Assembly: GCA_951804945.1 (NCBI GenBank) | Contig: OX638153.1 | Span: 66,154,001-66,218,000 of the forward strand | Direction of reading: 5' to 3' | From: Podarcis cretensis | Lineage: Eukaryota | DNA length: 64,000 nucleotides | Shown: piece after piece, positions 1-64,000 of the stretch | Numbering within the stretch: the stretch's first letter is position 1 | Layout of the letters: each line of letters begins with the position of its first letter | Position numbers and translations under genes: made by a program | Notes under the pieces: model-generated | The model's database searches: none | What the model saw: the letters and a program-made list of their open reading frames with translations, nothing else | Told to the model about the DNA's origin: nothing

Positions 1-1704
1 TCCATACTCTCAGTTGAGTATAGGATTGTGGCCATAAGCAATTATTTATCCAACGACAGGAAAAAAAGATTCCACTGCTAAATTGCTTCCCCCTGTGACT
101 ATTGTTTAAGCTCTAAAGAAAAGCCTGGAGCGAGTTTTTCCATTACTTAAAGGCTGGTAAATTTTTAAAAGGTTACCTCATCTGTAGCTAGATTAAACTA
201 AACAAACTTTTAATCAACTAAAGAGAAACATGTTTAAACAAGGAGTCTCTCTAAACATTCTCTTTTCGCTCATTTGGTATAAGGGTCATGGAAAGAAAAT
301 TCAATACTACAAAATGTAGGTAGGATTACTGTGAGGTTTAAGATTCTGCTCTTAATAATCCAGGTTTAAAAACATAATGCAGACTTTCACCCCTTTTGTT
401 GATTCAATATATGGTTGGTAATTGCAGAGCTATTACTGTGGTTTATTTTAGATATCAACATTTCTGCAATGCTCAGCATTCTCTGCTGTTTGATATAACA
501 ATCTATGAAGAAGTAATAAACATGTGTATGTGATAATGTAATTGCTGAACTAAAGTTCACAAATCAATTTTGATTTTATTTTTTTTGCAAAAACCCTTTG
601 TTTCTTATATATCATATATTTAATTTATTCAGGCTGCAGTTTAGTGTATCTTATTTGGGATTAAGCCCCATGACATATACTGGGGCATACTTTTCAGGAA
701 GCAGATACAGGATTGCCCTATAATTATTTTCTATAGTGAGATTCTGTACAATCGGAGTTCACTGAAATTCACAGCTTTGCCAATTCCCCCCCAACTTTTG
801 ATAATTAAAAAATATTAAATTAGAAACTAAACACTTTTCAGATGAGATACTAAAAATTATAAATCCTCATAAATTTTGGTCAGGGTGCTTGAACAAGAAC
901 AGATCTTTGAGGCAGGAAGATATAAAGGAACACTGATCAATGAACCACCTGCAGGATCTGAAATATTGGTCATATCAGCTACAGTTTAAACGCTCTGAAA
1001 AACTTGTTTTTCATTTGTGTTCCTTTAAGTCTCAAGCATCACAAAACATGCACCCTTTAATGGGCTGCCCGCTTAGGCAGATCCCCAGGTCTAGGGAAGG
1101 TAATTGAGAAAGGCTCCCATTCATTTCCATTTTAAGTTTGTCCTCGATACCTCCAGTGAAAGCTACCACCTTTATTTACTGTTAAAACGAGAGAGTGAGA
1201 GGGCTTGACTGCAGTAAAGGCAGGATGGGGAATCTGATTTGGCCGGTGGACCAGATCCTTATCCAAATTTGATGTCAATATCCTGATGTCACAATTCTAT
1301 TTTCTGCTGCTGTTGATTGCATCTTTGTTTCCTGCCTTTCAGTATTTTAAGCCCATGGGTGAAGCTGGAGCTTCTGACAGGGTCTCATGGCAGCTTACAG
1401 ATAAAAATAATACATTCTCCTTGTCAGACACCTTACTGTGTAGCCAGATTTGGGCCTTCTACCACCACTTGCAAAAAAAGCATGCAAATGCAACATAATA
1501 TACTGCAGCAGAGGGCCCAATCAACTTACGGTATAGTTGGCCCCCAAATTCCTGTTGGCATCCTTGCAAGTACTGATCACACCATTCTGAACATAAATGG
1601 ACCTTGGAATCTAGCAAGCTGGCATTTCACCGAATGCAAACATTTTAAATAGAACTGTGTCTCTCAACTTCAGATGTATCAACTGTGTCTTCTCAACTTC
1701 TCTT

Positions 1705-2490
1705 GTGAACCCAAGAGTCTGTTGGATCAGTCCAAAGGCCCATCTAGTCCAGTTCTAACTGCGGCAAACCATTAAGCGCACTTTCCCCTCCTGTGATTTC
1801 CAGCAACTGGTATTCAGAAGCATTACTGCATGACTGGGGAGGCAAAGCATAGCCATTGTCACTAGTAACCACTGATGGCCTGACACTCCATGAATTTGTC
1901 CCAATTCTCTTTTAAAGCCTTTCAAGTTGGTGATCATTACTGCTTCTTGCGAGAGTGTGCTCCACAGTTCAACCATGAGCTGCATGAAGTACTTTCTTTT
2001 ATCTGTTCTGAATCTTCCAACATTCAGCTTCACTGGATGTCATAAGAGGAAGAAACTTTCTCTATCCACTTTCTCCATGCCATGCATACCCCTATAAACT
2101 TTTCTAAACTAAACAGTCTCAATTGCTGCAACCTTTTCTAATGGGGAGCTGCTTTATCCCCTTGTTGATTTTGATGAACCTTTTGCACCTCTATGCCTTT
2201 TGAGGTGCACTGACCATTTACTGCCAGTTTAAATCCCCATGAACACATATTTCCCCCCCAACATGCATCACTTTACCCTTGTTTACATTTAATTCCATTT
2301 GCCATTTTAACACCCATTCACTCAGTTTAAGCAAGTCCTTTTGGAGCTCTTCACAACCTTTTTAACAACCCTGAACAGTTTAGTATCACCAGCAAATCTG
2401 GAACTGCTCACCCCTAACTCTAGATCCTTTATGAACTAGTTAAGAAGCACAGGTCCCAATACCAGTCCTTGAGAGGGACTCCACTTTTTA
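1705..2490 (-). mobile_element. Degraded CR1 LINE 3' fragment
   Basis: ORF 1755..2033 (KLNVGRFRTDKRKYF...WSTLSQEAV...FKREL) resembles the CR1 ORF2 C-terminus; upstream reads FNVNK..VMHVG-like. Confidence 0.75.
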
Positions 2491-2537
2491 CATCACTCTA
2501 TTCAGACAAATGCTTTTAAGTACTGAACACAAGTTAT

Positions 2538-5500
2538 TTTATTTCACACTCTCACAGAGCTATTTAGAGAAGCTTTATCTTAAGCAGCAAAACAATTTTA
2601 CATGTTTCATACAAGCATTTGTTCATTCTTAACTTATCCAATGAATTAAGCAGACACACCCATTATGATTTATTATTTTTATTAATAGTCTTGGCTAGTG
2701 TTAAAGTGTACAGGAAAAATTATATGTTAATATTGTCATACAAAAATTAGCCCTTGGAATATCCAAATATTTTAGAAAAATCAATAAAAAGCGTAATAAT
2801 ATACTTGTAAAATTGTTACTTTTCTTGAAGAAATGGGTTCTGAAGTTCTGCAGACTGAATTTTTTAAGCTTGCTTCAAAACAGTCACATCTCTAAAGATA
2901 CTCAACTTTTAATAAAAAAAAATCAAATAAGAATTTTTGTAACTATTTAGTAACTAAAATTTAGCAGTTTGGACGGTTACAAGTGATCTTTAAAAGCCAA
3001 GACATTTCAAAATACAATTCCACAGGTAAAACCTTAATATGTAATGAGGTTCTAATCAAAGCAACCAACAAACACATGCAGATGAACATATGGAAGAATT
3101 TCATAGATTATTTAATGAAAACAAAGGTATTTATAATAAAATGTTAGATTTATACTAGTTATTTGGCACACACTACATTTTCACAACTTTGCTAATACTG
3201 AAAAATTACCATCTCAGTGCTGTATGGTTTATTATTGTAGTAACCTCTTATATAAAACATGGATATTGTGTGAACATGTTCTTGGCAAAATAAAGTCCCT
3301 TGAAGTGTGTTCAAAATAAGTAGAATAATTTAACCCCAATAATATTTATGTAAGCATATATAATACAACCATGCTCTATGGGACACGAAGAGATTTTAGT
3401 CGCTACTTTGGAAGAGGAAAGGAGGATAAAAAGAGATACCAAACTAAACTTTGTTTCATTATGATCACATTTTAGTAAAAACAGTTTCCTAGAATATTTT
3501 AAAACAGGTTTTGTTGATTCTACTTAGGATATGTACATTCTGGGTTAGACCCAGACCTCTGAATGGCACTAAAAAAATTCCAGGGGAAAAGGAAGGGTTG
3601 GGGGAGGGGGGTGGCAATTTGTACCAATTCCCCCTTCACCACCTCCTATCTACAATCTGAACATCTACTCTGAAGAGTTGGTGGGAGGGGCTCTAGAACA
3701 TAGGGGGAGGCATGGAAGGCTGCAGGAAGGGGAGAAATCAGCAAAAATGTCTTCACCTCTATGTGGAGTCCTCTGTCACACAGCCCCTTGCATGTAGGGC
3801 TGCTCTGGGTTTAGCCCTAGGCTTCTACATTTCTCTTACCTTTCTTACAAATTATATTTGTAACAAATCCTATTATTATGATCTGGGATTTTAACTTGTT
3901 TATGTGGAGTTTTAAGTAACAGTTTAGATAACATGGTAACATAAGAGTTAAAGGTAAATTATATATAATCATTAGATATAGTGTCAGAATTACATGACGA
4001 TATCCACATTCAGCCTTTTGGCACTGGGTGTACTGTTTAGTAACAATATATGCTGCAATAGCAATGGCTGAATTGAGCGGTATGTCAAATAGAGCCCAAA
4101 ACAGGCTGTTTTTTGTTTTGTTTTTTTAAAGAAAGCCAGTAGCATACTATGAGATTTTTCCCTTTTGCACCTCCTCTGCATACATTTTTCAATTTGAATG
4201 TTCCTTCACTTATGGCAATAAAAACTAAGCTGAGAGTAAGATCTTATTACCGTTACCAAAAACCAAGTAAATGAAGCCTTGCTTCAAGAACAAGCATCTG
4301 TTTTCTTACCTTACCTCTAGGATAAATGGGAAATGCAATTTAACGATTAAGCAGGATCACTTCATTTTTTTAACTGCAAATATCTATTTCTGCAGAATTG
4401 TCAAAATAAGCCACCAAGTTCACATGGGGTATTTCCCTGCTTTACTTTTAATAATCAAAATTATTGCTACTTGCTGGGACCAGCAAGCTTTTAGGCTTAC
4501 TCTGTATGTACATCTTCAGCTTGATCTGTCATTATCTGCAAACCCATGCAAGAACAATAGCTTTCCTCTGTTCTCCTTAACATACTGTATATACATTACA
4601 ATATAAGGACATGAAACATATCAGATTATCAGAATAGGGGTGTGAAAGCAACCAAGAGCAGGTTGTCAGCACACAACCTACAGATTCACCCCAGAGTTCC
4701 TGTTGTTCCTTAAGATGAAGACTAAAAGGATGTGTTTGTTTTTAAGCACAGTGCAAATGCCCATGCATGGAGATTTTGGGGCTGCAGATAAAGAGGCTAC
4801 CAGCAGTAGCCATTCTCCTGACTATGGCATCCTGGCTGTCCCTTTACTTACAGAGTATGTGCCCAAGACTGGTCTATCATGCTACTTTTAAAAATATTTG
4901 ACCTTTTTAAAGACAAAGTCCCTGAAATATTATAAGATTTGCTTTCTAAACTGCACAATGCCTTTAAAAACTATATTGGTTTTTCTTAGATAAAAACACA
5001 AAAGGTTCATGTGCAGTAGTTACTTGAAAAAATGACTACAAACCTTAGAAAGGTAGGGCAGTGCAGGAGTGATACAGGCACAGAGTTCTATATGCTACTA
5101 AATATAAGAAAAAATGGCACTGAAGAATTCCATTTTGTCACGTACATTGTTACTGGATCAGCTACATGCAAAGAACTGCATCCCAAGGACCAAAAGTTCA
5201 CTCAAGGCTTTAAGTCACAGTCTTCTCCAGCAAAAGCTCCCAGCACTTATCTTTCATGTGAGCATTAAAAGCCATATGATACTTGTGGGGATGGTGGTTT
5301 AAAGTAGTCTTAAAACTGTATGCACATTAGCCACACTAGGGTATCAAGGAAGGCTGTGGAGGAAATTCAAAGCTTTTGCGGACTTTGGACCTCAAGATTG
5401 TTATCATGATCAGTTGATTCCTTCAGTGCAAAAAACAAACCCAAAATAGTGGTAGTAATCCATATTCAGATGAAAAATATTAGCTAGGAAGTATATATAT

Positions 5501-6255
5501 CTTTGTAGCCAGTGTAGTAAAATCAGCTCAGTAGAAGAGTAGTAACCAAAGTTAAAAAAACTATCACGTTACACCATAACATTAAAATATTGACTATGTT
5601 TTAAGTTGTTTTCAAATGAGGCATTACAGAAATGACAATACAGTTGCACATTGAATGTGAATGGACCTCCCAAGTCACAGCAGGATAAGCATCTCTCCTC
5701 ACAAAATACGTCACTGTGTCACAAGTCTCAAATGGCTCCAATTCATGAAGGTATCTGCCAAAATGAAAATATTGAAAGGCACAACTGTTATTTAATTTAC
5801 CTTTACATTTTGAAATTGAGCTGTAGTGCAAATACGAATTTTGAAATAGCTTCTCAGCCATGAATCTATAGAGCAGCAATGCTCAAAGTAAGACTCTTGC
5901 TACAAGTATTGCTTTTAAAAAGTAAGAGTGGCATGTATGTTATATCTGTGCTTTATGCCATCAAAGTGACACCACTATAGTTCTCCACTAAAAAGTTGTA
6001 AGCTATAGTACATGTAAACTCTTTTACCATGTAAATTCCTGTCAGGCAGGTTTCTTCCACCATATTCACTATTCCTGCCTGAGTGAACCAATTTTTTAAT
6101 AAGACTAAAACTGTGGCTATCAACCCTATTTTAGCTTTTGTCCTATCTCTCCCCCACCCCCACCCCACCATTCCCTTGTTTAACTATTTGATTCTTCTTC
6201 CTTATTTTCACCTTCCAGTTGTAGGTGCATGAAGTAAATGTACGAAGTTGTATGT
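2538..6255 (-). other. SEPTIN2: SEPTIN2 putative terminal 3'UTR exon
   Basis: Polypyrimidine acceptor tttttctcctccacttaag| at 6256-6257; AT-rich, repeat-poor tract; minus-strand AATAAA near 2680 and at 2543-2538. Both ends are inferred. Confidence 0.45.
3541..3821. mobile_element. Old MITE-like insertion in the SEPTIN2 3'UTR region
   Basis: Imperfect terminal inverted repeats TGGGTTAGACCCAGA ... TCTGGGTTTAGCCCT; GC-rich interior in AT-rich context. Confidence 0.4.
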
Positions 6256-6340
6256 CTTAAGTGGAGGAGAAAAATAAATTGCCCCCATTTAGTCTATAGT
6301 ACAGGGGTTTAAATCTCCTTCTCCCTGTGTTGTTCCCTGT

Positions 6341-6442
6341 TTAGGGGAGCTTTTAACGTTTGATGCATTACTGTATTTTAATATTGTGTTGGAAGCCGCC
6401 CAGAGTGGCTAGGGAAACCTAGCCAGATGGGCAGGGTATAAA

Positions 6443-6491
<49 letters not shown>
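6341..6491 (+). mobile_element. L2-type LINE extreme 3' end with (TTA)n tail
   Basis: GGAAGCCGCCCAGAGTGGCT...GGGTATAAAT then (ATT)n; same family as 30460 and 42333. Confidence 0.75.
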
Positions 6492-6493
<2 letters not shown>

Positions 6494-7218
6494 AGTAACA
6501 TGGGTTGTTCCATTACTACATATTCAGCACAACATATCTCTATTGCCTCAAAGCCAAAGACTTTCTTCACTTCTATTAAATGTAGAACATTCCCATGTTC
6601 AAAGGTAAGAGAGCCACTTCTATTGCCGAACTTCTCTATTACCTCTGTCTCTCCCTACTACTAGAATACAACCCCCAGGAGGTTCTCTGCAAAGGAATGA
6701 GGCCCCCGGGACTGAAAAAGCTTCTGCCCCCTCCACAGCTCTTACAACATTTCCAAGCTGAGGAAACGAGGGCACAGTACTAAGGTGCCTCCATGTTTTC
6801 TCTCTTCCTGGTCTTAAAGGCCCGATTCCATGTAGGGCACAATGGGTAGTGGCATGTGCAGCCCTGCAAAATTTGCAAGGCTAACTTAGAACTACCACAT
6901 TTCTGACACTGCAGCCCATGGGGGCTATCCAGGTGCTGCTGAACTGTAACCATCACCAGCTTCAGTCAGCATGGCCAATGATCAGGAATGATGGGAACTG
7001 CAGTTCAACAACATATGGAGGGCACTGCATAGGCTTTGTCTAGAGCAGGGATAGCCATATGCACTTATATGCAAACTAACACAAGCATGTAGAAAGTACT
7101 ACACAAAGACTGATCCAGAAGTCAAAATGTGTATTTAAGACACACAACCCTGCTTTTCCTGCATAGCAGTATTTTACTGATAATAGCTTTTCTATTAAAA
7201 TGTTTCTTACCAAATAAT

Positions 7219-7323
7219 TTAAACTTTGTGCCCATGGATGCCATCACTGTCTCCTTCTCCACCATGCCTCTGCATCTGCATCTGTGCTTGCATTCTTGCA
7301 ATCATCTCTTGCATCCGACGGAG
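7219..7323 (-). CDS. SEPTIN2: SEPTIN2 last coding exon ([34 protein letters not shown]); exon continues to 7211
   Basis: ttctag|CTC CGT CGG...GTT TAA ATTATTTG|gtaag; coiled-coil tail. Confidence 0.95.
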
Positions 7324-8360
7324 CTAGAAGAAAATGATACAATCTTTACTGTGTTTTTATTCTGAAAATATGGCTCTTCTGCAGATGTTGTTGTTTTGCA
7401 AAAGTGAGTATAACAAATTGCTTTCTTCCTTCCTCATTACAACAGACTATGGTACTCATAGTCGCAAAGTAGTCTCAAAAAATAAAAAGCAAGCATTTAA
7501 CAGGTAGCCAAATGATTAAAATTCATTGAACTCAGTGCTATTTAATCACAATTAAATGTACATAGGACCACAGCCTTAGTTAATTTGAAACGTACAAATG
7601 AAAGCTTGCAGCTGCAATTTCTATTAAAGCTGCAATAATGAAGGTTTCATTTATGTTTTTTGGAATCACAATTTCTAATTTGTGTGTCTGCACAGAGTGC
7701 ACAAGTAAAATGAATATTTAATTTAGCATTAAAAGAGCAAGATGGGAAACTTACAGAGTTCAGCCATGGACATTCTAAAATGAAAACTGCTAGACAGAAA
7801 AGCTATGCTCAAACAGAACACTAGGCCATGGTTTAGAATAATGAGAATGAGCTGCAGTGAACTCCAGACTAATTCTCCTCCTACTTCACTTCTGGCTCGG
7901 CCAAGGGGAGATTGGAAGATTCTTTTTATGCTTCATATTAACTACAGCTGAGCATGGCATTTGAACCCTTAACTGAAGTTAATTTTAGCATTAGTTAGTT
8001 GAAATAAGCTATTTTCTTCAACTGAAGTTTTTTTTCCCCTACAACAAACCATAGTTAAGATTCATTCTTTGTGCTTGTTTCACCACTAAATGAAGTGTAT
8101 TGAACAGTAAGCACTGGACAAAGTACAAGATTTACTGGACTCTGAGGCACCAGTTAACCTTCTCTTTCGATAGAGCATTCCCCAACCCTCTGGCAAGATA
8201 TGTCTGGGGCAGAGAACCAGATAGGTCTTGCATGGGTAATATATATCTGGGCTTCAATAGAAGTGTGACTGCCTTTGTCCCCTCAAGAGAACACGGAAAT
8301 AAAAGAAAAAGATCAATTGTGAGGTATTAGATGTATTTTAAGTAAAAATAAAATCCTTAC

Positions 8361-8418
8361 TTCAGCTTCCTTTTCCAGCAAGATTTGGTCTTTGTTAACT
8401 TCTTCATCTTCAACCTTC
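8361..8418 (-). CDS. SEPTIN2: SEPTIN2 coding exon (KVEDEEVNKDQILLEKEAE)
   Basis: tatag|G AAG GTT...GAA|gtaag; 58 nt. Confidence 0.95.
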
Positions 8419-8551
8419 CTATATACAGGGAAGGAAGAGGAACAATTAGGCAGAGAAATAGCTTTTTATTAGATCTTTTTGAAAGAAAAGTATCACCACC
8501 ACACATCAATGCAATTCAATGGAACTGCAGAAACAAAGAAGAGGTACCAAC

Positions 8552-8635
8552 CTGCCACCTTTTTTAAGTCTTTCAGAACGGAAATTTTCATAGTGAAGGT
8601 CTTGAGTAACTTCCTGGAGATCCTGCATGTGAGTG
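8552..8635 (-). CDS. SEPTIN2: SEPTIN2 coding exon ([27 protein letters not shown])
   Basis: tccag|C ACT CAC...GGC AG|gttggt; 84 nt. Confidence 0.96.
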
Positions 8636-9573
8636 CTGGAAAAGCAAAGAAGCACAATGCTATATATAGTTTGTGACCAAGAGCTAGAATGGATGTGAAG
8701 GAATTCTGGCAAAAATATGCAGTGTGAGGAAAAGGTTGGGGAGCAGGAAAAGCTGGGAGAGTCTGAGGACTGTGCTTTTATGTTCTGTAGGGGAAAATCA
8801 TCCTGGACAACAGACCTGTACAAGATGCAGAAGTCTTACCCATTGATCACCAAGGCTAGCTTTTCACACACAGTTCTGAACATAGTTTATGCAAATTAGC
8901 AAAGCTAATATCGCACCCACACTATAAAGTACATGGCCTCACCCAAAGAATCTTGGGAACTGTCATACCCTCAGCCCTGTCCAGTCCTTCTTAGAAAACT
9001 ACACATTTAAAAACTAACTTTAGAAGAAGTAATGCAATGTAAAGTTATAGAAATCTGACTGATGAATATTCATTCTGGACAAAATAACCATGCTAAAGAC
9101 AACAACATCAATATCATTTCCATAAACCATGCAGTTAACATATTCAGCTCATTTTCTTTTGTGGTCCAATTTCTAAACAGTCAGGAGAAAGGATAGGGCA
9201 AAACAAACCAAGCAAATTTATGTAAATTCAGCTAATGCTTTTAAAAGCACATTCCCTATATGGCTGTTTGACACTGCAGTATAGGGAGTTTCAACTTTTA
9301 TATTGTTTGTCAAGATTAGCTAACTTGTGCAAGGCCCAAGCCAAAAGTCAAATCTAACAGCAAAATTTCTGGCAAGATTATTTCTAGAATTGCCATGTGG
9401 TACAGCATTTAAAGAGAGTGATGATTCTGAAAACTTCTGCCCCGTGAAATTATTTTAATCCTGTTACTAATCAGGGAGAGATACTAAGCCTCCTTAAAAG
9501 TTCTTGTTGAATGTTTATGTGGGGAAGATGAAGTAACAACGGATAAAGTAACGAAGTAAAGTAACATGCTTAC

Positions 9574-9719
9574 ATTAGCATGGTTCTTAGCTTTAAGAAG
9601 TCATTATGCTCTGGGTTCTCCACTTCAACAACTCCCCAAGGATAGAGGCGACCTCTAACCTTTTTGCCTTTGGCCTCAATCAGCTGATTGGATCCCACTA
9701 CACAAAATGGAATGCTGGT
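9574..9719 (-). CDS. SEPTIN2: SEPTIN2 coding exon ([48 protein letters not shown])
   Basis: ttcag|ACC AGC...CTA AT|gtaagc; 146 nt; septin unique element RGRLYPWG. Confidence 0.97.
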
Positions 9720-10013
9720 CTGAAATTAAACAGGATAAAACATGTTACAACCATATGATACTTTCCTATGCAAGTAGTTCCATAGCAATAACCACCATCT
9801 CAAGCATTCAAATGAAGTGGTCAATTACTTTATTAGACATGGGAGCTTAGGAGCATAAGTTGTGTAGCTGAACTGCAACAGAGGACAAATCTTATCTGAA
9901 GGTGATTCATTTACAACTTGAGGACAAATGGGAACAGTCTATAAAGAGGCGGACATACAGCATCTGATCCATTCAATGCATCACTGTTTTTCCACCACTG
10001 ATACAGGTTTTAC

Positions 10014-10115
10014 CTTCAGAAGCCTGGTCTGTTCTTTAAAGTCCTCATCCTCATCTGATTCAGCATCAGGCAAGTGATATATCTTGATACTATGTTCTTC
10101 AATTTCATCTAGAAT
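10014..10115 (-). CDS. SEPTIN2: SEPTIN2 coding exon ([34 protein letters not shown])
   Basis: ctcag|ATT CTA...AAG|gtaaaa; 102 nt. Confidence 0.97.
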
Positions 10116-10223
10116 CTGAGCATAAACAAAAAAACAAAACAAAATTAAACAAAAAACAAAGGCATATGGGCCAAGCTCAAAGGCTGCAGGCTGTTATGCC
10201 AAGCCCTGACTTGGAGTGCAACA

Positions 10224-10226
<3 letters not shown>

Positions 10227-10269
<43 letters not shown>

Positions 10270-10470
10270 TTATTTATACCAAAACTTCAAACATTAAAAA
10301 CTTCCCAAAACAGGGCTGCCTTCAGATGTCTTCTAAAAGTCGGATAGTTGTTTATTTCCTTGACATCTGACAGGAGGGCATTCCACAGGGTGGGAGCCAC
10401 TACCAAGAAGGCCCTCTGCCTGGTTCCCTGTAACCTCACTTCTCGCAGTGAGGGAACCGCCAGAAGGCCC
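10227..10470 (-). mobile_element. L2-type LINE 3' fragment with (TAT)n tail
   Basis: ORF 10287..10490 RAFLVVAPTLWNAL...FRRHLKAALF is typical of an L2 ORF2 end. Confidence 0.8.
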
Positions 10471-11234
10471 AATGACTCCCTCGAGAACAAACTAGATCTC
10501 CCATTGACAAAAGACTGTCTCTAGCCTTAGAGATCCCAAGAGCCTCCCCAGAGCCATCTCCAGGGGATCCCGCAGAGATGCCCTTTGCGTTCTTGTCATT
10601 TCAACCAGCAGATGAGCCATTAGAAGAGTCTGAGGGAGAGGCTGACCCATCTTTGTCCTCAAGAGCTCAAGTGTCTAAAGATTCAAGTCCAGGTCACAGA
10701 CCCACAATGAAGTGTGTTTCTGAGAGCCCTAAGACACCTTGTAACTTGGAAGTAAAACCCCAAGTTGGGAGTAAGGATACCCTTAAAGACCAGCAGCTGG
10801 CCTGTAACAACCCTTACTTTGAGCTTCCTAGATGCTGGAGCAGCGCAGATCTCTAGCTCCCTGAGTTATCTTGCCTAAACTAGATCTCCTTGGCTGCTGA
10901 CTCCTGATTCCTCCTGATGCTGACCCTGGATGATGTTTTGGACTTCAACTGATTACTCATGCCTGACCCTGTCATGTCTTTGCCTTTGCATGCTTGACTT
11001 ATTCTACCATTGTTTTGTAATTTCATACACCAGACTGTAGCCTCCTTGAACTCTGCAGACTTGGGGCAGTCCATAGACTGCTCTTGCTAAAGCTGGGCAG
11101 AGGTGCAATAGGGCTCCCCCCCCCCCCCGCATCCCTCCATGACCTCCAAGCAGCTACTGAAATTTAAAGCTTTCCTTGGAGTAAGATTCAACATGACACG
11201 AAAAACTACATCTGAAAAGTTTACCAAAACTTAC

Positions 11235-11352
11235 TCTTTTCTTCAGTCTTTCTCGCTCCTTCAGAGTAAGAGTATCGGCTTTTGCAATTACAGGCACAAT
11301 ATTCACTTTGTTGTGTATGGCTTTCATGAACTCAACATCCAAGGGCTTAAGT
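11235..11352 (-). CDS. SEPTIN2: SEPTIN2 coding exon ([39 protein letters not shown])
   Basis: tag|A CTT AAG...AGA|gtaag; 118 nt; AKAD G4 motif. Confidence 0.97.
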
Positions 11353-11489
11353 CTAAAAATAATAACGTTAGAATTTTCAGTTATTTACATAGTTTTTTAA
11401 AAATTAAAAAGCCTAATATTATGCATACAGATTAGGCCACTGTATAAAATATTTTTTTACTACAAATCTACAAGAACTGCTATACATAC

Positions 11490-11624
11490 CCATGACCAAA
11501 TGGTGAAATGAAATAGAAGCAGCAGTGAACTCTATTGTCTACAATATGCCGTCTGTTCAAACCACTCTCATCATGAAGGTAACGCTCAAACTGCTCATCA
11601 ATATAGGATATAATGGTCCTGAAA
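11490..11624 (-). CDS. SEPTIN2: SEPTIN2 coding exon ([45 protein letters not shown])
   Basis: taag|T TTC AGG...CAT GG|gtatgt; 135 nt; within ORF 11480..11668. Confidence 0.97.
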
Positions 11625-12516
11625 CTTAAATAAAATATCACACTTATGTAAACATCCCTTTTCTGCAATTCTGGGCAATAGTTGCTTATGTCAAATCAAG
11701 CAATTATTTAGAAAGAGAAGCATAAAAAAGGAATGAAACCCTTAATAGTACTTTAAAGCCACTCCAAAAAAGTACACATGTACCTGCGTGTATATACATA
11801 TAAACAAAATATGTATATCCACCAAATATAAGACTCCAAATGTATTGCTCAGTTGATGGTAAGGTTGAGAAAGGGCTGACGTATCCTCCTGAGGATTTTT
11901 TTTTTGGGGGGGGGGACAGGGGAGCACTGACAATTGATTCCTGCTGTTGCACGAAGAGAAGATTTACCATCAGCTGAGAAACACCCTTAAATGCAATCCT
12001 ATGCTTATATGACAGAGGTCCAAGAAAGTTAGGAAATGATGAAGAGATGCACACTGAACTGTGGAACTGGCAATGAGCACAAACAAAAACACAGTATTTC
12101 CAGCCAACAGATGCTAAAGAACAGAAGTAGAAGCTGTCTCAACACAGCATGCTGCACTATGAGGCTGCAAGACATTACTTACAGAATGAAATCAGGTTTT
12201 GAAAGAGGACTTGGTGGAGTGGGAGAAAATGGAGGTCCTGATCACAATTAAGTTTTTCAGTGCCTGTCCCAAACAGACCTATTACATATAATCAGTCAGT
12301 AGATTTATATACTGCATTTTCCAGATTTGATCACAAAGTGGTTGGAGGGGAAAAACCTATGCTAAATACACTAACCAATACATAAAGGAATAATAGTTCG
12401 GCAAGTGACAATTCATTCAAAATATATCAAAGGAAATAAAGTTGCCAACAAGCCAATTAATGAATTCGAGAACTGAACATCTTTGAGTACACATTTTTGA
12501 CCTATGGTCAAGTATA

Positions 12517-12879
12517 AAGGTAAAGGTAAAGGTACCCCTGCCCGTACGGGCCAGTCTTGACAGACTCTGGGGTTGTGCACCCATCTCACTTAAGAGGCCA
12601 GGGGCCAGCGCTGTCCGGAGACACTTCCGGGTCACGTGGCCAGCGTGACATCGCTGCTCTGGCGAGCCAGAGCCGCACACGGAAACGCCGTTTACCTTCC
12701 CGCTGGTAAGCGGTCCCTATTTATCTACTTGCACCCGGAGGTGCTTTCGAACTGCTAGGTTGGCAGGCGCGGGGACCGAGCAGCGGGAGCGCACCCCGCC
12801 GCAGGGATTCGATCCGCCGACCTTTCGATCGGCAAGTCCTAGGCGCTGAGGCTTTAACCTTTAGCGCCACCTGTGTCAC
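12517..12879 (-). mobile_element. Sauria-type SINE, near full length, 13-bp TSD
   Basis: (ACCTTT)n tail; TSD ATGGTCAAGTATA at 12504-12516 and 12880-12892; homologous to 24076-24442. Confidence 0.9.
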
Positions 12880-12900
12880 ATGGTCAAGTATATAACATAC

Positions 12901-13024
12901 CAATCTCGACAATTGATGGCATCACCGTATCCTGGTGTATCTACCACAGTTAGACGGAGCTTTACACCCCTTTCCTCAATTTCAACTGTTGAAGCTTCAA
13001 TCTGCACAGTCCTTTCAATTTTCT
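12901..13024 (-). CDS. SEPTIN2: SEPTIN2 coding exon ([41 protein letters not shown])
   Basis: ccag|AG AAA...GAT TG|gtatgt; 124 nt; DTPG motif. Confidence 0.97.
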
Positions 13025-13168
13025 CTGGAAAGGAAACAAAATTGATCTCAGGATGGCTGAAGGCAAGATCAAGAGCCTTTGAAGCAAGATCAATAATTAA
13101 CAGTAACTAAGTATCTAGCTAAACTACAGCTGAGCCACAAACAGCAAAATAATCTGTATTTTTGACCA

Positions 13169-13399
13169 CAGTGGTACCTCCGGTTACGAACCTAATCTGT
13201 TCCGGAGGTCCATTTGTAAACCAAAACTGCTCATAACATGAGGCGTGCTTTCACTAATGGCGCCTCCCGCTGCCGCCATGCAAATTCTGCTCTTATCCCG
13301 GGGCAAAGTTCGCAACAAGAGGCATCTACTTCCGGGTTAGCAGAGCTCATAACCCACAGCGTTTGCAAGGAGGGTGGTACATAACACGAGGTTCCACTG
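13169..13399. mobile_element. Tc1/mariner-type MITE
   Basis: TIRs CAGTGGTACCTC ... GAGGTTCCACTG followed by TA. Confidence 0.8.
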
Positions 13400-14334
13400 T
13401 ATTGGTTATATTGTAGAATTAAAAAGTTTAAAGTCTTCAAGGCCTTCTGGTACAAAAGGAAAGACATCTGTTCCCCCACCCTAAAATAGATCAATCTATA
13501 TGGCCTTGATCACAATTTGCTATGAGCCCAACAAGGTTTTCTGATGAGCAAATACATGCAAGTGTCAAAAGCAAGAGACTCAAACTACAAGATACAAAAG
13601 AAGGGCAAAATAAACAACGCCTACCATCAAGGCTAAAAGAGTTAGGATATGGGGAACAACTCCCTCACCAGGAATACTGCATTGCATTCTGACTTTTGAA
13701 CTTTATCAGTATTTTTTAAAGATCAAAAAGGGGAAAGATGAAAGGAAACAATTATAAATGATTTACTATAAAAAAGTAAGAGCCTTCATCTAGGACTATT
13801 GTGTCAGAAACAGTGGTCTTATTCACATGTCCAGCTTAACCATAAGGTTATGAGGATGAGTCACAGTGAGCATTGGATTCATGCCCTATCCCCTTGAGAG
13901 TGGTTGAGAAGGGATTGGGTTGTTTTAGATAAAATTCAATTTAGTGTTATGCCTCAACCCTAAACTGTGCTGAATTCAAACTACACTGAAAGAACAATAC
14001 TAAGCTCCTTGATGCCGCACCAGAGAGGGAGGGAAGGAAGAGGACATGAGCCCAGGACATGCCTTGTCTCATTCATGCTAAACTACAATTTAATACTGTA
14101 TTATGTTCAAATCAGCCAAGTGGCTTTCATGAAATGGTTTTCAACTGCTCAGATGTCTGCAAAAAGCTTTGTGTATTTTTGTGACCACATGGAGTAAGGA
14201 ACAAGGCACTTAACTGGTACAAAACTGCATTAAGCACCCATGACTGGAAGTCCCCCCACTTTTCAATCCTGGCTTACACAAATTAAGTGTTTAATAAGAT
14301 TCAAAAACAGAAGACACCAAAATTTCATGTTTAC

Positions 14335-14421
14335 CAGCTGCTCCTGGGATTATTCTTTCTGGATAGAGATCTGTTAAGAACAGGCTGTTTATTAGAGTAG
14401 ATTTTCCCAAGCCAGATTCAC
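14335..14421 (-). CDS. SEPTIN2: SEPTIN2 coding exon with P-loop ([29 protein letters not shown])
   Basis: tag|GT GAA TCT GGC...GCT G|gtaaac; 87 nt. Confidence 0.97.
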
Positions 14422-15831
14422 CTATGAATCAATATGAAAATAAAACCGTAAGAAAGTATTACATATTAATGAATCAGCAGAAGGTTGGACCTTTCACTAT
14501 TGTACATCGTTACCTATTTCAAACTTGGCAACAGACAATGAACAGTTAATATTCTTCAGGCTTACAAAGCACACCTTCTAAATAAGTTAGTATTGTGACA
14601 ATTATTTTCAGTGTTCCCTGCATGTAGGAACAAGCTCTTTCTGGGAGAAACCCAATTATGGGGAAAGCTTCACATCTTGACATTCTGCCTATCAGACATC
14701 TTAATACTTGTGTGTGTTCCCAGACTTATTTTTGGGAACTCCAAACCACCTGCAAAAGAGATTACTAATTTGCATATGGCAAAAAATGTGTGCAATTTTT
14801 TGTGTAATGTTATTTTGTTATCCTGCCCTGTTAACAGTATCAAAGAGGGGCAGGCTATAAATCTTTTAAATAAATAATTAACTAAGGAATGTCTTGGAAT
14901 GGAAAGCAGCATTGTTTCAGATGGTGGCACGGATCTAATTTGCACTGCAGGTTAGCATCACTATAATAATCTTTACAAGCGTTTGGACAATTTTATCTGA
15001 AATACCACATTAACCATTTATTCTTTCATATGCTAGAGCATTGAATGGGTTACCCAGAAGCTGAATGATCAACTTTCCTGATTCCCTAATTTTACTTAAA
15101 TGCTTGATTTATGCAAGTTTGGTAGCAAAATGATTGTACAGTAATTAAAAAATAAATAAATCAGCAGGTTTAGAGAAAATATTACCTCCAGATTACTGGA
15201 ACATCATTAATGTATGATGGTACACTGAAAAGAATGGGACTGACTTCTGAGCTCACATGTGTAGGATTACCTGTCATAACGATGGTAACTGCTCACAGAG
15301 GATATAGATAGAAAAATTGTTTTATGGAGCAGCAACACTTAGGCCATTTTGCAGCATCTTTGAAATCTGGCCGCAACACACCCAGAAGGGTTCCTGAAGT
15401 CCACTACATTTTAGGGAGCAGGTCCTGAACATGTTACTAGTTTCTGCTGCTAGAGCTTTTGAAGCCCATGTATTATAAGAATCTTGAAATAAGTCTTTAA
15501 AGTTTATTTTTTCAGATTTTTCGCATACAAAACTGCCTTTTAATAATGAGAGGCAATAATAAGCAAGCAAGTACTGTACTCTGATTGGAAGTGACTTCCC
15601 AAGAGGCATTTCCGAAACCTGCTATCAGAGAACCTTAAAAAAGATTTCAGCAATGGAAGCAGGCACACTACTCTATAACTGAGTTAAAGATTCTTTAATA
15701 GGTTCAGATTTATACCTGCTAGTTCTTGTGAATAATGATTACTTCAGATATAATGTCTATACAGGACCTTCAAGAACAAAATTATGAATAATTACTAAAT
15801 TCGACTTTATTAAAATAAAAAGTGATCTTAC

Positions 15832-15955
15832 CAACCACCATAAGGGTGAACTCAAAGCCTTTTTTCACAGACTTCCGATGAACCTGGTTTGGAAGGTTTG
15901 CAAATCCAACATAACCAGGAGTTTCTGGATTTGTAAACTTTTCAGCAGGCTGTTG
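15832..15955 (-). CDS. SEPTIN2: SEPTIN2 coding exon ([41 protein letters not shown])
   Basis: ctcag|CAA...GTT G|gtaag; 124 nt; includes the polybasic helix. Confidence 0.96.
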
Positions 15956-16894
15956 CTGAGAAGAAAAGAATGTAAAATTAAGATTATTAGTTTAAATACT
16001 ATTACATTCTGCTATTTTGAGGTGGAAAAATTGTTCATGGAAAAGCTACCTACTCTACTCTCTACACCTCCTTTGATTGTTCCTTCCTCTTGACTCCAAT
16101 TGTGGAGTCTGGCCTGGCTCAAAAAAACCATTCCAGGCTTCTTACACCACAATTTATTACAACAGAAGTATCAGGACTGAAACCCTTTCCCTTGCCCCTC
16201 TTTGCCATTAACGAACTCTGGCTTGTTTTAAGACAGAATTCCCAACACAGGTGTACCTAGGGTCCCTTGCACTCTTGGTAAGGAGCTGTGTTGGCACGTC
16301 CCCTCCCCCACCCGGAAATATCACTTTACTGCAGAGGACAGGAAGCTTTTCCTGCATTTGATCTCACCATGACAGCAGCGTCACATTGTCACACACATAT
16401 ATATGTCATGCACTCCATAATCCAATATCCGATTTCTGCGTTCCCGACAAGGGGTGGGTTTTGCTAGCCCCTAGGTACGCCTCTGATTTCCAACCCTGAC
16501 ATAGCCAGGATTTTCAACCAAAAAGGAAGGAGGAGTGTTTGGCCCAGACACAGGACAGAGGGAGTGCATCTGTTCCTGCTTCTAGGGCTCTCAGCAGTTT
16601 TTTTATACTGTTGGCTACAGTATCTTCCAGGACTAGCTCTGTTGGATAGTTTTAGGGGCACTTTTTTAGTGGTTCTATTCCTACCTGTAGGGCTGTGCCC
16701 AGAGAATAACACTGGGAGGTTGCGTCTCAGTCCCATGATCCTTGTGTTATTGTGTACCGCAGGGCACAATCTTGTTGCCAATATGCTGCTATTAGTAGCA
16801 GCTATTACAAGTTATGGGGCAAAGCATAATCAGTACACTGGTGACATGTAGCTCTATTTCTCCATAACATCTGAGTTAGGAAAGGCTGAACATA

Positions 16895-18009
16895 GGGGGC
16901 CACTAGGTGGCGCATCGGAAGATGGCTGACAATAACATCTCTCCGACCCACACGAGGTAATTTGGAGGCTATGATGGGGGTAATTAGCCTCCTTAACCCC
17001 CCCAGGATTATGGGGGGGCGGCCCTTGCCTGCTGTGCCCTATACCACCCCCGAATTTGTGGGGGTGGGGGCACTAGGCACAAAGCCCTCCTGTGGGATTA
17101 TCGGCACTCCTCGACGCCGTCCCCGATTCGCGCCGCTGGTTGCAATGATCTTTAAAAGAAATAATTTGGGCATGATTAATTGCACATACATCAAGGAAAA
17201 AGGGGAGTAAATACTGCTGACAGAAGAGATCTCTGATAACAAGACAACAATAAAATACGAGAAGAACGTCAAGATACGGTAATGACTGAGGGGGGAGGGG
17301 GGGAAAAACCTGCCTCTACCTTTTTATGTGATTTAACAAGAATCCCCCTCCCCTAATGAGTCAGAAATTAAGGACTTAAGCTGTGGATTTAAGGCTGTGT
17401 GGAGATAAACTTTCCATCCAAAGCAATGTTTCAAGATGAAGCTGGAAAGCTAAGAGTTTTGGAGTGACGCAGTCAGGAAAAAATGCCGTTCGCCATTTTG
17501 TGAGGCATTGTGGGAGCTCTTGGGTCTGGGAGGAGAAAGAGAGAAATAGAGTTGTTTACATATCGTGAATCAACTCCTCGGTGGGACTTAAGAGCGACAA
17601 ATGCCAAAATTTACGATGGATAAAGTGATGTTATCTACGAAGGAGATATATGGAAACCATCTGGACTTAGTGGAGGAACGGGAAATCCACACAGGATTAT
17701 TACATTTGCTATCGGCTTAAGGAGACTAACAGAAGAGATCGTAAAGGAAAAAGAGAAATTATACGAACAAGATATGATGTGGCAATACCAAGATAAGACT
17801 GGATAGAATTATGAACTTTGTTTGGACTGATTGGGACTGATTTGGACATTAACGCAGTAATAAGAAGATGATCTGAATTCCCCTTTGGATCTTGAAGTAT
17901 GGGTTCCCCCAACAAAATTTAAAAATTTGGCTTTGTAATTCGGAATTTATATGATGTGATTTAATTTGATGTGATTGGCCAGTTAATAAAAATTATTTTT
18001 TTTTAAAAA
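16895..18009 (+). mobile_element. Non-autonomous L1-like retroelement with 17-bp TSD
   Basis: TSD AGGAAAGGCTGAACATA at 16878-16894 and 18010-18026; GC-rich 5' end; AATAAA and short A tail at the 3' end. Confidence 0.75.
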
Positions 18010-18119
18010 AGGAAAGGCTGAACATAAACTTTAGTCTGAACCCCGGAAATAGGAGTCACTGTGAGTGAGTGGTTCCCCTGTCTGGGAAAATGGCCAATTG
18101 CTTCCTCTGCCTGTGGCTG

Positions 18120-18860
18120 CACTCAGACTGAAAGAACAGGTTTTTAGTTTGTGGATGCTCCTGAATCCATCTCTCATTTGAGGCTTAGGCAGTCTCAGTG
18201 CCTAGGAGAGCATTTCACCAGCTACAGGTGGTATGCAAACTATGGTCATTATTGGATAGGGATAGCCTGGCCATGACGATTCATGCATTGGTAACTTCAA
18301 GACTTGATTACTGCAAATGCAGTCTACGTGGTGCTACCTTTGTGCTTGGTCTGGAAGCTCCTGGTGTAAAGTTATGCAGCTAGACTTTTGGTGGGGAAAG
18401 ACTACTGTCAGCACATAACCTGAGTGCTTAGAATCCTGCATTGACTGCCGATGTTACCAGGCCAAGTTAAAGGTTATTGTACAAATATACACTGATTTTT
18501 GGTCTAAGATACCTTAAGGAGTGCCTGATTCTTTACATCTCAGTTTGATCACAGAGATCTTTGGGGGATGCTTTGTTTGTTGACTCCCACATGACTCAGA
18601 TGCGCAGCTCATGTCCACCAGGAGCTGTGCAATCAGCTCTGTGCAACTTCACCTTGGCTAAGATCAGACAGGCACCCTCCCTGTTGAAATTCAGGTGCTT
18701 GATAAAGGCTTTAAAGTAAATTTTATTAGGCCTATTTTCTGATTACCTGTGGTTTCTATACTTTTAAGCAGCATATTATTTGACTTATCCACTGCTTTAT
18801 TTATTGTTCTGTAACTTGATTTGAGACAATTTATGGTGAAAAGTGACATATAAGTATTGG
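18120..18860 (+). mobile_element. Old L2 LINE fragment
   Basis: ORF 18198..18383 contains IHALVTSRLDYC, an L2 ORF2 motif; frameshifted downstream. Confidence 0.7.
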
Positions 18861-19121
18861 AAATAATAATTTTAAAATAATAAATAGAAATAGTACTAAG
18901 TGACATGGTAAAAAGACTGCGGGAGAAAACATGACTTTTATTTCCATAGAGGTAGAAGTAGTTTTAAAAAATCCATCCAATCCATCACCTAACATGGATT
19001 AACATTGAGATTTTTTAGAGAGTATAAAAGCAACATGATTATATTCCTTCATTAGTTAATTTAGCACACCAGTATCAAAGAACAAACCATCAAAATAGTT
19101 ATGAGAAAAGGCACATCTTAC

Positions 19122-19130
19122 CTTGGACAT
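19122..19130 (-). CDS. SEPTIN2: SEPTIN2 first coding exon (MSK); whole exon 19122-19149
   Basis: ccccag|ATTCTTCACCTCCATAAAC ATG TCC AAG|gtaag on the minus strand. Confidence 0.9.
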
Positions 19131-20841
19131 GTTTATGGAGGTGAAGAATCTGGGGGGAGAGAGATCAGTTTTAATCAGAGATATTTAAAAGCAGGCATTT
19201 GAGAGATTATACAAAATTTGGGGGGGGGGGACCCACAGAAAATTGTTTAAAATTGATAAAATCTTATTAAATTTCTGTGAAAAGGAGCAAGTGAAAGAGA
19301 TTTTGGTAAAATGGCAAAAACTGAAGAGATGTCAACCGTGTGGTTAGTACATGACCCTGTACTAAAACAGTATTGGAGTAAAATAAAAACCTTAACTGAG
19401 AAGGTAGTGCGTTCTCTCTTTTAACCTCCACAAAATATCATCTTTCAAGAACTGACTAGCTAGATAGTAACCACTAGGTCATGATATGATAAATGCTGGA
19501 AGTAACATAAATACCAAACATATATGAATGGGTAAATTATTAACAGCCAAACTGACATCTTTTATAATAAAAGAAAATGATCAAATGGGAAAAGTATTTT
19601 AATAATGTCATATCTACATGCTTGAGTGTAATTCTGGGAACACATTTTGAAGTTGTGACTTAAGCACCAACATCCATAATATCCTGCAGAATAAGAGTGT
19701 GAAATCCGAGTGGAATTCCTAATAATTAAATACTGCATATGCCTGTTTCAATAGGAAATAGCTCTCTGTGGACATCAGAATTATGTATGGAGCTGAACCC
19801 GCCCACGACTGGAATGTGGGCCCCCTGAGAGCTTTCCACCCAGCATGTCCTCAACCTACAAAGGTTTTGCCCCTATAGCTCATACATGCACAAGTAGAGA
19901 GCTATTGTTGGGGGAGAATTTTCATTTCGCTCGTAACTCAACTTTGAAGTATAAGCGCTGAGGAAGTTATCCAGATAGATGCAGGAGTCGGGAGAACTTA
20001 ATCCAGACTCCCACTCCGTAAGCGAGAATCGCACATCCTCTGCAAACTGCCCCCCTAGAAGGCCCACCCAGCACGTCACTCCTGCTCTTTCAGCACACAC
20101 GACACATCCCCAACCTCCAACCGGAAATCTGTCGCTATACAGAGCGAGCACAGCTGTGCTGCTCTTCTCCGCAATGGCATTTTGGAAATCCTCCACTTTC
20201 GAGGAGGGCAAGGCGCCCCCCGCCCGCCCCCGTCTCTTTTGGAGGAGAAACACCCACCGGAATAATGAACCCTTCCCGATTTCATAAGCGATTTTCCTCC
20301 CTCGCCATCCCGTGCTTGACTGTCTCGTAGTAGCGTGGGAAGGAGCACCCAATGGTCATCTAGTCTCCACAAACACACACACACACCCTACATACAATAC
20401 CGTGATCGCAAGTGTTTTTGAGAGCCCCCTTCCCCGATGCGTTTTCGTGGATAAGTCACGTTTGCAGTCAGCTAAACTTGCTGACCCATCTGTCTTTTTG
20501 GCGGCGGAGATACAGCGTCAGTCGCAACCCATTTCCTCCCCCGACACACCCCTTTCCCCATTTCCTTCCAGCCCGCTCTTCCCTGCTCCCACCCGAGGCG
20601 AAAATGCCGCCCGCGAGGCAGCGGAGGGGCTGAAACCAGAGCAAGGGATGGCGGGCGGGGTATTTCTCGCCTGAAAAGCGAGGTTTCCCCCCCCCCCCCT
20701 CGCCTCACAGAGAGACAGGCGGCGGCTCCCAGCGGGCCACACGAACGCACGCGGGCGCGCGCCAAGGGAAGGAGCCCACGGCCACCATCCCCCCGCGGTT
20801 GCCCAGCCCCAGAGAGAACCTCCTCACGGGCAACGCCTCAC

Positions 20842-20930
20842 CTGGCAGCCGCGCCCCGTCCTCGCTTGCTAAACCGCCGCCGCAAATCTTCGAACCCGCC
20901 CAACCGCTTCACGGAGTTCCGCGGCGCATG
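20842..20930 (-). other. SEPTIN2: SEPTIN2 putative non-coding exon 1
   Basis: Minus-strand donor CAG|GTGAGG (GT at 20841-20840) inside the CpG island; the 5' end is estimated. Confidence 0.6.
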
Positions 20931-21213
20931 CGCGCTGGCGCCTTCCCACCCCCTCCCGCGGCCTGTGTCCTTAACCCGTCTCCATCCGCAGCGTGAGGCA
21001 AAGACAAGCCTCTTCGCGAAAAGCGCCCCCGCCCCGCGGCCCAGCCTTCGCACGCGACAAAAGCATGGGGGTGGGTAGTAACAAAGGCGCGTGCGCGACT
21101 CAGCCAATACTGGCTCGCTCAGCCCCGCCTCCCCCAGTTGCTATAGTGATACCCGAGGGCAAGGATGGGGGGGGAGGAGTTTCCCCCTTTATCTTGGCGG
21201 GTCACGCACAATC

Positions 21214-21281
21214 CTTTTCCTTTACCAAGATGGCGGCTGGTCCTTCGTATTCGGCATAGCTGTGCTGCGAGCCCATGCGAG
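21214..21281 (+). other. HDLBP: HDLBP putative non-coding exon 1a
   Basis: Pyrimidine initiator CCTTTTCCTTT, YY1 motif, strong donor GAG|GTAAGA at 21281/21282. Confidence 0.7.
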
Positions 21282-22938
21282 GTAAGAACGTATGCCTCCC
21301 GCAGGCCAGCCAGAACGTAAAGCGTGGAGCGGTAAAGGTATACACGGAGCAATTTGCTAGTTTGACCTTTCTTTTCATGAAGGTTTTGGGCCATGGCGAG
21401 ATCACATTACCGAAACAGGGCCTGCAACGCGCGGGAGCTCCGATATTAACCCTCATTAGTAACTCTATGGTGTCTTCAATTTCAATTGGCTGCTGGAGGG
21501 CACGTGGTGTCACTTGCCCAGTACCATAGAGAGTGCGGGAATGAGAGGTCGTAGGGGGATAGGCTAGAGGTGACCAGCTGTGGGAGTTCCTTTGCATTAC
21601 TTCGTATTAGGTTCCAAACGGCGAACCTTGCGCTTGTCTCTTAACCCAGTAATTCATTGCAAGCCGTGAAAACTATAAGTGATCTCGAGCCCGCATTTTC
21701 CACTCCCACAGAAGCAAAATCATGTGTGTAAAATGTTCCCTACTATAGGATAGCCAGATACAATTCTCACAAAAGGGATGGGGTCTTTCCTCATCGCTAC
21801 ATGCCAATCACCTAGCAAATGCCATATATTAAGCTACTGGTAATGTACAGAAGCCCTGCTCTCCTTTGCACCTGGTGACCCTGTTATGTTCATGGACTAC
21901 TGAGACCCATACAATGGAGAATTTAGCACTTGTTCATACTATTTTCTGCCAGGCTGACACATCTCTGGCTTTGAAAAGCCCTTCATCTCGGTTTTATGCT
22001 GTGCTTAAATTACAAAGGCCAGCTGTTTTTGTGAATTTGATGTTGGCCCAGGCTACAATAGCTTCCCCATTTGCCACTTTACAGATTTTATTACATCTTT
22101 TTATAACATTTATTTAAGATTTTTTTTTGTTATACGTATCTGAAAATAAGTCTCATTGAACTCTGCAGGACTTATTTTAGAGTAGCCATGCATTAGAGTG
22201 CACTGCAGCAAGACAACATTACCAGTCTTATTAGTAGTCCTGGGTTTGCATGTTATGAATTGGTAGCTTGCTAATGAATAAAAGAATAGATGCAGAAGAG
22301 TAGAAATAAGCAGGATATTTTTGCAACAAAGGTAGAAACTTCCAAAGCTCTGTAATTAGACAAGAATTATTTAACTTACTAATAAATGATTAGGAACTGG
22401 TATGAACTGCAAGATAACCATTTGCAGAATTTGAGTTGGTGTGATCTCAGCAAAATTTGAAGAGCTTGAAATGGAACTCTTCCAATCAGGTTAGTGAGTA
22501 ACAGAAAATGCAGATTCAGTTGCTAATCCCCTGCAAATTTACTTTAAAGCAATTCTTGTTTTGCATGATGGGACATGCAACACAATCCTGTGTGTTTTTA
22601 CTTAGAAGTAAGGTCTACTGGCTGAATGACAGCTTTCTTCTGAATAACTATTTAGAATTTCATTTCCGACATACACTGCTAAAGTTTGGTCTGCAGTCAT
22701 ATCCCCTACTTGCATTCTTCCTCAATGAAGCCTAAATGTGTAACAGCATTTGCTTCCACTTCTCTCTTACTACCAGTTCCTATCCTGTTCCTAGTCTCTG
22801 TCACTTATTGTCTCAAATACCAACAGAATGTAGATTTCAAAAATGCAAGGAATTGGGCTCTTCACATGCTCAAAATAAAGCATGCATATTTAACAGCATT
22901 TTATTTTTTAAAAAACTTGTATCTAGTATGGTCTACAT

Positions 22939-23181
22939 CAGGGGTCAGCAAACTTTTTCAGCAGGGGACCAGTCCACTGTCCCTCAGACCTTGTGGGGGG
23001 GCCAGACTATATTTTTTGGGGGGAAATCAACGAATTCCTGTGCCCCACAAATAACCCAGAGATGCATTTTAAATAAAAGGACACATTCTACTCATGTAAA
23101 AACACACTGATCCCCAGACAGCCAGGTTTAGAAGGTGATTGGGCTGGATTCGGCCCCTGGGCCTTAGTTTGCCTACCCATG
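22939..23181. mobile_element. hAT-type MITE with 8-bp TSD
   Basis: TIRs CAGGGGTCAGCAAACT / AGTTTGCCTACCCATG; perfect TSD GTCTACAT at 22931-22938 and 23182-23189. Confidence 0.85.
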
Positions 23182-24075
23182 GTCTACATGGTGAATTATG
23201 GTTTTTTGAATAATTCAGTATTCTTCCTGGTCAGATAGCATGAATTCAACTATTGTCTTATAACTTTTTGAAGAATGCTGAGACAGCCATTTTTTTAAAA
23301 ATGCTTTTTTTGTCCCTTGTAGCTTTTCACTTCTCTTAAGCAATGCAGATAATTTAAACACACATCCATAAACATTTCAAATGAAGGAACCACTCTTAAT
23401 ATTAAGATTGCTTAGATAATGGCCTAGTTGGGATGATTTTATCTCTGTTTAATAAGCCGAGATATGTACAAGCCTTTTTCATGTACACAGCCCCTTCACT
23501 CCTCCCTTTGTGGTATGAGTAATCAAACTAGGAAGTCTCACTGATTAATCTTGGTTTCCCATTTCATCTGTACCAGGGAACTGTGATTACCAGCTTTTGA
23601 GCAAGCCAGGCTAGTAACTCATAGTTACTGAAGTTAATAGCCAGAATTTCCTGACTTTGTTGAAATGATAAACCATGGTTAGAGACTCCCTCGCTTGATT
23701 GCTGAAGCCATAATAAAGGAAGGTGTGAAGGAATTGTGTGCATGGACAAAATATGAAGTATGACCCTCTGAATGTGGTAAATCAGTTTAACAACAGAAGC
23801 AGTTCTTACCTTCCCTATTTGGAAAATTTCCTTTCCCTTGAGATACCTATTGGTAAAGTTTGGTGTACAGATATTTAACTTCCAGCTACCAATGAATATT
23901 GAGGGTGAAAGGTGTATGTACAGTGTATGAAAGTTTTCATATCACTTGAAACAACACATTTACACAGTTCATATTGAGCAGTTAAATAATACTGAGCACA
24001 AGTAAGCTAACAGATCTAAATTGTAGATAAATTTGTATTGAATTGCAGCTTTATGGTGAAATAACCATCAAACGT

Positions 24076-24442
24076 AGGGACGCGGGTGGCGCTGTGGGTT
24101 AAACCACAGAGCCTAGGACTTGCTGATCAGAAGGTTGGCGGTTTGAATCCCTGTGACGGGGTGAGCTCCCGTTGCTCGGTCCCTGCTCCTGCCAACCTAG
24201 CAGTTTGAAAGCACATCAAAGTGCAAGTAGATAAATAGGTACCGCTCTGTGGGGAAGGTAAACGGTGTTTCCGTGCGCTGCTCTGGTTTGCCAGAAGTGA
24301 CTTAGTCATGCTGGCCACATGACCCGGAAGCTGTCTGCAGACAAACGCCGGCTCCCTCGGCCAATAAAGCGAGATGAGCACTGCAACCCAAGAGTTGGTC
24401 ACAACTGGACCTAATGGTCAGGGCTCCCTTTACCTTTACCTT
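24076..24442 (+). mobile_element. Sauria-type SINE, full length, 14-bp TSD
   Basis: tRNA-like head GGGACGCGGGTGGCGCTGTGGG...GGTTTGAATCC; (ACCTTT)n tail; TSD TAACCATCAAACGT at 24062-24075 and 24443-24456. Confidence 0.9.
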
Positions 24443-25135
24443 TAACCATCAAACGTGGCAGAGGTCTACAAATGTTGAATTGGATAATGAACCAGCTGTC
24501 ATGTCTGGCCAATCCCTCCCTTCTCCCAAGGCTTCAGACTTTCACCCAAGATAAAAGTGAGAACTTATTTCATTTGCACTGGCATATGGAGAACGTATAT
24601 GGCAGGAATATCTCCTCAGAAGAAATCCCTGTTATTTTTGTCCAGACTGCCGCACAAGTGAAAACTGTCAGGTGGAAATCTTGTGCTGAGTGTCCTGTAT
24701 GCCAGAGGGCCTGCAGTGAGTTGGCAAGTGGAGTTATGCAAGCCTGAACCCTCAGGTATTAAGCCTATCTTGCTGCATGGGCTGGGCCAGCCTTCCCCAA
24801 TCTGGTGCCCTCCAAAGATTGTTAGACCTAAACATTGTTAGTTCCTGCCAGTATCACCAATGGCCAGGGATGATGGGAGTTATAGTGCAAAACATTTGGA
24901 GGGCACCAGGTTGGGGGAAACTGGATAAGACAGCTTTAGTCACTGATGGTATTATCATGCAGCATTATATCTTCAAATGTAATTACAAACGCTTAGCCAT
25001 CTTTATGGTCACAAATTCCTTGAATGAATAAATTAATTATACCATCATATTATTCATATGGATGCCCTTTGAGACTACCAGAAACAAGTTTTGCAAGATT
25101 AGATAAATATAAGACCCCTGGTCTTATATGTAGAC

Positions 25136-25933
25136 CAGGGGTCCCCAGCCTGTGGCTCCTGAGCTGCAGGTGGCCCCCAAACTCTTTCAGGGCAGCTCCC
25201 AAGCTACTTGGCTGCTGCTGTTACTCTCCTGGCTTTTTCCTTCAGCCCTACACTGTTTCTCATTGTCCCGAGGGACACCATCTACTGCCACTGTCCTGTG
25301 CTTCCCCTGCAAATATACACCAGCTTCATTTTTTCTTCTGGCCTCCAAGTAGCACCATAGTGGCCTCTGTATATAGGAATGTTTCCAAATCCATTTGAAG
25401 TGGCACCGGAAGAGGCAAGTGAATTATTTTCAGATGAAATTCGTTGATTTGCAAGCCAATGATAATCCCAGTGATATACAAATAGTTTTTTATTCTGGCC
25501 TACCTGATATATTTACCAACCTAAAGAAATTTGCTGCAGGCATACTTATAGTCTTTGGCACCACATAGATTTTTTTTTCAAAGATGAAAATTGTCAAATC
25601 CAAGTGTGGGTCAAAACTTACAAATGGACATTTACGTGGCATTTTAAGAGTGTCTGTCACAGACTTTAACCTGGACATCAGTGCCTTGGCTAACAGAAAA
25701 CAACCACAGAAATGACCAGGTAAGCATGTGAGGACATAGATTCTATAATACTTAGATTGTTTCAAAATGGATTGAGTTCAGGTTAACATTTCTTCGTTGA
25801 CCTCTGGCTTTTTACTTTTGACCTTGATTAGCAAATTAATAATGTTGAGTCCCATTTTGATTCAAGCTGCCACCCTCTTTAGGCATTGGAATCTTGAATA
25901 TGGCCCCCACGTGTCACAAGGTTGGGGACCCCA
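25136..25933 (+). mobile_element. Internally deleted hAT/Charlie-like DNA transposon with transposase C-terminal remnant
   Basis: TIRs CAGGGGTCCCCAGCCT / AGGTTGGGGACCCCA; near-TSD ATGTAGAC/ATATAGAC; broken frames read QMKFVDLQAND...NLKKFAA...VFGTT...FSKMKIVKSKCGSKLTNGHLRGILRVSV (hAT dimerization-like). Confidence 0.75.
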
Positions 25934-27697
25934 ATATAGACAACCAGTTCTCTGAGAACTTTAATAGCCATTTTCAATCTGAAGAATGCTATAATCAGCT
26001 GAACATGATGTTACAGACAAGAGGCTTGATGTGTTATGATTAACCTTCGTAGGGGTAATGGCTTCCTGAATAGTAAACCATCCCATCACTCTTTGATTGA
26101 AGACATCATGTATTAGGATATGTGATGAATGCTTTCTGGCCATTTTTGTTTCTGGGAATAGTTGGATTGGGTTAGACATCCTTCTTGGATAACTGGGATA
26201 ATCCTGTTCTTCCAAAATTAGTAACAGAAATTGATTTCTATTTGGCACACTTTATAGAATTGTTTTTACATTCTTTAGACTGGCCATTAAGAAATAAATA
26301 CTGATTTTTAAAGGGCCTAAGTGAAACTACTCATTGCAAAATTTTGCTTTTTGTGAATCCACAATGCAGACCTGTTTTCTCTTTCCCCCCTACCTACTAC
26401 AAAGTTGTTGTGCCTCTTGTAAGCTCACTTGCTTGAGACTTGTGTCATCCTAATAATCTGAGAATGGTGAGGGCATACTATAAACAACTTTTCCTAGGAG
26501 GAGAAAACGTGAGCGAACAATGGCGAATCAGTCTTACTGAAGCTGTTTTATCCAATGGGAGGGTAAGCAGGTCAAGACAGACCTTTTGCCTCCCCTGAAA
26601 TTTCTTCTTTATCCTCCTACAGGATATGTCTGATCTTGATGTGTGGGGGAGGTGCAAGTTATGACAAGCTGTCCTCCCCCATTTGGAAACTTTAATTCCT
26701 GTTGAAGTCATGCTGTGACATGTTGGCACAACCAGAAATTCCTACATTAGGAGCAGAAAACAATGGGATGCAATGGAACCCTTCCAGAATATATTTTATC
26801 TCCAGCATGGAGTTGGTGGCATGTTAGGTCACATCTCGTATTGCAACCGTATATTTTGAAGGATGTAAAATATCTGCTTAAATGTCAGGGTGTTTTTTTG
26901 CACAGACAACAGAATGAGATCTAGTAGCCTGTTATACTGTGATGGATTTAATCTTGCTGCAGACCATCTATTAGCAGTACATGTGATCGATTGTGTGGTT
27001 TATTCTGTAGAATGTTGCAACACGTTTAGGGAAAACATTGCAAGGAAACACGGTGGAATGGAGATCTGGCTGAGAAATGCCTGGAGAGGTTCGAGTATCT
27101 GATTCTCACAAAAGTTTATGGATTGCTGTTGTAGGGGCAGTTACCTGGAAAGGAAGTTATATTTTGCCTTGGCTTTTAATGTTAAAATTGTTAAAAGCCA
27201 AGATGGAGAAGGCAGTTCCTCTGAAGTAGCATGGAAGAGCCCCTCAGTGTGACAACATGGGTCTCAAGAGTGTTCCGTTTTCAGTGTGGACCAGCATGCG
27301 TTTAAGACCCTAGTGGTACGGTTGTGCACCCAGCCCACACTTTCTCTCATAATTGCAAACTTTAAAAGGCGAGAGAGGAATAACACATGCTAAGCACTTT
27401 AAACGCTTGAAAACACTATACTCATGATGATTACTAGTACTACTACTATTATTTTTTTGAAGTGAATATGGAGATGCAACATTGTCTAGCGTCAGAATGC
27501 TGCACTTCCCTTCCTTCTTGCATGTTTTGACATTGATAGACATAGTGACCTCGGCCATTGAGGCTGGACAGGAAGAGTTGTGAAACACTTTTCTAGTTGA
27601 AGATGATTGTACTATGTGAATAAGTTAAAAGAATTCACACTAGGTTCCGAGGAGCTTAGAACTAGCTGGATGGTGATAGTCTAGCAACGAAAGAGTA

Positions 27698-27939
27698 CAG
27701 TGGTACCTTAGTTCTCAAACTTAATCCATTCCAGGAGTCTGTTCGACTCCTGAAACCATTCGAAAACCAAGGCGCAGCTTCTGATTAGCTGCAGGAACTT
27801 CCTGCACTCAAGCAGAAGCTGCGTTGGATGTTCGGCTTCCGAAAAACGTTTGAAAACAGGAACACTTACTTCTGGGATTGCAGCGTTCGGAAGCTGATTT
27901 GTTCAGCAACTAAGCCATTCAGGAACCAAGGTTCCACTG
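27698..27939. mobile_element. Tc1/mariner-type MITE
   Basis: TA|CAGTGGTACCTT ... AAGGTTCCACTG|TA. Confidence 0.85.
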
Positions 27940-30459
27940 TACTTCTTGAAGGAGATATGGCAATGTTCTAAGCACAACTTATTTTGATTGCATTTATCTA
28001 TATTTGATATTAGAGGATTTTTCTGTACTTGAGGATTTTGCTTTAGCATATGGAAGAGAAAGGGGACATGTGCAGTTTGGGGAATTAAATTATGTACTGT
28101 GAACCAAGCTCTATGAAAGGCAATACAGGCTCCCCCCTTACATATGTGGGGGTTACTTTCTGGGACCCCGTGCACATAAGTGAAAATTGCGTAATTGGGG
28201 AACACCCTTTAAACACCCTCTCTGCCACTCTTTCTCCAATCCAGATCAAAAATACTGGATCCAAAAATATCCAGAACTAGAATTGAAGCTCTGGGGCTGG
28301 CTGGAGGTTAGAGGATGTGTGGAAAAGCGTTGGCTGCTGTTGCACTACCCCACATGTCAGCTGTTAGGTGGGGAGGCTGAGCACCTGTGCCACCAGTCAC
28401 CTCACTGACATTATCTTTGGGCTCTGGGAAGGGTGTCCTCAAAAGCCACGAGGACTCTCCAGCTCTCCCCCGCCATTTCCAGGCTTAAATCCATTTGTTT
28501 ATTGATTTCCTGGCACCATGCATGTATGTGGTTGCACAGGAGTTGGTCTTGTGTAAGTGGTTGTCTTTATATTACTTAATTCCTAACCTTTCCTTTCTTC
28601 CTGACTCAAAGCTGTGAACCTGAGTGAATAGGGAAGACTGGCCACAATAAAAAGTTGCTGCTCAACAGTGATATTTGACTGTTTTACTAGTCTAAACACA
28701 GCTTTGTTCTTTCTGATTTTTTGTCATAACATCAGATTTTCTGAACAAATAAAAATGCAGCTGATATGCATTTGGACTGTGTCTTTTGACGTGTAATATG
28801 ATTCTTTTGATGTTGGCATCTGTCTGTCTTGGGAGACAATGGAAGAGTACACCTTCGGGGATAAACTCAAACCGTTGCAGAGTTACAATGCTTGCTGGGT
28901 CTGTAAAAACTGATGCAGAAGAGACAGGTTTTATTTTAAGCATGTGTACTTAATAGGATTTATTCCTTAAACATGCTTAAAATGACAGCCTTAGTCTTTC
29001 ATTACATTATTCAAGAAACCTCAAGGTACCGGTATGTTGTCTAGGTTAAAAGACAGGTTGATACTGGCCTCATTCACATGATACGGTAAGCCAAACTATG
29101 GTTTACCGGGACCATTCAAATGTGTGGGCTCCTAAAAAGCAGTTTGCAGCCACTTTGCTCTTTCATGGATTTATTTACACCCATGCCATTCCAAGCTAAG
29201 TCAGGCCCATTGTTAAGCACTCTCCTTGCTGACAATTTGCAATAAATATTCAAGAATAATATATTTCGGTAATACTAGGTAATGTGAATCAGGCATTACA
29301 TAGAGAGAATTGGGCACCTATTTGTTTAGCTAGTGAATGCAAGGTTTGCAACATGTGGATCAATATCAGACTATAAAGAGAGATCAAACCAGGTACTGGC
29401 AGTGTTCCAGGATCAGACGATACTGAAGGGACTGAGAAAAGGAGAGATAGTTACTACTATATGAAGTATTACATGTAAGAAATACGGTAATAATCAGATG
29501 CACAAGTATAAGGAGATGGCCAACTAGCAGCATTTTGGATAAAAATGTAGGAATCATAAAGTAGTGGATGAACAACGAAAGACAGGTCTGCAATATGATG
29601 CAATGGCACATAAGACCAAACCTGTTTTAGTCTGTATCAACAGGAACATCATGTCTTGTTGACCCAGAGCAATAGTACTGTACTACTGCTCTGCCTGGTG
29701 CTTGTAAAACCACATCTGAAGTTGTTTTCAGTTCTGTGTATCCCAGTACAAGTAGAATGTTGTCAATTTTGAATTAAAAGAAAATCTTATGAGAGCTACA
29801 CAAACGATAACTGTTCTAGGAAGCATATTTAGATGAAGAAATGCTGAATAACGTTTGAGGGTTTAACAACTTAAAAGATGATGTAGTGGGAACAGATATG
29901 CTAACAGTTCTCAGATACTTTAAACATCAGAAGAGAGGGTAAATAATTGTCCATCTTCTGAAGATAGAAATAATAGTTCTAAAAGTCAAGGGTACATTTA
30001 GGTAATTATTGTATTATGTGATGTGGCTCTTAGATTACTGTTGTTTATTTAATTACTGGCAGAAGAAAGTTGATGGTTGAAAATTAAGTACAACTGTTTA
30101 CTTCCTACTCGAGTGGTTGGTGCAATATGGAGTACTGCTGTTCCATACACTCCCCTACTTTTCCCCCAAGAGCACTATTATATCCAACTCCACTTGTAAG
30201 GAAACCACCTATGAAATGTGACCTATGTGCTGTGTACAAGAATCACTAGGTTATGGTGACAAGGCATTCTCATACAGGTATCTAACCTCTAGAGTTAAAC
30301 TACAACTCCCAGAATTATGAGGTAAGCCTTGTTCTTTAAATGTGTTGGAACATATGGTGTGGGTGTGGGCGGTTTCTGCCTCCTGTGCCTATGTTGAAAT
30401 TATAGGCAAAGTATTTTGATTTGAACGCCTGAGGTCCACGATTAAAACTGAATATTTGT

Positions 30460-30722
30460 AAATAATAATAATAATAATGATCATAATAAAAAAATTGTAA
30501 TTTATACCCTGCCCATCTGGCTGGGTTTCCCCAGCCGCTCTGGGCGGCTCCCAACAAAATATTAAAATACAATACTCCATTAAACATTAAAAGCTTCCCT
30601 AAACAGGGCTGCCTTCAGATGTCTTCTAAAAGTCTGCTAGTTGTTTTTCTCTTTGACATCTGGTGGGAGTGCGTTCCACAAAGTGGGTGCCACTACCGAG
30701 AAGGCTCTCTGCCTGGTTCCCT
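30460..30722 (-). mobile_element. L2-type LINE 3' fragment
   Basis: Reverse complement of the 42440-42677 family sequence; (TAT)n tail. Confidence 0.8.
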
Positions 30723-30738
30723 ATATTTCTTGAGCATA

Positions 30739-30986
30739 AACAAAATAAAAAAATTCCTTCCAGTAGCACCTTAAAGACCAACTAAGTTAGTTCTTGGTAT
30801 GAGCTTTCGTGTGCATGCACACTTCTTCAGATACACGTGTATCTAAATGTGTATCTGAAGAAGTGTGCATGCACACAAAAGCTCATACCAAGAACTAACT
30901 TAGTTGGTCTTTAAGGTGCTACTGGAAGGAATTTTTTTATTTTGTTTTGACTATGGCAGACCAACACGGCTACCCATCTGGAACTG
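30739..30986. mobile_element. Penelope-like element terminal fragment in inverted-repeat configuration, 13-bp TSD
   Basis: Arms 30738-30836 and 30849-30947 are reverse complements with 1 mismatch; TSD TTTCTTGAGCATA at 30726-30738 and 30987-30999; carries a CTGAAGA...GAAA hammerhead core. Confidence 0.75.
30797..30834 (-). ncRNA. Minimal type I hammerhead ribozyme motif (Penelope-associated)
   Basis: Minus strand GUAU CUGAAGA A GUGUG CAUG CACAC GAAA GCUC AUAC: conserved core, 5-bp stem II, palindromic AGCU stem III, 4-bp stem I. Confidence 0.55.
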
Positions 30987-30999
30987 TTTCTTGAGCATA

Positions 31000-32220
31000 T
31001 TCACTCCGACTCCGAAGAGTTTATGGGGCTTATTCTGTGGTAGTCTGCGAGTTTAGGATTGCAGGCACGCAGCACGAACTTTTTACACGTTTCCTCGGAA
31101 TACATGCCCAAGGTTTTGTTTCTGAGTAAACGTGCACATGGTCGCCACGTTTTGCTATGGAGGAGGTGGAAGAGTTCCTTTTCGGCTTTCGCCCCCCTTC
31201 CCTTCAGTCCTCCCTTGGCGGCGGGGCTAGTTGGGGGACTTGCAGCTGGGGCGGGAGCGGCTGCGTCGCTTGACCCAGCGCTTCTCCCCGCCTCCCCAGT
31301 CGCTGGCAGCTGGGCCGGGCCTTCCCAGGAAGGGAAAGGGAAGGGGCCCGGCTCGTCTGACGTGTGAGCCTGGGATTGGCAGCCTCTCCCCCATATAGCA
31401 GACGGGAAGGTGCCTCGCCGCCTTCCCGGGAGCGCTTCGGGGCTTCTCCAGCAGAGCGAGCTAAGCGGGCACGGGCCGGAGTGAGTGCCACGTACGGGGC
31501 AGGAGGGCGGGCGCGCGGGCCGGGGGTGGCGGGAGAGCAGACGGGAAGGCGGCGGCAGCCGCGGGGGTGCGGAGCAGGGGCAGCGGAGAGAAAGAAAGGG
31601 GGGATGGTGAGGAGGAGGAGGAGGAGGAGTAGAGAGAGCGAGAGCTGCTTGCCGACGTGGAGGCAGAGAGGAGGCGCCGGCACGGGCTGTCCTCCCGCGT
31701 CCTCCCCTGCGGAGCTGCCCCTCTCTCCGCATTCTCCCCCTGGAAGACGGAGGGTGACCCGAGCGGGGCGCACGCTCCGCGCCGGGGCTCCGTCCCCTCG
31801 GCAGGGAGGCGAGGAGCAGGAGGAGGGGCGGGGGAACCGATCGGGCTACGTGTCACAGGCGCGCGGCAGCCGGATCTCCTCCCCCTCCCAACTCAGCCGC
31901 AAAACTTTGCCCCAACTTTCCTGGCCAGGTTCTTCCTGCTCCTCCGAGGAGCGACGGGGGCGGAGGAGCAGCGGCGGCAGGGAAAAGAAGAAAAAGCCCA
32001 CTCCTCCCTCTCCGGGCCGGCGCGTCCTAGGCTCCTGACCTTAAACGAGCCAGAAGAAAAAGCCGGGAAAGGGAGGGGGGGGCGAAACGAGAGGCTTTGT
32101 ACTCTATCCTCTCCACATACCCCGCTCCATTTTGCAGGAGGGCCCCAGGCAACATTCCTAATCCTGTGGCTGATGTGGACATTGCAGAGGGCAAAAGCGG
32201 GACGCGGCCCTAAAGCCTGC
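31000..32220 (+). promoter_or_regulatory. HDLBP: Second CpG island, putative alternative HDLBP promoter with exon 1b (about 31400-31480)
   Basis: CpG/GC-rich non-repeat island within HDLBP intron 1; ATTGG 31375-31379; TGACGTG 31358-31364; donor GGA|GTGAGT at 31480/31481. Confidence 0.7.
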
Positions 32221-32508
32221 TAGACTATTCTCTCCCCTGAGGGCTGGTTGCAGGTTATGGAGGTTCCTTCTGCCTACAGTATTGATATTTTTTTGACGGG
32301 GGGGGGGGCGACAACCTCCTTCCTCCCAAGTGCATCCCTGTCTACTACATGAACGAAGCAAGAAAGTGAGCAAGCGGGCATAAGATTGCACATGTGCGTG
32401 CGCGCACACACACACTGTGGGCAGCATGGCTGGAAGGAGTGGGTCCTCTGGCACTGGTCAGGGAGAGAGAGAGAAAGTCTGGGAGCTGCTTCTTGGTCGT
32501 TCCTGTAT

Positions 32509-32610
32509 TCATCTAGTCCAATACCCTGCAATGCAGGAATCCTTTGCCCAATGTGGGACTTGAACCCACAACCCTGAGATTGGGAGTCTCATGCTCTACC
32601 AACTGAGATA
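32509..32610 (-). mobile_element. tRNA-Lys-derived SINE with CR1-like tail
   Basis: Minus strand TCAGTTGGTAGAGCATGAGACTCCCAATCTCAGGGTTGTGGGTTCAAGTCCCACATTGGG followed by GATTCCTGCATTGCAGGG...TTGGACTAGATGA. Confidence 0.75.
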
Positions 32611-35600
32611 TCCTCTCGCCCATTCCCCACCATTGTGGCCCTCAGAGGGTAAGCATAGGCTTGCCAGGGGCCAGTTGGTGGCGGTGGAAGGAGGAGCCAC
32701 CTCATTTCGCACTGCAGGGAGTTCAGTCCTCCTTACTGGGCCAGGTTTCAACGCTTCCACTTGACAGGTTGGCCGCAATGCGTGTGGCACTGCCCTGTGG
32801 CAGGCACGATGCCTGCTTGAAGTTGCTCCCAGCGCCTTACACGCAGCAGCACCCTCTCCCCACAGACCCTTTCCCAGCATTTTTGGGTGATTCTGTGCTT
32901 GGAGATGCTTGGCTACCCTCAAGCAACAGCAGCACCTCACCTGGTGTGTTCCTCACTGGCTTGACTGAAAAGGCCAGATCACTAGGCATCCACCACCATT
33001 GCGCCACTCAGAGCAGAAAACATAGGTGAGCAAACAAGAGGATGAGGTGGCCGCTCAGTGAGTGAGCAGCTTGCACCTGTGCTTTCTCTTTGGGCACCAC
33101 AGTTGTGGGGATTGGACCCAGCAGGTGAAATCCTCTCTACAGCAGTTTGTTGTGAAAGAGGGCAAATGAGTGGCAAGGGCCCCTTCACTGAGTGAGAGAA
33201 ACAATGAGTGATTAGAGAACGTGGCAGCTGTTCCTTGCATCCACCACTCATTCACCTGTTTTTATGAGGGGGGTGGGAATGCAAGCAGCAACTGTTCTGT
33301 GCCCCCTTCCCCCTGAGTCTTAGGTGGGAGCAGGTGGGTAGAAAGTAGGGGTGCTTTTGCTGTACCCAGCAGTGAACAGGACCACAGTGACTTTGCAGCA
33401 GCTTGTCAGGGTCTGCTTTGTTGGGGCCTCCTGGGCTTGGCTTGTGAGGCTACAGGTAACTGGGGCAGCATCTGCCGCCTTGCCCTCCTTGTGTGAGCTT
33501 CTGCACCTATTGGCAAACTCCAGACCCCACAAGAAACAAAACTGCCCTGTAAAGGACAAACTGTAACTTTCTGTAGGCTGCTTGCTGATCTTAGGTTTAT
33601 ATGGGCACCTTTCCAGAGATTATTGCAAGTTGCTCAACTGGAGCCAGGAATTTTGAATCACTCATAACACACATGCCTGTAGAATTCATGAAAACCTCAC
33701 TCTTCTCCTCTCTCCCTTTCTGTGTTCACCCCACCAGTAACTTTGAGGTTGGCTTTGCCTGCAGTTCTTTGGTTGTCTTTCAGTACACTGGTGCCTTCCC
33801 AGTGAGACTGGTTCCCTGGGTTGGTAGGTAGGCCTGGGGGGGTAGGGCAGGCTTTAATTACAATTACCTTGTTTCTTAGCCCATGTAAGAAACAGTGAAG
33901 TAATGGCCATGAATAAAAGCAAGGCCCAAGGAAACAGGAGCGGGGGGGGGGGGAGGTTTCAGAAGCTGTATTCTACTCTGCAGTTGCATGGGAATGAGGG
34001 CGGCTGACTCACAGAGCAGGTCTTAATCACTCAAAATTGGTTCATGTGCAAAGGTGGCGTTGAAGTCTGCCATATAGAAGAAGAAGCCTTGCTGTGCTTT
34101 TGAAGTTCTCGGGCTGGGTGTTGTCTAGCAAGGGTGTGTGTATGTGGTAATAAAGCGTTGAGTGTCACCATGAAAGAGTTGGATGCTGGGAAGACGTCTT
34201 GACCCTGATCTTGCACAGTCTGGCATGTGTTTGTGGCTGTCCGAGACTTGGAAATGCTTTGATGTTAACAGACTAATCACACCGTTGAAGGGATATTTAG
34301 GCTTTTGCAGAATCGGTGAGTCTCAGCCACCATGGATTTGATCTGGGGATGGGAACTTGTCTAGTTTGGCCTCCTGTTTTTTGTATGCATGTTCTCCTAC
34401 CCCACTGCTTTTTAATTATGGAACTAATGCTAGGGTTTTCCAAAAACCATATTGAACCAGTGGGATATGTCTGAGATTTAGCGTCTGCTGGAGATATCCT
34501 AAGGATTTGTGGTAGAGAATATTGAGTCTTTTGTTTCATGCCATGTGCCTTATAAAAATGCTTTTTACTCATTATTTCAATATATTTACTCTTTATTTCA
34601 ATATATTTAGAATTATTCAAAGCCTTCCTATCTGAATCTCATAAATTTTTCAAGCCAAACTAATTTTGAAAGTGTAAGTTCCAAATAGATATAGATTAGC
34701 AATTGTTTTGAATCTATTTTATACACACCTAACTCTTCTTTTAACAAAGCCAGCTACTTTAAATCCAATCAGTGGGATCATTCTTCTGTAGATGTCTTCG
34801 AATTTAGGGGTACGCATGCATAGTAAATGCTCACAGTGAATTTATTTCTGTCTGAAGGAGTTATTTAAAAAACCTAAACAGCTGCTCATTATCATAAATG
34901 AAAAAGTGTATCTTTCTCTGTTTTAAACTCTTTCTATGGGTGATGATATTCAGAATTCTATATTCTGGGTAACTTTTACTAAACGGATTAAATGGAAGAT
35001 CATTTTTCTGCTGTAGAATTAACTGGTGCCAAACTTTCTGCTCTATTCCACTAGAAATGTGTGGCTAATCTGTTTGCCACAAATGTGGGTCTGTGTGGTG
35101 TTGCTTTTGTTTGGCCTAGCTGCTGTATCTTTACAGTTACCTCCTGTGTTAAATTATGGTTTTACAAGTGTAATTTTGCTATTCTTGCTCAGCCCAGGTT
35201 TAGTATGGCTTATATCACAAATTATGTCTGCTGTGGAGCGGAGTAACTCTGTGTCCGTGGCGTGTGGTTTAGAACGAAACCCCGGGTCAAAAACTGTTGG
35301 CTAGTTTTTTCCGGCAGGCTACCGCAGATCAGGAGATGGCATCCTGTCAGGGCCTTGCTGGTGCTGACAGACAACTTTTATGAGCCAGTCAACAAATAAC
35401 AAAACCCTGGCAAGCCAGTATAGAACTTGGCCATGCCGAGGTTTTAAGCTTCTAGCTGCAGCAGACAAATGGGGATTGCTATCCTTGCTCATTTCTGTAG
35501 CACTCTTTAGCATACAAGGATGCTTTTCAATTCTTTTTCTCAGAGGGTTGCTAGCCCTTTAAGATTATCCTTTCCCCTCCCCCTCCAAAGCTGTGAATGG

Positions 35601-36432
35601 TCTCTGGTACAGGCAGTGCTGAGGTGGCATTTGTGAAAATTGCACTTGGCTCTGTGCTGACACTGATACGCTGCAGGACCCTTCTGAAGCTTTTCTCCCT
35701 CTAAATAACAGGCGGCTTGGGAGATAGGCATACACTCTTTCAGGTGTAAAAATGTATTAATTTTAAAATGAGCTTTCTTGGGGCGGGAATGTTAACCAGA
35801 GTTTTAAGAAATACTCTCTCCCCCCCTCAGGTTATTACATAAAATAAAAACAGTCTGTTACAGTTTTTACATTTTTTTATATCGCAAAACAAAATTCCTT
35901 GCTCCTACCATTCATTCCAATGTGACTGTTCATTCCATATTAATGTTTATGTTGTAAACATATGTTGCAATAAAAATAACCTCCTTATTTCCATTAATAA
36001 TTACTTGTAGATGGGTCATTGAATATGATTGGCCTTTAACAGAACAAACTCGGTTTTTCATTGTGTGTCCTGCATGTTATCTCCTAGTTTTTGTGAATGA
36101 ATGAATAAGTTGCATGAAGCATTTTCTTTGTCATTAGAACTGTAACCCAACTGCATTGTGAAAGAATTCACATTTACCTTGGGGTAAGCTGTAGTAAAGT
36201 AGATTTCCTTCTGAGAAGACACATAGACATTCACTGTTTATTTGGTGTGGGGTTTTTTTAAGATTGGCCCTCCCACCCTGCATGGGAACTGGTCCAAACT
36301 GCCAACCATACTACTTCATGAGGGATTGGTTACTAAAATGACCAGTTATTTCTTACTAATCACCATTGTTTCGCATAACTGAGCCTTTTTACCCTCGTAG
36401 ACCCTGATAAGCTTTTCCATTTTGTGACAGAG

Positions 36433-36568
36433 CAGGCATCCCTAAACTCGGCCCTCCAGATGTTTTGGGACTACAACTCCCATCATCCCTGACCACTGGT
36501 CCTGTTAGCTAGGGATGATGGGAGTTGTAGTCCCAAAACATTTGGTGGGCCGAGTTTGGGGATGCCCA
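36433..36568. mobile_element. Palindromic hAT-type MITE
   Basis: Whole element folds back (TGTTTTGGGACTACAACTCCCATCATCCCT / AGGGATGATGGGAGTTGTAGTCCCAAAACA); degraded relatives at about 6920-7030 and 24790-24925. Confidence 0.75.
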
Positions 36569-36903
36569 TGATAGGGTTTCATGATAGGAAACTGAAAGTC
36601 TTAGGACCTATAACTTTGGGCTGTGAAAACTTATGTGACATGGAGCCCTGGTTAATCCCATGAGGGCAGAATGGTTAGCAAGCCAAACCTTGGAAAAAGT
36701 AGACAGGGCAGCTATTTCATTAACATGGCAAAAAGCCTGCAGCCCAATCCTGAGCATCCGTAAGTACTATTAGCCCTTTGATGAGATGGATATTGAGTTC
36801 GGATCTAGCTATGTTGGCCTTTTTTTTTTAGCAGGCGTGCATATAAAGTCAAGGGGTGGTGTATTGGGAATACTAGGTTTGGGGGAAGTAAGGATGCAGT
36901 ATA

Positions 36904-37145
36904 CAGTCATACCTTGGTTATTGAACGGCTTAGTTGCCAGACAAATTGGCTCCCGAACGCTGCAAACCTGGAAGTAAGTGTTCCGTTTTGCGAACGTTTT
37001 TCGGAAGCTGAACTTCAGATGTGGCTTCCACTTGAGTGCAGGAAACTCCTGCAGCCAATCAGAAGCTGTGCCTTGGTTTGCGAATGGTTTTGGGAGTTGA
37101 ACTGACTCCTGGAACGGATTAAGTTCGCTAACCAAGGTACGACTG
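36904..37145. mobile_element. Tc1/mariner-type MITE (inverted relative of 27698-27939)
   Basis: TA|CAGTCATACCTTGG ... CCAAGGTACGACTG|TA. Confidence 0.85.
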
Positions 37146-37444
37146 TACAGGAGGTGGTGATCGACAAAAAACGGAGCTGTTGCTTTTTAGGATGGAGGTA
37201 GATGCTTTTTTCTGCAAGATCATGTACTTTGCAGTTGAAGCACTGGTGTTGTCTTGCCTAGCTATGAATCCTTTCTTTACTATAATAAATAAACATTGGA
37301 CTTCAAGAGGAAACCTAATAGATGGAACGGCCATACCTGTGTTCTCGCACAAGGGGCCTGACATGATTTCTGGCTCTACTTGCTTTAATATCTATCTATC
37401 TATTTATCTGTCTATCTATATGACTTAAAAGTGAAGGTTTGTAT

Positions 37445-37620
37445 GTTTATTACATATCTATGCCACCTTTTTCCTTCATCCTCACAACAACCCTGTGAGG
37501 TAGGTTAGGCTAAGAGATGGTGAATGGCCCAAGGTCACCCAGTGAGCTTCATGGCTTAGTGGAAATTCAAACCCTGGTCTCCCAGGTCATAGTCCAACAC
37601 TCTAACTACCACACCACAAC
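37445..37620 (-). mobile_element. CORE/MIR-like squamate SINE
   Basis: CCTCACAACAACCCTGTGAGGTAGG...GGCCCAAGGTCACCCAGTGAGC...GAAATTCAAACCC resembles a reversed CORE-SINE body and tRNA B-box. Confidence 0.7.
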
Positions 37621-39617
37621 TCCATAACACTTAATCCAAAGACAAGTCCAAGTTTGATCACATAAGGCTTTTAAAACATATTTCAAAACCCTTGCTCTGG
37701 CTCTTTTCAATGCTGCTGCCTCTTTAAAAAGCTTAAACTTTGATACAGTCGAGGAATGGCCAAAGAAATGTGTTAAGCATGCTTGTGTCTTTTCAGTTTG
37801 TGGAGAACAAATAGTTGGTGATTTGGAATGTTTGTTCTGTTTGACCTTGCTGTAATCAACAGGACTTCGAAGTGTACTGTTTCAGCCCTTTTTGTTCTGC
37901 ATTTAATTATATATAATGGCTTCTATTAACAAAATGCTAACCATTTAAATTAAAATAGATTAAATTGCCACATGATTTGCTGTTGCTGTCTGAAAACGCC
38001 GATCTTGTTGAAAATTAAATTATAGCTAGACATGTAGGGTGCATGCATACTTTGTGTTTTGCACAGAAACCATTTCCATGGAATTAACAGGAGTTTGCTG
38101 CTTGCTTAATACGCCTTTTTTTAAAAAAAATAATAATTATGTGGCTTATTCGTTATTTTCCCCTCCCCCAATAACATTGGTCCAAACATGTGTGCAGATC
38201 TACTTTTTTCAGTTTCCTTTATGAGGCATTTGCAGTTTGCTAACCAGAGCTGAATTCTTTTATGCATCCCTTTGTTCTGCTGTATTCTTGCTCTTCAACT
38301 TGCTGCCAGTGACGAATGCTCCAAATTCACTGTCCTCTTTCACCTTTCATCTCTCTGGTTTGATATCCATCCTTATCCCCATATCCATCACCAGTTTCCT
38401 TTGCCTCTGGGAGTCTCCTCCTGTTTGTGTCAGAGGAGGGAAGGTCATACACAAATCTTCCTTTTTGCTGCAAATGAGACAAGGGATGCTATCCACCAAT
38501 ATGTTGCCCAGCATAAACCCATTGAAATGCAAGAGCGCTGCTGCCTGTTCATTTCTTTGGGACTTATACAGGAGAATTTTATGGTGGATTCACCACTGGA
38601 TAACCTAACTTTCTTTCTGCAAGCGTACTCTTAATTCTTCCTGCTGACCATTCTTTGGCCAAAGTGGATAACTATTCCTGCAGTCTAGTTCTTTGGCTAA
38701 AATGGAAAATAAGTGAGCTTGGTACTGTTGCTTGTTAGGTCTCTGTAACCTTAGGAGTCTGCCTCTCCACCTGCTGACATCTCAGCTTTTGATTTGTGAA
38801 GCATTTCTCTTTCAGCTGGCTGATTTTAAAAATCCACCTCCCATATGTTTTGGTAGCTCTCTCTCCCCCCTGGGTAGTTGAAATAGTATAAGACTTTAGG
38901 TGGGGGGATTCTTGCAGTTCTTTTTTTTAAAATGAGCCGTGTTTAACTTATTTTTTTTATTACAAAATTTTAAAAGTTTGACTTTTAATTGCAAAGGGGA
39001 GTTAGAGAGTAGGGTGTGTATAAACAGGATTAGAAATAACAAATGCATGGCTATGAAATGTTAGGATTTATTTATTTTGCTGTTTGTAACCATTTCTAGT
39101 AGCTAGCACTGGTAGTATCCAGGCCTTTGGGTTGCAAAGAAATTGTGGGAGCAAAGACTTGTTGTATAGGAGCAGTGTGTCCTTCTATAAATGAATAAAT
39201 AAACAGGTGAGGCACATACTGAAAAAGTAACATGATAATGTTGCAAAAGTAGCACTAGATGGCTGTCTCAATTAAGTAATACTATCTATTATTTACTTAT
39301 TTTGCTATGCCACCTGAGAATTTCGAAGTGAAGAGTTATTTGATCTCCAGTATTGGAAATGTACCTGTCTCGGGGGACAGGATAAAATACATAAGGTTAT
39401 ATCCAACATTAGTCAAACTCAGAGTAGATTGCTTGAAATGGATGGACTTAAGTAACTTAAATACGGTAACTTAATTTCAGTATGGTCTGCTCTGAGTATG
39501 ACTAACAGATGTCACACAGTCAAAGAATTTACTCCCTCCCCTTTAAAAAAAGGTATATTAAAAGGACACTGCTGTTTTTAAAGTAAATTTGAATAATGTT
39601 AAAAGTTTTTTCTTGTA

Positions 39618-39944
39618 GTAATAAGGTATAAGAATATGTAAGAATGGATTGATACTAGATGAAAATTTGAAGCTATAATATGTGAGGAAAAATAATTAAG
39701 GATAAATTAACAGGATATGAATTTGCTGAATCAATTTTTAAATGGAATACAAAAAAGGGAGGCGTGAGGAAGTCAGGAAAATAAGTTAATTAAAGACGAG
39801 AAACTAAAAAAGCGGGATTTTTGTTTTATTTTGTTTTTTCTTTTTGTTCTATGTTAAATGTTTGCATTTCTGTATTTTTGTATTTTTGTATTCTTCTTGT
39901 GTTTTTTCCTTTACTGTTAAAATGCAATAAAATATTATTTTAAA
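39618..39944 (+). mobile_element. 5'-truncated L1-type 3' end with 17-bp TSD
   Basis: TSD AAAAGTTTTTTCTTGTA at 39601-39617 and 39945-39961; T-rich 3'UTR, AATAAA, A tail. Confidence 0.7.
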
Positions 39945-40019
39945 AAAAGTTTTTTCTTGTAATGGCTTAAATGGTATTATGATCCCCTATCAATTATATT
40001 GAACCAAAGGCTGCTTTTA

Positions 40020-40217
40020 CATTGGTACCTCGGGTTAAGAACTTAATTTGTTCTGGAGGTCCATTCTTAACCTGAAACTGTTCTTAAGCTAATTGGGCCT
40101 CCCGCTGCCGCCGCGTGATTTCTGTTCTCATCCTGAAGCAAAGTTCTTAACCCAAGGTACTATTTCTGGGTTAGCGGAGTCTGTAACCTGAAACGTCTAT
40201 AATCCAAGGTACCACTG
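40020..40217. mobile_element. Tc1/mariner-type MITE
   Basis: TA|CATTGGTACCTCGG ... CCAAGGTACCACTG|TA. Confidence 0.85.
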
Positions 40218-40429
40218 TATGTGCATAAAAACTGTTGGGGAGGACTGAGTCACAAGTCATGTGTTTTCTGCAACCACAGACTAGCAAAGAGGTAGGAGAT
40301 GCTGGACTGTTTGTCACTTGGTTTATGCATGGAAGCCTCTATGGCTGATATTTGTACTCCTGTTTTAAGTCTTCAACTATTTGAACTTTGCAGTGTGCTT
40401 CATTCGAAATTACGAATATTTATCTTCAT

Positions 40430-41190
40430 TTTACTAAGCAAATAAAATGGATCAGCTGTGTACAATTATTTTCCATATATTAGATAAATATTTCCCACTC
40501 TTCTTTAAATATACGTTCTTCTTGCAAGTTCTGCATATTCTAACATAAGTTGCCAATCTTCTTTAGAGGCGACTTCGCTCACTTTCTATTTTTGGGCTAA
40601 CAGAACACGGGCCACTGTTGTTGCATACATAAACTCTTCTGGCTTGTTTATTGTTTCCCATTCTGATAAGAAATTATACATTTTAGACAGAAGTTTATCC
40701 TTATTTTGTAAAAGTTCTTTTTCAAATTGTGAGCTTTGGTCCAAAAAACCATTTTTTTGGTCTACCTTAAACATAGCATATATTTGGTGGTATTGTAACC
40801 AATCCGTTACTTGGCTTCTTAAGTTCTCCATAGGTTTCAGTCTGGGTTCGCCCCCTGCAAAGTCCAGCAATTCCATGTAAGTCACCCATTGTCTGTCCAT
40901 ATTAACTCTCTTAATTGTAATTGCTTCAATGGGGGGTGTTTTTCTTTCTAGCAGATTTATATTTCTCCCAGACTCTATACAAATTCTTCCTGAGAATGTG
41001 GTTCATACTGAACACATTCATGCCTGCCGAAGTTTAAGTCTTGGCCTTCCAAGTCTAAAATATCTGCATTATCCAATATAATCCATTCCTTTAACCAACA
41101 CAAACAAGCTGCCTCGTACAATTGCAAGTCTGGCAAAGCCCCTCTTCCTTTTGTATCTATCAAAATTTTATATTTAATTATTGGCTTTTC
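40430..41190 (-). mobile_element. Degraded L1-clade LINE ORF2 C-terminal fragment
   Basis: ORF 40975..41163 (KGRGALPDLQLYEAACLCWLKEW) and ORF 40586..40900 resemble the post-RT GGLxLP region of L1/Tx1 ORF2; internal deletions. Confidence 0.7.
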
Positions 41191-41759
41191 AGGATTGTAT
41201 TCTTAGACTAAAGGTAAATTATTATTTGTGCATGTATATGCAGCTGTAATTCTACAGTGCTTGTTGCACGTATGCAAAAAACATTTTGAATTATGCTCCT
41301 GGGCTCTGCTCAGTGTTAAACAAATGCCTTTCATTGTTTTTATAGCAGCCAGGAAACGTGAATTTCACAGTGAGGGACATTATTTTGGATGAATAATTGA
41401 AAAAGAACTTTCATTTCACCTTGATTTAAATTAATCCATGCTGCAGCACTTTGCCTTTTTGCTTCTTTTTTCTGGCAGTGCTTGCATACTTTTGAGATAA
41501 AATGTTTTCTTTGTTAAATGTTGATAAGCAGTTGATCGATGAAGTGATCCTAATCTTAAACAACAGCCATCTGCGTTTGGCAGTGTGCCACAGGGCATAA
41601 CATAACTGAAGATAGCAATATTTTCACTAATTGTGGCCTAACATCCATTATGTTAATGCAGATTTATTAGTAGTATAATTAGAATACGCACATGAGTTTG
41701 CATTGTATTTTCATTGTGGCCCCAAGATTTGAATAAACCAGCCAGCCATTAATAATGAT

Positions 41760-41975
41760 CTAGGAAGAGCCTGTGGAGTCAGGCCAGTGGTCTGTGTAGT
41801 CCAACATCCTGTTCTCACAGTGACCAACTAGATGGCTGCAGGAAACCAGCAAACAGGATTCAGGCCCAAGAGCACACTCCCACCTATGGTTTCCAGCAAC
41901 TGGTGTTCAGAAGAAGCATTGCTGCCTCTGAATGTGCAGGCAGAGCTTAGCTATCATGGCTAGTAGCCATTAATG
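41760..41975 (-). mobile_element. CR1 3'UTR fragment (same family as 1705-1900)
   Basis: Shared TTCCAGCAACTGGT.TTCAGAAG...CATTG/ACTG...TAGTA.CCA blocks. Confidence 0.65.
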
Positions 41976-42332
41976 ATATTATTCTTTGACAGTTACAACC
42001 CATGTAGCCAAGCTGCCCTCTTATTCCAAGAGTGCCATACTCTCTTTCTGAATGATCACACATGAAATAGGTGATGACTTGCCCTCCAAAGCCAGATTGT
42101 ATCGTAATTTCTTACTTTCATTGCTTTCCTCATAAGATGCTTGAGACAGACTTAGCAGTGTCCTATCGTAGGTTTCTTGTCTTTGTTTTAAAATCACTTT
42201 CTGCACTTCTGTCTTACGTAGACACGGAAGCAACAAGAAAATGGGTAAAGATGACTGGAATGGACAGGCATTAGTCTAACATACATGAGTCTTTCATTCT
42301 TTATCTCAGTTCCCCCATGCATCTTGTACATA

Positions 42333-42677
42333 TACCTGAAGGAGCGTCTCCACCCCCATTGTTCTGCCCGGACACTGAGGTCCAGCGCCAAGGGCCTTCT
42401 GGCGGTTCCCTTACTGCAAGAAGCCAAGTTACAGGGAACCAGGCGGAGGGCCTTCTCTGTAGTGGCACCCGCCCTGTGGAATGCCCTCCCACCAGATGTC
42501 AAAGAGAAAAATAACTACCAGACTTTTAGAAGACATCTGAAGGCAGCCCAGTTTAGGGAAGCTTTTAATGTTTTAACAGACTACTGTATTTTTAATACTT
42601 TGTTGGAAGCTGCCCAGAGTGGCTGGGAAAACCCAGCCAGATGGGCGGGGTATAAATTATTACTATTATTATTATTA
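42333..42677 (+). mobile_element. L2-type LINE 3' fragment with (TAT)n tail
   Basis: ORF 42285..42971 part YLKERLHPH...RAFSVVAPALWNALPPDV...FRRHLKAA. Confidence 0.85.
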
Positions 42678-45461
42678 ACATGGGAATCAAGAACCGACAT
42701 CAGAATTACCCCCAGCTGTTACAAAATTCTGGCATTGCCAAGTGATCTGCAGCTATTTCCCCTCCCATCCGTCTTTCGCCTTCCCTTGCCATTCTTCACC
42801 TTGCCCAATATTATTTTATTATATTCTGCTGAAGCAGTGCCTTGGTCTAATCTCCATAGCATACAGCAACGTTTCAGACCATTCCTCAAGTCACCTCAGG
42901 GTGCCAAGGCACACTGGTTGGAAACCAGTGATTTTCTCTCCCCCCCCCCCCCATGTTGTAAGCCTCCTTGAGCATGCTTTGAACATGGTTTTATTCCATT
43001 TCATTGTTTTCATAAGTAACATTTTCTCTAGCCTCTGCCATTCAAATCTGTGCAGCTTCGGGGGCATGATGAAACCAGCAGCTGTGCCACGAGGCTACAT
43101 TCCTGTCAGGCAGGCACTAAATCAAGTTACAGCACCCAAACGGTCTCAACTTGAGCTCAGCCTTCCTGGAACAAAGTTAAGCCACTAAACCCATACCCAG
43201 CTAGCAGGAAGTTCTGAGCAAAGGGTGTTGGGGGCCAGAAAAGGTGGCAGAGCCAGGAGAACGACAGCCTTGAGAATAGGGCCAGATCAAGGGGAGAACA
43301 TACATAATTAGTCAGACCTCTGTATGCTGGTGACAGTAAAAGTAAGGGGAGCACTGTACCACTGTTCCTGCTTTGCAGTTTGCTGAGCCTGTCAGTCATG
43401 ATTAACCCTGGAGTCCTCCTAGTACCTTTTTCTTGAGAGCCAGTATAGGAGACCAGGGTTCAAATCCCTGCCTGGCTGTGATGCTCACCGGGTGCAACCT
43501 TGGGGTGGTTGCCGTCTTCTGTCAGCCTAACCTAAAACAGATTGGCTGGCCGGCCATTTGCCAGAGATTCTTTAGCTGCGATTCCTGCATTTCAAGGAGT
43601 TGGACTTGATGACCCTTGGTGTACATTACAATTCTATGGCTCCATGAAGCTCTAAAGAGTTTGATAAAATAGATGGGAAGCATAGTTAACATGAACTCCT
43701 TGACGATCTTCTTCCATTAAGGGTTGTAGGACAGATTGTTTGTTTTTGCGGTCTGAGCTGTAGCCACATGTGCCGGCAGATGTACTTTCTGTCCCACAAT
43801 AGTGCAGATGCCACACTGGTTTTCTGTTAAGCCACCTTGTCTAAAGCAGTGACAGGCCTTGAATAGTGACATGAATATTCAGTGTTGGCTCATGCAGAGC
43901 ACATGCTCTTCTAGTCTATCCCAGCTTGACCCTGTTGCAAGAAACACTGTCTTGTACCCCAGTTTTGTTCACAGTAAGTCAGTTGTCATGATTCGGTATA
44001 TACATTCTTGATTACCATTTAAAATCTATCCACTTTTATTTACCAATACCAGGCCTAGATCCGTGTCATAGAGCCACCAAATTCCCGATGTTAGTGCCCT
44101 GTGTTAATGCTATAAGCTTTCTGAGTGGCAAGCCCTGCTAAAATGTATGTATTTGTATTAAATTTTCAGCTCTCTTCCTTCTGGGTCATTCCCCAACAAT
44201 TACAGTTTTAGGCTCCTATCCTTGTCCTTCATTTTCCTTCTGGAGCAGCGATTACACGTTTCTTAGGTGATTACAGTTGTGGATTTCAAATTTAGTTTTA
44301 AAAGCGAGGAAATACGAAGATGCTCCAGTCTCGTTCAAGCTGACTTTGCTGGGATTGCACTTGTTCCAAGAAATGTTCAAAGTAGATTATGGCCCTACCC
44401 ATAAATGCTGACTGTCTCCGCTGCTGCTGCTGCTGTTTTTCTAAGCTGGTTTGATCAGTTTTACCCAGTAGCACAGGTATTTGTAGTTAGACATCTAACT
44501 CCCACTGAACTCCTGTTGGGATGTTGGAAATATGTTGGTAACTTATTTGTTTTCAAACAAAGATCTCTGGTCAAGTTTGGAGCTCTTGCCTCATGTAGAG
44601 TTTTCAAAATGCCAGTCACATACACATGTGCACAAGTTGGGCATTGCTGGTGTGTGTGTGTGCATGTGTGCGCGCACATGCACATATTAGAGCTTAGAAT
44701 TGCCAGGAGCTGATTTAATAAAACTCTGTACTTTTCTCAGCCTCTGATTGTAAGAAAGTGCATGTTTTACCCAGGCTCCACTAAACTGCATTCCTATCTT
44801 CTGACTGATGTCCGTTTTCTTGGCAGGTTTTTAATCTGTTAGTTTCTCTGTGTGTCACCCAGTTGGAGATGCTTTTACAGCCATGAAACTTCAAATTCAT
44901 ATCTTACATCTGCTATTCATTTACTGTTTCTTAGCCTAAAATTACGTTGAGTAGTTTTTGCTGGAGAATGGACAGGCAGTTAAGCCCAAAGTCCATAGGA
45001 AATCTTAAATTACAGTTTGCAGTTGAAATTGATGAGATTATTTGGATGATGCAGAACACTTTGCTGTACTGTTGCACCCAAATAGTAGTACATTTTTTTA
45101 TTTTTCTGGAAATAAAATACTATGTATTGCTGGTATAACCTTTGATTGTATAGATTCATTATGTTCAGCATTCAGATTATATGTGGATGAGTGGGTTAAG
45201 AATGTGCTGAAATGTGGATATGAACAGTGACGTTTCCTCCTCCTTTTGTGTGTTGATTTTAAATTGTTTACTTGTCTGTTCTGTATTTTGCTTTTTGTGG
45301 GGGAAGTACACTTGTTGCAAGGCAGGTTGCAAATTCATTATTGAAAAACAATAATTTACACTTCGGATCCTGATTTCCAAACTCATGAAACTGTATTGTG
45401 ATTTTATGGAATTTTAGCACTCTTAGAGCAGAGTAACTATTGTTTCTTTCTTTCCCCAAAG

Positions 45462-45529
45462 CAGAAGCTGGCAGGCTGACAAACAGGCAGCTCACAGGAC
45501 GGACTTTCTGGCTACTGACCATTTAGCTG
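45462..45529 (+). other. HDLBP: HDLBP non-coding exon 2 (start 45462 or 45465)
   Basis: tttctttctttccccaaag/cag acceptor; CTG|GTAAGT donor; resembles the mammalian HDLBP 5'UTR as remembered. Confidence 0.8.
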
Positions 45530-47331
45530 GTAAGTTTACAGATCTATGTGGTTAAGTTTGTATGTCAGACTTCTGGCCCATGGTCCTATTGAACGCTAGG
45601 AGTTGTATTCAGCGTAGCGCTAAAAAAATTCAACCCGTGAAAGGAATTCTCTTTGCTCAATGGAACGTTCTCCACCTCTCCTCCCCCCACCCCATGCAAT
45701 CTGGTTTCTCCTCAGATAGTATAAATCTTTCGCCTTGTACCCATGCAGTCTGTTCTGGCGGTCTCCCCCTACCCTTGTGAGCAGTTTTGGGGGTGTTGCA
45801 GGGGAACAAGAGAGGGGGAAATCCTGTTGCACTAGCAAAGCTATTGAGTTCACTACCAGCCTTGTTTTTAGTACTGCCCATTAATTATTTATAGATTTCA
45901 CATGACTTACCTAAAATATTCCAGCAAGTACCTGTAACAAAGAGTGGTTCTTCAAGGTGTGTGTGCGCGCGCATGCATGCTTGCACATAAAGCTGGTATT
46001 TTAAAAGGAAACTATAGCCCACATAGTTGAATATGGTCCATGCCCAATGCAGAATGAACTTCAGCTGCTGCTTTTAAGAATTATTGTTTCTAGTGTTCCA
46101 GTAAGAAGGAAAGGGAAAAAATAGTGTTTCTTGCTAAACCCGTACCTTGAATATTCCCATCTCCTCCTAACAATAATACCCAAGTTAAAAGTAGAAAAGT
46201 GATAAAATGATTAAGGGGAGAAATTCTGTGTAAATGCTTAAAATACCTAGATTAGCTCCAAAACAAGATAATTAAGGGGGACAGAAAAGAGGTTTACAAT
46301 TGTGTAGATAAAGTGAAAAGAGATTATGTTCCCTTTCTCACAAATTGTTTCCTAATTCTTATAATTAAGAGGCAGCAGGGCTAAAAAGTAAGTACCTTTA
46401 ACATGGCACAAAATTAACTTGTTCTCTGGGACAGTTGAAGGCTAACTTTGTATAACTGCATTCAGAATAGTGCTAGAGAGTTTTGTACATGCCCAATTAA
46501 TCATGATGGTTGGGGTTATATGTCCCCACTTCCAGGTATTCTTTACTTTCTGACAATAGCAAAGTGATTATTGGCTAGATTGCTCTTTCAAAGAAATCAG
46601 GCTGCTCTATTTATTCTAAGGTATCTAGAATTGGAACTAAACCCTGCGTTTGAAGTAATGTTGATGCACCTAAATCCCTGATTTGGGTTCTGGTCATATT
46701 GAAGTTTCTGTGTATTAGGGGGGAGCATATAAGGCCAATGTTCGCTTCTCTGCCCTACAACGTGTAAAAATACATGCTGAGGTTGCATGTGAAGAGGACT
46801 AGTTACATCTATAATAGCCCACTATTTGTGGCAGATGCAGCAAAGGCAGACTGATTTAGTCAACAATTTCCCAAGATAACATCTTTTCATTTTATATTTT
46901 GTAATGTTAAAAATTCAACCAACAGCTCCTCATATTAGTGCACCTTACTGTCACTGACGTTTAAGTCTGCTTGAAGAGGCGGTGGGCATGTTGCTGTTGC
47001 TTCTAGAGGGGGAATAAGTGCTTTTGCAGCAACCTTTCCCAGCCTCAAAGGAATAACTGAAGTAATACCATGCAGCAGCGAAAGCAATGGATCAGTGTTT
47101 TTCCAGGCTGGCTGGGAAGAAAGGCACTGCTTACAGCCCTAGGAGAAATAGTTGTGGCTAGGAAGAGGTACTCAGCTAGGGACAGTTTCAGCTTGTGCCA
47201 GGCAAGTGGCCAGTCATGCCACTTCTACTTTCCCTCCCTATTTAAATGCATCCTGCTAGTAATTATTACGGTGTTTCCCCTTTTGTGCTACCAGTGGCAT
47301 ACCCGGATTGTGCGTGGGTGGGAAATCGACC

Positions 47332-47407
47332 ATGAGCTCTGTGGCAGTTTTGACCCAGGAGAGCTTTGCTGAACATCGCAGCGGCCTTGCTCAGCAGCAA
47401 GTGAAAG
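47332..47407 (+). CDS. HDLBP: HDLBP first coding exon (MSSVAVLTQESFAEHRSGLAQQQVK); exon starts 47295
   Basis: accag|TGG...ACC ATG AGC TCT...AAA G|gtaag; vigilin N-terminus; 76 coding nt. Confidence 0.96.
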
Positions 47408-48481
47408 GTAAGACTGCAAGGCAAGGCCACTGGAAAATCCCTTTTTGATAACTTCTGCATGAAAGTGGCATATTCAGCTTCTACTACATACTCAAATATT
47501 ACTTTGCTGGCAGTGTTCAAAACTCCCATTGTTCTAGGCACATTTTGCGACCAGGGATTTCTTTAGTGCACCCATTTTCTGAGCTCTGGGCGCAGTACTG
47601 CGCCATAGATTTCAGAATAAAACTGCAGAGTGGAAGGAAAGGAGGACCTTTTTCTGCTTCCCCACTTCCATCTACTCTCTGAAGACTGGATAAGAGACCC
47701 TCTTAAGAATATTAGGGGGGTGGGCAGGGGAAGGGCATGTGAAAAATGAACGTAAGATTTTAGCTACGGTTCATTCATTTTCAGCTTTGTATTCTTGTTA
47801 TAAGAAAAGAGTGCGTAGACATTCCGTTGTTGCACCCAGAACCTAGCTTTAAGGTGCCATTTAGCTCCTAGCTTTCATATCTCAGTTTCTAACACTGTTT
47901 CCTGGGGAGCCACTAGCCTGAGGGCTGAATGTGGCCCTTGAGGCCTCCCTACCCAGCCCTCATCATCTGCTGCTTTTCCTACTTCCCCTCTCTCCTTGAG
48001 AAAGCTTTTTTCAAGCCTAATTGTGGCACAGAAGGGGGTGGGGGTTACAGCTGGGGAAGGAAGAGTTAACATACCTCCAGAAATGCCCCTTGCACCATAT
48101 TTAGGCTGGGGGGGAACCTTCTAAGAAGGCCTTTTCTAGTCTAATTATAGTGGGAGAACCATCCCAGAGGGTTCAGCTGGGGTGTGAAAGCATTTAAACC
48201 TTTTACAAGGCATGTGTGTTTGTGTAGATATTGTGTGTGTGGCCTCGCCCACTTATTCCTTGACCATACTCCTTTTGGTGATGGAGGGTTGGCCAAGCTA
48301 CCATAGTGTTGGCCAAGTAGAATGCAGTTCTCAGGCTGAAGAAGGTTTCCCCACCCCTGTTGTGGGAGGGAGTGCAAGCCGGCCTTCCTGGGGTCTTTGT
48401 TGCTTGAATGAGACAGCAAGTTTGATACTCGTGTGGCAAAGGGCTGACAACAAAATACAAGGGTAAGAGAGGTTCAGAATA

Positions 48482-48706
48482 CAGTGGTACCTTGGGTTAC
48501 ATACGCTTCAGGTTACAGATGCTTCTACCCAGAAATAGTACCTCGGGTTAAGAACTTTGCTTCAGGATGAGAACAGAAATCGTGCAGCGGCGGCGCAGCA
48601 GCAGCAGGAGGCCCCATTAGCTAAAGTGATGCTTCAGGTTAAGAACAGTTTCAGGTTAAGAACGGACCTCCGGAACGAATTAAGTACTTAACCCGAGGTA
48701 CCACTG
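48482..48706. mobile_element. Tc1/mariner-type MITE (inverted relative of 40020-40217)
   Basis: TA|CAGTGGTACCTTGGG ... CCCGAGGTACCACTG|TA. Confidence 0.88.
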
Positions 48707-49831
48707 TACGAGTAGTCTGACCTGCAGGTTCTTTTTCCTAGTTCTTTTCATTCTCTCAAGCTGTTCCTTAATGTGCACCCTCTCTCCATGTGGTGTGTTT
48801 ATATACACTTCATTACACTGGTTAATGCTAGGTTAATCAGGAGAAGGGGGTGAGCTAAACGATCTTTTGGACTTTCTTAATCCTATTTTTCTATATTGGA
48901 AGCCTTATCACAACCACCAAAACGATTAAATATTTGTTCTTCTCTGTCCTTCATAGTGCTGTGTTGAGCAAGTTACAATATATGGGCAGCAGCCAACACT
49001 GCTTAACTTTACTGTGTTTAATCATTCTTCCATACAATCCTGTTAGCTGCTCTTATCAAGAAAATAGTATCCCACTATTTTGTCACAAGGTAGTGTAAGT
49101 AATAAGCAGGTGTAAATTGAATAATGAATGGGGTTTAATAAGCGTGAGCAGGTACCAGGTCAGTTTAGCTTGTCAAGGGACTCCCAGGTCGATGCATGAA
49201 GCCATGTGAAAATTGCCGAAATGAATTTTGTAGATGGTCAAGGGCTCCTTGAAGTCAAGCAGCACCAATGGGTCAGCCTGCAAGCAAAATATGTCCTACC
49301 TCCCAAGTAAAACATTAACAAAAGAAGCAGAGGAAGATCAGTTAGCTGCTGGTCCTCCCTTTCTCAATAAGAGAATAATTTGCCAATTCAGCAAGTTGTT
49401 AAGAGGTCGGCTACACAACAGCCAGTGTCAATAAGTAGTTTGGAATTAACTCTCAGGCGGGGTCATTCTGACACTAGAGGTGACTGAACTGATCATCCAC
49501 TTGTTCTTCATGCCAAACCTGCATCCCATAATTCCATTGGCTGCAGTAAGAAAAAGGGTGGTGAGGGTCCAGGGCATGTGTGTTAAATGTCAAGATTAAC
49601 TCTGATTTCCACAAAAGATAAAGGTTTCCTAATCGCTTGATAGACAGAAACAACCACTGGTGGTTTACCAAAGAGAAAGCTGCTTAATTTTGTTTGGTGG
49701 TTTCAATCATTTCTTTTAAAAGTTGTGGCCTTTGTTTTCTGCTGCTGAACTCGAGCATGTTTGGAAATCAGCAGGGTGAGCACTATTTGTGTATGAAATC
49801 CTTCATTGTTTCTTTGCTTGCTCAACTCTAG

Positions 49832-49986
49832 TTGCAGCTTTAAATGCTGAAGAAGAAAATGACCCTCCAACTTACAAGGATGCCTTCCCTCCTCTCCCTG
49901 AGAAAGCAGCATGTTTGGAACCAGCCCAGGAACCTGCTGGTGCCTGGAGCAAAATCCGACCAATCAAGGCTTCTGTCATCACTCAG
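49832..49986 (+). CDS. HDLBP: HDLBP coding exon (VAALNAEEENDPPTYKDAFPPLPEKAAC...KASVITQ)
   Basis: ctag|TT GCA...CAG|gtcag; 155 nt. Confidence 0.96.
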
Positions 49987-50408
49987 GTCAGAACAAAAGA
50001 GGATTTCCCTCCTCTTTTACCCAACACTTCGTTTTCTACTGTAAGCTTTGAAGACAAATGCTTTTCATTATCCCTCCAGCATGTTGTTGCAGGGGAGAAA
50101 GTGTTGCAATAAAGATAACTAAGTGACCAGAGCTAGCTTAAAGACTATTTGGAGCAGGACGGCATTTGCTTGACCAGTCAGTTTTTGGAGAATTCTGTCA
50201 TTGTAGTCTGAGGCATTCCCAGATATTGACCTTACTCAGTTAGTGACATCAGAGCCCTGAATGCTACATTAATCCTGTGCTAAACTAAAGGGGTGGTCAG
50301 GGTAGCTGACCTCCAAAAGTAGCCTCCACTCTAAAAGTTAAGTATCTTTTTGTGTTGAAATCTAAGGTTTCACTTAGTCACATCATGGAGGGTTGTTCCC
50401 AGTATGTA

Positions 50409-50666
50409 CCGTATTTTTCGCTCTATAAGATGCACCAGACCACAAGACACACCTAGTTTTTGGAGGAGGAAAACAAGAAAAAAAAAATCTGAATCTCAGA
50501 AGCCAGAACAGCAAGAGGGATCGCTACGCAGTGAAAGCAGCAATCCCTCTTGCTGTTCTGGCTTCTGGGATAGCTGCGCAGCCTGCATTCACTCCATAAG
50601 ACGCACACACATTTCCCCTTACTTTTTAGGAGGGAAAAAGTGAGTCTTATAGAGCAAAAAATACGG
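50409..50666. mobile_element. Tc2/pogo-like MITE with internal hairpin
   Basis: TA|CCGTATTTTTCGCTCTATAAGA ... TCTTATAGAGCAAAAAATACGG|TA. Confidence 0.85.
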
Positions 50667-50785
50667 TATTTATCAGCTGAGTGCTTAAGTGTCTTGTTAC
50701 AGCAGAAGTGTCTCTGCTCATCTGCAAAAGGGGAGTAAATTTACCATTGTTCTAAGTTGAACAAAACTTCCTTTTACCTGAGCAG

Positions 50786-51001
50786 GTGTTCCATGTGCCG
50801 CTGGAAGAGAGGAAATACAAGGACATGAACCAGTTTGGGGAAGGGGAGCAGGCCAAAATCTGCTTGGACATCATGCAGAAGACGGGAGCTCACCTGGAGC
50901 TGTCTCTCGCAAAGGATCAGGGACTCTCGATCATGGTCTCTGGCAAGCTAGAAGCAGTGATGAAGGCTCGAAAGAAGATCGTAGCTCAGCTTCAGACACA
51001 G
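50786..51001 (+). CDS. HDLBP: HDLBP coding exon (VFHVPLEERKYKDMNQFGEGEQAKIC...QLQTQ)
   Basis: gcag|GTG TTC...CAG|gtgag; 216 nt. Confidence 0.97.
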
Positions 51002-53449
51002 GTGAGTGACTTGGTTCTCTCCTCTTCCCACTGTGTGACCTTCCTCAAGGTGTGGGTGCTCATAAAACCAAACATAGATTTTAGTAGGCCGGCTCACCTT
51101 TGCAGTGCATCTTAAGTGCATGGAAGGTCACTGGAGTGATGCCATGTGTTTTCAACTGAGCTTCAAAAGCTAATTGCAGTTTAATTGACCATGGCTCCCC
51201 ACATACTTTTCTAGCAGCCAATGTTAGGCAAGTAATCTCTCCAGAAGCCAGAACCTGGTGATTGTTATAGATGGTGCATTCAAAGTTTTTTCTTCCAAAA
51301 GCTCAGTGCTCCCTGAGGAGTGGGGCGGGGGGGGGGGGGATACATTGAAATTGGGATCTCTTCCCCACTACTTTCTGTGGCAAAGCACTTGGCAACATTA
51401 GAGGAGAGATGCTACAGTTACCTTAAGAGAGGCAAGGCATGAGTGATGGGCAGGGCAGCATCCAACCTTCTTACTCCCTTGGCAAAAGAAAGTGGACTGA
51501 GTCCCCTACATCATTTTGTGGTGGGTGTTGCATCCCTTAAGGTGGCTAATGCCCATTGACCCTAAGCTGTTGGCTAATTAAGTACTAAAGTACTAGACTT
51601 GGCTTGTACTAGATGGCCCAAAGAATTCTATGAGCCAGTTTAGAATGGATTGTGTTTAGAAAAAAGTGGGATGTCAGTAAATATGTAGATGGGGTGATCA
51701 TGAAGACACCTGTCAAAAGGTTTTGGTAGGTGTGTGAAGTCCCTCAAAAGTAGCTGAGTAAACATAGCGGTTATAGGATAAGACGATGGATTGTCTTGTG
51801 AATTGGTAACTGGCTAAAATGGGTAGGGAGCTAGATCTGGCTGGCTAGGGCCAGACCCTTATCTCCATACACACTGTGGGCCAAATTTTGACAGGTTGGC
51901 ATGGCCACTCACTTGATATCACAGTGACATTAAGTGACCTATTTTTTGCCTGCCTGGTCTGAAATCCTGCTATGAAAATAATGGGCAGAGCTCTGTCTCC
52001 ATCGCCAGGAAAGAGAAAGTGGGTGCATGGGCAAGTACATATATTCTCAACTCTTCTGTAGCCTGTCTGCCAACCACCAGAATTTAGCTTGCAGTTGAGA
52101 ACTTCTGTGTTTGGATAAATGAGAACCTTGAACTAACTCTCTGTATTTGTGACAGCATGACTAAGTTTTCGAGTGGGACTTTAGAGCATCCTGATTTATC
52201 CCATAAGCCCCTCTGGCAATGGAAAACTCTTACTTGGGCATTATGCCCTCCACCAAGGGAAATATTAATATCCCGTTCTATCTAAAATTTAATAGGTTCA
52301 GAAAGGACATAGGAAATAGCTTGAGGGTTATGTTCAACATAATTATGCTTAATCTGTGTTGTAACATTAGGGTCTAGAGATCATACAATCAGGCTAGTCT
52401 GAGTGGTTGAGCTTGTTCTGAAGTGTTTCCAATTCACACTGCAGCTGGGAGTCTTTTGTTCCAATGAAGACTGAGAAATTTAAATGAAGATGAGAGTCTG
52501 CACGGCTGAATGCTTCCTTCCACTGTCACTCGCCTACCCACATAACTTTACTGAATGAAATGCTATGTTAGGGAGGGAGAAGGCTAGGCTGAGTCTTAAT
52601 AAAGCTGAGTGGACAAAATGTGTGCCTGGGAGAACTTGGCAGGGACTTTTATTTTTCTTAATTTGGGGAAGCAGTCAAACATGTTTTTTTTTAAAAAAAA
52701 ACAAGTGTAGGTGCCTCTAAGTGGTTTACCAGAAATATTGGAATGATCAATAATTAATAAGTAAAAGATTGTAATTTTTCAGCATCTATGTGTCTGGATA
52801 GGCTTGCCTAAACAAAAAATGATTTAAGCAGGCACTGAAAAGAGCTCAGGAAACGTGCCTGCCTGATGCCAATAGACAGAGAGCTTTTCTACCTGAAACC
52901 TCAAGTAGTACAGTTCATGCAAATTTCTTTATTACTTGATTCTGCTGGATAAACACCTCCTATCTCTGATAGTTGTATACAGTGGTGAACTTGGACATGC
53001 ACAGTCACCTCCTCCACCTCCTCCTGCATATGGTGGGAGAAATTGCACTGCTGACATTCTGTCCTCCATTATGGCATTAAGGGCAAAACAGCTCTGTTGG
53101 ATTGGTCAGCCCAACCTTTAGGGCTGGAATGGAGTGTGTGTGTGTGTGTGTGTGTACAGCCATTTTCTCTTGGGGATAAGTTGTCGGGTGCTAGTGGTGG
53201 GCAGATGCACTCCCTCACACAGCAGATAGTTTTTGACAGAAGTCTCTATCGATCAGTTGCCGAGGGTTTATTCCCCCTCCTTCCACTGCACCATCCATTT
53301 CAACTTCCTTCTCCTCCTCTCCCCTCACTTCTGCATGAAATTAGGCTGAGGGCTACAGGTTTTCTCATCCGTGCCTTAAGGTGATAGAGACACATCCGTG
53401 TCATGGAACTGGCCTGCAGCTTCATCCCGCATCTTGATGTCTGTTGTAG

Positions 53450-53656
53450 GCTTCAGCAACGGTGCCCATTCCCAAGGAGCATCATCGCTTTGTCATTGGC
53501 AAAAGTGGAGAGAAGTTGCAGGACCTTGAGCTCAAAACTGCCACTAAGATCCAGATCCCCCGCCCGGATGACCCCAGCAACCAGATCAAGATCACCGGCA
53601 CCAAGGAAGGGATTGAGAAGGCGCGGCATGAGATCCTGCTGATCTCTGCTGAGCAG
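53450..53656 (+). CDS. HDLBP: HDLBP coding exon, KH domain (ASATVPIPKEHHRFVIGKSGEKL...ISAEQ)
   Basis: gtag|GCT TCA...CAG|gtaag; 207 nt; GxxG loop. Confidence 0.97.
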
Positions 53657-55202
53657 GTAAGCAGCATTCCCACCCTTACTGCTTCTGAGAAACATTGCTG
53701 TTGTTATGCCTTTTCTGAGGGGAGCACTTTTAAGACAAGCTGTCTTACTCCTGGCCTCTGCAGAGCATTTACAATAACCAGAACAACTCCCAGATTGGGT
53801 AGTTTTATAAGCAACTATATTGAGCAAATAAGGCATTACAGGTACTGCTGTTCTGCTCTTCCAGGTGGTTAAAATCTATGGCCCTAAACATGCACATCTG
53901 AAAAATAAGTTCCATTAACGTCATTTGGACTTCTGGGTAAACAGAGCACCAAGATGTTTTGTATACGAAGCTATGTCGGATTGGGCAGAGCAATCCAAAT
54001 GCCTCTTTCATCAGCACAGTGATCAGGTCTGGATTGGGACAGATGCTGTCTGGTGATGCCTGTAAGACCAAACAAATGTGGCTCAGTCCCACTCCCTCCC
54101 TGCCCTTGGAGCACCTTGTTCTGAGGCTTTGAACTGGTGGGGATGCTATCTGCAAAGGGGCATACAAGCATTGATGGTAGGCCAGATCAGCTGTGAGACC
54201 TGAGCAAGACTGCCTGAGCATCTTGCCTCCCAACCCACAGCTAGAGTGAGTAGCCAGGCAGCAGGTGCAATGGTGGCTCCCCAAAGCTTTAAGGGTGGAT
54301 TGGATTCAGGTTGCAGCCCAAGACTCTATATGCTGTTCTCTACTACCTGCCATGTATATGGAATGTGCAGGTCCAATCATGCTGAGAAGCGACCTGCATC
54401 CAAATAGTTGTGGGTTAAACTCTAGGTGGCACCACCTTTTGATGACAATTCCAGGAAACGCACATATAACACACCCATTTTCCCCACAACAATCATCAAT
54501 ATGTAGAGCGGCCCGAAGGCATGAGGCTGGTTAGACAATTGGAGGGTTTCTGGGAAACAGGTTACTCTTGAGTTGGGTTCTCTGGAATAGGGAGATCATC
54601 CCTTACCTCCTAGGCTTTTTGGTTATTTCAGTTGCCTTTCCAGATGCCTTGCATCTGCACTTTCAACCACTGCATATGCAATTCTGTCCACAGACTGTCC
54701 GAAACCAAACCAAGTCCCCTATTCCATTCCCCATATATTTGGGGATTACATGGACTGTTAAGAATAAACACTGATGCAGCAATCTCAGTGAACTGTATCA
54801 TATAATAGTCTTCCCACACCCCACTCTTTTCCTTGTTCTTCTGGACTCTTGTTTTGAGTTCCCTCTGCCTTCAATGTCCTTCCTTTATCCCACACTCCAC
54901 AGCACTTCTAATAACCTTGCTGATCCAGGCTCTGCTTTTAACAAGCCACATGTCTGCAGCCCGGTCAGGTTATCCAAGGTGCCACTTTTGGGGAAGGGAG
55001 GAATAATGTTTCAGGAAAAGCTGGAGGCATGTGAACATCAGTCTCAAGAGCTTCACACTAAGGAGTATAGGAATTTCAGTGAAATTCCTGTAGGCTTGAC
55101 ATCCTTTGGTAACATCTGCTTGGAACACTTCTTTCCTTGCAATGTTAGGCTTTGCTGTGTAGGAAAAACAATAGAACATGCACATATTGCTTTATTTCCC
55201 AG

Positions 55203-55418
55203 GATAAGCGTGCAGTTGAAAGGTTGGAGGTGGAGAAGGTATATCATCCTTTCATTGCTGGCCCTTTCAACAAGCTGGTTGGTGAGATCATGCAGGAGAC
55301 AGGGACACGCATAAACATCCCACCTCCCAGTGTCAACAGAACGGAGATAGTCTTCACTGGAGAAAAGGAGCAGCTGGCCCAAGCAGTTGCTTGTGTTAAG
55401 AAGATCTACGAGGAGAAG
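55203..55418 (+). CDS. HDLBP: HDLBP coding exon, KH domain (DKRAVERLEVEKVYHPFIAGPFNK...IYEEK)
   Basis: ccag|GAT AAG...AAG|gtaag; 216 nt. Confidence 0.97.
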
Positions 55419-55831
55419 GTAAGGTTCTTCGTGGTCTCTGAGCAGTGCCACATTGCACAGACCAGCCCTGGGTTGTCTTTTCCCTCTGATTTGTGGGGTG
55501 CTCTTCCCTGTCTAGTTTTCCCTTCACCTCCACAAATGTGAATTGGGACAGACGTATAGTGTTCTCATTCTTTGCAGCTTGCGACAGATGCTCACCAGGA
55601 GAGCACACTACCTACAGAATCATGAGACTTGCTCACTGGAACTTATGCACAAACACAGATTCACTGATGGCTTGATTAGCTAATCAAGATTATGTAGCAC
55701 ATACAGACAAGTTTCTTTTTCTGGTCTGCCCCATTTCTAATCCTAGAGATTTCCTGGTGGCTTCCCCAATGCACCCCCTTTCTTTTTCCCTAGTCCTTAT
55801 TACTCATGCCTTAGCTCCTTTCTCCCTACAG

Positions 55832-56038
55832 AAGAAGAAGACTACCACCATTGCTGTGGAGGTGAAGAAGTCCCAGCATAAGTACGTCATCGGTCCCAAA
55901 GGGAACTCCCTGCAGGAGATCTTGGAGAAAACTGGAGTCTCGGTCGAGATACCACCCACAGACAGCAGCTCAGAGACTGTGATACTGCGTGGCGAACCTG
56001 AAAAGCTTGGGCAGGCACTGACTGAAGTCTATGCCAAG
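55832..56038 (+). CDS. HDLBP: HDLBP coding exon, KH domain (KKKTTTIAVEVKKSQHKYVIGPKGNSL...EVYAK)
   Basis: acag|AAG AAG AAG...AAG|gtaac; 207 nt. Confidence 0.97.
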
Positions 56039-56770
56039 GTAACCAGGTTGCCACGCAGCTAGGCCTTTCTGGTAGTCAGTACGTTTGTTAGGATTGCTAT
56101 ATTGCTGGAATGCAGCATGGCTCAGAATGCATACATATAGTGTGTTCAGTTACAATCAACAATGGGGACAACATTTTTTGCTGCATGAAATGGGGGGCAC
56201 ATGTGAGTGAAGCGGGTGGTGGCAGCGGGCATTAACTGGACACAGATTCCACACCCCTACCCCAGACACATAAACAAAGAGACAGCCTTCACCCTTTCTC
56301 TGTGCAGGGATGGGGAGGTTCTGTCATGTGCTTACCCCCTGCTACTCAGTTGTTTAGTGCTGGGAACAGGTGAGGAGAGCTCCTATTGGAGTGCTACTCA
56401 GCTATTCCTAGGGCTATTTTGCTGGGCAGTGCGGGGGGTGGGAGTGGGCTTTGAATTCAGGTGGAGTGTGGGCCTCATGGCATTCAGGTGAGGACCACGG
56501 TTGGGCCTTGGGCAATTGTTATGTGATAATAAACTTTCACAAATGCTGCATAAAAATGCTAATAGATAGCTGTTACAATACAATAATATTATTAAGCTGT
56601 TGTGTTTTGCTGAACACTGCAACTTCTTGTCTGGTACCCGACAAGATCCTTCAGTTAAGGATACTGGATTGTGATGGGAACTAGAGTGATCCGGCGTCTG
56701 AGTGGTTTGAGTTAATGGATATTGCTAATTGAATTTTAAATTTCTTCATAACAACACTGTCCTTTTTCAG

Positions 56771-56878
56771 GCCAACAGTTTCACAGTCTCCTCTGTCTCC
56801 GCCCCCTCTTGGCTTCACCGTTTCATCATTGGCAAGAAAGGGCAAAACCTGGCCAAAATCACCCAGCAAATGCCAAAG
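56771..56878 (+). CDS. HDLBP: HDLBP coding exon (ANSFTVSSVSAPSWLHRFIIGKKGQNLAKITQQMPK)
   Basis: ttcag|GCC AAC...AAG|gtatg; 108 nt. Confidence 0.97.
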
Positions 56879-58309
56879 GTATGAGCATCTCAAAAGTGAA
56901 TTCTCACCTATTGGCGTTGGAATTGAGGAATTGTTAGATTACAATGTCTCAAAAGGTGTGCGTGTACATATATGTCATTAGCTCTGAGGCAGACTTGTAG
57001 TCTGAGGGACAAAGTTTGCAGAGTCTCACCTTGGTCTTCCTAGAAGGAATAGAGAAATTGAAACCTTGAAAGCCCTTGTGGCTTTTTACCATGCTTTGGG
57101 GGCATTCTGAAACATGAGCCAGAGATTCCAAGTAACTTCTACTCTTGTGAAATTGGGAGAAATTAAGTTGGCAGCAAGACAGAAAATGAGAAAGCAGATT
57201 CCACCTGTCACTATCTCCCATTTTAGATAGGATTAGCTTTTCAGAGACACTTGAATTTGTGGTGGTTGTGCTTTTGTGTTTATTTTATCTTAACTGTAAA
57301 AAACCAAAACAATTTCACCACAAATAGGGCCAAATAGCAGCTAAACACAGCCAGTGAAAAAACTTAGTGCTCCTCAAAGTTTGCATATAATTTTCAACTA
57401 ATGCCTTAGTTGTTTTCTGTAAATAACCTATTAATTAAATATTTGATGGAAAAATACAGTGTTGAATCACCTTGTTTTGAATGTTCACTAAAAAACATCT
57501 TTGAAAATTATATAGAATAAGAATATAAAAAACCCAAAAAGTTATAATATATAGAGAAACTGAAGTGTACTGATAAAGGCCATTCCATACAGTTTCTAAA
57601 AAGACGAGTAGAGCAAGATACATTGAATTTAAATATTGATATACATAGTGAAAAAAGTGGAGCATGCTTTATTTAGTCAAGTATATTTTACTGAATCAAC
57701 CATATTATTTTAATATGTGCAGATTTAAGCTGTGTGAATCATCATGGACATACGAAATAAATCCATACATCCCATATCACAAAAATTGTTCTGCTTTGTC
57801 CTCTTCCAACTCTTAATTTGTATGTAAGCTTTTCTAAAAAGGGTATATCCCACACTTCATTATACCACAATAAAAGATTGGCACTTACTCGGTCTTTCCA
57901 ATGGCTGGCTATAATGGCTCTGACCAGCTGTTAGTGTGTGATACCATCTGTAAAAAGAGGGTAGCTCATGCCTAAAGTTTAGTGAAGTAGATGCTTGTTG
58001 AGTGAGGCTGGGGAGGGAATTCCACCAATGGAGTGCCACCTCAAAGAAAGCTTTGTTCTACTAGGCAACTGTCTCTCACCCAAAGCTTCAGTTGGCTAGA
58101 ATAAGGCTTCAGCACATGTTTTTAACCATGAAGTAGTTCCCTAGATCCTACCCCTCCTTCCCATCTTTAGAAAACACAAGTTCAAGGGGTTTCTTGCAGC
58201 ATCTCCGCTTGCAGGCAAAAGCCACATTGCCACTTTCATTCCCCTGCCATTACATGGATCCCTCTTCGGTAGTTTCATGCTGATGCTGAATTTTCTCCCT
58301 TACTGGAAG

Positions 58310-58414
58310 GTTCACATAGAATTCACTGAAGGAGAAGATAGAATCACTCTGGAGGGACCCACTGAAGATGTCAACATGGCTCAAGAACAAATTGAGAACA
58401 TGGTCAAGGATCTG
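58310..58414 (+). CDS. HDLBP: HDLBP coding exon (VHIEFTEGEDRITLEGPTEDVNMAQEQIENMVKDL)
   Basis: ggaag|GTT CAC...CTG|gtgagt; 105 nt. Confidence 0.95.
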
Positions 58415-58906
58415 GTGAGTTAAGAAGCCCTAGTTTGATTTTGTGTGGCCATCTTATCAGAATGAAAGGTGCAGATGCAAGCCATCATCACTCAGAACTA
58501 TCAAGCCTCATATTGTGTCCTCCTACGTAGATTAAATATGCAATTTATATTCCATAGCAAAGCAAGTGCACCGAGTTCAGTGGAGTTGACATCTGGCATG
58601 TGTGCTTAGGACTGCAGTTCTGGAGACAAAAGGAGGCTGTTGATTTTTTTCAATGGAATGGCCATAAAGGGAACAAAGAGCTGTGTTAGAAACATAATCT
58701 GGGTCAAGTGATGGTGAAACTGCTGAGTGTCCCCAAGCTGTGTGCTCTTTGCTCAGGCTTGAGCTACTTTCCTCAACAGAACATCTGGATCCAATAGTGG
58801 CCAGTTATCTATTGTGTCATGGCTGATGTTGCTGTCCTGTTTCTGTTCTTTGTTCCTCGGCTAGAGGAGTATGTGTTTCTGGCTAACTGTGGTGTGCACT
58901 TTGCAG

Positions 58907-58985
58907 ATTAACCGGATGGATTATACTGAAATCAATATTGACCATAAATTCCACAGACATCTCATTGGAAAGAGTGGAGCCAACA
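58907..58985 (+). CDS. HDLBP: HDLBP coding exon (INRMDYTEINIDHKFHRHLIGKSGAN)
   Basis: tgcag|ATT AAC...AAC A|gtgag; 79 nt. Confidence 0.96.
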
Positions 58986-59492
58986 GTGAGTTAAATGCTT
59001 GTTCAGTGTCTCCCTGTGTGTGTAATATGTGTTGCTGTTGTCCCTGTTAGAGATAACCTACAATCTCATCTCTCTGGGTCTCTAGCTGTACTTCTGGGTC
59101 TCGAGGACTGAGGTGTTCTGGAGAACTAATAATGTGCTCTCTGCAAATATGGGAGGTCCTTCTTGAGAAACTTTCTTAATTTGTTTCTGGTTAGAATAGA
59201 TAACAGAAAATTTCAAGTGGGGGGGGATCTTATTCTAATTATTATCCTAATTATTCTATTGAACACAGTTTCCAATGGGAAGATATGTGTCTCTTTCTTA
59301 AAACATCGTGTTGACTAAGCATTGAAATCCCGCTGCCCCCTCTACTAGTTTGTCCTCTGTGAATAGGTCAGTGTCTCCTACAGCGCAAGTAATCCTTAAA
59401 GGAGAAAGCCTCTTGTTCTGAAACTCTGAAGCCTTGATTGCAGAGCATATGCAGTGGACGAGTGTTCTTAGCAGAATCTTTTTGATTTGCAG

Positions 59493-59632
59493 TCAACAGG
59501 ATTAAGGATCAGTACAAAGTGTCTGTGCGAATCCCTCCAGACAATGAGAAGAGCAACCTCATCAGAATTGAAGGAGACCCTCAGGGAGTTCAAGAGGCCA
59601 AGAGAGAGCTGCTGGAACTTGCATCGCGCATG
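59493..59632 (+). CDS. HDLBP: HDLBP coding exon (INRIKDQYKVSVRIPPDNEKSNLIRIEGDPQGVQEAKRELLELASRM)
   Basis: tgcag|TC AAC...ATG|gtgag; 140 nt. Confidence 0.96.
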
Positions 59633-59902
59633 GTGAGCCATGGAGAACTGGACTGTGTCCAGGAGAGAAGTGTTAACTACTAGCGAGGCTTCCTGCCAAA
59701 CTTTCCCACACACCAGGGAAGCGATTCTGTTTTATCTCTCTACCTGGGTGGTGCGTCATTGTGGTGACGTTTGTGGGTTGTCAAACTTTGCAGCTTGACT
59801 GGTTGGTAGATCTGCCTGTTGTGCAAGTGTGAATAAAATACATGTGTTTCAAGCATGGGGACTTTTAATCATGGAGACTCCCACCCCATTTTTCCTCCCC
59901 AG

Positions 59903-60007
59903 GAAAATGAACGCACAAAGGACCTGATCATTGACCAGAAATTCCATAGAACTATCATTGGGCAGAAGGGTGAACGGATTCGGGATACCCGGGATAAATT
60001 TCCAGAG
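59903..60007 (+). CDS. HDLBP: HDLBP coding exon (ENERTKDLIIDQKFHRTIIGQKGERIRDTRDKFPE)
   Basis: ccag|GAA AAT...GAG|gtaac; 105 nt. Confidence 0.96.
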
Positions 60008-61120
60008 GTAACAAAAGTCTTTGAAACACACACACAACAGAGAGACAGATTAAAATGTATTTTTATATTGACTTGATTACAGGCATCTCCCCGCTTGCAC
60101 GTGATCAGCATGCATGTGACCGCTGACACTCGCACCATTTTCAGTGCCTAAAGGGTGTGGGGCGATGTGGTCTTGCGCACGTCCTGCTGATGCATGCGGT
60201 GACCAGGAATGGAACCCCCATGCAATTGGGGGTTGCATAGTGCTCTTAAATGGGGCCCCTAGTGGCTTCCTATTCACACTCCGCAGCAACTCTAATGTCC
60301 TAGACCATTCACTTGGCCCCAGTATTTCTTTATTTAAAATTTAAAAAGTCATCAGGTTGGCAGAATCATTGCCTATTTGGTACATCCTGTCTGTGTTTTT
60401 TTTCTCCCTCAAAATAGTTTCAACTGTTCGTAGGAGGCTCCTTCTTTCATGCTTTTCTGACACATCCCTCTCCTCATAAATGTAAAACAGCCTTTTATTG
60501 AAGTCAAGACAACACTGTCTCTTTCAGCTTACATAGCAGGAAGGAGATACCCAAAACTTTACGTTTGACTTTCTTCAGTAATGTTTTATTCTGGATTATT
60601 TTAATTGATGTTTTAATGTGTTGTAAACTGCTTTGAGATTTTTTTCTTTAAAATATAAAGCGGTATAGAAATGAAATCAATAATATAATTTAGAAAATCA
60701 AAGCTCTGTCTTTGGTTCAAAGCATACTGGGTCTCAACTGAAGTTGTCCAAAGTAAAGCAGCTTCCTATCCCGGTTCTTTCTTCCTTCCTTTCTTTCTTA
60801 ATTTCTGTGCCTCTTAAGAAATAATGTTTGGAGGTGCTGTTTTAGACACATACAAAAAAGGGTGGCTGTGGGTGTTAGCCAACTATTGCAGCAGAGTGGG
60901 GTTTTTATTTTACTGTTCCTTCTCCTTTATCTACTTCTCACTCATATTACATTGTGCTAATTCACCTATAGCAAGATGATATCATATAGCAATAACTAGT
61001 ATAGGGCCATGTCTTGGAGCACAGAGGAAAACTCTAAGTTTTGAATTCCACAGTATGGAAATAACCTCCTGGGACTCAGCAACCTGTTTAACATTATCTT
61101 GGATTAACTATTTCTTGCAG

Positions 61121-61234
61121 GTTATTATCAACTTCCCAGATCCTTCACACAAGAGTGACATTGTCCAACTTAGAGGACCCAAGAATGAGGTGGAAAAATG
61201 CACAAAGTACATGCAGAAGATGGTGGCAGATCTG
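61121..61234 (+). CDS. HDLBP: HDLBP coding exon (VIINFPDPSHKSDIVQLRGPKNEVEKCTKYMQKMVADL)
   Basis: tgcag|GTT ATT...CTG|gtagg; 114 nt. Confidence 0.96.
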
Positions 61235-61684
61235 GTAGGTGATCATCTCTGCCTCTGCTTTCGGTTTGGTTTGCAAATACAGGGGCTTTGTTAGTGCTAA
61301 GCATTCTACTAAATCAAGCATGGGGAACCAGTGGTATATACGCCTCAATGAGATCCAGCAGGGTTATTAATTTGGCTCATGAGGCCATTTCCTGCAAGCC
61401 ACACTTACCTGTGCTTCAGCTGGTGTAATTTAGGACATGAAGTGTGAGTCAGGAAAAGACACAGCTCCCTGCCACAAGTGGGGTTTGCTGGCACTGTGAG
61501 TCAGAGGATTGGCAATGCTTTCAAACCTCTGCCACTTTTCCTTTGTGGCTTGATTTCAAACCACGTGGGCAAAGGAAGACTTCACCATAGAAATGAGTAA
61601 AACATAGGTAAAGTCACATTTACTCACACAACTTTGTGTCTATTCTTTGTTCCATTCATTCATCCATGCTTCCTTTCTTGTAAG

Positions 61685-61771
61685 GTTGAAAACAGCTACT
61701 CCATTTCAGTTCCCATCTTCAAACAATTCCACAAGAACATCATTGGGAAAGGAGGTGCAAATATCAAAAAG
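61685..61771 (+). CDS. HDLBP: HDLBP coding exon (VENSYSISVPIFKQFHKNIIGKGGANIKK)
   Basis: gtaag|GTT GAA...AAG|gtgag; 87 nt. Confidence 0.96.
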
Positions 61772-61907
61772 GTGAGACTTCCTTGATTCTTCCTTGTTAT
61801 CCTTGTAGTTTGTTACTTCTCAGTATTTCTGATACCTCCTGTTAGATATTTGGCCCAGGAGGCAGCCATGTCTGTTCCTTTAACTTTTTTTTTTGTCATT
61901 GCTATAG

Positions 61908-62039
61908 ATCCGTGAGGAATGCAGCACCAAGATTGATCTCCCAGCAGAGAATAGCAATTCGGAGACAATTATCATTACAGGGAAAAGAGCCAACTGTGAA
62001 GCTGCTCGCAATCGGATTCTCTCCATCCAAAAAGAGTTG
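61908..62039 (+). CDS. HDLBP: HDLBP coding exon (IREECSTKIDLPAENSNSETIIITGKRANCEAARNRILSIQKEL)
   Basis: atag|ATC CGT...TTG|gtaag; 132 nt. Confidence 0.96.
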
Positions 62040-62106
62040 GTAAGACAAACAGCCCTTTCAGCATAACTGCTATTACCATTTTCAGTAAAAAAAAGTTGCA
62101 TGCAGA

Positions 62107-62174
62107 TTGATTCAGTTTCCTTAGAGAAACCACAACTTTCTTGATTCAGTTTCCTTAGAGAAACCACAACTTTC
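62107..62174. repeat. Perfect 34-bp tandem duplication
   Basis: TTGATTCAGTTTCCTTAGAGAAACCACAACTTTC twice (62107-62140, 62141-62174). Confidence 0.95.
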
Positions 62175-63051
62175 TTGGGGAACGTCTTGGTTTTCTTGGG
62201 GGCATGTGTGTTAGTTTTCCTTTTGGCTTTATCAGGCATCACTCACCAAATATTCCAGGTGAACTGCCATCCAGAAATCAAAAGATCTTGGTTGCCCCTC
62301 AACTGTTCCTGTTAAAAGCCACATAATCAAAAGGTCACAATGCTGGGAAGATGTTTGGGCTTGTATTACAGTAACTCTCAGGCAAAAAGAATTGCCATGT
62401 CATATCTGCCCTCTCATCGCTGGCATGCAGAAATTAAGCAGCCGGCCAGATTTTGTGGCTAGCTCTTTAGGTATTAGTTTGAAAGCAGCAGAGGTACGTC
62501 TAAGCGATGTGCTGTTGACGCTTCAGTTCTTCTCTCCACTTTCCTTCTGCCGCTTTCACCAGCAGCTGAGAAAAGAGAAACCTAAACAGGTTGTTCTGTG
62601 TGCATTTAATATGCAATGAATTGGGGACCTCTGTAAAAAAGAGAAGGGCGGGCAGGATTTTTCAACTTACATCCATCTGAACTGAGGTTTAATATGAAGG
62701 TATCTCTGAATAACAGCTATTCCTTTTGCTGTGAGGACACTCCCCTAGAACTCCGTGTTGAAGCACATAGGCGTGCTTCTGTGGGGGTAGTGCTGCCTGA
62801 TGCAGTCAGTGACTGTCATTTGCTGACACATCCAGCTGGTTCCTGGCATGAGTCCCAGATTCCCTCTGTCAGTCTTAGTTTTGAATAAGAAATAATGGGG
62901 GGGGGGGGGGGACCTTCCTGAGCACATAGTTGGGGAGAGGGAGTTCTTTGTGCCTTCCTACAATTTCTCTGCATGAGGGAAGAGGGGGGAAAGCCTAAAT
63001 ACCTCTTCTTTTCTGTCCGTGCCTCTCCCTGCCCCCTTGCTGTTGCCCCAG

Positions 63052-63270
63052 GCTAACATTGCAGAGGTGGAGGTCTCCATCCCTTCCAAGCTGCACAACT
63101 CGCTCATTGGTGCCAAAGGTCGTTTCATCCGCTCCATCATGGAGGAATGCGGTGGGGTTCACATCCACTTCCCCACAGAAGGCTCCGGCAGCGATACAGT
63201 CACCATCAGGGGCCCTGCCCAGGACGTTGAAAAGGCCAAGAAACAGCTCCTACAACTGGCAGAAGAGAAG
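63052..63270 (+). CDS. HDLBP: HDLBP coding exon (ANIAEVEVSIPSKLHNSLIGAKGRF...LAEEK); gene continues beyond the window
   Basis: ccag|GCT AAC...AAG|gtagg; 219 nt; KH GxxG loop. Confidence 0.96.
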
Positions 63271-64000
63271 GTAGGAACCGTGGATGTGGAAAAATAGGTG
63301 CTGCCGGCACAGTTCCTATGGATAAGCTCTGAATTTGTGGTCACAAGGAAATCACTGTGGCAAAAATTTACATATTCCCAGTGGGGGATTAACTACTAAT
63401 AGGAAATAAGGTTGGCAGTTGCTAGCCTATTATGCCAAACTCTGCTTCCATTTTGTGGCTGGCTGTGCCCCATACCGTCATATTTTGACTGATGGGCCTT
63501 AGAAATTTTCAGCTCTCTCAAGTGATCCCTGGGGATAGAAAGTTTGAGAACTCCTGGTCTCTTCTAACTAGAATTGGTGCTCCAGGGTCTCAGGCATAGG
63601 TCTTGCCTGGACCTGCTACCTAAAGGCAATTTAACTATGGACTCCAAGATCAGACATGCAGTACATTTACTCTGCCACTAAAATATGGCTGCTCCCGAAA
63701 TTTATTCCCTTCCTGCTAATAGTTAATCCAACAGGGTTGCTAAAGGTGATTGAGAATTTATTGTACGTCACTGTGCTATGAAAAAGTTCTCCCTCGCTCA
63801 CTTTGTCTGGTGTTTGGAGCAGGGGATCATTGCTTTAATAATTGCAGCTGACTATATTTATACTTGAAAGGGGGGGGCAGCTTGAGCTGCTCCTTCCTTC
63901 TGTTGGAGACTCAGCTGGGTACGAAAGAATATGCAGCTTGTCTGGAATTTTGGCTTCTCTTGGAGCCTTCAGAGCAACTTCCTGGAACTTTACAGGCCCA

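Follow-up and report, generated by a model that had tools for sequence, protein, structure and literature searches.

An exact TISU element opens a nine-codon upstream reading frame in exon 1a of the vigilin gene (HDLBP) of Podarcis cretensis

Results

The HDLBP-SEPT2 locus

The window analysed here, a stretch of 64,000 nucleotides of Podarcis cretensis (contig OX638153.1, positions 66,154,001 to 66,218,000), carries HDLBP, which encodes vigilin, on the plus strand and SEPT2 as its divergent, head-to-head partner (Table 1). Vigilin begins with MSSVAV at 47332 on the plus strand, a downstream exon matches vigilin 2cte (E 3.4e-39) and an exon of the minus strand matches septin-2 (E 4.2e-15). The two genes start ~330 bp apart in one CpG island (observed/expected CpG of 0.91 at 20001-21000), and the putative bidirectional promoter between them holds NRF1-like (20924 and 21087), CCAAT (21104) and GC-box sequences, all of them matches to the well-known consensus patterns only; the same consensus scan found no TATA match in this interval (20889..21211). 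On the SEPT2 side, tagged 5' ends of a close relative (15 reads) fall at 20888, and spliced loose ends at 20842 map to an exon ending at 19141. The SEPT2 first exon is 47 nt long and AUG-free, and the single-cell run X20 contains 125 spliced reads for it, compared with 207 for HDLBP exon 1a. Two more YY1-like cores are present on the plus strand at 20601 and 20648 (AAAATGCCGCC and ATGGCGG), in SEPT2 intron 1 and within the same CpG island. Farther away, open stretches in HDLBP intron 1 (40586-41002) and in a SEPT2 intron (16468-16851) resemble, by eye, decayed retrotransposon fragments.

Table 1. Positions of the features of the HDLBP-SEPT2 locus in the window and the evidence on which each is placed
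Feature	Position	Strand	Evidence
SEPT2 first exon, divergent partner at shared CpG-island promoter	20842..20888	-	Tagged 5' ends, spliced reads, septin-2 match
Putative bidirectional promoter	20889..21211	.	Consensus matches only
12-nt pyrimidine tract with start cluster; YCTYTYY match at 21213-21219	21212..21223	+	Sequence and X20 tagged 5' ends
HDLBP exon 1a; donor GTAAGA at 21282	21215..21281	+	Reads continuing into exon 2
Exact TISU / YY1-type element, CAAGATGGCGGC	21226..21237	+	Sequence match
uORF1, 9 codons (MAAGPSYSA), TAG at 21257-21259, out of frame with vigilin	21230..21259	+	Sequence
Second upstream AUG, weak context cccATGc; uORF2	21275..21281 (exon 1a part)	+	Sequence and splice from reads
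Candidate exon 1b, no ATG, donor GTGAGT at 31481, second CpG island	31429..31480	+	Motif common with mouse exon 1B
Non-coding exon 2, 65 nt	45465..45529	+	Acceptor from reads; donor from sequence and likeness to mouse leader
Exon 3 with vigilin AUG at 47332 (accATGa)	47295..47408	+	Acceptor inferred from sequence

Exon 1a and its 5' ends in a close relative

Transcript evidence over 20300-21800 was drawn from 4 of the 24 listed runs, all of them from one close relative, whose sequence departs from that of the window here and there, for example with C for T at 21215; no difference between its reads and the window is listed for 21216-21281. The splice at the end of exon 1a (21281) was present in all four runs (30, 35 and 207 reads, and one contig), and the sequence joined to it maps to 45465. 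According to this, and to the vigilin and septin-2 matches, the assignment of the region to HDLBP exon 1a made in the initial annotation is correct.

The 5' ends come from run X20 only, of which ~6% was read. Its loose ends consist of a fixed 11-base tag followed by eight variable bases and four G; we take this tag to be the Smart-seq3 5' tag, in which case the last of the four G would reflect the cap. Among the positions listed, tagged 5' ends fall at 21215 (23 reads), 21218 (72 reads) and 21219 (40 reads), with 26 further loose-end positions outside this list, and the 21215 position is blurred (agreement 0.56). In line with this, and as a check from within the data, the tag also marks the start of SEPT2 at 20888, pointing the other way, and these tagged starts are not preceded by a stretch of G that could cause strand invasion. 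The plus-strand depth of X20 is 10 in 21167-21217, 202 in 21218-21268 and ~210 at the exon end and, because it jumps at 21218, few molecules begin within uORF1 and most begin before its AUG. Against this, molecules of two bulk runs (5 of 15 and 6 of 11) end at 21231, within the uORF1 AUG, probably through 5' loss during library making. The tagged ends therefore place the cap 11-15 nt before this AUG in the relative, upstream of it as had been proposed.

Which kind of initiation these ends represent is a separate question. The initial annotation had described a TCT start giving 5'TOP mRNAs, and the motif itself, CCTTTTC at 21213-21219, is an exact match to YCTYTYY in the window, displaced by one base in the relative. 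Moreover, the 5' ends do lie in a pyrimidine tract, and the 21215 group lies on the match. The rest of the claim fared less well: 112 of the 135 listed tagged reads start at 21218 or 21219, 3-4 nt downstream and off the TCT match, so that the full match underlies only the smallest of the three listed groups and initiation at the motif C+1 (23 of 135 listed tagged reads, in the relative and in one run) is not dominant. The commonest start, 21218, begins with U (72 of 135 listed tagged reads) and is followed through a run of 6 pyrimidines, compared with 5 for the 21219 start and 9 for the 21215 start. The 5'TOP pattern, a capped C followed by 4-15 pyrimidines, is found at 21219 and 21215 but not at 21218 and, with most listed tagged ends off the TCT match and more than half beginning with U, these do not look like strict TOP ends. 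What can be stated is that the relative initiates predominantly at pyrimidines: none of the listed positions is a purine start, and the upstream depth is low.

The TISU element and its surroundings

TISU elements direct cap-proximal initiation with little leakage and also bind YY1. The consensus SAASATGGCGGC is matched exactly and in the sense direction at 21226-21237, as the initial annotation had it, and, counted from the tagged starts of the relative, the motif begins at +8 to +12, within the +5 to +30 range of such elements. The spacing had been misplaced: the 16 nt attributed to the motif are the distance from C21214 to the ATG, and the motif begins 12 nt after C21214. The element is the single exact match in the window, and none of 100 shuffles yielded one. 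Genome-wide there are 1196 exact matches, compared with 45 for the reversed control, which marks TISU as a real but common element. YCTYTYY on its own is weak evidence, with 160 plus-strand matches in the window, 6 of them in 20400-21400.

To place the combination, the first 30 genomic TISU matches were inspected. Twelve lie in a CpG-rich context; three of these have YCTYTYY within 35 nt upstream, three open a frame of at most 15 codons ahead of a donor-like site, and the two features never coincide. Among all 30, one match combines an upstream YCTYTYY with a short frame. A stop this early is expected by chance in 20-29% of cases. Each part is common, and the combination is uncommon, yet not extraordinary. 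In the same survey, two pairs of exact TISU matches on C1 (L020/L021 and L027/L028) lie in CpG-rich sequence with the members of each pair at most 200 bp apart, and L020 carries an extra AAGATGGCGGC just upstream.

Upstream frames and leader anatomy

The AUG of this TISU does not start the main ORF. It opens MAAGPSYSA and stops at 21257-21259, out of frame with vigilin, exactly as first described, and 124 nt separate its stop from the vigilin AUG at 47332. Two elements go beyond the earlier claims. The first is the second upstream AUG (21275), whose frame, uORF2, has 22 codons, spans the splice and stops at 45526, out of frame and 40 nt before the vigilin AUG. The second is the AUG-free alternative exon 1b, placed by a mouse exon 1B motif that was found once, and in none of 100 shuffles.

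Exon 1a, exon 2 and 37 nt of exon 3 add up to a leader of 165-171 nt, in which the joint between exons 2 and 3 is the probable one, going by splice signals and the mouse leader. At the start of exon 2, two acceptors lie in tandem (NAGNAG, aag cag AAG, 45459-45467), and most reads are spliced to the one before 45465 (agreement 0.93-1.0). Just upstream of the vigilin AUG, a TTG (47308) and a GTG (47314), both in weak context, are in frame with it and open, 8 and 6 codons upstream. Two further candidates were discarded, namely an RNA structure in exon 1a, which folds worse than 187 of 200 shuffles, and an N-terminal extension of vigilin from the upstream AUG, whose frame stops and is out of frame.

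Comparison with the two mouse promoters

Both mouse Hdlbp promoters are represented, for fibroblasts, in the supplement of Tamarkin-Ben-Harush 2017 (PMC5308895), of which the relevant parts were consulted; the sequences were read by eye, taking the table sequences to begin 10 nt before the listed start, as the control rows indicate. In mouse exon 1A (p2@Hdlbp) the 18 bases through the AUG (21218-21235 here), TCCTTTACCAAGATGGCG, are identical by eye. This block occurs once in the Podarcis genome and includes 8 bases upstream of the TISU motif. Beyond it the frames part: by eye, the mouse uORF has 13 codons compared with 9 here, and 2 of 9 residues are identical, the first two, which are common because the motif forces them. 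The small peptide of the mammalian leader is reportedly 13 residues long and located in exon 1A. A conserved 13-residue peptide is not what the present frame encodes, with its 9 codons and 2 of 9 residues as in mouse. Judging from this alignment, the DNA cassette is conserved and the peptide is not. The spacer between the uORF1 stop and the main AUG is 124 nt here and 136 nt in mouse. In mouse, the element departs from TISU at one position and the summit start, a C|A, lies 27 nt ahead of the upstream AUG; for these two reasons the mouse numbers are only a proxy for the present leader.

In control cells, the 1A mRNA is 97% polysomal in both replicates (PMC5308895). Its heavy/light polysome ratio (5.38 and 1.56) is 0.5-0.6 of that of 1B (8.65 and 3.15) in the two replicates, a gap that vanishes on the source's own occupancy measure (log2 5.04 and 5.20 for 1A vs 5.10 and 4.13 for 1B). 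The lighter 1A is suggestive only, and would fit repression of vigilin by the uORF.

Under glucose starvation, the log2 occupancy changes in the two replicates are -1.59 and -0.65 for 1A, -2.41 and -0.44 for 1B and -1.79 and +0.60 for Gapdh, while the pyrimidine-start controls change by -4.80 and -2.48 (Eef1b2), -2.13 and -2.47 (Eef2) and -3.15 and -2.64 (Gnb2l1); Actb was left out of the controls, as its row represents an internal promoter (PMC5308895). The special energy sensitivity that had been proposed for exon-1a mRNAs is not borne out by these mouse values, the controls ranging from -2.1 to -4.8. With 97% of the mRNA on polysomes and a starvation shift short of those of the pyrimidine-start controls, the mouse orthologue is well translated and not TOP-like at the promoter level, and the table consulted does not type 1A as TOP. 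The heavy/light ratio of 1A went from 5.38 to 5.88 and from 1.56 to 2.09 under starvation and that of 1B from 8.65 to 3.12 and from 3.15 to 1.93, a difference between 1A and 1B that is inconsistent on the occupancy measure (PMC5308895).

Discussion

The element described in this work is orthologous to a uORF already reported in mammals and belongs to the known class of TISU-led uORFs. The initial annotation had mentioned a report of a uORF in a human vigilin leader, and such a report is in print: the title of Rohwedel et al. 2003 (PMID 14504658) announces regulation of vigilin by a small leader-encoded peptide. Furthermore, in the parts consulted of Fritsch 2012, footprints from human THP-1 cells led to the prediction of a known HDLBP uORF as well as of the annotated main start, and this uORF probably begins at the AUG discussed here. 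The mammalian exon 1A uORF shares with ours the gene, the exon, the AUG, the 18 bases identical with mouse, an AUG-free exon 1B as alternative and a long spacer to the main AUG; ours differs in having 9 and not 13 codons, an exact TISU and a shorter exon, and the dominant starts are pyrimidines in the relative vs purines in the mouse summit and in human.

With respect to TISU elements in general, those of human genes have a median leader of 12 nt (range +5 to +30) and bind YY1 (Elfakess and Dikstein 2008, PMC2518114, as far as consulted), and the present element agrees with them in its exact consensus, its sense orientation and an AUG 11-15 nt from the cap. It differs in that its AUG is not the main start, which places it with the 36% of 554 human TISU genes whose main ORF lies downstream (median leader 192 nt, compared with 165-171 nt here; PMC2518114). 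Close precedents are USP12, USPL and JPX, in which a cap-proximal TISU AUG opens a first-exon uORF conserved across vertebrates, and mutation of the AUG in USP12 and JPX raised downstream luciferase (Hezroni 2017, PMC5577775, in the sections consulted). Those uORFs typically overlap the main AUG, whereas uORF1 stops 124 nt before it, an arrangement that would permit reinitiation.

Our preferred reading, held with moderate confidence, is that uORF1 is likely translated and likely lowers, without blocking, the output of vigilin from exon 1a, most of the vigilin probably arising from reinitiation 124 bases on. Short uORFs followed by a long spacer permit reinitiation. In this mechanism, YY1 would support a cluster of starts immediately before its binding site. 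The TISU AUG, close to the cap, would capture ribosomes, which would translate the nine codons; a fraction of them would then mostly bypass the weak second AUG and, 124 nt on, reinitiate at that of vigilin. The net effect would be a partial dampening relative to exon 1b, which would supply an AUG-free leader so that promoter choice would set translation yield. Selection would probably act on the DNA/RNA cassette and the short frame, not on the peptide.

The strongest competitor is that the element has been retained solely for YY1 binding at the promoter, with most ribosomes passing the upstream AUG and the short frame barely affecting vigilin; since the YY1 core needs ATGG, the AUG would then be a by-product. 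We consider this rather unlikely, although a good part of the evidence is compatible with it. Conservation stops at ATGGCG, after which the peptide diverges immediately; downstream main ORFs are frequent among human TISU genes, as cited above; the genome has 1196 matches, of the 12 sampled in CpG-rich context 3 open a similarly short frame, and so early a stop arises by chance in 20-29% of cases; and the mouse 1A mRNA is heavily polysomal. However, TISU reporters gave no detectable leakage past the element in the parts consulted of two studies (PMC2518114; Elfakess 2011, PMC3177215), the human footprints support initiation at the uORF, mouse 1A is lighter than 1B in both replicates, which as polysome data would read alike under reinitiation and leaky scanning, and the conserved block takes in the 8 bases upstream of the motif.

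A more elaborate possibility, which we put forward tentatively and regard as unlikely, is that the TISU uORF acts as an on-ramp for ribosomes, which would be loaded at the cap without scanning and reinitiate at vigilin, so that 1a would have a lower basal yield but resist stress while 1b falls. The lead for it is the heavy/light ratio of mouse 1A, which held or rose under starvation while that of 1B fell, and it fits the reported resistance of TISU mRNAs to glucose deprivation, a resistance that does not extend to rapamycin (Gandin 2016, as far as consulted). Should this hold generally, the TISU genes that have their main ORF downstream, about a third, would make up a class of mRNAs buffered against stress by reinitiation.

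Even less probable is the proposal that TCT starts produce 5'TOP mRNAs and that mTOR inhibition or energy stress switches off vigilin synthesis from exon 1a. It can draw on the 63 of 135 listed tagged reads that have a C followed by at least four pyrimidines, provided that the 21215 group starts with C, on the dominance of pyrimidine starts in the relative, unlike the YR-dominant human HDLBP, and on the rapamycin sensitivity of TISU mRNAs (Gandin 2016). Against it, the tracts that follow from the two main starts are only 5-6 pyrimidines long, the start with most reads begins with U, and the starvation shift of mouse 1A is smaller than those of Eef1b2, Eef2 and Gnb2l1 in a table that does not type it as TOP. 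A TOP-like minority may exist in mouse 1A, as the starvation comparison is made at the promoter level and is dominated by the purine start. In the parts of Nepal 2020 (PMC6954239) consulted, human HDLBP is a dual-initiation promoter that is YR-dominant in K562, GM12878 and HepG2, zebrafish hdlbpa is dual as well, and such promoters make up 42-45% of those expressed in human; from dual-initiation and TCT promoters the present one differs in its main starts off the TCT consensus, its short tracts and a mouse orthologue that is not TOP-like. The leader does not look like a strong TOP switch or a new mTOR switch.

That the uORF peptide itself inhibits vigilin synthesis, as proposed for the mammalian leader, is the least probable reading and a very improbable one, for although the title of Rohwedel et al. 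2003 and a mouse frame whose 13 codons match the length reportedly given for that peptide speak in its favour, only the first two, motif-forced residues are common to mouse, length and stop differ, and a peptide acting through its sequence would be expected to be conserved. That the start cassette is fixed and the peptide free to vary speaks against the inhibitory peptide proposed in print.

Vigilin aids the translation of mRNAs of the secretory pathway, which gives the control of its own leader some interest. New in this work are a non-mammalian instance of the uORF, the conserved cassette with a free peptide, the pyrimidine-dominant starts of the relative and the evidence against energy sensitivity. 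Our literature search, which covered few subscription papers, found no vigilin uORF named as a TISU or compared beyond mammals. The locus offers a native case for an under-studied question, the fate of ribosomes on those TISU genes in which another AUG opens the main ORF.

Other human data were considered and set aside. The HDLBP ORF of Sandmann 2023 differs from this uORF, and an HDLBP row was not found in the supplement of Chew 2016. The predicted DENR-MCTS1 dependence of 0-20% for human HDLBP was rejected as a guide, because the underlying formula falls steeply with uORF length and the figure is silent on a 9-codon frame. Finally, every species examined has a second upstream AUG in exon 1a, at differing places: here it lies 7 nt before the donor, in mouse it overlaps, by eye, the uORF1 stop, and in human it opens a Ribo-seq ORF beginning MLIRVEQ, which can be lined up by eye with the last part of mouse exon 1A, at a point where mouse has ACG.

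Follow-up and report, generated by a model that had tools for sequence, protein, structure and literature searches.

The window, by which we mean the whole 64-kb stretch of Podarcis cretensis DNA analysed here, carries on its plus strand a series of KH-domain exons that match human vigilin (HDLBP; E 3e-39) and, to the left of these on the minus strand, the exons of a septin gene. CpG-rich stretches are confined to 12.5, 20-21.5 and 31-32 kb. The island at 20-21.5 kb lies between the septin gene and HDLBP and contains putative exon 1a, and the one at 31-32 kb, in which a GT donor is present, is the sole CpG island from exon 1a to exon 2 (Table 1). The exon match and the CpG scan thus confirm the gene identity and the two islands proposed in a preliminary description of this DNA.

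The acceptor of exon 2 is fixed by a genomic orthologue, L180, and the joint found in two cDNA-type loci is the predicted exon 2-exon 3 junction. In L180 (2881-2948), 64 of the 68 positions of exon 2 are identical; in the distant locus L182 (51-121), the proportion is 62/68, as against 108/158 for exon 4. Neither exon 2 nor exon 1b gave a folding signal (z -0.3 to +0.8; 0/18 pairs covary), and exon 2 contains no conserved peptide; its conservation likely reflects a sequence-read element common to both leaders.

Table 1. Positions of the main features, in window coordinates
Feature	Position	Strand	Remarks
Second one-mismatch ERSE-like element (CCAAG-N9-CCACG), upstream island	20762..20780	+	One of three one-mismatch forms in the window
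Putative exon 1a (inferred start)	21130..21281	+	Donor GAG/GTAAGA; island common to septin gene
uORF MAAGPSYSA*, strong Kozak context	21230..21259	+	9 codons, in exon 1a
ACACGT site	31085..31090	+	From sequence
GCCACGT site	31144..31150	+	Exact top XBP1 motif of PMC6199730
Internal HDLBP CpG island (putative promoter 1b)	31150..32100		GC 0.62-0.71, CpG o/e 0.77-0.81 over 31001-32000
ACACGTCA site	31357..31366	-	TGACGTGT on plus strand; 7/8 to XBP1s consensus CCACGTCA (PMC6959563)
ERSE-like CCAAT-N9-ACACG	31361..31379	-	Reads CCAATCCCAGGCTCACACG; one mismatch from consensus
TATA-like CATATAG	31392..31398	+	~25-30 nt upstream of inferred 1b start; putative role
Putative exon 1b (inferred start)	31420..31480	+	Donor GGA/GTGAGT, splicing there predicted
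GCCACGT site	31487..31493	+	7 nt into intron 1b; within 79-nt block identical in relative X10
GACGTGGA site, UPRE-like	31654..31660	+	CCACGTC on minus strand; GACGTGG at 31654 in the preliminary description
ACGTGTCA site	31848..31855	+	TGACACGT on minus strand; unchanged in X10 block 31825-31928
Non-coding exon 2	45462..45529	+	68 nt, strongly conserved; joined to exon 3 in cDNA-type loci L179, L182
Exon 3	47295..47407	+	HDLBP start ATG at 47332; 5' part is UTR

Other elements were noted around these exons. Two intronic blocks, 44763-44937 and 43070-43119, are conserved with L180 (72% over 181 nt and 82% over 50 nt, respectively); the first has a branch-point-like and an AG acceptor-like stretch and is possibly a cryptic exon or an enhancer. 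An Rfam search returned nothing beyond one tRNA-like piece (32553-32610, minus strand; 40.8 bits, incomplete), likely the head of a tRNA-derived SINE. Positions 30738-30947 form a near-perfect 210-bp palindrome with 104-nt arms (97%). This MITE-like element is repeated, with at least 80 matches on both strands from the 40 of 459 candidates scored, and its centre contributes an ACACGTGT 590 bp 5' of the inferred 1b start. An exact 14-nt direct repeat, AGCAGACGGGAAGG, flanks putative exon 1b (31397-31410 and 31536-31549).

A cluster of ACGT cores in the internal island

All of the motifs listed in the preliminary description lie where it placed them, and a seventh ACGT, absent from its list, is present at 31130. 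Between 31081 and 31860 (780 bp) there are seven ACGT cores against 0.66 expected, and six [A/C]CACGT words against 0.19 expected, from 3000 dinucleotide shuffles; the associated p of 0.0003 is the floor of that number of shuffles, and the interval was picked post hoc. The upstream (1a) island has a single [A/C]CACGT. As controls we used 100 loci of the same genome anchored on ACGT-free motifs, namely, for a YY1-type word with 253 matches, 89 of the first 90 and, for an NRF1-type word, every one of its 11 matches, one overlapping locus having been removed earlier; the 29 loci without a 500-bp island were then excluded. None of the 71 control islands, which by their anchoring are YY1/NRF1-type islands rather than internal promoters, reached six [A/C]CACGT in its best 780-bp window (maximum 4). 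The cluster is real, and the density claimed for it holds against both shuffled sequence and CpG-island background.

Islands of secretory-pathway families in the same genome served as positive controls. That of the RAMP4/SERP1 family, whose orthology to a strong XBP1 target of mouse is assigned through the Pfam family, speaks for the favoured reading, with six sites over 1.3 kb and at most four per 780 bp. Islands of the Sec61_beta and TRAP_beta families have one GGCCACGTGAC each, so that control by XBP1 needs no high site number, nor need the number predict control. Among the other loci examined, L178 has no island and L174 has 0-1 site per island.

Palindromic E-boxes and TACGTG[C/A] are absent among the six [A/C]CACGT sites, CACGTG does not occur within 31081-31860, and TGACG is not in excess there. 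ACGTG is followed by G or T at 6/7 sites here and at 108/211 in the controls, a mild skew. The exact UPRE 8-mer (TGACGTGG/A) is absent; TGACGTGT at 31358 and CGACGTGG at 31653 are each one mismatch off. As judged from the sequence, ACGT-core motifs such as GCCACGT lie near the putative start at a density above background, the arrangement predicted for an XBP1s/CREB3-family target.

Mammalian data agree with such an input. Among 5,892 XBP1 ChIP peaks in mouse Th2 cells, one lies 22 bp from the NM_001301364 start, at the internal Hdlbp promoter; its table entry lists GACACGTC as motif and leaves the NF-Y column blank, and a second peak, with three motif calls, lies 504 bp from the upstream Hdlbp start (PMC6199730). 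Row order in this peak table carries no strength, and its scores are all 0. In mouse liver, Hdlbp accounts for three of the 1,681 XBP1s sites in the table: one on the internal promoter, with a maximum of 32.6 (5.5 in the knockout), a second some 790 bp inside that promoter (23.9; 3.2 in the knockout), and a third on the upstream Hdlbp/Sept2 promoter (maximum 28.6; 2.5 in the knockout), beside reference signals of 29.2 for Dnajb9, 43.3 for Hspa5 and 73.9 for Sec61b (PMC6959563). Hdlbp expression falls on IRE1 inhibition in Th2 cells (log2FC -1.0, padj 8e-35; PMC6199730) and is 0.69x in the Creb3l2 knockout (PMC6722061). A 12-h rhythm of Hdlbp has an adjP of 2.7e-4 as against 0.48 in the next sheet of the published table, with an amplitude of only 8%; following the table legend, we take the sheets as control and knockout, respectively. 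The proposed XBP1/CREB3-type input is supported by the mouse tables, in which XBP1 sits on the internal promoter and the mRNA depends in part on XBP1 and CREB3L2.

In human cells, 6 h of tunicamycin or thapsigargin raised HDLBP mRNA (log2FC 0.87 and 1.20, respectively) and footprints (0.58 and 1.16), the latter not above mRNA, and the reported protein fold changes in ER stress were 0.97-1.22, none of them significant (PMC7287054). Induction by ER stress, as suggested in the preliminary description, is seen there in the mRNA and has no significant counterpart in the protein. At the gene level, at which the mammalian expression figures pool both promoters, HDLBP is a modest XBP1/CREB3L2 target that shows no gain in translation efficiency, and both of its mouse promoters are bound.

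We infer from gene order that the 1b island and the internal Hdlbp promoter of mouse are orthologous. No alignment of the island to a mammalian or bird promoter was obtained. An exon-4 scan yielded six loci, none extending to the promoter, and the first bases of L180, 2.9 kb 5' of exon 2, belong to the trailing end of a CpG-rich sequence that does not align.

The ERSE-like element and the two leaders

The preliminary description had named an ERSE-like element among the motifs of the internal island bound by ATF6, XBP1s or CREB3 factors with NF-Y. The ERSE consensus is CCAAT-N9-CCACG, and NF-Y must occupy CCAAT for ATF6 to bind CCACG (PMC8301375). Here the CCAAT box (31379-31375, minus strand) is exact and the spacer, CCCAGGCTC, is exactly 9 nt, features shared, together with the promoter-proximal position, with the ERSEs of HSPA5, HSP90B1, CALR and XBP1; unlike the classical element, the right half reads ACACG, and there is a single copy. 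Because ACACG replaces CCACG, the element falls, by sequence, outside the ERSE group. Its right half, overlapped by TGACGTG at 31358-31364, is better read as ACACGTCA, a predicted XBP1s site with 7/8 agreement to CCACGTCA.

The pattern CCAAT-N9-[A/C]CACG has a single copy in the 64 kb, at 31379-31361 on the minus strand, and occurs in 1/71 control islands. One-mismatch ERSEs are commoner, with three in the window, one of them at 20762, and with control islands carrying one in 7/71 cases within 3 kb and in 4/71 within the central 1 kb. Across the genome, CCAAT-N9-ACACG occurs 2,986 times and the exact CCAAT-N9-CCACG 775 times; a high-copy repeat with CCAATTCTGGATCCACACG, an instance of the ACACG form (G000, e.g. 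L032-L061), accounts for the majority of the first 100 listed among the 2,986 matches. The element is unchanged in X15, which is weak evidence since X15 is very close (15 substitutions plus gaps in ~1.16 kb), and it lies outside the parts covered by contigs of X10. A published human ERSE list omits HDLBP, but it omits HSPA5 too and is therefore uninformative.

If this element nevertheless acted as an ATF6/NF-Y ERSE, promoter 1b would be stress-inducible and 1a constitutive, and ER stress would switch HDLBP to a well-translated isoform. Such a switch could draw on the exact CCAAT and spacer 40-60 nt 5' of the inferred start, on the rarity of the relaxed pattern among controls, and on the contrast between the islands in site number (six in 1b, one in 1a) and between their leaders in uATGs. 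It is at odds with the departure from the consensus and with the presence of one-mismatch ERSEs in controls and in the upstream island. It also conflicts with the mammalian data: no NF-Y motif is called at the mouse peak, XBP1 occupies the upstream promoter as well as the internal one in both T cells and liver (maxima of 28.6 and 32.6 in the latter), human protein is not significantly raised in the ER-stress tables, and HDLBP responds weakly to ATF6 alone (log2FC 0.27, adj. p 0.049), with values of 0.06 for compound 147 and 0.46 for thapsigargin (PMC4954754). We consider it unlikely, and neither the ERSE as key element nor the division into a housekeeping and a stress promoter is upheld. The signal is likely carried by the ACGT cores rather than by ERSE spacing.

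The two leaders differ in their upstream ATGs. Besides the uORF of Table 1, exon 1a has a uATG at 21275, which opens a 23-codon uORF that terminates in exon 2, and a further one at 21165, to be counted only if the start lies that far upstream. The ATG at 21230 falls within CAAGATGGCGGC (21227-21238), a YY1-type word, so that both the promoter and the uORF may benefit from its conservation. No ATG is present in 31300-31500, in exon 2 or in the UTR of exon 3, and the predicted 1b leader of ~166-186 nt would be ATG-free provided that the 31480 donor is used. The contrast in uORFs drawn in the preliminary description thus stands for 1a and, for 1b, holds only with this donor. Alternative vigilin 5' exons 1A and 1B, with a uORF in 1A, were reportedly described by Rohwedel in 2003 and likewise by Kugler in 1996. 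The title of the 2003 paper (PMID 14504658) names the HDLBP uORF. Human and mouse would share with this locus alternative first exons and a uORF in the upstream one; uORF length is 9 and 23 codons here and is said to be 13 in mammals.

In a crude matrix the 31480 donor is weak (1.6, as against 6.4-7.3 for the other three donors), and a rival donor at 31606, ATG/GTGAGG, whose use adds an ATG, scores 4.4. Contigs from 4 of 17 runs, aligned to 30950-32150 (exon 2 lies outside that stretch), contain no spliced joint and no loose end from exon 2; the RNA-type status of the X1, X4 and X10 contigs is a guess, and uncovered parts prove nothing. The sole RNA-type contig over exon 1b comes from X10, a more distant relative; it is identical over 31423-31501 (79 nt) and continues unspliced through the 31480 donor. 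A second X10 contig aligns at 31825-31928, with 8 other letters and 1 gap. Each of these aligned blocks retains its site (31487 and 31848, respectively) without change, and the conservation over 31423-31501 spans exon, donor and first site and ends before 31606. The blocks, from one relative, favour use of the predicted 31480 donor and a function for both sites. Two X10 loose ends have no match in the window at ≤3 mismatches and none to exon 2; one of them, by eye, resembles diverged colinear DNA. In X1 and X4, unspliced RNA-type contigs of low depth span 31646-32150 but leave out putative exon 1b; pre-mRNA, DNA or a different start may account for them. Scanning metagenomes for a 22-nt pattern of the donor gave 0 matches.

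These splice sites bear on a second alternative, in which the island is mainly an intragenic XBP1/CREB3-type enhancer for the HDLBP/septin promoter, or its main exon ends at 31606 with a uATG, and no ATG-free isoform matters. The missing 1b junction in the contigs, the higher score of the ATG-ending donor and the location of sites on both sides of the inferred start agree with this; an annotated mouse transcript that begins at the internal promoter does not, nor does the X10 block that takes in exon, donor and first site and stops short of 31606, and we regard it as quite improbable. That a different factor (HIF, CREB/ATF or E-box proteins) uses the ACGT cores, or that they form a chance cluster from scanning many windows, is very unlikely: although the HIF core RCGTG is in every site (nine in the best window, equalled by 2/71 controls) and the interval was selected post hoc, the lack of TACGTG[C/A], of CACGTG and of a TGACG excess, and independent mouse XBP1 peaks from two studies, argue against it.

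Secretory load and HDLBP promoter use

The reading we favour, at a probability of roughly 0.7, is that the 31-32 kb island is a second HDLBP promoter, responsive to XBP1s and CREB3-family factors, that acts as a dial with secretory load. These factors would bind the internal island and raise vigilin mRNA ~1.5-2-fold as secretory load rises, the dial being superimposed on a constitutive island rather than forming an on/off switch. Its first step, the island with its cluster, the gene and exons 2-3, is seen in the window itself. For the second, the mouse tables place XBP1 on the internal Hdlbp promoter, with an mRNA that is partly IRE1/XBP1- and CREB3L2-dependent. The 1b island would then be orthologous to that promoter, with sites read by the same factors, and translation of an ATG-free 1b transcript would exceed that of the 1a transcript, which carries uORFs. 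Most mRNAs targeted to the ER are bound by vigilin, whose level peaks in secretory cells and which is established to promote the translation of ER-bound mRNAs (PMC9117268), and the loop would thereby add secretory capacity.

The closest counterpart is the mouse internal promoter, which is likewise an internal CpG-rich start between a Sept2-shared promoter and the coding exons, with an antisense [G/C]ACACGTC word near the start and a second peak within the intron. The two gave no sequence alignment, and they differ in that binding is measured in mouse and predicted here, and in that the mouse upstream promoter is bound too, whereas the upstream island here has few sites; the mouse peak also has no NF-Y motif call. 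Promoters of SERP1, SEC61B, SSR2 and DNAJB9 resemble the 1b island in having [A/C]CACGT words in a CpG island and in a gene-level factor dependence of about 2-fold in mammals; in contrast to these, the 1b island has more sites than the controls, no perfect GCCACGTGAC/CCACGTCA, and the position of an alternative promoter. As for the proposed estrogen link, which builds on vigilin being a vitellogenin mRNA-binding protein, no ERE with fewer than two mismatches was found near either promoter.

Mammalian data already document HDLBP as an XBP1 target and also its uORF, which ribosome footprinting has confirmed (PMC3483550). In the literature covered, with subscription journals mostly outside its scope, we found nothing that ties the choice of HDLBP promoter to XBP1 or to ER stress, and the passages searched in two reviews do not address the matching of vigilin to secretory load. 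The cluster and the mouse ChIP table rows together point to the internal promoter as an IRE1-XBP1/CREB3L2 input. More tentatively, and with doubt on our part, XBP1s and CREB3L2 may preferentially fire this promoter, in which case load would shift vigilin mRNA from a uORF-damped to an ATG-free leader; the novelty would lie in this promoter-selective bypass of the uORF. If true, it would constitute a feed-forward loop in which the UPR, by promoter choice, raises a protein that speeds the translation of ER-bound mRNAs, and the bias towards 1b would be hard-wired more strongly in this lineage, with six sites against one, than in mouse.
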